Shown: one piece after another, positions 1 through 64,000 of the stretch
Layout of the letters: every line of letters begins with the position of its first letter
How positions within the stretch are numbered: position 1 is the stretch's first letter
Assembly (NCBI RefSeq): GCF_050920415.1
Contig: NZ_CP169309.1
Strand: one strand, 5' to 3'
From: Escherichia coli
Lineage (GTDB): Bacteria > Pseudomonadota > Gammaproteobacteria > Enterobacterales > Enterobacteriaceae
DNA: 64,000 nt
Position numbers and translations under genes: made by a program
The notes under the pieces: generated by a model
Told to the model about the DNA's origin: nothing
Database searches by the model: none
The model's input: the letters and a program-made list of their open reading frames with translations, nothing else

Positions 1-242
1 AAACGAAAGCTCAGGAATACATGGCAGCGGTGATCCGCACACTCACCCCATTAATGACCAAAACACAAAGCCAGAAAAAACTGCAGTCGCTACTAACGGC
101 GGGGAAAAACAAACGTTATTACACCGAGACTGAAGGTGCACTACGCTATGTTGTCGCGGACAACGGCGAAAAGGGGCTGACCTTCGCTGTTGAACCGATT
201 AAGCTGGCGCTATCTGAATCGCTTGAAGGTTTGAATAAATGA
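1..242 (+). CDS. yiiQ: 3' part of a conserved hypothetical protein (DUF1454-like); the ORF runs off the window start
   Basis: Open frame from the window edge to the stop at 240-242. Identity assigned from its position upstream of tpiA, from memory of K-12 gene order. Confidence 0.55.
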   Translation, partial: TKAQEYMAAVIRTLTPLMTKTQSQKKLQSLLTAGKNKRYYTETEGALRYVVADNGEKGLTFAVEPIKLALSESLEGLNK

Positions 243-349
243 CAAAAAGCAAAGCCTTTGTGCCGATGAATCTCTATACTGTTTCACAGACCTGCTGCCC
301 TGCGGGGCGGCCATCTTCCTTTATTCGCTTATAAGCGTGGAGAATTAAA

Positions 350-1117
350 ATGCGACATCCTTTAGTGATGGGTAACTGGAAACTGAACGGCAGCCGCCAC
401 ATGGTTCACGAGCTGGTTTCTAACCTGCGTAAAGAGCTGGCAGGTGTTGCTGGCTGTGCGGTTGCAATCGCACCACCGGAAATGTACATCGATATGGCGA
501 AGCGCGAAGCTGAAGGCAGCCACATCATGCTGGGTGCGCAAAACGTGGACCTGAACCTGTCCGGCGCATTCACCGGTGAAACCTCTGCTGCTATGCTGAA
601 AGACATCGGCGCACAGTACATCATCATCGGCCACTCTGAACGTCGTACTTACCACAAAGAGTCTGACGAACTGATCGCGAAAAAATTCGCGGTGCTGAAA
701 GAGCAGGGTCTGACTCCGGTTCTGTGCATCGGTGAAACCGAAGCTGAAAACGAAGCGGGCAAAACTGAAGAAGTTTGTGCACGTCAGATCGACGCGGTAC
801 TGAAAACTCAGGGTGCTGCAGCATTCGAAGGTGCGGTAATCGCTTACGAACCAGTATGGGCAATCGGTACTGGCAAATCGGCAACTCCGGCGCAGGCACA
901 GGCTGTTCACAAATTCATCCGTGACCACATCGCTAAAGTTGACGCTAACATCGCTGAACAAGTGATCATCCAGTACGGCGGCTCTGTAAACGCGTCTAAC
1001 GCTGCAGAACTGTTTGCTCAGCCAGACATCGACGGCGCGCTGGTTGGCGGTGCTTCTCTGAAAGCTGACGCTTTCGCAGTGATCGTTAAAGCTGCAGAAG
1101 CGGCTAAACAGGCTTAA
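350..1117 (+). CDS. tpiA: Triosephosphate isomerase
   Basis: 255-aa ORF, translation recognised as E. coli TpiA ([15 protein letters not shown]..., [20 protein letters not shown]). ATG at 350. Confidence 0.97.
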
Positions 1118-1126
1118 GTCTGACAG

Positions 1127-1149
1127 GTGCCGGATTTCATATCCGGCAC
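1127..1149. terminator. Bidirectional hairpin between convergent tpiA and cdh
   Basis: Perfect inverted repeat GTGCCGGAT-ttcat-ATCCGGCAC directly after the tpiA stop. Confidence 0.6.
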
Positions 1150-1171
1150 TTACTTTCCTTAACTCCTCGCC

Positions 1172-1927
1172 TTAACGCAAAATCTCACACTGATGATCCT
1201 GGATTTCCTCGGCTGAAGCACGGTTCAGCGTCAGTAGATTTCGTTGTGTCGCCAGCAACACAAACGAATTATCACTCTGCCGCACCATCGCCAGCCCGTA
1301 GCTTCCCATATGTTCCCGCGCCTCAGGCACTTCTTCTGCAAGCATCATAAATGGGCTGCGTTGTACCAGTTCGCTTTCCGTTACCCGACGCGCCAGGTAT
1401 TCATGCCCGTGCAAACCACCTGGCAGTGGCAACCAGCGGCTGCTGATGTTCGCCAGATTGTTATCCAGCTGTTCGCGCACATCAGGACGAATACAAGAGA
1501 TATGAATATGAAAATGGTTTTGCGTACGCCCGGTGCGAGAGTTGATCGCCAAAGAAACCGCGCGATCGGGAACCGGCTGGCCGTATTTTTTGCTCATAAA
1601 ATCACGCGCCTGCCAGGCCAACCAAAAGAAGTTCGGCGTTGAAGGATCGGTCAACAAAGGACTTTCAGTACCGTTAATACGATACGTTGGCATCAACAGA
1701 TATTGCAGTGGGCCATTAAGATCTTTTAAAACCACGTATCCGGCATTGGGTTTGACTTCCGCACATGGCGAAGGATTTTGATTTTGCTGCTGATTGGGTA
1801 AACATTCCTCAAGGACAATCTTACGTAATGTATCCGACTCTTCGCCGGTTAATTTCCAGTAACCAATACCAGCAGCCACAACGGCGATAACTATCATCAC
1901 CAAAAAAAGAAGACCCGCTTTTTTCAT
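1172..1927 (-). CDS. cdh: CDP-diacylglycerol pyrophosphatase
   Basis: Start trimmed to the internal Met ([17 protein letters not shown]...), giving 251 aa with an N-terminal membrane anchor. The longer ORF-track start is probably an upstream extension. Confidence 0.88.
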
Positions 1928-2033
1928 CTTTTTTTCCCTGTACCTCAAAGAGATGCAAGGGTAACGCAAAATCGTGACAAATAAAAAACCCGGTCGCGAG
2001 AAACCACCGGGTTTGATAATTATCCTGGAGAAA

Positions 2034-3023
2034 CTAGCGTTTGCTGATCTGATCGAACGTACCACCGTTAGCAAAATGCTCTTTTTGTGCTTTCGTCCAG
2101 CCGCCAAACTCTTCATCAATGGTAAATAACTTCAGCTTTGGAAACGCATTTTCGTACTTTTTCGCCACCTCCGCATCGCGCGGACGGTAGTAGTTTTTCG
2201 CGGCAATTTCCTGGCCTTCTGGCGAGTAGAGATATTTCAGGTAGGCTTCCGCCACCTCTTTGGTATCTTTTTTCTCAACCACTTTATCGACCACCGACAC
2301 GGTTGGCTCTGCGAGGATAGACTCACTCGGCGTGACGATTTCGAATTTATCTTTCCCCAGTTCATTCGCTGCCAGCAGAGCTTCGTTTTCCCAGGCAATC
2401 AGAACATCGCCAATTCCGCGCTCGACAAAAGTGTTAGTGGAGCCGCGCGCGCCAGAATCCAGAACTTCGACGTTTTTATACAGTGCCCGAACAAAATCCT
2501 GCGCTTTTGCCTGATCGTTGTTGTTGTGGTGCAGCGCGTAGCCCCAGGCTGCCAGGTAGTTCCAGCGCGCGCCACCGGAGCTTTTCGGATTAGGCGTGAT
2601 CACCGAAACACCCGGTTTAATCAGATCATTCCAGTCATGGATCTGCTTCGGATTGCCCTTACGTACCAGGAAAACAATGGTGGAAGTGTACGGTGCGGAG
2701 TTATCCGGCAGACGTTTGATCCACTCTTTATCAATCCGCCCGCGTTCCGCAATTGCGTCCACGTCATAGGCCAGAGCCAGAGTGACAACATCAGCTTCAA
2801 TACCATTGATTACCGACGTCGCTTGTTTGCCTGAACCACCGTGTGACTGACGAATCACCACGTTATCGCCAGTTTGCTGTTTCCAGTGGGCGCTGAATGC
2901 CTTGTTGTACTGTTCGTACAATTCGCGCGTTGGATCATATGAAACGTTAAGAAGCTGAATATCCTTTGCCATAACGCTGGTTGCCGCCAGCAAAAATGTT
3001 AACCCTACGCCCCACTTGTTCAT
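2034..3023 (-). CDS. sbp: Periplasmic sulfate-binding protein
   Basis: 329-aa ORF with a signal peptide ([19 protein letters not shown]), recognised as Sbp. Confidence 0.93.
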
Positions 3024-3184
3024 CGCCCGACTCTCTTATGTTGTGTTGTGATGAGCAAAGCGTGCCAGAAGGTTAACCAAACATTAAAGAATAAAAAAAG
3101 ATTGGCTATAACTTGTGGGTATATGTTGGGGGATTAAAAAGGCGGAAGAAATCCGCCTCATATTGCTGACAAAGTGCGCTTTGT

Positions 3185-3295
3185 CCATGCCATATGCGGC
3201 GCGAACGCCTTATACGGCCTACAAAAGTTTGCAAATTCAATAAATTGCAGAATTCATGTAGGCCTGATAAGCGAAGCGCATCAGGCATTTTTGCT
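3185..3295. repeat. REP/BIME repetitive extragenic palindromes
   Basis: Two units with the typical ...GCCGGATGCGGCG...CTTATCCGGCCTAC / GCCTGATGCGC...TTATCAGGCCTAC structure in the sbp-pfkA intergenic region. Confidence 0.8.
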
Positions 3296-3342
3296 TCTGT
3301 CATCGGTTTCAGGCTAAAGGAATCTGCCTTTTTCCGAAATCA

Positions 3343-4305
3343 TTAATACAGTTTTTTCGCGCAGTCCAGCCAGTCGCCTTTGAACGGACGCTTCATGTTT
3401 TCGATAGCGTCGATGATGTCGTGGTGAACCAGCTGTTCGTTCTGGATACCTACACAACGACCGCCGTAACCTGCCAGCAGCAGTTCAATGGCGTAAGCAC
3501 CCATACGGGAAGCCAGAATACGGTCGTAAGGCACCGGAGAACCACCGCGCTGAATGTGGCCCAACACAGTTGCACGGGTTTCACGACCAGTTTCTTTCTC
3601 GATGAAATGCGCCAGTTCGTCAACATCACACATGTGTTCGGTAATTGCCACAATGGCGTGTTTCTTACCTTTCGCGATACCCGCTTTGATTTCATTTACC
3701 AGGTCATCACGGCTGAATTCAACTTCCGGAACCACGACGAATTCACAACCACCGGCGATGGCCGCAGCCAGCGTCAGATCGCCACAGTAACGCCCCATCA
3801 CTTCCACCACGGAAATACGCTGGTGAGAAGAAGAGGTGTCACGCAGGCGGTCGATCGCTTCTACAACGGTGCTCAGCGCAGTGAAGAAACCGATAGTGTA
3901 GTCAGTGCCTTTGATGTCGTTGTCGATAGTGCCCGGCAGGCCGATGCACGGGAAGCCCATTTCGGTCAGACGCATTGCACCCATGTAGGAACCGTCACCG
4001 CCGATAACCACCAGCGCGTCGATACCACGTTTTTTCAGGTTTTCGATAGCCACGGCGCGGATGTTCTCGTCGCGGAATTCCGGGAAACGCGCAGAACCGA
4101 GGAACGTACCGCCACGGTTGATCATGTCAGACACGCTGTAACGGTCTAGCTGTACCATACGGTCTTCATACAGACCCAGATAGCCGTCATAAATACCCAT
4201 TACTTCCAGACCTTCTGTCAGCGCAGAACGAACAACCCCGCGAATTGCGGCGTTCATGCCTGGCGCATCACCGCCGCTTGTCAACACACCGATTTTCTTA
4301 ATCAT
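3343..4305 (-). CDS. pfkA: 6-phosphofructokinase I
   Basis: Start trimmed to [25 protein letters not shown]..., giving 320 aa; classic PFK motifs. Confidence 0.97.
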
Positions 4306-4485
4306 GACTACCTCTGAACTTTGGAATGCAAAATGAAATCTGTTGCCGGAAGTCTTCTTGCACATCGAAGTGATCCAACGAATGTGCAAATAGTATAACA
4401 ATCACTTCCTGCTGAATTGATTCAGGTCAGGCCAAATGGCGGTATTTTATACACAAAATGCGGGTCTGGCTCTCTTTTATACTGA

Positions 4486-5388
4486 TTATGAAAGCATAGA
4501 CCGTTTACCCTCCCTGGGTACGACGGAACAAGGATCCTGATGGATAATCACATCCGATCCCGGAAAACGCCGTAAAATAGCCTGCTCTACCTGATCCGCC
4601 ACCATATGTGCCTGAACCAAAGGCAGAGAGTCTTCCATTTCCAAATGAATCTGAATAAAGCGGGTCGGCCCTGACTGCCGCGTGCGAAGATCGTGAGCGC
4701 CGCTAACACCCGGCCAGGAAGTCACGATATCAATAATTTCTTGCCGTTCCTCATCAGGTAATGCGCGATCCAGTAATGACTGTACCGCCTCATATCCCAT
4801 GCGTAACGCGCTATATAAAATATAGATGCCGATTCCCAATGCAAACAGAGCATCGGCGCGATGCCAGCCGTACCAGGACAACCCCAGCGCCAGCAGAATT
4901 GCGCCGTTCATCATAACATCAGACTGGTAATGTAGCATATCAGCCCGCACCGCCTGGCTTTGCGTCCGGCGCACCACCCACCGCTGAAACGAGACAAGGA
5001 TAATCGTACAAATTAGCGCCACAATTGTCACGATAACCCCGACGCCTGGATCTGTCATCGGTGTTGGAGATACCAGATGTTGAATACCCATCAAAAACAG
5101 GAATAGTGCCGAACCGGAGATAAACATACTTTGCGCCAGCGCCGCGAGGGACTCAGCTTTACCGTGACCAAACGAGTGATTATCGTCGGCAGGTTGCAGG
5201 GAATATCGCACCACCAGTAAATTCGTCAACGACGCGCCGATATCCACCAGCGAATCCACCAGCGCGGCGAGAATACTCACCGACCCGGTATACCACCATG
5301 CAAAAATTTTAATCAGCAATAGCAGCGAAGCCATCGCCGTTGCAGCAATCGCCGCCCGACTGACCAGCCGTCCATAAGATTGATTCAT
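4486..5388 (-). CDS. fieF: Cation-diffusion-facilitator ferrous iron/zinc efflux pump
   Basis: Start trimmed to [20 protein letters not shown]..., giving 300 aa. Confidence 0.92.
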
Positions 5389-5470
5389 AAATACTCCCGC
5401 TATCAACTGACGGTAGTATAACGGAAGCAAATCATCTGCAATGCATTAAGCAGTAGGCAAATTGAGGATA

Positions 5471-5530
5471 AAAAAAACCCCCACATCATGTGGGGGAAGA
5501 CAGGGATGGTGTCTATGGCAAGGAAAACAG
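5471..5530 (-). ncRNA. cpxQ: Probable CpxQ sRNA, processed from the cpxP 3'UTR and including the cpxP intrinsic terminator
   Basis: Hairpin CCCCCACAT-c-ATGTGGGGG followed by a T-run on the minus strand, immediately 3' of the cpxP stop. CpxQ is known to derive from this 3'UTR. Ends are approximate. Confidence 0.5.
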
Positions 5531-5536
5531 GGTTTA

Positions 5537-6037
5537 CTACTGGGAACGTGAGTTGCTACTACTCAATAGCTTCAACGATGAACTTTTTTGCCATTGCGTC
5601 ACGTCGCGCAACTGCTCCATTCGTTGTTGATGTTTCTCGTTTAAAACCGCTTGCTGCTCCGGCGTTAACAGGCGATACATTTGGTTGCGGACTTTTGCCA
5701 TCTCAACCTGGCGAGCAATTTGCTCATTCGCCATTTTTTCTGCCTGTGCGCGCACAGCGTTTTCATCAAAATTTTCTGCGGTGACAAGGCGATGCATTGT
5801 CTCCAGTTCGCTAACATTAACAGGAGGCTGTTCGTGCCGGGCCTGTTGCATAAGATCTCGCATCTGCTGACGCTGATGTTCGGTTAAACTTATGCCGTCG
5901 AACATATGGCTCTGCGTACTGCGCTGCGTAAGTTCTTCACCCGGATGCCAGTTATCGCCTGAACCGACTTCAGCAGCGTGGCTTAATGAACTGACTGCCA
6001 GCGTTGAGGCCATGACGGCAGCGGTAACTATGCGCAT
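5537..6037 (-). CDS. cpxP: Periplasmic Cpx pathway inhibitor/adaptor
   Basis: 166 aa, [21 protein letters not shown] signal peptide, LTxxQ-type repeats. Confidence 0.93.
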
Positions 6038-6116
6038 CATTTGCTCCCAAAATCTTTCTGTCGCGATTCAACGATAGAGAGTTTACGATTCAGGCTGCAA
6101 ACATGCGTCAGGGGGT

Positions 6117-6131
6117 GTAAAACAACGTAAA
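6117..6131. promoter_or_regulatory. CpxR-P binding box (GTAAA-N5-GTAAA) in the divergent cpxP/cpxRA control region
   Basis: Sequence GTAAAacaacGTAAA between cpxP and cpxR. Confidence 0.7.
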
Positions 6132-6186
6132 GTCATGGATTAGCGACGTCTGATGACGTAATTTCTGCCTCGGAGGTATTTAAACA

Positions 6187-6885
6187 ATGAATAAAATCCT
6201 GTTAGTTGATGATGACCGAGAGCTGACTTCCCTGTTAAAGGAGCTGCTCGAGATGGAAGGCTTCAACGTGATTGTTGCCCACGATGGGGAGCAGGCGCTT
6301 GATCTTCTGGACGACAGCATTGATTTACTTTTGCTTGATGTCATGATGCCGAAGAAAAATGGTATCGACACATTAAAAGCACTTCGCCAGACACACCAGA
6401 CGCCTGTCATTATGTTGACGGCGCGCGGCAGTGAACTTGATCGCGTTCTCGGCCTTGAGCTGGGCGCAGATGACTATCTCCCGAAACCGTTTAATGATCG
6501 TGAGCTGGTGGCACGTATTCGCGCGATCCTGCGCCGTTCGCACTGGAGCGAGCAACAGCAAAACAACGACAACGGTTCACCGACACTGGAAGTTGATGCC
6601 TTGGTGCTGAATCCAGGCCGTCAGGAAGCCAGCTTCGACGGGCAAACGCTGGAGTTAACCGGCACTGAGTTTACCCTGCTTTATTTGCTGGCACAGCATC
6701 TGGGTCAGGTGGTTTCCCGTGAGCATTTAAGCCAGGAAGTGCTGGGCAAACGCCTGACGCCTTTCGACCGCGCTATCGATATGCACATTTCCAACCTGCG
6801 TCGTAAACTGCCGGATCGTAAAGATGGTCACCCGTGGTTTAAAACCTTGCGTGGTCGCGGCTATCTGATGGTTTCTGCTTCATGA
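6187..6885 (+). CDS. cpxR: Response regulator of the Cpx envelope stress system
   Basis: 232 aa, receiver domain (LLVDDD...) plus OmpR-type winged helix. Confidence 0.97.
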   Translation: MNKILLVDDDRELTSLLKELLEMEGFNVIVAHDGEQALDLLDDSIDLLLLDVMMPKKNGIDTLKALRQTHQTPVIMLTARGSELDRVLGLELGADDYLPKPFNDRELVARIRAILRRSHWSEQQQNNDNGSPTLEVDALVLNPGRQEASFDGQTLELTGTEFTLLYLLAQHLGQVVSREHLSQEVLGKRLTPFDRAIDMHISNLRRKLPDRKDGHPWFKTLRGRGYLMVSAS

Positions 6886-8255
6886 TAGGCAGCTTAACCG
6901 CGCGCATCTTCGCCATCTTCTGGCTGACGCTGGCGCTGGTGTTGATGTTGGTTTTGATGTTACCCAAGCTCGATTCACGCCAGATGACCGAGCTTCTGGA
7001 TAGCGAACAGCGTCAGGGGCTGATGATTGAGCAGCATGTCGAAGCGGAACTGGCGAACGATCCGCCCAACGATTTAATGTGGTGGCGGCGTCTGTTCCGG
7101 GCGATTGATAAGTGGGCACCGCCAGGACAGCGTTTGTTATTGGTGACCACCGAGGGCCGCGTGATCGGCGCTGAACGCAGCGAAATGCAGATCATTCGCA
7201 ACTTTATTGGCCAGGCTGATAACGCCGATCACCCGCAAAAGAAAAAGTATGGCCGCGTGGAACTGGTCGGTCCGTTCTCCGTGCGTGATGGCGAAGATAA
7301 TTACCAACTGTATCTGATTCGTCCGGCCAGCAGTTCTCAATCCGATTTCATTAACTTACTGTTTGACCGCCCGCTATTACTGCTGATTGTGACTATGTTG
7401 GTCAGTACACCGTTGCTGTTGTGGTTGGCCTGGAGTCTGGCAAAACCGGCGCGTAAGCTGAAAAACGCGGCCGATGAAGTTGCCCAGGGGAACTTACGCC
7501 AGCATCCGGAACTGGAAGCGGGGCCACAGGAATTTCTTGCCGCTGGTGCCAGTTTTAACCAGATGGTGACCGCGCTGGAGCGCATGATGACCTCCCAGCA
7601 GCGCCTCCTTTCTGATATCTCTCACGAACTGCGCACGCCACTGACGCGCCTGCAACTGGGTACGGCGTTATTGCGCCGTCGTAGTGGTGAAAGCAAGGAA
7701 CTGGAGCGTATTGAAACCGAAGCCCAGCGTCTGGACAGCATGATCAACGACCTGTTGGTGATGTCACGTAATCAGCAGAAAAACGCGCTGGTGAGCGAGA
7801 CATTGAAAGCTAACCAGTTGTGGGGTGAAGTGCTGGATAACGCGGCGTTCGAAGCGGAACAAATGGGCAAGTCGTTTACGGTTAACTTCCCGCCTGGGCC
7901 GTGGCCGCTGTATGGCAACCCGAACGCTCTGGAAAGTGCGCTGGAAAACATTGTTCGTAATGCTCTGCGTTATTCCCATACGAAGATTGAGGTGGGCTTT
8001 GCGGTAGATAAAGATGGTATCACCATTACGGTGGACGACGATGGTCCTGGCGTTAGCCCGGAAGATCGCGAGCAGATTTTCCGTCCGTTCTATCGCACCG
8101 ATGAAGCGCGCGATCGTGAATCTGGCGGTACGGGCTTAGGGCTGGCGATTGTCGAAACAGCTATCCAGCAGCACCGTGGTTGGGTGAAGGCAGAAGACAG
8201 CCCGCTGGGCGGTTTGCGGCTGGTGATTTGGCTGCCGCTGTATAAGCGGAGTTAA
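6882..8255 (+). CDS. cpxA: Sensor histidine kinase
   Basis: 457 aa, overlaps the cpxR stop (ATGA), H-box SHELRTPLT, HATPase motifs. Confidence 0.97.
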   Translation: MIGSLTARIFAIFWLTLALVLMLVLMLPKLDSRQMTELLDSEQRQGLMIEQHVEAELANDPPNDLMWWRRLFRAIDKWAPPGQRLLLVTTEGRVIGAERSEMQIIRNFIGQADNADHPQKKKYGRVELVGPFSVRDGEDNYQLYLIRPASSSQSDFINLLFDRPLLLLIVTMLVSTPLLLWLAWSLAKPARKLKNAADEVAQGNLRQHPELEAGPQEFLAAGASFNQMVTALERMMTSQQRLLSDISHELRTPLTRLQLGTALLRRRSGESKELERIETEAQRLDSMINDLLVMSRNQQKNALVSETLKANQLWGEVLDNAAFEAEQMGKSFTVNFPPGPWPLYGNPNALESALENIVRNALRYSHTKIEVGFAVDKDGITITVDDDGPGVSPEDREQIFRPFYRTDEARDRESGGTGLGLAIVETAIQQHRGWVKAEDSPLGGLRLVIWLPLYKRS

Positions 8256-8261
8256 ACTCCG

Positions 8262-8350
8262 CATTTGTAGGCCAGATAAGGCGTTACGCCGCATCCGGCG
8301 TTTGAGCAGAATGCCTGATGCGACGCTGATAGCGTCTTATCAGGCCTACT
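8262..8350. repeat. REP/BIME elements after cpxA
   Basis: Two REP palindromes. The cpxA stop codon sits in the loop of the hairpin GCGGAGT-taa-ACTCCGC just before them. Confidence 0.75.
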
Positions 8351-8359
8351 CTCCGGGGG

Positions 8360-9034
8360 TTATTTTCCCCACAACCGCCGTGAAAAATCTTCAATCTTGC
8401 CGCTAAGTCGGCGCTTCTGCATCGTTCGCGTCCAGCTTTTCGATAGTCCGGCTGCGGAAAGCAAACGGTGATACTGATCGTCATCAAACGGCATATGCCA
8501 TGCGATGGCGGCAGCCTCCTGCACGGTCACATCACTGACACGGGAAACCAACTCCAGCGGCGCATCAGCAGATACCAACCCTGGCGCAATCACGCTATAC
8601 AACCACCCCACTTTACCCGTGTTTTGCATCAACTGCGCTATATCGCTGATATCAAAATGGTAATTGAGTTTATAGCAAGGGGAGCGTGGCTGGCTGACCT
8701 GAATTAATGCCTCTCCCCAGCGGAAAATATCGCCAATATAAACATTACTTTCCGTCAGACCGTCGGTTGAGAGATTTTCGCCAAACGCAGGCGCAACAAA
8801 CAACTCCGCCTGTTCCGGAAATTCCCGCGCCCAGTAGAGATAGTGCTCACGAGGATAATGACACAGCGCCCTGTCTGGCCCACCGTGAACGACTTTCTCT
8901 GCCTGCTCGTCACCTTCCAGCCCCAGCTCTGTAAGCATCAATTCGCCATCAACCTGGATTTTGGCAATTGCGCTGGGTTTGCCTTCGGGATAAGCCTGAA
9001 TCTTGCCCGTGTATACATCAACCGGATATCGCAT
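8360..9034 (-). CDS. yiiM: MOSC-domain protein
   Basis: Start trimmed to MRYPVDVYTGKIQ..., giving 224 aa. Confidence 0.85.
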   Translation of the reverse strand: MRYPVDVYTGKIQAYPEGKPSAIAKIQVDGELMLTELGLEGDEQAEKVVHGGPDRALCHYPREHYLYWAREFPEQAELFVAPAFGENLSTDGLTESNVYIGDIFRWGEALIQVSQPRSPCYKLNYHFDISDIAQLMQNTGKVGWLYSVIAPGLVSADAPLELVSRVSDVTVQEAAAIAWHMPFDDDQYHRLLSAAGLSKSWTRTMQKRRLSGKIEDFSRRLWGK

Positions 9035-9182
9035 CTGTTCCCTCTCCACGAGAAATTTCCCCATTAGACCATATTTATTTTATGTCAGGCGTGCTGTTTT
9101 CGCGGTATGTATCCAGGCAGGAGCTCAATCGCAAACCGGACGAACGTTAGTTCATCCGGCTGTGGGGATTAAGGAAGCAGGT

Positions 9183-10166
9183 TTATTTTACCGTGCCTAA
9201 AATTTCGATTTTCGCCACTCTGGCTTTGACTTTACGTGACCAGATAGAGGTAAGAATTGGCACCAGAATCGAAGTCACAATGACCGCCGTCGCGACCAGC
9301 GAAGTTGCTGCCGGAGCCATCGGTTTAAACGCAGGCACCATTTCTGCAATCAGCACAGGTGTCGCTACCGCGGCCCCTGCGGAACTGGAAGCGGCAATTC
9401 CGGCAGTGCCATCGCCACCGCCAATCAATTTATCGGCGATAATCAACGGAATACCGGTCACGATAATTACTGCCACACCCAACAGGATCCCCAGCAAACC
9501 TGTCTGGGCAATTACAGTCAAATCAATGGTATTGCCCAGCGCGAAGGCAAAGAATGGAATCAGCGTCTGCACCGCTTTGCTGAAAAATTCTCGTAATTCA
9601 GGGTCAAGGTTCCCAAGGGCAAAGCCCACCAGGAACGGTAATACTGCGCCGACGAAAACATGCGGTTCAAACGAGGCAATCCCGGCAGTGCCCAGAATAA
9701 TCATCGTCATGAGCGGCCCGGACTCCAATGACATCAACACAAATGCCCCAGCTTCTTCTTTCGTACCGTACTGCTGCATGATGGAAGCGTAAAGTCCACC
9801 GTTGGTCATATCCATCGCCGCCACCAGCGCCAGCGTTGAAAGTCCGGCAAAGAATCCAACTTCAACACCATGTTCCGGAATAATGCGCGAGGCAATTGCC
9901 GCAACCACCCACGCGACGGCAATTTTTGTTACCACCAGCGTACCGGATTTACGCAATACCGTTCCCGTCGCGCTTAATTTTATTGACGCCCCCATGCAAA
10001 AAAACCACACCGCCAGAATGGGCACCGTACCGGTAATCATCCCGTTGGTGAATGATCCAAAATATTTCCCCGCCCCCGGCGAGAAGGTGTGGCACAGTGC
10101 GCCAAGGAATAGCGGGACGAGCATCATCCCCCCCGGGATTTTTTCAATCGAGCGTTTTATCTGCAT
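9183..10166 (-). CDS. kdgT: 2-keto-3-deoxygluconate permease
   Basis: Start trimmed to [13 protein letters not shown]..., giving 327 aa; polytopic membrane protein. Confidence 0.9.
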
Positions 10167-10285
10167 TTCCATCACCTGTCGGCATATTTTTAAGGGCTGA
10201 TGCGTAATTCCTCAACGGAGCATCAGTGTTGATGAAAACGAAGATAGACATTCATTTAATCAATAAAAGTGATCAAAACCACATC

Positions 10286-10306
10286 AATTGAAACACTGTT
10301 TTATTT
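10286..10306. promoter_or_regulatory. Probable KdgR operator upstream of kdgT
   Basis: AATTGAAACACTGTTTTATTT resembles the KdgR palindrome (AATGAAACA-n-TGTTTCATT). Confidence 0.5.
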
Positions 10307-10425
10307 TTATCGGATAATTGTTTTTATTTTGAAATTGATCACAAAAAAACCACCGCCGTTGGCGATGGTTCATTTTTTAAGCTGATATGCGGCGTAAACG
10401 CCTCATTGCAGCAGGCGGCAAATGA

Positions 10426-11046
10426 TTATTTTTTCGCCGCGAAACGTGCCGCTGCTTCGTCCCAGTTCACCACATTCCAGAACTCTTTGATGTAGTCCGG
10501 GCGGCGGTTCTGGAATTTCAGGTAGTAAGCGTGTTCCCACACATCCAGGCCCAGGATCGGGAAGCCGGAAGCGCCAGAAATAGTTTCGCCCATCAGCGGG
10601 GAGTCCTGGTTAGCAGTAGAAACCACCGCCAGTTTATCGCCTTTCAGCACCAGCCATGCCCAGCCGGAACCAAAGCGGGAAGCTGCCGCTTTCTCAAATT
10701 CTGCTTTGAAGTTATCAACGGAGCCGAAGTCACGTTCGATAGCCGCTTTCAGGTCACCCTGTAAGGTGGTGCCTTTTTTCAGACCTTTCCAGAACAGGCT
10801 GTGGTTAGCGTGACCGCCAGCGTTGTTGCGCAGTACGGTTTTCTTGTCTGCTGGCAGCTGGTCCAGTTTGGTGATCAGCTCTTCAACCGGCAGGTTGGCA
10901 AATTCTGGCAGGCTTTCCAGCGCCGCGTTGGCGTTGTTGACGTAGGTCTGATGGTGTTTGGTGTGGTGGATTTCCATGGTCTGCTTATCGAAGTGCGGTT
11001 CCAGGGCATCGTAAGCATACGGCAGGGATGGCAGGGTATAGCTCAT
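10426..11046 (-). CDS. sodA: Mn-superoxide dismutase
   Basis: Start trimmed to [32 protein letters not shown]..., giving 206 aa. Confidence 0.97.
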
Positions 11047-11330
11047 ATTCATCTCCAGTATTGTCGGGCGGCCGATTGTTAATGCCGCGTAAGCAGTTGG
11101 TTCATTATAGTTAATTAAATGATATTGAAAATGATTATCAATGCCGTACTTTTCGTAAGGGTATGGTTTTGCAGGAAAATGCCCGAGATGTGAAGCAAAT
11201 CACCCACTTAATGCCGTGATTGCCAGTAAATCGACAACGGCGGCAACAGGCGAAAGGTTAATCGACAGCACGATTTTTACACTCATCTCGTCGGAGATGT
11301 GACGCGACGAAAAATGATGAGGATAAGAAG

Positions 11331-12365
11331 ATGAGTAACGCGATTACGATGGGGATATTTTGGCATTTGATCGGCGCGGCCAGTGCAGCCTGTTTTTACG
11401 CGCCGTTCAAAAAAGTAAAAAAATGGTCATGGGAAACCATGTGGTCAGTCGGTGGGATTGTTTCGTGGATTATTCTGCCGTGGGCCATCAGCGCCCTGTT
11501 ACTACCGAATTTCTGGGCGTATTACAGCTCGTTTAGTCTCTCTACACTGCTGCCTGTTTTTCTGTTCGGTGCTATGTGGGGGATCGGTAATATCAACTAC
11601 GGCCTGACCATGCGTTATCTCGGCATGTCGATGGGAATTGGCATCGCCATTGGCATTACGTTGATTGTCGGTACGCTGATGACGCCAATTATCAACGGCA
11701 ATTTCGATGTTCTGATTAATACCGAAGGCGGACGCATGACGTTGCTCGGCGTTCTGGTGGCGCTGATTGGCGTAGGGATTGTAACTCGCGCCGGGCAGTT
11801 GAAAGAGCGCAAGATGGGCATAAAAGCCGAAGAGTTCAACCTGAAAAAAGGGCTGGTGCTGGCGGTGATGTGCGGCATTTTCTCTGCCGGGATGTCCTTT
11901 GCGATGAACGCCGCAAAACCGATGCATGAAGCCGCTGCCGCACTAGGCGTCGATCCACTGTATGTCGCTCTGCCAAGCTATGTTGTCATCATGGGCGGTG
12001 GCGCAATTATCAACCTCGGTTTCTGTTTTATTCGTCTGGCAAAAGTGAAAGATTTGTCGCTAAAAGCCGACTTTTCACTGGCAAAACCGCTGATCATTCA
12101 CAACGTGTTACTCTCGGCACTGGGCGGTTTGATGTGGTATCTGCAATTCTTTTTCTATGCCTGGGGCCACGCCCGCATTCCGGCGCAGTATGACTACATC
12201 AGCTGGATGCTGCATATGAGCTTCTATGTATTGTGCGGCGGTATAGTTGGGCTGGTGCTGAAAGAGTGGAACAATGCAGGTCGCCGTCCGGTAACGGTGT
12301 TGAGCCTCGGTTGTGTGGTGATTATTGTCGCCGCCAACATCGTCGGCATGGGCATGGCGAATTAA
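11331..12365 (+). CDS. rhaT: L-rhamnose:H+ symporter
   Basis: 344-aa polytopic membrane protein next to rhaR and sodA. Confidence 0.94.
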
Positions 12366-13300
12366 TCTTTCTGCGAATTGAGATGACGCCACTGGCTGGG
12401 CGTCATCCCGGTTTCCCGGGTAAACACCACCGAAAAATAGTTACTATCTTCAAAGCCACATTCGGTTGAAATATCACTGATTAACAGGCGGCTATGCTGG
12501 AGAAGATATTGCGCATGACACACTCTGACCTGCCGCAGATATTGATTGATGGTCATTCCAGTCTGCTGGCGAAATTGCTGACGCAAAACGCGCTCACTGC
12601 ACGATGCCTCATCACAAAATTCATCCAGCGCAAAGGGACTTTTCAGGCTGGCCGCCAGCCGGGTAATCAGCTTATCCAGCAACGTTTCGCTGGATGTTGG
12701 CGGCAACGAATCACTGGTGTAACGATGGCGATTCAGCAACATCACCAACTGCCCGAACAGCAACTCTGCCATTTCGTTAGCAAACGGCACATGCTGACTA
12801 CTTTCATGCTCAAGCTGACCGATAACCTGCCGCGCCTGTGCCATCCCCATGCTACCTAAGCGCCAGTGTGGTTGCCCTGCGCTGGCGCTAAATCCCGGAA
12901 TCGCCCCCTGCCAGTCAAGATTCAGCTTCAGCCGCTCCGGGCAATAAATAATATTCTGCAAAACCAGATCGTTAACGGAAGCGTAGGAGTGTTTATCGTC
13001 AGCATGAATGTAAAAGAGATCGCCACGGGTAATGCGATAAGGGCGATCGTTGAGTACATGCAGACCATTACCGCGCCAGACAATTACCAGCTCACAAAAA
13101 TCATGTGTATGTTCAGCAAAGACATCTTGCGGATAACGGTCAGCCACAGCGACTGCCTGCTGGTCGCTGGCAAAAAAATCATCTTTGAGAAGTTTTAACT
13201 GATGCGCCACCGTGGCTACCTCGGCCAGAGAACGAAGTTGATTATTCGCAATATGGCGAACAAATACGTTGAGAAGATTCGCGTTATTGCAGAAAGCCAT
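12362..13300 (-). CDS. rhaR: AraC-family activator of rhaSR
   Basis: Cupin plus C-terminal AraC helix-turn-helix. Start set at [10 protein letters not shown]... (312 aa); a later start is possible. The ORF track extends it upstream into rhaS. Confidence 0.85.
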
Positions 13301-14120
13301 CCCGTCCCTGGCGAATATCACGCGGTGACCAGTTAAACTCTCGGCGAAAAAGCGTCGAAAAGTGGTTACTGTCACTAAATCCGCAGCGATAGGCGATGTC
13401 TGTAACGCTGGCCTCGCTGTGGCGTAGCAGATGTCGGGCTTTCATCAGTCGCAGGCGGTTCAGGTAACGCTGAGGCGTCAGTCCCGTTTTCTGCTTAAGC
13501 TGCCGATGTAGCGTACGCAGCGAAAGAGAAAATTGATCCGCCACGGCATCCCAATTTACCTCATCGGCAAAATGGTCCTCCAGCCAGGCCAGAAGCAAGT
13601 TGAGACGTGATGCGCTGTTTTCCAGGTTCTCCTGCAAACTGCTTTTACGCAGCAAGAGCAGTAATTGCATAAACAAGATCTCGCGACTGGCGGTCGAGGG
13701 TAAATCATTTTCCCCTTCCTGCTGTTCCATCTGTGCAACCAGCTGTCGCACCTGCTGCAACACGCTGTGGTTAACGCGCCAGTGAGACGGATACTGCCCA
13801 TCCTGCTCTTGTGGCAGCAACTGATTCAGCCCGGCGAGAAACTGAAATCGATCCGGCGAGCGATACAGTACATTGGTCAGACACAGATTATCGGTATGTT
13901 CATACAGATGCCGATCATGATCGCGTACGAAACAGACAGTCCCACCGGTGATGGTATAGGGCTGCCCATTAAACACATGAATACCCGTGCCATGTTCGAC
14001 AATCACAATTTCATGAAAATCATGATGATGTTCAGGAAAATCCGCCTGCGGGAGCCGGGGTTCTATCGCCACGGACGCGTTACCAGACGGAAAAAAATCC
14101 ACACTATGTAATACGGTCAT
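13284..14120 (-). CDS. rhaS: AraC-family activator of rhaBAD and rhaT
   Basis: 278 aa, [14 protein letters not shown]..., AraC helix-turn-helix C-terminus. Confidence 0.93.
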
Positions 14121-17133
<3,013 letters not shown>

Positions 17134-17136
17134 ACA

Positions 17137-17185
17137 CTGCCGGATGCGGCGCGAGCGCCTTATCCGGCCTACGGGTCGTGCATCC
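17137..17185. repeat. REP element between rhaA and rhaD
   Basis: GCCGGATGCGGCGCGAGCGCCTTATCCGGCCTAC-type palindrome. Confidence 0.75.
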
Positions 17186-17215
17186 GACAACACCGAATTT
17201 ACAGGAACACAGAAC

Positions 17216-18040
17216 ATGCAAAACATTACCCAGTCCTGGTTTGCCCAGGGAATGATCAAAGCCACCACCGACGCCTGGCTGAAAGGCTGGGACGAGCGCA
17301 ATGGTGGTAACCTGACGCTGCGCCTGGATGACGCCGATATCGCGCCTTATCACGACAACTTTCATGCACAACCGCGCTATATCCCGCTCAGCCAGCCCAT
17401 GCCTTTACTGGCAAATACACCGTTTATTGTCACCGGCTCCGGCAAATTCTTTCGTAACGTCCAGCTTGATCCTGCGGCTAACTTAGGCGTCGTAAAAGTC
17501 GACAGCGACGGCGCGGGCTACCACATTCTCTGGGGGCTAACTCACGAAGCCGTTCCAACCTCTGAACTTCCGGCTCACTTCCTTTCCCACTGCGAGCGCA
17601 TTAAAGCCACCAACGGTAAAGATCGGGTGATCATGCACTGCCACGCCACCAACCTGATCGCCCTTACCTACGTACTGGAAAACGACACCGCGCTCTTCAC
17701 TCGCCAGCTTTGGGAAGGCAGCACCGAGTGTCTGGTAGTGTTCCCGGATGGCGTCGGCATTTTGCCGTGGATGGTGCCCGGCACGGACGAAATCGGCCAG
17801 GCGACCGCACAGGAAATGCAAAAACATTCGCTGGTGTTGTGGCCCTTCCACGGCGTCTTCGGCAGCGGTCCGACACTGGATGAAACATTCGGTTTAATCG
17901 ACACCGCAGAAAAATCAGCACAAGTATTAGTGAAGGTTTATTCGATGGGCGGCATGAAACAGACCATCAGTCGTGAAGAGCTGATAGCACTCGGCCAGCG
18001 TTTCGGCGTTACACCACTAGCCAGTGCGCTGGCGCTGTAA
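17216..18040 (+). CDS. rhaD: Rhamnulose-1-phosphate aldolase
   Basis: Start trimmed to [25 protein letters not shown]..., giving 274 aa. Confidence 0.95.
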
Positions 18041-18049
18041 GGAGCAAAC

Positions 18050-18364
18050 ATGATCCGCAAAGCCTTTGTCATGCAGGTTAACCCCGACGCCCACGAAGAG
18101 TATCAGCGTCGGCATAATCCAATCTGGCCGGAACTGGAAGCAGTGTTGAAATCTCACGGTGCGCATAACTACGCCATTTACCTCGACAAAGCGCGTAATC
18201 TGCTGTTTGCCACGGTAGAGATTGAATCTGAAGAACGGTGGAATGCGGTAGCCAGTACTGATGTTTGCCAACGTTGGTGGAAGTATATGACCGACGTTAT
18301 GCCAGCTAACCCGGATAACAGCCCAGTCAGTAGCGAGCTGCAAGAAGTGTTTTACCTGCCTTAA
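18050..18364 (+). CDS. rhaM: L-rhamnose mutarotase
   Basis: 104 aa, [22 protein letters not shown]... Confidence 0.9.
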
Positions 18365-18370
18365 TGAGTT

Positions 18371-18397
18371 GCGGTGCCGGAAAATATCCAGCACCGC
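18371..18397. terminator. Hairpin shared by convergent rhaM and the porin-like gene
   Basis: GCGGTGC-13 nt-GCACCGC inverted repeat between the two stop codons. No clear U-run. Confidence 0.4.
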
Positions 18398-18404
18398 GCC
18401 TTCA

Positions 18405-19799
18405 TCAGAAGAAGTATTTAAAGCGAACGCGTGCGCCGTAACGGTCATCAGTATCATCACCGTGTTTTTTATCACCGTCGCTATCCAGAATGGAGTAATA
18501 AGTACCAAGGTAAATATTAAAGTTCTCCATATCCATCACATTAGCGAACTGATAAGACGCATGAATGGTGTGAATGGTGTACGTCCCTTCATCATCAATC
18601 CAGCAGTCGTTATCACAAACTACACCGCTGAATTCATCAATCTTATTGTGCGCGTAGATATAACCCAGCTCGAAACGTTTCCACAGCGCGTTAATCCCGG
18701 CAGTGAAATCTTTTTCATTATTAGCATCTAAATAGGCGGTATTAAGATTAACCACGACGCCATTTTCCGGATCCGTTTTCAGGCCATTCCAGGTCATGCT
18801 CATACCATAGCCGGTACGATCGGACTGATCGACAAAATTACCCTTGCTATCGGTATAACCATAAGCATTATTTACTACGTTCGCTTCCATCGCTGCGGAA
18901 ACGGTGAATTCTTCCGTCGGCGACCAGGCAATTACCGGACGCAGATAAGCAACATTTTTCTGCTGCTCCATATCGCGTCCATGATAATTACCGTCATTAT
19001 ATAAAGATGTTCCGTCTTCAAGTAACGTGTTTAATTCAAAATACCAGTTATCGAGTTGTTTGCTGACGAGGAAATTACCGCCAGCGTTAGAGCGCCCGCG
19101 GCCCTCTTTCATCATATAGATATAACCGCTGCCATCGTCATAAAGATCGTTCGCAGTATTACCGGAATGTTCAACAAAGGTATCCTGATTCAGCGGGAAC
19201 ATATCGTAGGCTTCAAAACGGCCTACTTTGACCTTCCAGTCGTTTTCTTTGCCAAAGAAGAATACCGCATCATCGATATTTACTGAACCGTGCATATCCC
19301 CCAGCGGTTGTGCGGAGAACCCGGCGAAATAACCATTATCCAGTTTTCGCATACCATCAAAACCTAACAGAATACGACCATTGAGATTCCACTGTTCATT
19401 AGTGGGATCACTATTCACATCAGCGTTGGTCATTGCCAGCAGGCCATGATTACTTTCTGCATCCATATTAAATTCTACGTCGCCGTAGATTTTTAAATCG
19501 CCATAACCTGAGAGCAAAAGATTAGGTGAGGTGGAATTTTTCTTTGCAGATTCCGCCGTTGTCTGTCCATTTACCGGCGTATTGCCCTGGGCAGCCTTAA
19601 TTTCGCGGATCTCAGCGGCTTGTTGTGTCTGCAGCTGTTTTACCTGCCCCTCTGCTTTTGCTGCCCGCATTTCTGCCGCTTCCAGGCGTTCTTCCAGCAA
19701 TGCCATGCGTTGTTCCAGCGTTAAATGCTGTGTTTTTGCCATTCCGGTACTACATGCCAATAATAAACCGATGGCTAAAGATAATGTCGATTTTTTCAT
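18405..19799 (-). CDS. Outer-membrane porin-like protein with an N-terminal coiled coil (ScrY/BglH 'sugar-porin N' type); substrate unknown
   Basis: 464 aa. Signal peptide MKKSTLSLAIGLLLACSTGMA, then ~50 aa heptad-like LEQRMALLEERLEAAEMRAAKAEGQVKQLQ, then a Gly/Tyr/Asn/Asp-rich region with alternating hydrophobic residues and a C-terminal ...RFKYFF. Lower GC than neighbours. Confidence 0.6.
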   Translation of the reverse strand: MKKSTLSLAIGLLLACSTGMAKTQHLTLEQRMALLEERLEAAEMRAAKAEGQVKQLQTQQAAEIREIKAAQGNTPVNGQTTAESAKKNSTSPNLLLSGYGDLKIYGDVEFNMDAESNHGLLAMTNADVNSDPTNEQWNLNGRILLGFDGMRKLDNGYFAGFSAQPLGDMHGSVNIDDAVFFFGKENDWKVKVGRFEAYDMFPLNQDTFVEHSGNTANDLYDDGSGYIYMMKEGRGRSNAGGNFLVSKQLDNWYFELNTLLEDGTSLYNDGNYHGRDMEQQKNVAYLRPVIAWSPTEEFTVSAAMEANVVNNAYGYTDSKGNFVDQSDRTGYGMSMTWNGLKTDPENGVVVNLNTAYLDANNEKDFTAGINALWKRFELGYIYAHNKIDEFSGVVCDNDCWIDDEGTYTIHTIHASYQFANVMDMENFNIYLGTYYSILDSDGDKKHGDDTDDRYGARVRFKYFF

Positions 19800-20275
19800 T
19801 ATTTACGTTCCCTGAAATAAAAGAGACCCTACGCTTTCCAAAAGGAATACGTATATAGAGAAATATAAGGTGTGCACTTTCGATTTTTTAATCCAACTTC
19901 AGCAGGCCGATGGATAGTATCCCGCTGCATAATATGAGTAAATCCGCTGATTTCCTGGAACGTGAGGAATATAACAATAGTGCCGTTTTTAACTAAATAT
20001 CGTAAAAAATATTAGATATAATTCACGCTGACTCATAAACCACAAATATAAATAACCTTGCTGCAAAATATGTGCGGCAGTTAAACATTCACAACATCAT
20101 TAAATAATGATTTTTTATTCACTGCATTTATTTTTCCCATCAATATGTGCCTTACACCGCAAAATTTATCCTTCACTCTGCCTTATATTGTCACGACTTC
20201 ACGACATATCCGCGCTCATCACAAAACCGCCCCGCCGTTACAATTAACTATAATATTTTTTCATGGAGTCCAATA

Positions 20276-20722
20276 ATGGCAGCACTTACTGCAAGCTGTA
20301 TTGACCTGAATATTCAGGGCAATGGCACTTATTCCGTTCTGAAGCAGTTAGCGACAATAGCGTTACAAAACGGTTTTATCACCGACTCACATCAATTCCT
20401 GCAAACCCTGCTGCTGCGCGAAAAAATGCACTCCACGGGATTTGGTTCCGGTGTCGCCGTGCCGCACGGTAAAAGCGCCTGTGTTAAACAACCGTTCGTA
20501 TTATTCGCTCGCAAAGCGCAGGCCATTGACTGGAAAGCCAGCGATGGCGAAGACGTCAATTGCTGGATCTGCCTCGGCGTGCCGCAAAGTGGCGAAGAGG
20601 ATCAGGTCAAAATCATCGGCACACTGTGTCGCAAAATTATCCACCAGGATTTTATCAACCAACTGCGACAAGGCGACGCCGTCCAGGTGCTTGCTTTGTT
20701 AAATCAAACCCTCAGCTCATAA
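20276..20722 (+). CDS. frvA: PTS fructose-like IIA component
   Basis: Start at MAALTASCIDLNIQGNG... with GGAG Shine-Dalgarno; 148 aa. The ORF-track upstream extension is rejected. Confidence 0.85.
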   Translation: MAALTASCIDLNIQGNGTYSVLKQLATIALQNGFITDSHQFLQTLLLREKMHSTGFGSGVAVPHGKSACVKQPFVLFARKAQAIDWKASDGEDVNCWICLGVPQSGEEDQVKIIGTLCRKIIHQDFINQLRQGDAVQVLALLNQTLSS

Positions 20723-20726
20723 GGAA

Positions 20727-22184
20727 GTGGCGATGGAGTCATCCTTACGTATTGTCGCGATCACCAACTGCCCCGCCGGGATCGCTCACACCTACATGGT
20801 GGCGGAAGCCCTGGAACAGAAAGCCCGTTCTCTCGGCCATACCATTAAAGTGGAAACTCAAGGGTCAAGCGGCGTTGAAAACCGCTTATCCTGCGAAGAG
20901 ATTGCCGCTGCCGATTATGTCATTCTCGCTACCGGGCGTGGCCTGAGCGGTGACGATCGCGCGCGGTTTGCCGGGAAAAAGGTGTATGAGATTGCCATCT
21001 CTCAGGCACTGAAAAATATCGACCATATTTTCAGTGAATTGCCGACAAACTCACAACTTTTTGCCGCAGATAGCGGCGTGAAGCTCGGCAAACAGGAAGT
21101 GCAAAGTGGCAGCGTAATGAGCCATCTGATGGCGGGCGTCTCTGCGGCGCTGCCGTTTGTCATCGGTGGCGGTATCCTGGTGGCGCTTGCCAACATGCTG
21201 GTGCAGTTCGGTTTGCCGTATACCGATATGTCGAAAGGTGCGCCGTCGTTTACCTGGGTGGTTGAATCCATCGGTTATCTCGGTTTCACCTTTATGATCC
21301 CCATCATGGGCGCTTATATTGCCTCGTCGATAGCCGATAAACCCGCTTTCGCTCCGGCGTTTCTGGTTTGCTATCTGGCGAACGACAAAGCCCTGCTCGG
21401 CACCCAGTCTGGCGCGGGCTTCCTCGGTGCGGTGGTGCTGGGGCTGGCGATTGGCTATTTCGTCTTCTGGTTCCGTAAAGTCCGTCTCGGCAAAGCGTTA
21501 CAACCGCTGCTCGGTTCCATGCTTATCCCGTTCGTTACTCTGCTGGTTTTTGGCGTACTGACTTACTACGTTATCGGACCGGTGATGTCCGATCTCATGG
21601 GCGGGCTGCTGCACTTCCTGAACACCATCCCTCCATCAATGAAGTTTGCGGCGGCGTTTCTGGTCGGTGCGATGCTGGCGTTCGATATGGGCGGCCCCAT
21701 CAACAAAACCGCCTGGTTCTTCTGCTTCTCACTGCTGGAAAAACACATTTACGACTGGTACGCCATCGTCGGCGTTGTCGCGCTAATGCCGCCTGTCGCG
21801 GCGGGTCTTGCGACGTTCATTGCGCCCAAACTGTTTACTCAACAGGAAAAAGAAGCCGCCAGTAGTGCCATTGTGGTCGGTGCCACAGTCGCAACCGAAC
21901 CGGCTATTCCTTACGCTCTGGCCGCTCCGTTACCGATGATTACCGCCAACACGCTGGCGGGCGGTATTACCGGCGTGCTGGTGATCACTTTCGGAATCAA
22001 ACGGCTGGCACCGGGTTTGGGTATCTTTGACCCGCTGATCGGCCTGATGTCGCCGGTAGGTTCATTTTATCTGGTGCTGGCGATTGGCCTCGCGCTGAAC
22101 ATTTCATTCATTATCGTCCTGAAAGGATTATGGTTACGCCGCAAAGCCAAAGCTGCGCAACAGGAGCTTGTCCATGAACATTGA
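20727..22184 (+). CDS. frvB: PTS fructose-like IIBC component
   Basis: 485 aa, N-terminal IIB (VAITNCPAGIAHTYM) and polytopic IIC. Confidence 0.9.
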   Translation: MAMESSLRIVAITNCPAGIAHTYMVAEALEQKARSLGHTIKVETQGSSGVENRLSCEEIAAADYVILATGRGLSGDDRARFAGKKVYEIAISQALKNIDHIFSELPTNSQLFAADSGVKLGKQEVQSGSVMSHLMAGVSAALPFVIGGGILVALANMLVQFGLPYTDMSKGAPSFTWVVESIGYLGFTFMIPIMGAYIASSIADKPAFAPAFLVCYLANDKALLGTQSGAGFLGAVVLGLAIGYFVFWFRKVRLGKALQPLLGSMLIPFVTLLVFGVLTYYVIGPVMSDLMGGLLHFLNTIPPSMKFAAAFLVGAMLAFDMGGPINKTAWFFCFSLLEKHIYDWYAIVGVVALMPPVAAGLATFIAPKLFTQQEKEAASSAIVVGATVATEPAIPYALAAPLPMITANTLAGGITGVLVITFGIKRLAPGLGIFDPLIGLMSPVGSFYLVLAIGLALNISFIIVLKGLWLRRKAKAAQQELVHEH

Positions 22185-23244
22185 GTTACTGCAACAGTTG
22201 TGCGAAGCCAGCGCCGTCAGCGGCGATGAACAGGAAGTTCGCGACATTCTGATGAACACGCTGGAACCCTGCGTGAATGAGATCACCTTCGATGGTCTGG
22301 GCAGCTTTGTTGCCCGTAAGGGGAATAAAGGGCCGAAAGTTGCCGTTGTCGGGCATATGGATGAAGTCGGCTTTATGGTCACCCACATCGACGAGAGCGG
22401 TTTTCTGCGTTTTACCACCATTGGCGGCTGGTGGAATCAGTCGATGCTCAACCACCGGGTAACCATACGCACACACAAGGGAGTGAAAATCCCTGGTGTA
22501 ATTGGCTCCGTCGCGCCACATGCGTTAACCGAAAAGCAAAAGCAACAACCGCTGTCATTTGATGAGATGTTCATTGATATTGGCGCAAACAGTCGCGAAG
22601 AAGCGGAAAAACGTGGCGTGGAAATTGGCGATTTTATTAGCCCGGAAGCCAATTTTGCCTGCTGGGGCGAAGATAAAGTGGTCGGCAAGGCGTTGGATAA
22701 CCGCATCGGCTGCGCAATGATGGCTGAGCTATTGCAGACGGTGAATAACCCCGAAATTACGCTGTATGGCGTTGGCAGTGTGGAAGAAGAAGTTGGGCTA
22801 CGCGGGGCGCAAACCTCGGCTGAACACATTAAACCGGATGTGGTGATCGTGCTGGATACCGCTGTCGCGGGCGATGTTCCAGGCATTGATAACATTAAAT
22901 ATCCGCTGAAACTGGGCAACGGGCCGGGGCTGATGCTGTTTGACAAGCGCTACTTCCCCAACCAGAAACTGGTAGCAGCGTTAAAAAGCTGTGCCACGCA
23001 GAATGATTTACCGCTGCAATTTTCCACTATGAAAACCGGTGCGACGGATGGCGGGCGCTACAACGTGATGGGCGGCGGGCGTCCGGTTGTCGCGCTGTGC
23101 CTGCCAACGCGTTATCTGCACGCCAATAGCGGTATGATTTCAAAAGCCGATTACGATGCTCTGCTCACGTTGATAAGGGATTTTCTGACCACTTTAACCG
23201 CGGAGAAAGTCAACGCGTTTAGCCAGTTCCGTCAGGTGGATTAA
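22168..23244 (+). CDS. frvX: M42-family aminopeptidase / cellulase-like protein
   Basis: 358 aa, overlaps frvB 3' end; GHMDEVGF motif. Confidence 0.88.
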   Translation: MSMNIELLQQLCEASAVSGDEQEVRDILMNTLEPCVNEITFDGLGSFVARKGNKGPKVAVVGHMDEVGFMVTHIDESGFLRFTTIGGWWNQSMLNHRVTIRTHKGVKIPGVIGSVAPHALTEKQKQQPLSFDEMFIDIGANSREEAEKRGVEIGDFISPEANFACWGEDKVVGKALDNRIGCAMMAELLQTVNNPEITLYGVGSVEEEVGLRGAQTSAEHIKPDVVIVLDTAVAGDVPGIDNIKYPLKLGNGPGLMLFDKRYFPNQKLVAALKSCATQNDLPLQFSTMKTGATDGGRYNVMGGGRPVVALCLPTRYLHANSGMISKADYDALLTLIRDFLTTLTAEKVNAFSQFRQVD

Positions 23245-24992
23245 TGCTAAACGAACGCCAGTTAAAGATTGTCGATCTGCTGGAGCAACAGCCACGCACG
23301 CCTGGCGAGCTGGCGCAACAGACTGGCGTTTCTGGCAGGACCATCCTGCGTGATATTGACTATCTCAACTTTACCCTTAACGGCAAAGCCCGCATTTCCG
23401 CCAGTGGCAACGCGGGCTATCAGCTGGAAATCTTCGAGCGCCGCAGCTTTTTTCAGTTGCTGCAAAAGCACGATAACGACGATCGGCTGCTGGCGCTGTT
23501 ATTACTGAATACCTTTACTCCCCGTGCGCAACTCGCCTCGGCGCTTAATTTGCCAGAAACGTGGGTAGCAGAGCGCCTGCCCCGCCTGAAACAGCGCTAT
23601 GAACGCGGTTTTTGTCTCGCTAGTCGCCCTGGTTTGGGCCATTTCATTGATGAGACAGAAGAGAAACGCATTATTTTGCTGGCGAATCTTTTACGCAAAG
23701 ATCCGTTTTTAATTCCGCTGTCGGGAGTAACACGAGACAATTTTCAACAATTAACCACCGCCTGCGAAAAGCAACGTCGCTGGCCGCTGATGCAAGGCGA
23801 CTATCTCTCAAGCCTGATTCTGGCTATTTACGCGTTGCGTAATCAGCTTACTGACACATGGCCTGAATATCCCGGTAGCGAGATAAAACAGATTGTTGAA
23901 TATAGCGGCCTGTTTCTTGGTGATAACGCTGTAAGAACGTTGACGGGGTTGATAGAAAAACAGCATCAACAGGCGCAGGTTATTTGTGTCGATAATGTGC
24001 TGGCATTGCTGCAAAGGGTGCCGGGCATTGCGTCATTGAATATTATTGATACGCAACTGGTTGAGAATATTACCGGGCATTTATTACGTTGCCTTGCCGC
24101 GCCGGTGTGGATTGGAGAGCACCGCCAAAGCAGCATGAATAACCTGAAAGCCGCCTGGCCTGCGGCCTTTGATATGAGTCTGCACTTTATTACGCTACTG
24201 CGTGAACAACTCGATATTCCCCTTTTCGACAGCGATCTGATTGGTTTGTATTTTGCCTGTGCGCTGGAACGGCATCAAAACGAACGCCAGCCGATCATTT
24301 TGCTCTCTGATCAGAACGCGATTGCCACTATTAATCAGCTCGCCATTGAGCGCGATGTCCTGAATTGTCGGGTGATTATTGCCCGCAGCGTAAGCGAACT
24401 GGTTGCCATTCGCGAAGAGATTGAGCCGTTATTGATCATTAATAACAGCCATTATTTACTGGATGACGCGGTCAATAATTGCATCATCGTAAAAAATATC
24501 ATTACGGCTGCCGGTATCGAACAAATAAAACATTTTCTGGCGACGGCATTTATTCGCCAGCAACCGGAGCGTTTTTTTTCTGCCCCCGGAAGTTTTCATT
24601 ATTCGAATGTACGTGGTGAAAGCTGGCAACATATTACCCGGCAAATATGTGCGCAATTAGTGACGCAACACCACATTACCGCCGATGAAGCACAACGGAT
24701 CATCGCCCGCGAAAGCGAAGGCGAAAACCTGATTGTTAATCGTCTCGCCATCCCACATTGCTGGAGCGAACAGGAACGACGTTTTCGTGGATTTTTTATT
24801 ACCCTCGCCCAACCGGTTGAGGTGAATAACGAAGTCATTAACCATGTGCTGATCGCCTGTGCCGCCGCCGATGCGCGTCATGAGCTAAAAATATTTAGCT
24901 ATCTTGCCAGCGTATTGTGCCAGCATCCGGCAGAGGTTATTGCCGGGTTAACAGGATATGAGGCATTTATGGAGTTACTTCACAAGGGGTGA
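23244..24992 (+). CDS. frvR: frv operon regulator (helix-turn-helix plus PRD/PTS-regulation-like domains)
   Basis: 582 aa, adjacent to frvX. Confidence 0.82.
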   Translation: MLNERQLKIVDLLEQQPRTPGELAQQTGVSGRTILRDIDYLNFTLNGKARISASGNAGYQLEIFERRSFFQLLQKHDNDDRLLALLLLNTFTPRAQLASALNLPETWVAERLPRLKQRYERGFCLASRPGLGHFIDETEEKRIILLANLLRKDPFLIPLSGVTRDNFQQLTTACEKQRRWPLMQGDYLSSLILAIYALRNQLTDTWPEYPGSEIKQIVEYSGLFLGDNAVRTLTGLIEKQHQQAQVICVDNVLALLQRVPGIASLNIIDTQLVENITGHLLRCLAAPVWIGEHRQSSMNNLKAAWPAAFDMSLHFITLLREQLDIPLFDSDLIGLYFACALERHQNERQPIILLSDQNAIATINQLAIERDVLNCRVIIARSVSELVAIREEIEPLLIINNSHYLLDDAVNNCIIVKNIITAAGIEQIKHFLATAFIRQQPERFFSAPGSFHYSNVRGESWQHITRQICAQLVTQHHITADEAQRIIARESEGENLIVNRLAIPHCWSEQERRFRGFFITLAQPVEVNNEVINHVLIACAAADARHELKIFSYLASVLCQHPAEVIAGLTGYEAFMELLHKG

Positions 24993-24995
24993 ACT

Positions 24996-25020
24996 GTGTC
25001 GGATGCGCCGCATCCGACAC
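24996..25020. terminator. Palindrome (REP-like) between convergent frvR and yiiG
   Basis: GTGTCGGATGCG-c-CGCATCCGACAC, a 12-bp perfect inverted repeat. Confidence 0.5.
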
Positions 25021-25047
25021 TGCATTTATCACCAAAATCAAAAACAT

Positions 25048-26103
25048 TTAACGCAGGCGATTATAATCATCGACCATTTCGTTGTACTCGCGTAACGCTC
25101 GCGGAAATGAGTCGTCGACCATCCAGCTTGTGTTTGCATCCTGAAGTTGCTCTTTATCCCAGTCAGAATACGGAACTTTATCTCTGACGCGGCGAACATA
25201 TTTTTTAGCCTCGAGTTGATACTGGTCTGCCGAATTAATGAACGAGAAATTCATACCGCCTTTATCCGCTTCTTTGGCCTGCGCCACCAGCGTTTCCAGT
25301 TCAGAGACTTTCTTCATTGCCGCATCAACATCAAACTTCTCTTGCGAAATCAGGTTATTAATTTGTTTCGCTGAAATCATGACTGCCAGGGAGTAGTAGT
25401 GGAATGTTTTTCCTTCTGTTTCTTCAATATTTTTCAGTTCCGCAAGCTGACGCTTATCGTTAATTTCCTGAATCGCCGCATGATAAGATTCTGCTACAGG
25501 TTCAAAGGCTTCAAGATTTTTTAAGAATGTCTGGTGCAGCGTTTTCCCTTTCGCAAACGCATCGTCTTTATAATTTTCCTGGGTGTAATATTTATCCATT
25601 TCGTTAATGGTATTACCCAACGCCACGGCAGCATCAATATAACTCACCGCCACGCCATCAATAGGTTGCAGCGCAGGCGTTAACGCCACAGCACTTTTTA
25701 CGCCTTTTTCACACTCAGCGAGGTTGGATTCACTAATACCGTAGATACCATAAACAGTACGCTCTTCACCGGTAGGGCCCTGTTTAAAATCTTTCAGCCA
25801 GTCAGCATAACGCGCCAGACTGCTCTGTACAGGAATCTGTAAGTTGTTGTAGCACTTGATATAGATATCCATTTTTTCGTCGAAAACCGCTTGTTCATCC
25901 ACCACCGGTTGCGCAGGTGTTTCAGGTTTAGCTTCTGCTTTTGCAACGGGAGCTTCAGTAGGTTTCGCTTCAGGAGCTAGTGCGGCAGGTTGACTATTGG
26001 CAGGCGGGGGCGTTTCTGTTTCGGTTTTTTTATCATCACAACCCGTGATACCGAGAGCCATGATGGCGGCTATAATAGCGGAAGATAATAAATTCCTTTT
26101 CAT
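25048..26103 (-). CDS. yiiG: Putative lipoprotein (DUF3829-like)
   Basis: 351 aa; MKRNLLSSAIIAAIMALGITGCDDKK matches a lipobox with Cys +1. Confidence 0.8.
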   Translation of the reverse strand: MKRNLLSSAIIAAIMALGITGCDDKKTETETPPPANSQPAALAPEAKPTEAPVAKAEAKPETPAQPVVDEQAVFDEKMDIYIKCYNNLQIPVQSSLARYADWLKDFKQGPTGEERTVYGIYGISESNLAECEKGVKSAVALTPALQPIDGVAVSYIDAAVALGNTINEMDKYYTQENYKDDAFAKGKTLHQTFLKNLEAFEPVAESYHAAIQEINDKRQLAELKNIEETEGKTFHYYSLAVMISAKQINNLISQEKFDVDAAMKKVSELETLVAQAKEADKGGMNFSFINSADQYQLEAKKYVRRVRDKVPYSDWDKEQLQDANTSWMVDDSFPRALREYNEMVDDYNRLR

Positions 26104-26255
26104 TTAATTGCCTTATAAATATATAGATAAGAGAGTAAACATAATAAAGGAAAAAAGAAAATGCCACTACACGCGTTTTGTTTATAAATAAAACGATAAA
26201 ATTCACGAAATGAATAAGTCCTGCAATTTAATATATATCGCAGGACTTATTTTAA

Positions 26256-27089
26256 TTAATTACTCAAACGCTGCGGATGGGTATAAACCGTTGCCCGACC
26301 CGGCTTACAAAAGCCCACCAGCGTCAAATTACAGCGCTCAGCCACTTCTACGGCAAGCGTGGTCGCGGCAGACACCGCAAACAAAATTTCTACGCCGCAC
26401 ATCGCTGACTTTTGCACCATTTCATAACTGGCACGACTGGAAACCAGCACCGCACCTTGCTGCCAGCTTTCCCCTTCTTGTGACCGGCGGCCTAACAGTT
26501 TATCCAGCGCCACATGGCGACCCACGTCTTCATGCCCGCCTACCAGTTCGCCAGATGGCAACATCCAGGCAGCGGCGTGAGTACAACCAGTCAGTTGCCC
26601 CACTGGCTGGAAATCATTGAGATGGCGTAATGCATCATCCAGTTTGTTGAGATCAAATGTCTGAGTGAACGGCAGCGGCTGCACCGGTTTACCGATGTCA
26701 TTAAGTTGCTCCACGCCGCACACGCCACATCCCGTACGTCCCGCCAGTGCCCGACGACGCTCCTTCAACCCCATAAAGCGGCGGCTGGAAAGCTCAATTT
26801 GCACTTCCAGACCATTACAGGAAGGAACGACATCCATACCGAAGATATCGCGCGGACTTTCGATAATCCCCTCGGAAAGCGAAAAACCGAGCGCAAAGTA
26901 TTCAAGGTCTTTGGGCGACGCCATCATCACCACATGCGAAATGCCGTTGTAGACCAGCGCAACGGGAACCTCTTCCGCCACCTCATCTAACCGTGGGTGT
27001 TGTAAATCGTCACGCCGCCATAACTCAATTTGACGAACACCTGTGACATTTGTCACATTTTTGATTTCTTTTTGCTGTGTTTTTTTCAC
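26256..27089 (-). CDS. fdhD: Formate dehydrogenase sulfurtransferase/accessory protein
   Basis: 277 aa, divergent from fdoG. Confidence 0.9.
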
Positions 27090-27282
27090 TTTCTATTAAC
27101 CGGATAAGAACACACACACCAACATTATGGTATTCTGTTACAAACCCTTCCTGGATGGAGGGAAATTGAGCCAATTCTGGACCTTTGCGGCCCCTTCCGC
27201 AAAGAAAAATAACTCCCACTCCCTGCACAAGCAGCAAGCGAATGTAAATGGGACGTGACAATGTCGAAACAAGGAGCAATCC

Positions 27283-30200
27283 ATGCAGGTCAGCAGAAGG
27301 CAGTTCTTTAAGATCTGCGCTGGCGGTATGGCAGGCACCACGGCAGCGGCACTGGGTTTTGCACCCAGCGTAGCACTCGCGGAAACCCGGCAGTATAAAC
27401 TGCTGCGCACCCGCGAAACCCGTAATACCTGCACCTATTGTTCCGTAGGCTGTGGGCTGTTGATGTACAGCCTCGGTGACGGAGCAAAAAACGCCAAAGC
27501 ATCTATCTTCCATATCGAAGGTGACCCGGATCACCCGGTCAACCGCGGTGCACTTTGTCCGAAAGGCGCTGGCCTGGTGGATTTCATCCACTCCGAAAGC
27601 CGTCTGAAGTTTCCGGAATACCGTGCGCCAGGTTCTGATAAATGGCAGCAAATCAGTTGGGAAGAGGCGTTTGATCGCATTGCCAAACTGATGAAAGAAG
27701 ACCGCGATGCTAACTACATTGCGCAAAACGCCGAAGGCGTGACTGTTAACCGCTGGCTCTCCACCGGGATGCTGTGTGCTTCCGCGTCGAGTAACGAAAC
27801 CGGCTATTTAACGCAAAAATTCTCCCGCGCGCTGGGTATGCTCGCGGTCGACAACCAGGCGCGTGTCTGACACGGACCAACGGTAGCAAGTCTTGCTCCA
27901 ACATTTGGTCGCGGTGCGATGACCAACCACTGGGTCGACATCAAGAACGCCAACCTCGTCGTGGTGATGGGCGGTAACGCCGCTGAAGCTCACCCGGTCG
28001 GGTTCCGCTGGGCGATGGAAGCCAAAATTCACAACGGCGCGAAGCTGATTGTGATCGATCCTCGCTTTACGCGTACGGCGGCGGTGGCTGACTACTATGC
28101 CCCTATTCGTTCCGGTACTGACATTGCTTTCCTGTCAGGCGTATTGCTGTACCTGCTGAACAATGAAAAATTCAACCGCGAATACACCGAAGCCTATACC
28201 AACGCCAGCCTGATCGTGCGTGAGGATTACGGCTTTGAAGATGGCCTGTTCACCGGCTACGACGCGGAAAAACGCAAGTACGATAAATCCTCCTGGACTT
28301 ACGAACTGGACGAAAACGGCTTCGCCAAACGCGATACCACGCTGCAACATCCGCGCTGCGTGTGGAACTTGCTGAAACAGCACGTTTCCCGTTATACGCC
28401 AGATGTGGTTGAAAACATCTGTGGCACGCCGAAAGACGCGTTCCTGAAAGTCTGCGAATACATCGCCGAAACCAGTGCTCACGATAAAACTGCCTCGTTC
28501 CTTTACGCGCTCGGCTGGACGCAACACTCCGTTGGTGCGCAGAACATTCGTACGATGGCGATGATCCAGCTGCTGCTCGGCAATATGGGGATGGCAGGCG
28601 GCGGCGTTAACGCCCTGCGCGGTCACTCCAACATTCAGGGGCTGACGGACCTGGGGCTGCTGTCGCAGAGCCTGCCAGGTTACATGACGCTGCCAAGCGA
28701 GAAGCAGACCGATCTGCAAACCTACCTTGCCGCCAACACGCCGAAACCGCTGCTGGAAGGCCAGGTTAACTACTGGGGCAATTACCCGAAATTCTTCGTC
28801 TCCATGATGAAGGCCTTCTTTGGTGATAAAGCGACGGCAGAAAACAGCTGGGGCTTTGACTGGTTGCCGAAGTGGGATAAAGGCTACGACGTCCTGCAAT
28901 ACTTCGAGATGATGAAAGAGGGCAAGGTCAATGGCTATATCTGCCAGGGCTTTAACCCTGTTGCCTCATTCCCGAACAAAAACAAAGTGATCGGTTGTCT
29001 GTCGAAACTGAAGTTCCTCGTCACTATCGACCCGCTGAACACTGAAACCTCTAACTTCTGGCAGAACCACGGTGAGCTGAACGAAGTGGACTCGTCGAAG
29101 ATCCAGACCGAAGTGTTCCGTCTGCCATCGACCTGCTTCGCGGAAGAGAACGGTTCAATCGTTAACTCCGGTCGCTGGTTGCAGTGGCACTGGAAAGGTG
29201 CGGACGCCCCGGGGATTGCGCTGACTGATGGCGAGATCCTCTCCGGTATCTTCCTGCGCTTGCGCAAGATGTACGCCGAACAGGGTGGCGCGAACCCGGA
29301 CCAGGTGCTGAACATGACCTGGAACTACGCCATTCCGCATGAGCCGAAGTCGGAAGAAGTAGCGATGGAGAGCAACGGTAAGGCGCTGGCCGATATTACC
29401 GATCCGGCAACCGGTGCGGTTATCGTCAAGAAAGGCCAACAACTTAGCTCGTTCGCACAACTGCGCGATGACGGTACCACCTCCTGTGGCTGCTGGATTT
29501 TCGCCGGTAGCTGGACGCCAGAGGGCAACCAGATGGCACGCCGTGATAACGCCGATCCGTCTGGCCTCGGTAACACGCTGGGCTGGGCATGGGCATGGCC
29601 GCTTAACCGCCGCATTCTGTATAACCGCGCCTCCGCAGATCCGCAGGGTAACCCGTGGGATCCGAAGCGTCAGTTGCTGAAATGGGACGGCACTAAGTGG
29701 ACCGGCTGGGATATTCCGGACTACAGCGCAGCACCTCCGGGCAGTGGCGTCGGGCCGTTTATCATGCAGCAGGAAGGCATGGGGCGTCTGTTTGCCCTCG
29801 ATAAGATGGCGGAAGGTCCGTTCCCGGAACACTACGAGCCGTTTGAAACGCCGCTGGGAACTAACCCGCTGCATCCAAACGTTATCTCGAACCCGGCTGC
29901 ACGTATCTTTAAAGACGACGCCGAAGCATTGGGTAAAGCCGATAAGTTCCCGTATGTCGGAACCACCTATCGTCTGACCGAGCACTTCCACTACTGGACC
30001 AAACACGCGCTGTTGAACGCGATTTTGCAACCAGAGCAGTTTGTGGAAATCGGTGAGTCGCTGGCGAATAAACTTGGCATTGCCCAGGGCGATACCGTGA
30101 AAGTCTCCTCCAACCGTGGCTATATCAAAGCCAAAGCGGTGGTGACCAAACGTATTCGCACGCTGAAAGCGAATGGCAAAGATATCGATACCATCGGTAT

Positions 30201-30333
30201 TCCGATTCACTGGGGCTATGAAGGTGTTGCGAAAAAAGGCTTTATTGCCAATACGTTAACGCCATTCGTTGGTGATGCGAACACGCAGACGCCGGAGTTT
30301 AAATCCTTCCTTGTGAATGTGGAAAAGGTGTAA
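27283..30333 (+). CDS. fdoG: Formate dehydrogenase-O catalytic subunit; selenoprotein with in-frame UGA (Sec) at 27868-27870
   Basis: ORFs 27283..27870 and 27919..30333 are one frame split only by TGA. Tat signal MQVSRRQFFKICAGG; Mo-bisPGD domains. Total 1016 codons. Confidence 0.93.
27871..27910 (+). promoter_or_regulatory. SECIS recoding element directing Sec insertion at the fdoG UGA
   Basis: Stem-loop (…GGTAGCAAGTCTTGCTCC…) immediately 3' of the in-frame TGA. Confidence 0.7.
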
Positions 30334-30345
30334 CGGAGACGACAT

Positions 30346-31248
30346 ATGGCTTATCAATCTCAAGATATCATTCGTCGTTCCGCGACTAACGGTCTGACCC
30401 CCGCGCCTCAGGCGCGGGACTTCCAGGAAGAAGTGGCGAAACTCATCGACGTCACCACCTGTATCGGCTGTAAAGCCTGTCAGGTGGCGTGTTCAGAGTG
30501 GAACGACATTCGCGATACCGTCGGCAATAACATTGGGGTGTACGACAACCCCAATGATTTAAGCGCCAAATCGTGGACGGTAATGCGCTTCTCGGAAGTG
30601 GAGCAGAACGACAAACTGGAATGGCTGATCCGCAAAGACGGCTGTATGCACTGTTCCGATCCAGGCTGCCTGAAAGCGTGCCCGGCGGAAGGAGCAATTA
30701 TTCAGTATGCCAACGGTATCGTCGACTTCCAGTCCGAGCAGTGCATCGGCTGCGGTTATTGCATTGCGGGCTGTCCGTTCGACATTCCGCGCCTCAACCC
30801 GGAAGACAACCGCGTCTACAAATGTACACTGTGCGTTGACCGCGTGGTGGTTGGGCAAGAACCGGCCTGCGTGAAGACCTGCCCAACGGGCGCGATTCAC
30901 TTCGGTACGAAAGAGTCGATGAAAACGCTGGCGAGCGAGCGCGTGGCGGAGCTGAAAACCCGTGGTTACGACAATGCGGGTCTGTACGATCCGGCAGGCG
31001 TGGGTGGTACACACGTTATGTACGTGCTGCACCATGCTGACAAGCCGAATCTGTATCATGGCTTGCCGGAGAACCCGGAAATCAGCGAAACCGTGAAATT
31101 CTGGAAAGGCATCTGGAAACCGCTCGCAGCTGTTGGCTTTGCGGCTACCTTCGCAGCCAGTATCTTCCACTACGTGGGTGTCGGTCCGAACCGTGCGGAT
31201 GAGGAAGAGAATAATCTGCACGAAGAGAAAGACGAGGAGCGCAAATGA
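30346..31248 (+). CDS. fdoH: Formate dehydrogenase-O Fe-S subunit
   Basis: 300 aa, four Cys clusters (CIGCKAC, CMHC, CIGCGYC, CTLC) and a C-terminal transmembrane segment. Confidence 0.95.
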
Positions 31249-31880
31249 AACGACGTGACACCATCGTGCGCTACACCGCGCCGGAACGTATCAACCACTG
31301 GATCACCGCCTTCTGCTTCATCCTGGCGGCGGTGAGCGGGCTGGGCTTTTTGTTCCCGTCCTTCAACTGGTTGATGCAAATCATGGGCACACCGCAGCTG
31401 GCGCGAATTCTGCACCCGTTTGTCGGCGTGGTTATGTTTGCCTCGTTCATCATCATGTTTTTCCGTTACTGGCATCACAACCTAATCAATCGGGATGATA
31501 TCTTTTGGGCGAAGAATATTCGTAAGATCGTCGTCAACGAGGAAGTAGGTGACACCGGGCGTTATAACTTCGGTCAGAAATGCGTTTTCTGGGCGGCGAT
31601 TATTTTCCTGGTCCTGCTGCTGGTGAGCGGTGTGATTATCTGGCGTCCTTATTTTGCGCCTGCTTTCTCAATCCCGGTGATCCGATTCGCGTTAATGCTG
31701 CATTCATTTGCCGCAGTGGCGTTAATTGTGGTTATCATGGTGCATATCTACGCCGCCCTTTGGGTGAAAGGCACGATTACCGCCATGGTGGAAGGATGGG
31801 TTACCAGCGCATGGGCGAAGAAACATCACCCACGCTGGTACCGTGAGGTCCGCAAGACAACGGAAAAGAAAGCTGAATGA
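31245..31880 (+). CDS. fdoI: Formate dehydrogenase-O cytochrome b556 subunit
   Basis: 211 aa, four transmembrane helices. Confidence 0.93.
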
Positions 31881-32806
31881 GTATTCGCATAATCCCGCAA
31901 GATGAGCTGGGTTCGAGCGAGAAACGTACGGCGGATATGATTCCGCCGTTATTGTTCCCTCGGCTCAAAAATTTATACAACCGCCGCGCTGAACGTCTGC
32001 GCGAGCTGGCAGAAAATAATCCGCTGGGTGATTACCTGCGTTTTGCTGCGCTTATCGCCCACGCCCAGGAAGTGGTGCTGTACGACCATCCGCTGGAGAT
32101 GGATCTGACCGCGCGCATTAAAGAAGCCAGCGCACAAGGCAAGCCACCGCTGGATATTCACGTTTTGCCGCGTGATAAGCACTGGCAAAAGCTGCTGATG
32201 GCAATGATTGCTGAGCTGAAACCTGAAATGAGCGGCCCGGCGCTGGCAGTGATTGAGAATCTGGAGAAGGCATCAAGCCAGGAGCTGGAAGATATGGCCA
32301 GCGCACTGTTTGCCTCTGATTTCTCGTCCGTCAGCAGCGATAAAGCGCCGTTTATCTGGGCTGCACTGTCGCTCTACTGGGCGCAGATGGCCAATCTGAT
32401 CCCTGGCAAAGCCCGCGCTGAATACGGCGAACAACGTCAATATTGCCCGGTTTGTGGTTCTATGCCGGTGTCCAGCATGGTGCAAATTGGCACTACTCAG
32501 GGTCTGCGTTACCTGCACTGCAACCTGTGTGAAACTGAATGGCACGTAGTGCGCGTAAAATGCAGCAACTGTGAACAGAGCGGCAAACTGCATTACTGGT
32601 CGCTGGATGACGAACAGGCCGCGATTAAAGCCGAAAGCTGCGATGACTGTGGCACTTACCTTAAGATTCTTTATCAGGAAAAAGAACCGAAAGTTGAAGC
32701 CGTGGCAGATGACCTCGCCTCTCTGGTACTGGATGCGCGAATGGAGCAAGAAGGCTACGCCCGCAGTTCCATTAACCCGTTCCTGTTTCCGGGTGAAGGG
32801 GAGTAA
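31877..32806 (+). CDS. fdhE: Formate dehydrogenase formation protein
   Basis: 309 aa, CxxC pairs ([27 protein letters not shown]). Confidence 0.93.
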
Positions 32807-32988
32807 TCTCTGACGTTTTCCGGGTGGCGCTGGTCGCCCGGATTACAGTTCATAGGGTATGACGACACCATCTCTCGTATTCCGCGTTACCCATTCAAGA
32901 CTATGCTGTTAGTGCCTGTTTGGCCTCATTCTTCCCGCCAACACATCGATAAGGTTATTGGTATGTCACTGATGACAAGCGTAAGATT

Positions 32989-33090
32989 GCCTGATGCGCT
33001 GCGCTTATCAGGCCTACCAATAAACTGCAATATGTTGAATTTGCACGACTTTGTAGGCAGGATAAGGCGTTCACGCCGCATCCGGCATGA
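32989..33090. repeat. REP/BIME cluster downstream of fdhE
   Basis: GCCTGATGCGCTGCGCTTATCAGGCCTAC ... GGCGTTCACGCCGCATCCGGCA units. Confidence 0.8.
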
Positions 33091-33136
33091 ACAACTCGCA
33101 CGTTGTCAGCAATCTGATTGATATCATTTTTTCCCA

Positions 33137-33355
33137 TTACCATTCCTCGCGCAGCTTACGCTGGTATTCGACACCATCTTCCTCACATCCTTGCCAGATG
33201 CCAAAAGCACTGGTTCTTGCTGTTTGCGATTGATTTACCTGGTATTGATCTACCGCTTCCCGTAATAGCTCCGCACGAGGAAGATTACACTGCACCTCAA
33301 GATCATCAAGTTGCTTAATCACCTCATTCGATAAATCGAGTAAAATTCTGCCCAT
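33137..33355 (-). CDS. yiiF: Small ribbon-helix-helix (CopG/Arc-like) DNA-binding protein
   Basis: 72 aa from [21 protein letters not shown]...; paralogous to the next gene. Confidence 0.75.
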
Positions 33356-33463
33356 ATCCATACCTGCCAGAGAGTTCATAAATATCTCGCCAATATCATT
33401 TTGAATCTATGGAGAGAAAAGTACCTTTGTCGAATGCTTAAAGAAAGTGCATTTACGTATCAC

Positions 33464-33511
33464 TTTTATTTTTGCGAGGCGTTTTCCAGATATGATGTAA
33501 CAGTTGCAGTT
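33464..33511. promoter_or_regulatory. Conserved ~48-bp block upstream of yiiF (candidate promoter/operator), duplicated upstream of yiiE
   Basis: TTTTATTTTTGCGAGGCGTTTTCCAGATATGATGTAACAGTTGCAGTT versus the yiiE copy TTTTGTTTTTGCGAGACGTTTTCCAGAAATAATAAGAACGTTGCAGTT. Confidence 0.5.
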
Positions 33512-33595
33512 ATTATAAGTTCAAGTAAAACAACCTTGTATTAATACCAGAATAAGGGCATCTGGTTTTTATATTCAAGAATAAAAAATTTTTTG

Positions 33596-33814
33596 TCATT
33601 CCTTATGCTCCTTACACTGATCATCGACCCCCACTGTCTCCCCCTTTTGCCTGCCTCCCTTTGCTTTACGCACCGGGAATTGCTGACGTTCCAGATATTG
33701 CTCTACCGCTTCGCGTAAAATTGCAGATCGTGAAACCTTACGCCAGCCCCTAAGCTTGTTCAGCCGTTTAATTGCCTCTTCTGATAAATGAAGAAAAACC
33801 GTATTCATCGTCAT
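33596..33814 (-). CDS. yiiE: Small ribbon-helix-helix (CopG/Arc-like) DNA-binding protein
   Basis: 72 aa from MTMNTVFLHLSEEAIKRLNKLRG...; the ORF track starts 3 codons earlier at GTG. Confidence 0.75.
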   Translation of the reverse strand: MTMNTVFLHLSEEAIKRLNKLRGWRKVSRSAILREAVEQYLERQQFPVRKAKGGRQKGETVGVDDQCKEHKE

Positions 33815-33902
33815 TGCCACCACCTAACATATATTACTCATTAATGTATGTGCGAAAATTACGCCGAAAAATCATTTAAAAAAAGCGGATTTTTGCATGC
33901 TG

Positions 33903-33950
33903 TTTTGTTTTTGCGAGACGTTTTCCAGAAATAATAAGAACGTTGCAGTT
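33903..33950. promoter_or_regulatory. Conserved ~48-bp block upstream of yiiE (paralogous to the yiiF block)
   Basis: See the yiiF block; about 38 of 48 identical positions at a similar distance from the start codon. Confidence 0.5.
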
Positions 33951-34338
33951 GTTTCATTTGTTAATCAAAAATGGTTTGGTTATCGCCCAGGATGAGATAT
34001 GGGTGCTATAAATATATTATATTCAGGGATATTTATTTTTTGATTGGGTCTTCATTTGCATAATCTGAATGGTGTACCCGAAAAACGTCAGCATCCTAAC
34101 AGCACCAGGATTTAAGGTGAAATTTAACATCCATCACAGACCGGTCAATGCTGCCACCAACCGGTCTTTACTTGCTCGTCGTTATAATTTTGTGGGTAAC
34201 AGTTCGGGAAACAAGGAATTCCTTCCGGAACACCCCGGTATCATCCGATAGCATTGACGTCAATCATCAGCGCGACGGTGAGTTTTTTTAATCGAATCAT
34301 AGGATGGTAACGTTAAGCACGATTACGGGTCATAGTAA

Positions 34339-34379
34339 AACTCCTGAGCTGGCGGCACTATGCCGCTTTCACAGGAGTT
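34339..34379. other. Inverted repeat / stem-loop in the 3' flank of the phosphatase-like gene
   Basis: AACTCCTG-25 nt-CAGGAGTT, with the loop itself partly self-complementary (GGCGGCA...TGCCGCT). Confidence 0.4.
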
Positions 34380-34508
34380 CTGAATGCTGGTGCTTTCTGT
34401 ATGGCATAACCATGCCCCTCGCGGCTAAGTGCCTGCACACTTCTCTCTTTGTATGTCATTTTTGCAATGCATTGGCCGAATTCTGGTAATTCAAATGAGT
34501 TTTACTCT

Positions 34509-36323
34509 TCAGACTCCCATCCCTACGGTATACGAGTTAGATTCATGAATGAAATCGACATTTTTAAAAAACGAATCTTGTAAAACATCCGTGTTGATAT
34601 TACCTTGCAAACCAACATTGAATTTGTTAGAGACATGAAGAATTCGAATATCAAACAGGTCTTTTAACATCATTAATTCTTCAGCTGTTAATGACTCGCA
34701 ACTAAAATATCCCTGTTGATCAAAAAGGTTTTCAATTTCTCCACCATAGGCGAGGCGTTTTTCAATGAGTGTTTGCAACATCGAGTTGCCAAGGACAATG
34801 GATATCGTGCGATCTTTCGCAGATTTACACCCCATCACAACGGCAACATTCGTATCCCTCTCAGGAATTTCATTTATCGCCGTCGCTAAAATGGTGGTCA
34901 AACACGCAAACGGAACTGTATTTCTTTCGTGATTTAATTTATCTACCAGTTCATTCCATTTATCAAAAATCGGGCGATATTTGTTGCGCGCAGAAATATC
35001 CAACTGGTTAAACAATTCAGCCATGCGTTTTTTTATCATCTCGATATCCGGCGAGTCAGAAATACTTTTCGCATAATACGGGCCTGATGATGTTGCATAC
35101 ATTAAAGCAGCGCCCACACCTGTCACCATGATAGGTGCAACCACGGTTTTGGCAAAGGCGACGCTGCGATGGCTATGCGCTTCACAGTCTAAAGGAATAT
35201 ATTCCACTGGCTGCGGTAAATCCTGGCATGCCTCCCTCATCATTGCGGTATGTTTTACAAACAACGGTTTTTCATTGCCAAAAAAAACTTTCTGCTTAAT
35301 TGCACTAAGAAAACGCAAATCAAAAATGATTGTTTTTGGTTTATTATTTTTGGGCACATTTCCTATTATCCCGCTAAGAACCTTCCTTGCTGCATGGAGA
35401 TTTTTTTGCACAGCACATAACACAATTGACGAAGCCTTCTCTACTTCGTTATTGATTTTAATTTTAAAATCTGCATGATATACGTTGACGGGCAATGTAA
35501 GTATATCTGGACTTACATCTTTGGCTGAGTATTTATTGGTGATCGACGGTCGTGAATCCACGAGAAAACTTAGCTGCAAATTATGCTCTATATTACCAGC
35601 TGTTTTTGTAGTGTGATTAAACATAGAGATGCCACCTCTCATTCTTTCACACATATCCTCAACTTTTTCACTTCGTTCTTGAGGCAATTTGGCTTTAACG
35701 TTAATTTGATGATTTTTACCCGTGCATTCCTTAACTACAAGGGGAACGTTATCTAAAGCGCCATATAGGTTAATAACGTCACCAGGCTTTTTATCATGTA
35801 AGTAAGTTTGATTAATACTCGAGGCATTCACAAAGAGGTCAATATTATAACTGTTTATAACTTCACCTACATCAAATGTGTAGTGCTTACTCTGGAGGCT
35901 GCCATCCTTATTTAATTGTATATCAATCAATATATCCCCTGACTTTGTCACCATATCTTTGCCATAAACCATTTGCATAGCCATTTCGAGGAGGTTTTTA
36001 TCTAACTGATTGCGGGCGTTGAGTAAGCGACTACCAAATAATTTATATACTGTTCCCGTCATTGCCAGCGCTGCGCTTTCTGTTACTTTGCGTTTCCACA
36101 GTGAGGTTTCTCTATTTTTGAACAGGCCATATTCATTATTACTCGACAACCCGAGTTTCAGTTCGTTAACACAATCGCACAGTTGCTCCTCACCTTCCAT
36201 TTTAAGGCAAAGTGAAAAATGATTTAATAGCGTTTGCTTCGGTGATTCATTACTCGTTAGTTGTTTTTCTAAATTAACAATAGAATAACCTTCTTGTTTA
36301 ATGAGATTAATATTGGCAACCAT
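34509..36323 (-). CDS. Putative phosphoinositide (inositol-polyphosphate) 4-phosphatase-like protein, CX5R family (IpgD/SopB/INPP4-like); candidate secreted effector
   Basis: Open frame 34509..36422 (637 codons). Exact motif VVMGCKSAKDRTI with Cys about 105 aa from the C-terminus, encoded at about 34806-34829. Start placed at ATG 36321-36323 because it has a near-perfect AAGGAGG Shine-Dalgarno 5 nt upstream (604 aa); the ATG at 36420-36422 has none. Very AT-rich. Confidence 0.55.
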   Translation of the reverse strand: MVANINLIKQEGYSIVNLEKQLTSNESPKQTLLNHFSLCLKMEGEEQLCDCVNELKLGLSSNNEYGLFKNRETSLWKRKVTESAALAMTGTVYKLFGSRLLNARNQLDKNLLEMAMQMVYGKDMVTKSGDILIDIQLNKDGSLQSKHYTFDVGEVINSYNIDLFVNASSINQTYLHDKKPGDVINLYGALDNVPLVVKECTGKNHQINVKAKLPQERSEKVEDMCERMRGGISMFNHTTKTAGNIEHNLQLSFLVDSRPSITNKYSAKDVSPDILTLPVNVYHADFKIKINNEVEKASSIVLCAVQKNLHAARKVLSGIIGNVPKNNKPKTIIFDLRFLSAIKQKVFFGNEKPLFVKHTAMMREACQDLPQPVEYIPLDCEAHSHRSVAFAKTVVAPIMVTGVGAALMYATSSGPYYAKSISDSPDIEMIKKRMAELFNQLDISARNKYRPIFDKWNELVDKLNHERNTVPFACLTTILATAINEIPERDTNVAVVMGCKSAKDRTISIVLGNSMLQTLIEKRLAYGGEIENLFDQQGYFSCESLTAEELMMLKDLFDIRILHVSNKFNVGLQGNINTDVLQDSFFKNVDFIHESNSYTVGMGV

Positions 36324-46724: not shown

Positions 46725-48761
46725 ATGGATACGCCACGCCCACAGTTATTAGATTTTCAATTTCATCAGAATAACGACAGTTTTACTCTACGTTTTCAAG
46801 ACCGTCTTATTTTAATCCATAGCAAAGATAATCCTTGCTTATCGATTGGCTCAGGTATAGCGGATATCGATATGTTCCGCGGTAATTTCAGCATTAAAGA
46901 TAAATTGCAGGAGAAAATTGCGCTGACCGACGCCATCGTCAGCCAGTCACCGGATGGCTGGTTAATCCATTTCAGCCGTGGTTCTGACATTAGCGCCACG
47001 CTGCGTATCTCTGCCGACGATCAGGGCCGTTTATTGCTGGAACTACAAAACGACAACCATCACCATAACCGCATCTGGCTGCGTCTTGCCGCACAACCAG
47101 AGGACCATATCTACGGCTGCGGCGAACAGTTTTCCTATTTTGATCTGCGCGGCAAACCGTTCCCGCTATGGACCAGTGAACAAGGCGTTGGTCGCAACAA
47201 ACAAACCTATGTCACCTGGCAGGCCGACTGCAAAGAGAACGCGGGCGGCGACTATTACTGGACTTTCTTCCCGCAGCCTACTTTTGTCAGCACGCAGAAG
47301 TATTACTGCCATGTCGATAACAGCTGCTATATGAACTTCGACTTCAGTGCTCCGGAATACCATGAACTGGCATTGTGGGAAGACAATGCCACCCTGCGTT
47401 TTGAATGTGCGGACACATACATCTCCCTGTTGGAAAAATTAACCGCCCTGCTGGGACGCCAGCCAGAACTGCCCGACTGGATTTATGACGGGGTAACGCT
47501 CGGTATTCAGGGCGGGACAGATGTATGCCAGAAGAAACTGGACACCATGCGTAACGCGGGCGTGAAGGTCAACGGCATCTGGGCGCAGGACTGGTCCGGG
47601 ATCCGTATGACCTCTTTTGGCAAACGTGTGATGTGGAACTGGAAGTGGAACAGTGAAAACTACCCACAGTTAGATTCCCGCATCAAGCAATGGAAAGAAG
47701 AAGGCGTGCAGTTCCTCGCCTACATCAACCCGTATGTTGCCAGCGATAAAGATCTCTGCGAAGAAGCGGCGCAACATGGCTATCTGGCAAAAGATGCCTC
47801 TGGCGGTGACTATCTGGTGGAATTTGGGGAGTTTTACGGCGGCGTTGTCGATTTGACCAATCCTGAAGCATATTCCTGGTTCAAAGAAGTCATCAAGAAA
47901 AACATGATCGAATTGGGCTGCGGCGGCTGGATGGCAGATTTTGGCGAATATTTGCCGACCGATACGTATCTGCATAACGGCGTTAGCGCCGAAATTATGC
48001 ATAACGCCTGGCCCGCACTGTGGGCGAAATGTAACTACGAAGCCCTTGAAGAAACGGGCAAGCTTGGCGAGATCCTTTTCTTTATGCGCGCCGGTTCTAC
48101 CGGTAGCCAGAAATACTCCACCATGATGTGGGCGGGCGACCAGAACGTCGACTGGAGTCTGGACGATGGCCTGGCGTCGGTTGTTCCGGCGGCGCTCTCG
48201 CTGGCGATGACCGGGCATGGCCTGCATCACAGTGACATTGGCGGTTACACCACCCTGTTTGAGATGAAGCGCAGCAAAGAGCTGCTGCTGCGCTGGTGCG
48301 ATTTCAGCGCCTTCACGCCGATGATGCGCACCCACGAAGGTAACCGTCCTGGCGACAACTGGCAGTTTGACGGCGACGCGGAAACCATCGCCCATTTTGC
48401 CCGTATGACCACCGTCTTCACCACCCTGAAACCTTACCTGAAAGAGGCCGTCGCGCTGAATGCGAAGTCCGGCCTGCCGGTTATGCGCCCGCTGTTCCTG
48501 CACTACGAAGACGACGCGCAGACCTACACCCTGAAATATCAGTACCTGTTAGGTCGCGACATTCTGGTCGCTCCGGTGCATGAACAAGGCCGCAGCGACT
48601 GGACGCTCTATCTGCCGGAGGATAACTGGGTCCACGCCTGGACAGGTGAAGCGTTCCGGGGCGGGGAAGTTACCGTTAATGCGCCCATCGGTAAACCGCC
48701 GGTCTTTTATCGCACCGACAGCGAATGGGCGGCACTGTTCGCGTCGTTAAAAAGCATCTAA
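46725..48761 (+). CDS. yihQ: Sulfoquinovosidase (GH31 alpha-glucosidase family)
   Basis: 678 aa, MDTPRPQLLDFQFHQNNDSF... Confidence 0.93.
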   Translation: MDTPRPQLLDFQFHQNNDSFTLRFQDRLILIHSKDNPCLSIGSGIADIDMFRGNFSIKDKLQEKIALTDAIVSQSPDGWLIHFSRGSDISATLRISADDQGRLLLELQNDNHHHNRIWLRLAAQPEDHIYGCGEQFSYFDLRGKPFPLWTSEQGVGRNKQTYVTWQADCKENAGGDYYWTFFPQPTFVSTQKYYCHVDNSCYMNFDFSAPEYHELALWEDNATLRFECADTYISLLEKLTALLGRQPELPDWIYDGVTLGIQGGTDVCQKKLDTMRNAGVKVNGIWAQDWSGIRMTSFGKRVMWNWKWNSENYPQLDSRIKQWKEEGVQFLAYINPYVASDKDLCEEAAQHGYLAKDASGGDYLVEFGEFYGGVVDLTNPEAYSWFKEVIKKNMIELGCGGWMADFGEYLPTDTYLHNGVSAEIMHNAWPALWAKCNYEALEETGKLGEILFFMRAGSTGSQKYSTMMWAGDQNVDWSLDDGLASVVPAALSLAMTGHGLHHSDIGGYTTLFEMKRSKELLLRWCDFSAFTPMMRTHEGNRPGDNWQFDGDAETIAHFARMTTVFTTLKPYLKEAVALNAKSGLPVMRPLFLHYEDDAQTYTLKYQYLLGRDILVAPVHEQGRSDWTLYLPEDNWVHAWTGEAFRGGEVTVNAPIGKPPVFYRTDSEWAALFASLKSI

Positions 48762-48806
48762 TCACGTCCGCCCGTGGGGAAACTCACGGGCAAAGGGAGA
48801 ACAACG

Positions 48807-50192
48807 ATGAGTCACATCACAACGGAAGATCCGGCTACTTTACGTCTGCCCTTTAAAGAGAAACTCTCTTACGGTATCGGCGATCTGGCCTCTAACATCC
48901 TGCTGGATATCGGCACGCTTTATCTTTTGAAGTTTTATACCGACGTTCTGGGGCTGCCCGGCACCTATGGCGGTATTATCTTTTTGATCTCGAAATTCTT
49001 TACCGCCTTTACCGACATGGGTACCGGCATCATGCTCGATTCCCGGCGTAAGATCGGTCCAAAAGGCAAATTCCGCCCTTTCATTTTTTACGCCTCATTC
49101 CCGGTCACTCTGCTGGCGATCGCCAACTTTGTCGGCACACCGTTTGATGTCACCGGTAAAACGGTGATGGCCACTATTCTGTTTATGCTTTACGGGCTGT
49201 TTTTCAGCATGATGAACTGCTCTTATGGCGCAATGGTCCCCGCTATTACCAAAAACCCCAACGAACGCGCATCACTGGCGGCATGGCGTCAGGGTGGCGC
49301 TACATTGGGCCTGCTGCTTTGTACGGTGGGATTCGTGCCGGTTATGAATCTTATCGAGGGTAATCAGCAACTTGGCTATATCTTCGCCGCCACGCTGTTT
49401 TCACTATTCGGCCTGCTGTTTATGTGGATCTGCTATTCGGGCGTGAAAGAGCGTTATGTCGAAACGCAACCTGCAAATCCGGCGCAAAAGCCAGGCTTGT
49501 TGCAATCTTTCCGTGCGATTGCCGGTAACCGCCCGCTGTTCATTTTGTGCATTGCTAACCTCTGTACCTTAGGGGCATTTAACGTCAAGCTCGCCATTCA
49601 GGTCTATTACACCCAGTACGTGCTTAACGATCCCATCCTGTTGTCATATATGGGATTTTTCAGCATGGGCTGTATTTTCATCGGCGTGTTCCTGATGCCT
49701 GGTGCAGTCAGACGTTTTGGTAAGAAGAAGGTCTATATCGGCGGCCTGCTGATTTGGGTGCTGGGCGATCTGCTCAACTATTTCTTCGGCGGCGGCTCGG
49801 TCAGTTTTGTGGCGTTCTCCTGCCTGGCATTCTTCGGCTCGGCGTTTGTTAACAGCCTGAACTGGGCGCTGGTTTCCGACACCGTCGAGTACGGCGAGTG
49901 GCGCACCGGCGTTCGTTCGGAAGGTACGGTCTACACCGGCTTCACCTTCTTTCGCAAAGTATCTCAGGCGCTGGCAGGTTTCTTCCCAGGCTGGATGCTG
50001 ACGCAAATCGGCTATGTGCCAAACGTGGCGCAGGCTGACCATACCATCGAAGGTTTACGCCAGCTGATCTTCATCTACCCAAGCGCACTGGCGGTAGTCA
50101 CCATTGTTGCGATGGGTTGCTTCTACAGTCTGAACGAGAAAATGTACGTCCGCATTGTTGAAGAAATAGAAGCCCGTAAACGCACGGCATAA
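48807..50192 (+). CDS. yihP: GPH-family sugar:cation symporter
   Basis: Start trimmed to MSHITTEDPATLRLPF... (461 aa); paralogous to the next gene. Confidence 0.88.
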   Translation: MSHITTEDPATLRLPFKEKLSYGIGDLASNILLDIGTLYLLKFYTDVLGLPGTYGGIIFLISKFFTAFTDMGTGIMLDSRRKIGPKGKFRPFIFYASFPVTLLAIANFVGTPFDVTGKTVMATILFMLYGLFFSMMNCSYGAMVPAITKNPNERASLAAWRQGGATLGLLLCTVGFVPVMNLIEGNQQLGYIFAATLFSLFGLLFMWICYSGVKERYVETQPANPAQKPGLLQSFRAIAGNRPLFILCIANLCTLGAFNVKLAIQVYYTQYVLNDPILLSYMGFFSMGCIFIGVFLMPGAVRRFGKKKVYIGGLLIWVLGDLLNYFFGGGSVSFVAFSCLAFFGSAFVNSLNWALVSDTVEYGEWRTGVRSEGTVYTGFTFFRKVSQALAGFFPGWMLTQIGYVPNVAQADHTIEGLRQLIFIYPSALAVVTIVAMGCFYSLNEKMYVRIVEEIEARKRTA

Positions 50193-50232
50193 ATAATAAA
50201 CAACGCCCTGCGGGGCGTTATAAGGAGTGATT

Positions 50233-51636
50233 ATGTCTGACCATAATCCACTGACATTAAAACTGAATCTGCGGGAAAAAATCGCTTATGGCATGGGCGA
50301 CGTCGGTTCGAATTTAATGCTTAGCATCGGCACTCTGTATCTCCTCAAATTTTATACCGATGAATTAGGGATGCCTGCTTACTATGGCGGGATTATCTTT
50401 CTGGTGGCAAAATTCTTTACCGCGTTTACCGATATGCTCACCGGATTTTTACTCGACTCGCGGAAAAATATTGGGCCTAAAGGCAAATTTCGTCCCTTTA
50501 TTTTATATGCAGCGGTTCCGGCGGCGTTAATTGCAACGCTCCAGTTTATCGCCACCACTTTTAGTTTGCCGATTAAAACGACGATTGCCACCGCGCTGTT
50601 TATGATGTTTGGACTTTCATACAGTCTGATGAACTGCTCGTATGGCGCGATGATCCCAGCAATTACCAAAAACCCCAATGAGCGCGCGCAGCTTGCGGCT
50701 TACCGCCAGGGTGGTGCAACCATAGGGCTATTGATTTGTACCGTAGCATTTATTCCACTGCAGTCGCTTTTTTCTGACTCCACTGTCGGTTATGCCTGCG
50801 CGGCACTGATGTTCTCCATTGGTGGCTTTATTTTTATGATGCTGTGCTACAGAGGCGTCAAAGAGCATTATGTGGACACGACGCCAACCGGACATAAAGC
50901 CAGTATTCTCAAATCTTTTTGCGCGATATTTCGTAATCCGCCATTGCTGGTTTTATGCATTGCTAACCTGTGTACCCTGGCGGCATTTAATATCAAACTG
51001 GCAATTCAGGTCTATTACACCCAGTATGTGCTGAATGATATTAATTTATTGTCGTGGATGGGATTCTTCAGTATGGGATGCATCCTCATCGGCGTATTGC
51101 TGGTGCCATTAACTGTAAAATGTTTTGGTAAAAAACAGGTTTATTTAGCTGGCATGGTGCTGTGGGCGGTGGGGGATATCCTGAATTATTTCTGGGGCAG
51201 TAACTCTTTCACTTTCGTCATGTTCTCTTGTGTCGCCTTTTTTGGTACGGCCTTTGTAAACAGCCTGAACTGGGCGCTGGTACCGGATACCGTAGATTAT
51301 GGTGAATGGAAAACCGGTATTCGTGCCGAAGGTTCTGTTTATACCGGTTATACCTTCTTTCGTAAAATTTCAGCCGCACTTGCTGGCTTCTTGCCAGGCA
51401 TTATGCTGACGCAAATCGGTTATGTTCCCAACATCGCGCAAAGCGATGCAACATTACAGGGTTTGCGTCAGCTCATTTTTATTTGGCCTTGTGCGCTGGC
51501 GATAATTGCTGCATTGACGATGGGATTCTTTTACACGCTCAATGAAAAACGTTTTGCGTTAATTATTGAGGACATCAACCAACGTAAAAATAAAGAGATT
51601 GAGACAAAAGAAAAAACTGCTTCTGTAACGTTATAA
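50233..51636 (+). CDS. yihO: GPH-family sulfoquinovose transporter
   Basis: Start trimmed to MSDHNPLTLKLNLREK... (467 aa). Confidence 0.88.
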   Translation: MSDHNPLTLKLNLREKIAYGMGDVGSNLMLSIGTLYLLKFYTDELGMPAYYGGIIFLVAKFFTAFTDMLTGFLLDSRKNIGPKGKFRPFILYAAVPAALIATLQFIATTFSLPIKTTIATALFMMFGLSYSLMNCSYGAMIPAITKNPNERAQLAAYRQGGATIGLLICTVAFIPLQSLFSDSTVGYACAALMFSIGGFIFMMLCYRGVKEHYVDTTPTGHKASILKSFCAIFRNPPLLVLCIANLCTLAAFNIKLAIQVYYTQYVLNDINLLSWMGFFSMGCILIGVLLVPLTVKCFGKKQVYLAGMVLWAVGDILNYFWGSNSFTFVMFSCVAFFGTAFVNSLNWALVPDTVDYGEWKTGIRAEGSVYTGYTFFRKISAALAGFLPGIMLTQIGYVPNIAQSDATLQGLRQLIFIWPCALAIIAALTMGFFYTLNEKRFALIIEDINQRKNKEIETKEKTASVTL

Positions 51637-51703
51637 ATGTCAATAGCCGCTATTTCCATCCTGATGGGTGGCGGCCCCCCTACGTTAAAAAAATGGACTT
51701 ATT

Positions 51704-52396
51704 ATGAAAAAGATTAATGCAATAATTTTATTATCTTCTCTGACCTCTGCCTCGGTATTTGCTGGCGCATACGTCGAAAACAGGGAGGCATATAATCTCG
51801 CCTCCGATCAGGCAGAAATTATGCTACGTGTAGGTTATAACTTCGATATGGGCGCGGGTATCATGTTAACCAATACCTATAATTTTCAGAGAGAAGATGA
51901 GCTTAAACATGGCTACAATGAAATTGAAGGTTGGTATCCTTTATTCAAACCAACCGATAAATTAACCATCCAGCCCGGTGGATTAATTAATGATAAGAGC
52001 ATCGGTTCGGGTGGCGCAGTGTATCTGGACGTCAACTATAAATTTGTACCATGGTTTAATCTGACAGTGCGAAATCGCTATAACCATAATAACTATAGTT
52101 CAACAGATTTGAACGGGGAACTGGATAATAATGACACCTATGAAATTGGTACCTACTGGAATTTTAAAATTACCGAGAAATTCTCCTATACATTTGAGCC
52201 ACATTATTTCATACGCGTAAATGACTTTAATAGCAGCAATGGAAAAGATCATCATTGGGAAATCACTAATACCTTCCGTTACCGTATTAACGAAAACTGG
52301 CTCCCTTATTTCGAATTACGCTGGTTAGATCGTAATGTCGAACCGTACCACCGCGAACAAAACCAGATTCGTATCGGGACGAAGTATTTCTTCTGA
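51704..52396 (+). CDS. ompL: Small outer membrane porin
   Basis: 230 aa, signal peptide, C-terminal ...GTKYFF. Confidence 0.9.
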   Translation: MKKINAIILLSSLTSASVFAGAYVENREAYNLASDQAEIMLRVGYNFDMGAGIMLTNTYNFQREDELKHGYNEIEGWYPLFKPTDKLTIQPGGLINDKSIGSGGAVYLDVNYKFVPWFNLTVRNRYNHNNYSSTDLNGELDNNDTYEIGTYWNFKITEKFSYTFEPHYFIRVNDFNSSNGKDHHWEITNTFRYRINENWLPYFELRWLDRNVEPYHREQNQIRIGTKYFF

Positions 52397-52404
52397 TGTG
52401 AAAC

Positions 52405-52482
52405 TGCCGGATGCGGCGTAAACGCCTTATCCAGCCTACGGTTGATACGGTTTTCATTGGCCGGATTAAACACATCCGGCCA
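52405..52482. repeat. REP element plus a bidirectional hairpin between ompL and yihN
   Basis: GCCGGATGCGGCGTAAACGCCTTATCCAGCCTAC, followed by TGGCCGGAT-taaacac-ATCCGGCCA. Confidence 0.7.
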
Positions 52483-52486
52483 TTAA

Positions 52487-53752
52487 TCAAGCTTCAGCCG
52501 CCAACATCTCTTTCTTACGTTGGCTAATTCGCTTAACCAGCATTACGGAAACCACCGCACCACAGAATGCGAAGCAGGCCATAATGCCAAACACGATTTT
52601 GTAGCCAATAATCCCCGGGTTTAAATCCAGAATGTAGCCATACAGACTGAAGCAGAACATCGCCGGGGCGTAACCGATAAAGCTACCCAACGCCATCGCC
52701 GCGCCTGTTTTATTTTCAGCAATTTTTGCTTCGCCGATAGGTGCAAAAAATACGGCTCGCTGTGTAAAGACTATCGCGCCAAAGCCTAATGTACAGGCCA
52801 TCCCTAAATAGACCGGCATACTTTCGTGCGGCAGCATAATCAACAGTACGAGTGCCGCAGTGCTGATGATAAAGGTGTAGCACAGGTATTTACTTGGTGA
52901 TTTCAGGATCTTATCTGAAATCATGCCACCAATAGGTCCACCGATCATTTTGAGGCAGTATTGGTTAATGATGCCATAAGCCCCCACCAGCGCAACAGGC
53001 AGCAGATAGATGTTTTTCAGGAATGGAATGAAGAATGTCAGGCCACAGTACACCGCGTAAACGAAGAAAACATTGAAAGCGATAAGCCAGATGGTTTTGT
53101 CTTTCAGCACCGAGGTCATACTGGTGTTTTGCGGTGCATCTTCATCTTTTTTCACCTCCACGGACGGTGCCTCTTCTTTGTCATTGAGTACTAAGAAAAT
53201 GATAACGCCCACGGCAATCACAATAAGGGAATAGAACCAGATACCCGCTTTAAAGCCCAACAAGCCACTGCCAAACCAGGTAAATACTGCCAACGCAGAA
53301 AATGCCACCACAGTATCGACAATTCCACGCCCTGTTTCGAAGAAGCCAAACAAACGACCTTGTTGTTCGCTATTGCCCAGTCGACTTACCGACTTGAGCA
53401 AGACAGGCCAGTTCATCATGTCGCAGGTAACGCCAAATAGCGCCCAGACAAAGAGGATGCCCCAATACCCCGGCATTGTCGTCAAATAAACACCCAGTAA
53501 TCCTGTCGCAATGAGTGAGAATGACATGGTGTATCTGCGCGGTAGTTTATCGGCAAAATAAATAGACAGAAAAAAGCCCACTGTGGTGACAAATGAGTTT
53601 ACCGACATAGCATTACCAATTTGACCATTGGTCAAATGGAAATATTCCTGCATCGGGATATAAAACGCATCTTTCAACGACGGTAATTTATAAATTGTAC
53701 CGCCACACAATGTTAATAGACTAAATAACGCCCATTTCTTTTTCGTGAGCAT
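52487..53752 (-). CDS. yihN: MFS transporter
   Basis: 421 aa, 12 predicted transmembrane helices. Confidence 0.88.
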   Translation of the reverse strand: MLTKKKWALFSLLTLCGGTIYKLPSLKDAFYIPMQEYFHLTNGQIGNAMSVNSFVTTVGFFLSIYFADKLPRRYTMSFSLIATGLLGVYLTTMPGYWGILFVWALFGVTCDMMNWPVLLKSVSRLGNSEQQGRLFGFFETGRGIVDTVVAFSALAVFTWFGSGLLGFKAGIWFYSLIVIAVGVIIFLVLNDKEEAPSVEVKKDEDAPQNTSMTSVLKDKTIWLIAFNVFFVYAVYCGLTFFIPFLKNIYLLPVALVGAYGIINQYCLKMIGGPIGGMISDKILKSPSKYLCYTFIISTAALVLLIMLPHESMPVYLGMACTLGFGAIVFTQRAVFFAPIGEAKIAENKTGAAMALGSFIGYAPAMFCFSLYGYILDLNPGIIGYKIVFGIMACFAFCGAVVSVMLVKRISQRKKEMLAAEA

Positions 53753-53854
53753 AACATCCCCTAAGCGATTTTGAAAATCACTGTTCTAAAGGCAATAAGA
53801 TACCGGCCATTCTTATGGAATGGTTTTTATTAACAGCGGATGAGTTAAAGCTTA

Positions 53855-54835
53855 TTAGTGGTTCAGAAGATGGCTTGCCTCTTGTTTGATTTGTTGTAGT
53901 ACGTTACGCACATGATTTATCTGATTAATTGCATCTTCTTTTTCTTTACGTAACCGCGCATCCAGTAAATGATTTTCTGGCAATGGTGTTTCACTCATCT
54001 GGCGATAAGGGATCCACGGATTATCATCTTCGTCTTCAAAGCGGAACGCCGGAGCATAATAATCAACCTCTTCTTCCAGGCCATACGCTGTCACCTGCGG
54101 TTCTTCATCGCCAAGGCAGATAAGGTGTGTTAATAACTCTTTGAATGGCATATCACCCTGACCTGAAATACAGGCTTTATGGCCCAGGCCACCTTGTTCT
54201 TTAACAATCAAGGCATCTTTGATATGCACCTGAGTAATATGTGGTGCCATCGTTTTTAAAGCGTCTATGGGATGCTCATTCGCATTGATCATATTCGCAA
54301 AATCAAACAGTAAGGAAAGTGATTTCATCTCACTGTCTTTGACCAGCGACACCAGTTCATGGCTTTTTAAATCTTCATGCTGTTCGATCGTAAAGGTCAG
54401 GCCGCTGTCCTGATACGTTTCCCGAACATAGGCAATATCGTTAGCAATGATCGATAATACGTCGCGTAAATTACCTTCATAACGCGGATAAAAACGCACG
54501 GACGATGCCCCGGTTTTCAACGCAATGGCGACGGCTTCGTCAATAGATGCCTTATCTGAGGCACTGGTTTCAATATGAATATCAAGGTTCAGACGACGAG
54601 CTTTATCACCAAAGGCAGAGAGTTCTTTATCTGCCATATTGCCCAGAGAAAAACGCTCGCCATCCAGAACATGAATTTTGACGCCTCGCAGATTATTTTC
54701 ACTTGCAATATCAAGTAAATCAGCCGGCAATACTCTTTCCAGCCGCATATTTAAATGAAAAGCGTAGGCATGCAAATAAAGAGGAAGAGTATCGACACGT
54801 TGTAGAATCTTTCTTGCGTTATTTATTGTCACCAT
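53855..54835 (-). CDS. yihM: Sugar-phosphate isomerase/epimerase (TIM-barrel xylose-isomerase-like)
   Basis: Start trimmed to MVTINNARKILQRVDT... (326 aa). Confidence 0.85.
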   Translation of the reverse strand: MVTINNARKILQRVDTLPLYLHAYAFHLNMRLERVLPADLLDIASENNLRGVKIHVLDGERFSLGNMADKELSAFGDKARRLNLDIHIETSASDKASIDEAVAIALKTGASSVRFYPRYEGNLRDVLSIIANDIAYVRETYQDSGLTFTIEQHEDLKSHELVSLVKDSEMKSLSLLFDFANMINANEHPIDALKTMAPHITQVHIKDALIVKEQGGLGHKACISGQGDMPFKELLTHLICLGDEEPQVTAYGLEEEVDYYAPAFRFEDEDDNPWIPYRQMSETPLPENHLLDARLRKEKEDAINQINHVRNVLQQIKQEASHLLNH

Positions 54836-54842
54836 AAAACAC

Positions 54843-55553
54843 CTACAGATTAATGATGAGATCCACGGCCTCAAATCGCCAATATTCAATATCTATCTGG
54901 ACAATATTGCCTTGCTGGTCGGCGCGATGTTTTTCAATTAAGATCGCAGGCATGCCCGCTGAACCGCCAAGAAATTTACTGATATCACCCGGCATTCTTA
55001 CGGGTTTGAAAACCAGTTTTTTTACTACCGTCTCTTTTTGGTAGCATTTTTCCCAGACTGAAGAAAATGAGTGGTTTTCAAGTTGCTCTATAAAACCTGG
55101 GGCAACTTCAGGATTAATATATGTTTCGTGATAGAAAACTTTATGTCCTTCCAGCGCCCCCCAGCCGGTAATGCGATAGAGTTCAGTTGATGGCGTCACT
55201 GCAACCAGTGGCGCGAGCGTCTCGGGAATGTCGCTGGTACGGCTTTTCTCAGTAAAGCCCCAGGAAGGTTCCCGCCCTTGCTCAATTGCGGCCCGCTGAA
55301 AGCTCGCCGACAGCTCCGGACTGTAATTAAATCGCGGCTGAGTCACGAACCACCCTTTACGATCCTTACGGAAAATTTTGGATTCTGCCTCAAGGTTCAG
55401 CAACGCCTGGCGTAACGTCATACGTTTAATGCCCAGCAACTCTCCCAGCTCTCTTTCTGAAGGGAGTTTTCCACCCGGCGTGGTGATGCCATCTTTCAAC
55501 CACCGATCCAGTTTCTCTTTTGCATTTTCTACGGTGGATTGATTCTCCGCCAT
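54843..55553 (-). CDS. yihL: GntR-family transcriptional regulator
   Basis: 236 aa, N-terminal winged helix-turn-helix plus UTRA-like domain. Confidence 0.85.
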   Translation of the reverse strand: MAENQSTVENAKEKLDRWLKDGITTPGGKLPSERELGELLGIKRMTLRQALLNLEAESKIFRKDRKGWFVTQPRFNYSPELSASFQRAAIEQGREPSWGFTEKSRTSDIPETLAPLVAVTPSTELYRITGWGALEGHKVFYHETYINPEVAPGFIEQLENHSFSSVWEKCYQKETVVKKLVFKPVRMPGDISKFLGGSAGMPAILIEKHRADQQGNIVQIDIEYWRFEAVDLIINL

Positions 55554-55769
55554 TGTTTAATCCTTTTGGTTTAAACCAGATGAGGCATCTTACGCTTACG
55601 CCAAAAAAGAAAGCAATTAACAGCGTATGACTTTGCAGATAATTGTGACAAAGCTCTCTATTGACGTAACCACAAACTTATAAGGGAGATACTCGCACTG
55701 GTGAGAACTTACGACAGGCAAAAAAAAACCTGCCATCGCTGGCAGGTTTTTTATGACTAAAAAACGAAA

Positions 55770-57593
55770 TTAATCGTCTTTCGGTGCGCGGTTGGCGCGA
55801 CGACGATCGTTTTCCGTCAGGTGACGTTTACGAATACGGATAGAGGTCGGAGTCACTTCTACCAGTTCGTCATCATCGATGAACTCCAGAGCTTGTTCCA
55901 GCGTCATGCGGATAGGCGGAACCAGAACAACGGCTTCGTCAGTACCGGAAGCACGCATGTTGGTCAGTTTCTTACCGGTCAGGCAGTTTACAGTCAGGTC
56001 GTTAGAACGGCTGTGAATACCGATAATCTGACCTTCGTAAACTTCTGCACCGTGACCGAGGAACAGCTTACCACGGTCCTGCAGACCGAACAGCGCGAAC
56101 GCTACCGCTTTACCCTGACCGTTAGAGATCAGTACGCCGTTCTGACGCTGACCCACTTCACCCGGACGTACGTCGTCGTAGTGGCTGAAGGTGGAGTACA
56201 ACAGACCCGTACCAGAGGTCATGGTCATGAACTCAGAACGGAAGCCAATCAGACCACGGCTTGGGATCACGTAGTCGAGACGTACGCGGCCTTTACCGTC
56301 TGGATTCATGTTTTTCAGGTCGCCTTTTCGTTCGCCAAGCGCCTGCATCACAGAACCCTGATGCTGTTCTTCAACGTCCAGAGTCACGTTTTCATACGGC
56401 TCTTGTTTACGACCGTCAATTTCACGGAAGATAACTTTCGGACGGGATACCGCCAGTTCGAAACCTTCACGACGCATGTTTTCGATCAGAACAGACAGGT
56501 GCAGTTCGCCACGACCAGAAACGCGGAACGCATCGGCGTCTTCAGTTTCTTCTACGCGCAGCGCAACGTTGTGTACCAGTTCTTTGTTCAGACGATCCAG
56601 GATCTGACGAGACGTTACGAACTTACCTTCTTTACCGCAGAACGGCGAGGTGTTAACGCAGAAGAACATAGAAACGGTCGGCTCATCAACGGAGAGTGCC
56701 GGCAGCGCTTCAACGTTTTGCGTGTCGCAAACGGTGTCAGAAATGTTCAGTTCGCCCAGGCCCGTGATCGCCACGATATCGCCAGCTTCCGCCAGATCGG
56801 TTTCGATACGTTCCAGACCGAGGTGGCCCAGCACTTTACCGACTTTCGCGTTGCGGGTTTTGCCTTCGCTATCGATGATAGTAACTTGCTGGTTCGGCTT
56901 CACTTTACCGCGCTTGATGCGGCCAATGCCGATAACGCCAACATAGCTGTTGTAATCGAGCTGAGAAATCTGCATCTGGAACGGACCGTCAAGGTCAACG
57001 TCCGGCGCAGGAACGTGGTCAACAATTGCCTGATACAGCGGGGTCATGTCTTCCGCCATATCTTCGTGGTCCAGACCCGCGATACCGTTCAGCGCAGAAG
57101 CGTAAACGATCGGGAAGTCCAGCTGCTCGTCAGTCGCGTCGAGGTTAACGAACAGGTCGAATACCTGATCCACAACCCAGTCAGGACGCGCGCCAGGGCG
57201 GTCAACTTTGTTGATAACAACAATTGGCTTCAGGCCGTAAGCAAACGCTTTTTTGGTTACGAAGCGCGTTTGCGGCATCGGGCCGTCAAATGCGTCAACC
57301 ACCAGCAGCACTGAGTCTACCATGGACATTACACGTTCAACTTCACCACCGAAGTCGGCGTGCCCCGGGGTATCAACGATGTTGATACGGTAATCATTCC
57401 ATTTGATAGCGGTGTTTTTCGCGAGGATGGTAATCCCACGCTCTTTCTCCAAATCGTTGGAGTCCATCACGCGCTCTTGGGTTTCGGCACGAGAGTCGAA
57501 CGTACCGGATTGTTGGAGCAGCTTGTCTACCAGGGTGGTTTTACCATGGTCTACGTGCGCGATGATGGCGATATTACGCAATTTTTCGATCAC
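55770..57593 (-). CDS. typA: Ribosome-binding translational GTPase BipA
   Basis: 607 aa, G1-G4 motifs ([18 protein letters not shown]). Confidence 0.97.
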
Positions 57594-57744
57594 AACTTTG
57601 CCTCAGGCATTAGAAATAGCGCGTTATTGTACACGGATTAATCGCACTACAAAACAGGATCACAAACATCCTCCGCAAACAAGTATTGCAGAGTCCCTTT
57701 GTGATCGCTTTCACGGAGCATAAAAAGGGTTATCCAAAGGTCAT

Positions 57745-57882
57745 TGCACCAATATGGTGCTTAATGTTTCCATTGAAGCACTATATTGGTGCAACATTCA
57801 CATCGTGGTGCAGCCCTTTTGCACGATGGTGCGCATGATAACGCCTTTTAGGGGCAATTTAAAAGTTGGCACAGTTTTCGCT
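57745..57882 (+). promoter_or_regulatory. glnA control region: NtrC enhancer sites and sigma-54 promoter (glnAp2)
   Basis: TGCACCAATATGGTGC and GCACTATATTGGTGCA palindromes, further half-sites, then TTGGCACAGTTTTCGCT (-24 GG / -12 GC). Confidence 0.8.
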
Positions 57883-57965
57883 TTATCTTTTTTACGGCGA
57901 CACGGCCAAAATAATTGCAGATTTCGTTACCACGACGACCATGACCAATCCAGGAGAGTTAAAGT

Positions 57966-64000: not shown

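What the first reader, a model, noticed from the sequence alone, without database searches (positions are those of the whole stretch)
34139..34379. Structured elements in the island's 3' flank: palindromic ACCGGTC pair and a long stem-loop
Downstream of the phosphatase-like gene (minus strand) there are two copies of ACCGGTC 20 bp apart (the first inside the palindrome GACCGGTC, about 34139-34166), and an 8-bp perfect inverted repeat AACTCCTG/CAGGAGTT enclosing a partly self-complementary 25-nt loop (34339-34379). These could be a transcription terminator, a regulatory protein site, a small RNA, or a remnant recombination site marking the island end.
Basis: seen in the sequence. Interest (0 to 1): 0.3.

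Follow-up and report, generated by a model that had tools for sequence, protein, structure and literature searches.

The report
Leftover boundary hairpins of a dead gene pair
The two structured elements are real, but they are the leftover start and end hairpins of a small two-gene cassette that has been deleted in this E. coli strain, which makes them ordinary gene-boundary signals in a much-rearranged spot rather than a new kind of element.

Summary
Both motifs are at the stated coordinates. The window is E. coli, at the hypervariable yiiE–fabY spacer. Both elements make sense on the minus strand, which is the sense strand of every flanking gene.

In B2-type E. coli and in Klebsiella, the same place holds toxin–nadS–[hairpin B]–70-aa gene–92-aa gene–[hairpin A]–yiiE or VapBC.

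**Hairpin B (34337-34381).** Its 3' arm carries the 70-aa gene's Shine-Dalgarno sequence, 7 nt before the ATG. Its core is nearly identical in Klebsiella. It travels with the 70-aa gene, not with nadS. A distant homologue has the same design with three compensatory pair changes.

**Hairpin A (34138-34167).** It follows the 92-aa stop codon by 7 nt. Other hosts have canonical terminators at that position.

**State in this window.** The cassette is dead: about 390 bp are deleted at ~34280, and a stop falls at codon 7. The hairpins are therefore relics. B is now the first strong hairpin after the 604/637-aa ORF. It also lies in a ~100-bp repeat, and recombination between the repeat's two copies would give exactly this locus layout.

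**Limits.**
- No Rfam match and no dispersed copies were found.
- There is no covariation within E. coli.
- The searched tables list no transcript ends here, but K-12 lacks B.

Interest is low. This is a new member of known kinds of element.

The parts
34138..34167 (-). Hairpin A. At the DNA level it is the inverted repeat AGACCGGT-N14-ACCGGTCT. As minus-strand RNA it is a 13-bp stem with a GCAG loop. It sits at the 3' boundary of the (decayed) 92-aa gene.
   Evidence: Searches show the structure. In B2-type genomes it begins 7 nt after the 92-aa stop codon. The variants are listed. Stem conservation is shown.
34337..34381 (-). Hairpin B. The outer stem is (AG)AACUCCUG/CAGGAGUU(UU). There is a 5x5 internal loop, an inner stem GCGGCA/UGCCGC and a UAG loop. 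It is the leader hairpin of the (decayed) 70-aa gene.
   Evidence: Searches show the structure and the variants. The Klebsiella homologue scores 52 bits with covariance model R1.
34341..34345 (-). Shine-Dalgarno AGGAG of the 70-aa gene, inside the 3' arm of hairpin B.
   Evidence: In every allele the sequence is CAGGAGTTTTRYTATG.
34313..34333 (-). Vestigial start of the 70-aa gene. ATG is at 34333-34331, followed by 5 codons and TAA at 34315-34313.
   Evidence: Sequence reading, compared with the intact ORF in JJ1886 and YDC107.
34168..34280 (-). Decayed 3' remnant of the 92-aa gene. The junction of the ~390-bp deletion is at ~34280/34281.
   Evidence: BLAST against YDC107 and JJ1886 and the alignment.
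34339..34438 (-). A ~100-bp segment made of hairpin B, a spacer with the small hairpin at 34403-34416, and a nadS-tail-like 17 nt. It occurs twice as a direct repeat in YDC107-type genomes. In the window it is chimeric between the two copies.
34509..36422 (-). A 637-codon ORF. The likely real start is MVANINLIKQ at 36326, giving 604-605 aa. It is an orphan E. coli/Shigella protein with a CKSAKDR motif. Hairpin B is the first strong hairpin downstream of it.
   Evidence: The K-12 remnant is shown.
33596..33814 (-). yiiE (a CopG/RHH family gene), the next gene downstream of hairpin A.

Best explanation
The two elements are the 5' and 3' boundary stem-loops of a small two-gene cassette. The cassette encodes a 70-aa Cys-rich protein of PHROG family 4499 and a 92-aa protein. 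In other E. coli and in Klebsiella it lies between the toxin-nadS pair and the next gene. Both elements act, or once acted, as RNA on the window's minus strand.

**Hairpin B** is the leader hairpin of the 70-aa gene. Its 3' arm contains that gene's Shine-Dalgarno sequence, 7 nt before the ATG, and its 5' arm is the anti-Shine-Dalgarno. In intact loci it most likely restricts ribosome access to the 70-aa gene. In E. coli, where a UUUU run follows, it may also stop part of the read-through from the upstream operon.

**Hairpin A** follows the 92-aa stop codon by 7 nt, at the position where related cassettes carry canonical intrinsic terminators. In E. coli it has no U tract. It therefore more likely forms or protects the mRNA 3' end and separates the cassette from yiiE.

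**In this window** the cassette is dead, with a ~390-bp internal deletion and a stop at codon 7, so both hairpins are relics. B has been left as the first strong hairpin 130 nt after the 604/637-aa ORF and probably serves as its terminator or 3'-end hairpin.

B also lies within a ~100-bp repeat. Recombination between the two copies of that repeat would produce this locus type.

Shown here: the homology, the positions, the conservation and the rearrangement history. Inferred: translational occlusion, termination and 3'-end protection.
For: **Locus identity and gene order.**
- The window is 100% identical to E. coli MFDS1022581 over the 4.5 kb compared (33300-37800). The order is fdhE / yiiF / yiiE / spacer / 637-aa ORF / fabY.
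- JJ1886 and YDC107 carry intact 70-aa and 92-aa ORFs. B lies between the nadS stop and the 70-aa ATG, and A lies 7 nt after the 92-aa stop.
- The window lacks YDC107 positions 3591-3980 and keeps only the ends of the two genes.
- The 70-aa protein is a real family: phrog_4499 at E = 8e-14, with ~50% identical homologues in 440 phage records, mostly T5-like.

**B belongs to the 70-aa gene.**
- Klebsiella has toxin-nadS-70aa-95aa with a B core differing at about 4 of 47 nt. Covariance model R1 scores it 52 bits, E = 1e-14.
- E. coli alleles L050 and L052 have B in front of the 70-aa gene with no nadS upstream.
- Salmonella has nadS without the 70-aa gene and has no B.

**B's design recurs in distant relatives.**
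- In L064 (58% identical homologue) the outer stem CACUCCGA/UCGGAGUG differs from E. coli AACUCCUG/CAGGAGUU by three both-sided changes. The Shine-Dalgarno is still in the 3' arm and the apical hairpin is again G+C-rich.
- In L032 the inner stem is GGGGCA/UGCCCC against GCGGCA/UGCCGC, one compensatory pair.
- The viral relatives L103, L105 and L109 have long hairpins with GGAG in the 3' arm.

**Strand.**
- The commonest B allele keeps its inner stem through a G.U pair that exists only on the minus strand.
- A has two invariant G.U pairs, and its apical pair is G-C, G.U or A-U in different alleles, again only on the minus strand.

**A marks an operon end.** Klebsiella and L064 have canonical terminators directly after the homologous second gene, and L032 has a 9-bp G+C hairpin there.

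**Recombination.** YDC107 carries two copies of the 100-bp segment. The window and O157 alleles are chimeric, with different crossover points.
Against: - Within E. coli the stems hardly vary, so there is no statistical covariation. The cross-genus compensatory changes were read by eye from a few sequences.
- In Klebsiella and in E. coli L052 the outer stem of B carries uncompensated mismatches. In Klebsiella, occlusion would need a different pairing register.
- T5-like phages and several viral relatives lack such a hairpin. The family-wide excess of Shine-Dalgarno pairing is weak: median 0.77 against 0.51, one-sided p = 0.03, with non-independent sequences and crude controls.
- A palindrome is conserved equally well as a DNA operator. 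The 5' half of B is much more conserved than the 3' internal loop, which a simple hairpin model does not explain.
- A has no U tract on the sense strand. Covariance model R2 does not detect it as homologous to the Klebsiella or L064 terminators.
- No 3' end near A is listed in the K-12 Term-seq tables that could be searched.
Confidence: 0.6

Rival explanations
1. Both elements are simply Rho-independent transcription terminators on the minus strand. B would end the nadS operon (here the 604/637-aa gene). A would be a second, back-up terminator in front of yiiE. The link to the small genes would be incidental.
For: - B is a stable hairpin (-22 to -26 kcal/mol) flanked by AGAA upstream and UUUUACUAU downstream.
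- It lies 38 nt after the nadS stop in nadS-type genomes and 130 nt after the 637-aa ORF here.
- Canonical terminators occupy A's position in Klebsiella and L064.
Against: - The simple terminator scan did not call either element.
- The U run after B is the Shine-Dalgarno-to-ATG spacer. It is absent in Klebsiella (UGAUGAAAUG) and in copy 2 of YDC107 (UUACCUUCC).
- An efficient terminator 7 nt before the 70-aa ATG would leave that gene without a transcript.
- B is kept in front of the 70-aa gene where there is no nadS upstream, and it is missing after nadS in Salmonella.
- A has only 4 U in the 10 nt after its stem.
- My own d'Aubenton-Carafa-style estimate for B is borderline, about -2.
Confidence: 0.2
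2. The elements work as double-stranded DNA operators. The two ACCGGT palindromes, 20 bp apart, would bind a ribbon-helix-helix protein such as YiiE or YiiF. The nested palindrome of B would bind the HTH antitoxin NadS or one of the cassette's own proteins.
For: - The two ACCGGT cores lie two helical turns apart and are invariant.
- Copy 2 of B in YDC107 is a perfect 19-bp-arm palindrome.
- Compensatory changes keep a palindrome just as they keep an RNA stem.
- The 5' half of B is more conserved than a hairpin needs.
Against: - A is 315 bp upstream of the yiiE start codon, and yiiE persists without A in HigBA-type genomes.
- There is no further ACCGGTC pair elsewhere in the locus.
- The palindrome in the TA promoter (GTACGTCA-A-TGACGTAC) does not resemble B.
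- The G.U pairs in both elements preserve pairing only in minus-strand RNA and are mismatches in a DNA palindrome.
Confidence: 0.1
3. B is the remnant of a site-specific recombination or insertion target (attC-like, dif-like or a transposon end) that marks the boundary of a mobile island.
For: - B lies exactly at the left edge (34339) of the duplicated segment in YDC107.
- The two copies flank a 1.8-kb nadS-toxin-hydrolase unit.
- The locus exists in at least six layouts.
Against: - The repeat is ~100 bp long, and the window and O157 alleles have different crossover points inside it. That is the signature of homologous recombination, not of site-specific recombination.
- B has no RYYYAAC/GTTRRRY cores by inspection, and no integrase or recombinase is next to it.
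- B's 3' arm occurs in only one of 100,044 species representatives, E. coli, beyond chance hits.
- B is single-copy in most genomes.
Confidence: 0.04
4. One or both elements belong to an unannotated small RNA. One candidate is a plus-strand transcript running from the promoter-like site at 33992-34020 to hairpin A followed by UUUACUU.
For: - There is a promoter-like match on the plus strand upstream of A.
- On the plus strand, A is followed by UCUUUACUUGCU, which is the more U-rich of the two sides.
Against: - There is no Rfam match.
- A on the plus strand is only -11.8 kcal/mol, z = -1.45, 30th percentile.
- The commonest allele turns two plus-strand pairs into C.A mismatches.
- Promoter-like sites in this region are no more frequent than in shuffled sequence.
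- No entry was found in the Term-seq tables searched.
Confidence: 0.03

Closest known systems
Shine-Dalgarno-sequestering leader hairpins (translational operators, as in the leaders of many phage genes and type I toxin mRNAs; from general knowledge)
   Same: The Shine-Dalgarno AGGAG lies in the 3' arm of a stable stem with an upstream anti-Shine-Dalgarno. The start codon is 7 nt after the stem. The design recurs in homologous cassettes with compensatory changes.
   Different: No trigger that would open the hairpin is known. No antisense RNA or upstream coupling ORF was seen, and nadS stops 38 nt before the stem. At -18 to -25 kcal/mol it is too stable to act as a thermometer. In this window the gene it served is dead.
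Rho-independent (intrinsic) terminators
   Same: Both are G+C-rich stem-loops just downstream of a stop codon on the sense strand. B has an A-rich 5' flank and a U-rich 3' flank. Related cassettes have canonical terminators at A's position.
   Different: A has no U tract. B's U run is only 4 nt long and is not conserved in Klebsiella or in copy 2 of YDC107. B has a large internal loop, and the tool's scan did not call it.
Phage T7-type RNase III processing signals (two stems separated by an internal loop; recalled from memory, a lead only)
   Same: B has a lower stem of 8-10 bp, a 5x5 internal loop and an upper stem of 6 bp. It lies between cistrons, and the downstream gene's Shine-Dalgarno is in the lower stem.
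   Different: Nothing here tests for cleavage, and there is no sequence similarity to known sites.
REP/BIME extragenic palindromes
   Same: Both are intergenic palindromic hairpins in E. coli. Genuine REP-derived Rfam hits lie nearby, for example ES036 at 33010-33052.
   Different: A and B are single-copy: A is found once in all but one genome, B once in ~90% and twice in ~330. They do not match REP-derived Rfam families.
Integron attC sites and other cassette-boundary recombination sites
   Same: B is an imperfect palindrome at the end of a gene. It is duplicated on both sides of a 1.8-kb toxin-antitoxin plus hydrolase unit in some genomes.
   Different: There are no conserved R''/R' cores and no integrase. 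The repeat is ~100 bp, and the crossover points vary as in homologous recombination.

Membership tests
Rho-independent terminator | Stable G+C-rich stem-loop on the transcribed strand, downstream of a stop codon | tested here: met
   B is -22 to -26 kcal/mol (z = -3.8) and A is -22.3 kcal/mol (z = -3.5), both on the minus strand. Their positions relative to stop codons are shown.
Rho-independent terminator | U-rich tract of about 7-9 nt immediately 3' of the stem | tested here: inconclusive
   B is followed by UUUUACUAU (6 U in 9), but part of that run can pair into the stem, and it is absent in Klebsiella and in copy 2 of YDC107. A is followed by UGUGAUGGAU, which does not meet the criterion. 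The scan called neither.
Rho-independent terminator | RNA 3' ends mapped at the U tract | not testable with these tools
   There are no entries for yiiE or for MG1655 coordinates 40789xx-40790xx in the supplementary tables that could be searched. K-12 lacks B.
Shine-Dalgarno-sequestering leader hairpin | Shine-Dalgarno of the downstream ORF base-paired in a stable stem, with the start codon close behind | tested here: met
   AGGAG lies in the 3' arm and the ATG is 7 nt after the stem in every E. coli allele. The pairing probability of the Shine-Dalgarno is 0.98-0.99 for the nadS-linked B2-type leaders (L005, L056), 0.77 for E. coli L052, 0.68 for Klebsiella, 0.75 for L032 and 1.00 for L064.
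Shine-Dalgarno-sequestering leader hairpin | Pairing maintained by compensatory change among homologues | tested here: inconclusive
   There is none within E. coli. There are three both-sided changes in L064 and one in L032, all read by eye. There are uncompensated mismatches in Klebsiella and in L052.
Shine-Dalgarno-sequestering leader hairpin | Stem mutations change translation of the downstream gene | not testable with these tools
   This needs reporter fusions.
REP/BIME element | Many dispersed copies per genome with the REP consensus | tested here: not met
   The median is one place per genome for both elements. There is no REP-family Rfam hit on either.
Known RNA family (Rfam 15) | Match at or near the gathering score | tested here: not met
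   The only match overlapping either element is STnc470 at 34304-34417 (+), 11.4 bits against a gathering score of 80, E = 7.6, which is noise. Searches found nothing.
Integron attC or other site-specific recombination site | Conserved core sites, a cognate recombinase nearby, and exact crossover points | tested here: not met
   No recombinase is annotated in the locus. The crossover points differ between the window and O157 alleles. No RYYYAAC/GTTRRRY cores were seen by inspection.

The most novel reading that the evidence does not exclude
Hairpin B is the founding example of an undescribed cis-regulatory RNA that gates expression of a phage-derived pair of small genes: a protein with the RRHH...CxCSCWMCG motif (PHROG 4499) and its 92-aa partner. 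The pair is attached to NadS-type toxin-antitoxin modules in Enterobacteriaceae. Candidate mechanisms are that read-through transcripts keep the Shine-Dalgarno locked while processing (RNase III) frees it, that an internal promoter in the conserved 5' half produces transcripts with a free Shine-Dalgarno, or that one of the two small proteins binds the invariant GCGGCA-UAG-UGCCGC apex. In addition, the ~100-bp B-containing repeat would act as the substrate that lets cargo modules be swapped at the yiiE-fabY hot spot.
Probability: 0.15. Interest if true: 0.4.

Novelty: new member of a known kind. Interest (0 to 1): 0.15.

Why it matters
For this window it matters little. The elements are relics, and at most they end the transcript of the neighbouring orphan gene.

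The wider context is of modest value.
- It explains the layout of a hypervariable E. coli locus, including the K-12 state, as a series of deletions and repeat-mediated recombinations.
- It shows that a small gene pair related to T5-like phage genes, with a conserved leader hairpin, is attached to NadS-type toxin-antitoxin modules in two genera.
- It flags an unannotated leader structure that could be tested as a translational control element.

Tried and rejected
- **Rfam.** Scans of the region, of the intact B2-type locus and of the whole window found no family on A or B.
- **Simple promoter and terminator scan.** Neither hairpin was called. The minus-strand promoter-like site that overlaps A (TTGACC-16-TAAATT) is specific to this allele, and such sites are no more frequent here than in shuffled sequence.
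- **Coding readings.**
  - The plus-strand 60-aa ORF at 34069-34251 accumulates non-synonymous differences and is cut short in B2 genomes.
  - The 30-aa minus-strand ORF of nadS-type genomes is a fusion of the two gene remnants, and a TAA breaks it in the window.
  - Neither ORF matches any family.
- **Dispersed repeat or mobile-element end.** A is found at one place per genome; B at one place in ~90% of the genomes that carry it and two in ~330. B's arm is found only in E. coli among the species representatives.
- **NadS as the owner of B.** All ten contexts of this exact NadS protein are the same chromosomal locus, and Salmonella nadS lacks B.
- **Covariation within E. coli.** None was found because the stems are invariant.
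- **Homology of A to the terminators of Klebsiella and L064.** Covariance model R2 did not detect any.
- **Published 3'-end maps.** No entry for this locus appears in the tables that could be searched. Three other papers have no supplementary files held as text.
- **Literature on yiiE and yiiF.** Nothing bears on this spacer.
- **Fold of the 604-aa protein.** The AlphaFold model has mean pLDDT 37.8, so no fold search was run.

Full report
**Observation.** The sequence shows GACCGGTC at 34139-34146 and a second ACCGGTC at 34160-34166. It also shows AACTCCTG (34339-34346) facing CAGGAGTT (34372-34379) across 25 nt that contain an inner stem GCGGCA/TGCCGC. The first pair is really an inverted repeat, AGACCGGT-N14-ACCGGTCT, at 34138-34167.

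The bare motifs are not rare. ACCGGTC occurs 8 times in the window against 5.8 expected. The window holds 88 perfect 8-bp inverted repeats with short loops, against about 33 in simulations.

As folded RNA the picture differs by strand.
- Element B is among the roughly 20 most stable local hairpins of the 64 kb on either strand (top 0.13%).
- Element A is notable only on the minus strand. There, G.U pairs extend it to 13 bp (-22.3 kcal/mol, z = -3.5).
- On the plus strand A is ordinary.

**Where this is.** The window is E. coli. It is 100% identical to strain MFDS1022581 over the 4.5 kb compared (33300-37800). The gene order is:
- fdoGHI-fdhE on the plus strand;
- yiiF and yiiE on the minus strand;
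- a 694-bp spacer;
- a 637-codon ORF on the minus strand;
- then fabY, dtd and yihY.

The yiiE-fabY interval is a hot spot with at least six layouts.
- K-12 carries a short remnant.
- Many strains have toxin-nadS plus an alpha/beta hydrolase.
- The window and O157 have the large ORF.
- B2 strains such as JJ1886 have two additional small genes.
- YDC107 has everything together.
- A few strains have a HigBA pair.

Counts among 5426 complete genomes are as follows.

| Feature | Genomes |
|---|---|
| Element A, single copy | 5370 |
| Element B (about 330 of these carry two copies) | 3369 |
| Intact small-gene segment | 1270 |
| Large ORF | 1063 |

K-12 is not island-free. It is a deletion of window 34212-36258, and it keeps about the first 22 codons of the large ORF counted from the MVANINLIKQ start, together with element A.

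**What the elements flank.** In JJ1886 and YDC107 the minus strand reads as follows:
- toxin, then nadS;
- 38 nt;
- B;
- UUUUGCU;
- ATG of a 70-aa ORF;
- a 92-aa ORF ending in TAA;
- 7 nt;
- A;
- then yiiE.

The 70-aa protein belongs to PHROG 4499 (E = 8e-14). It has ~50% identical relatives in 440 phage records, mostly T5-like, and a conserved RRHH...TPCxCSCWMCG motif.

The window lacks the ~390 bp that hold most of the 70-aa gene and the 5' part of the 92-aa gene. The junction is at ~34280. The 70-aa reading frame is also stopped at codon 7, with ATG at 34333-34331 and TAA at 34315-34313. The stretch 34168-34333 between A and B is therefore pseudogene debris, and A and B are the surviving ends of that cassette.

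**Element B belongs to the 70-aa gene.** Several comparisons point the same way.
- A Klebsiella genome has the same four genes at the orthologous place, with B's core almost unchanged: CTCAGAACTCATGTGAACGCGGCATAGTGCCGCCAACTCAGGAGT. The adjacent 95-aa protein there is only 59% identical to the E. coli 92-aa protein. A covariance model built from the E. coli alleles scores this Klebsiella sequence at 52 bits.
- E. coli alleles L050 and L052 carry B in front of the 70-aa gene with no nadS upstream.
- Salmonella has nadS at the orthologous locus without the small genes. It has a different hairpin there and no B.
- In every allele the 3' arm CAGGAG is the Shine-Dalgarno sequence, 7 nt before the ATG.
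- A 58% identical homologue, L064, has the outer stem CACUCCGA/UCGGAGUG. That is three both-sided changes relative to AACUCCUG/CAGGAGUU. It again has a G+C-rich apical hairpin, and GGAG is again in the 3' arm.
- A Salmonella-derived fragment, L032, has GAACUCAU...GGGGCA-UUG-UGCCCC...GGAGUU, which carries one compensatory pair in the inner stem.
- Three distant viral relatives also have long hairpins that hold the Shine-Dalgarno sequence.

The weak points are these.
- T5-like phages lack such a hairpin.
- Klebsiella and L052 carry uncompensated mismatches in the outer stem. Klebsiella would need another pairing register to occlude the Shine-Dalgarno.
- The family-wide excess of Shine-Dalgarno pairing is only marginal, at p = 0.03 with crude controls.
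- Inside E. coli the stems do not vary, so there is no covariation signal.
- The U run after B is the Shine-Dalgarno-to-ATG spacer. It is missing in Klebsiella and in the second YDC107 copy, which weakens a pure terminator reading.

**Element A.** It starts 7 nt after the 92-aa stop codon.

Its stem is the second most conserved block of the 440-nt yiiE upstream region, with 20 of 21 stem columns invariant against a 67% background. Variation is confined to the apex. There the closing pair is G-C, G.U or A-U in different alleles, and a G.U alternates with G-C. These changes keep pairing only in the minus-strand RNA.

At the same position Klebsiella and L064 have textbook terminators: ACCCGGCCAAC...GTTGGCTGGGT followed by T7, and AACCCCGC-TTCG-GCGGGGTT followed by T7. 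L032 has a 9-bp G+C hairpin there. Homology of A to these could not be shown.

A has no U tract on the sense strand. My inference is that it acts as an mRNA 3'-end hairpin or a weak terminator between the cassette and yiiE. No mapped 3' end was found in the K-12 tables I could search.

**Recombination history.** In YDC107 a ~100-bp segment occurs twice as a direct repeat. It consists of B, a spacer with a small hairpin, and the last 17 nt of nadS. One copy follows nadS. The other follows the large ORF, where B abuts the stop codon of the convergent hydrolase gene and is a perfect palindrome with 19-bp arms.

Deleting between the two copies gives exactly the window's layout. The window's copy is chimeric:
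- the interior of the left arm and the small hairpin match copy 1;
- the nadS-tail part matches copy 2.

The O157 allele has a different crossover point. This supports repeated homologous recombination, not a site-specific recombination site. Relative to nadS-type genomes, the DNA specific to the large ORF ends at ~34440, so both elements lie outside it.

**Comparison with known kinds.** There is no Rfam family on either element. They are single-copy or nearly so rather than dispersed like REP elements. No attC-like cores and no recombinase were found.

B works most like a Shine-Dalgarno-sequestering leader hairpin, possibly with partial terminator activity. A is a gene-end hairpin at a terminator position. 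Both are new members of known kinds, and in this strain they are vestigial.

**Verdict.**
- Interest is low (0.15).

The most novel reading not excluded is that B is a dedicated regulatory RNA for a small gene pair related to T5-like phage genes and attached to NadS-type toxin-antitoxin modules. I put that at about 0.15 probability.

Noticed in passing
window 34509-36422 (-): This is a 637-codon ORF. Its likely start is MVANINLIKQ at 36326, giving 604-605 aa, and it carries a CKSAKDR (CX5R) motif. It has no Pfam, NCBIfam, PADLOC or PDB match, and its only homologues are in E. coli and Shigella. RefSeq annotates its halves as 'transposase' plus a pseudogene. The window's allele is unusual: only 25 of 1063 genomes are >=95% identical to it. 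The AlphaFold model was unusable (pLDDT 38).
   Followed up: partly
L020 (MG1655) 2831-2956 = NC_000913.3 4078830-4078955: K-12 keeps the promoter region, the ribosome-binding site GGAAGGAGG and the first ~22 codons of the large ORF, fused by the 2047-bp deletion to cassette debris. The result is an unannotated 35-codon ORF that ends 2 nt before hairpin A.
   Followed up: partly
L005 3412-4034; L055 1227-1788; L032 1232-1795; L064 1145-1694: A conserved pair of small genes occurs in E. coli, Klebsiella, a Salmonella-derived fragment and an unknown host. The first is a ~70-aa protein with RRHH...TPCxCSCWMCG (PHROG 4499, also found in T5-like phages as a ~104-aa protein). The second is a 92-97-aa protein that starts MS(T/N)FNTRKDRDRNG and ends QIY(Y/F)Y. 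Their function is unknown. In E. coli and Klebsiella the pair sits next to a toxin-NadS pair.
   Followed up: partly
window 34354-34366 with 34421-34433: A 13-nt stretch in the nadS-tail remnant is 85% complementary to the inner part of hairpin B. This alternative pairing would compete with B. It may be chance.
   Followed up: no
alignment A3 (hairpin B alleles): The 5' half of B is invariant in ten distinct alleles, while the 5-nt internal loop on the 3' side has seven different sequences. A weak promoter-like reading, TTCAGA-16-CATAGT, lies inside the conserved half.
   Followed up: no
L002 5350-5420; L005 5790-5850: In genomes without the large ORF, the convergent hydrolase and fabY genes are separated by a perfect 13-bp-arm palindrome, GAAAAGGTTTTCA-GAT-TGAAAACCTTTTC. 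It looks like a bidirectional terminator, and the large-ORF segment replaces it.
   Followed up: no
window 33010-33052 (-), 27865-27923 (+): Rfam hits outside the finding: the REP-derived ES036 between yiiF and fdhE, and the SECIS element of fdoG. The SECIS explains why the fdoG ORF appears truncated to 804 aa in the ORF list.
   Followed up: no
L016 (NZ_POTY01000570.1, 445 bp, coverage 0.76): A contig filed under Micromonospora craterilacus carries the E. coli A-to-B spacer almost exactly. It is most likely E. coli contamination of that assembly.
   Followed up: no
L002 1127-2107: An IS621 (IS110 family) copy is inserted between fdhE and yiiF in strain RM13745. This is another sign that the neighbourhood is a rearrangement hot spot.
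   Followed up: no
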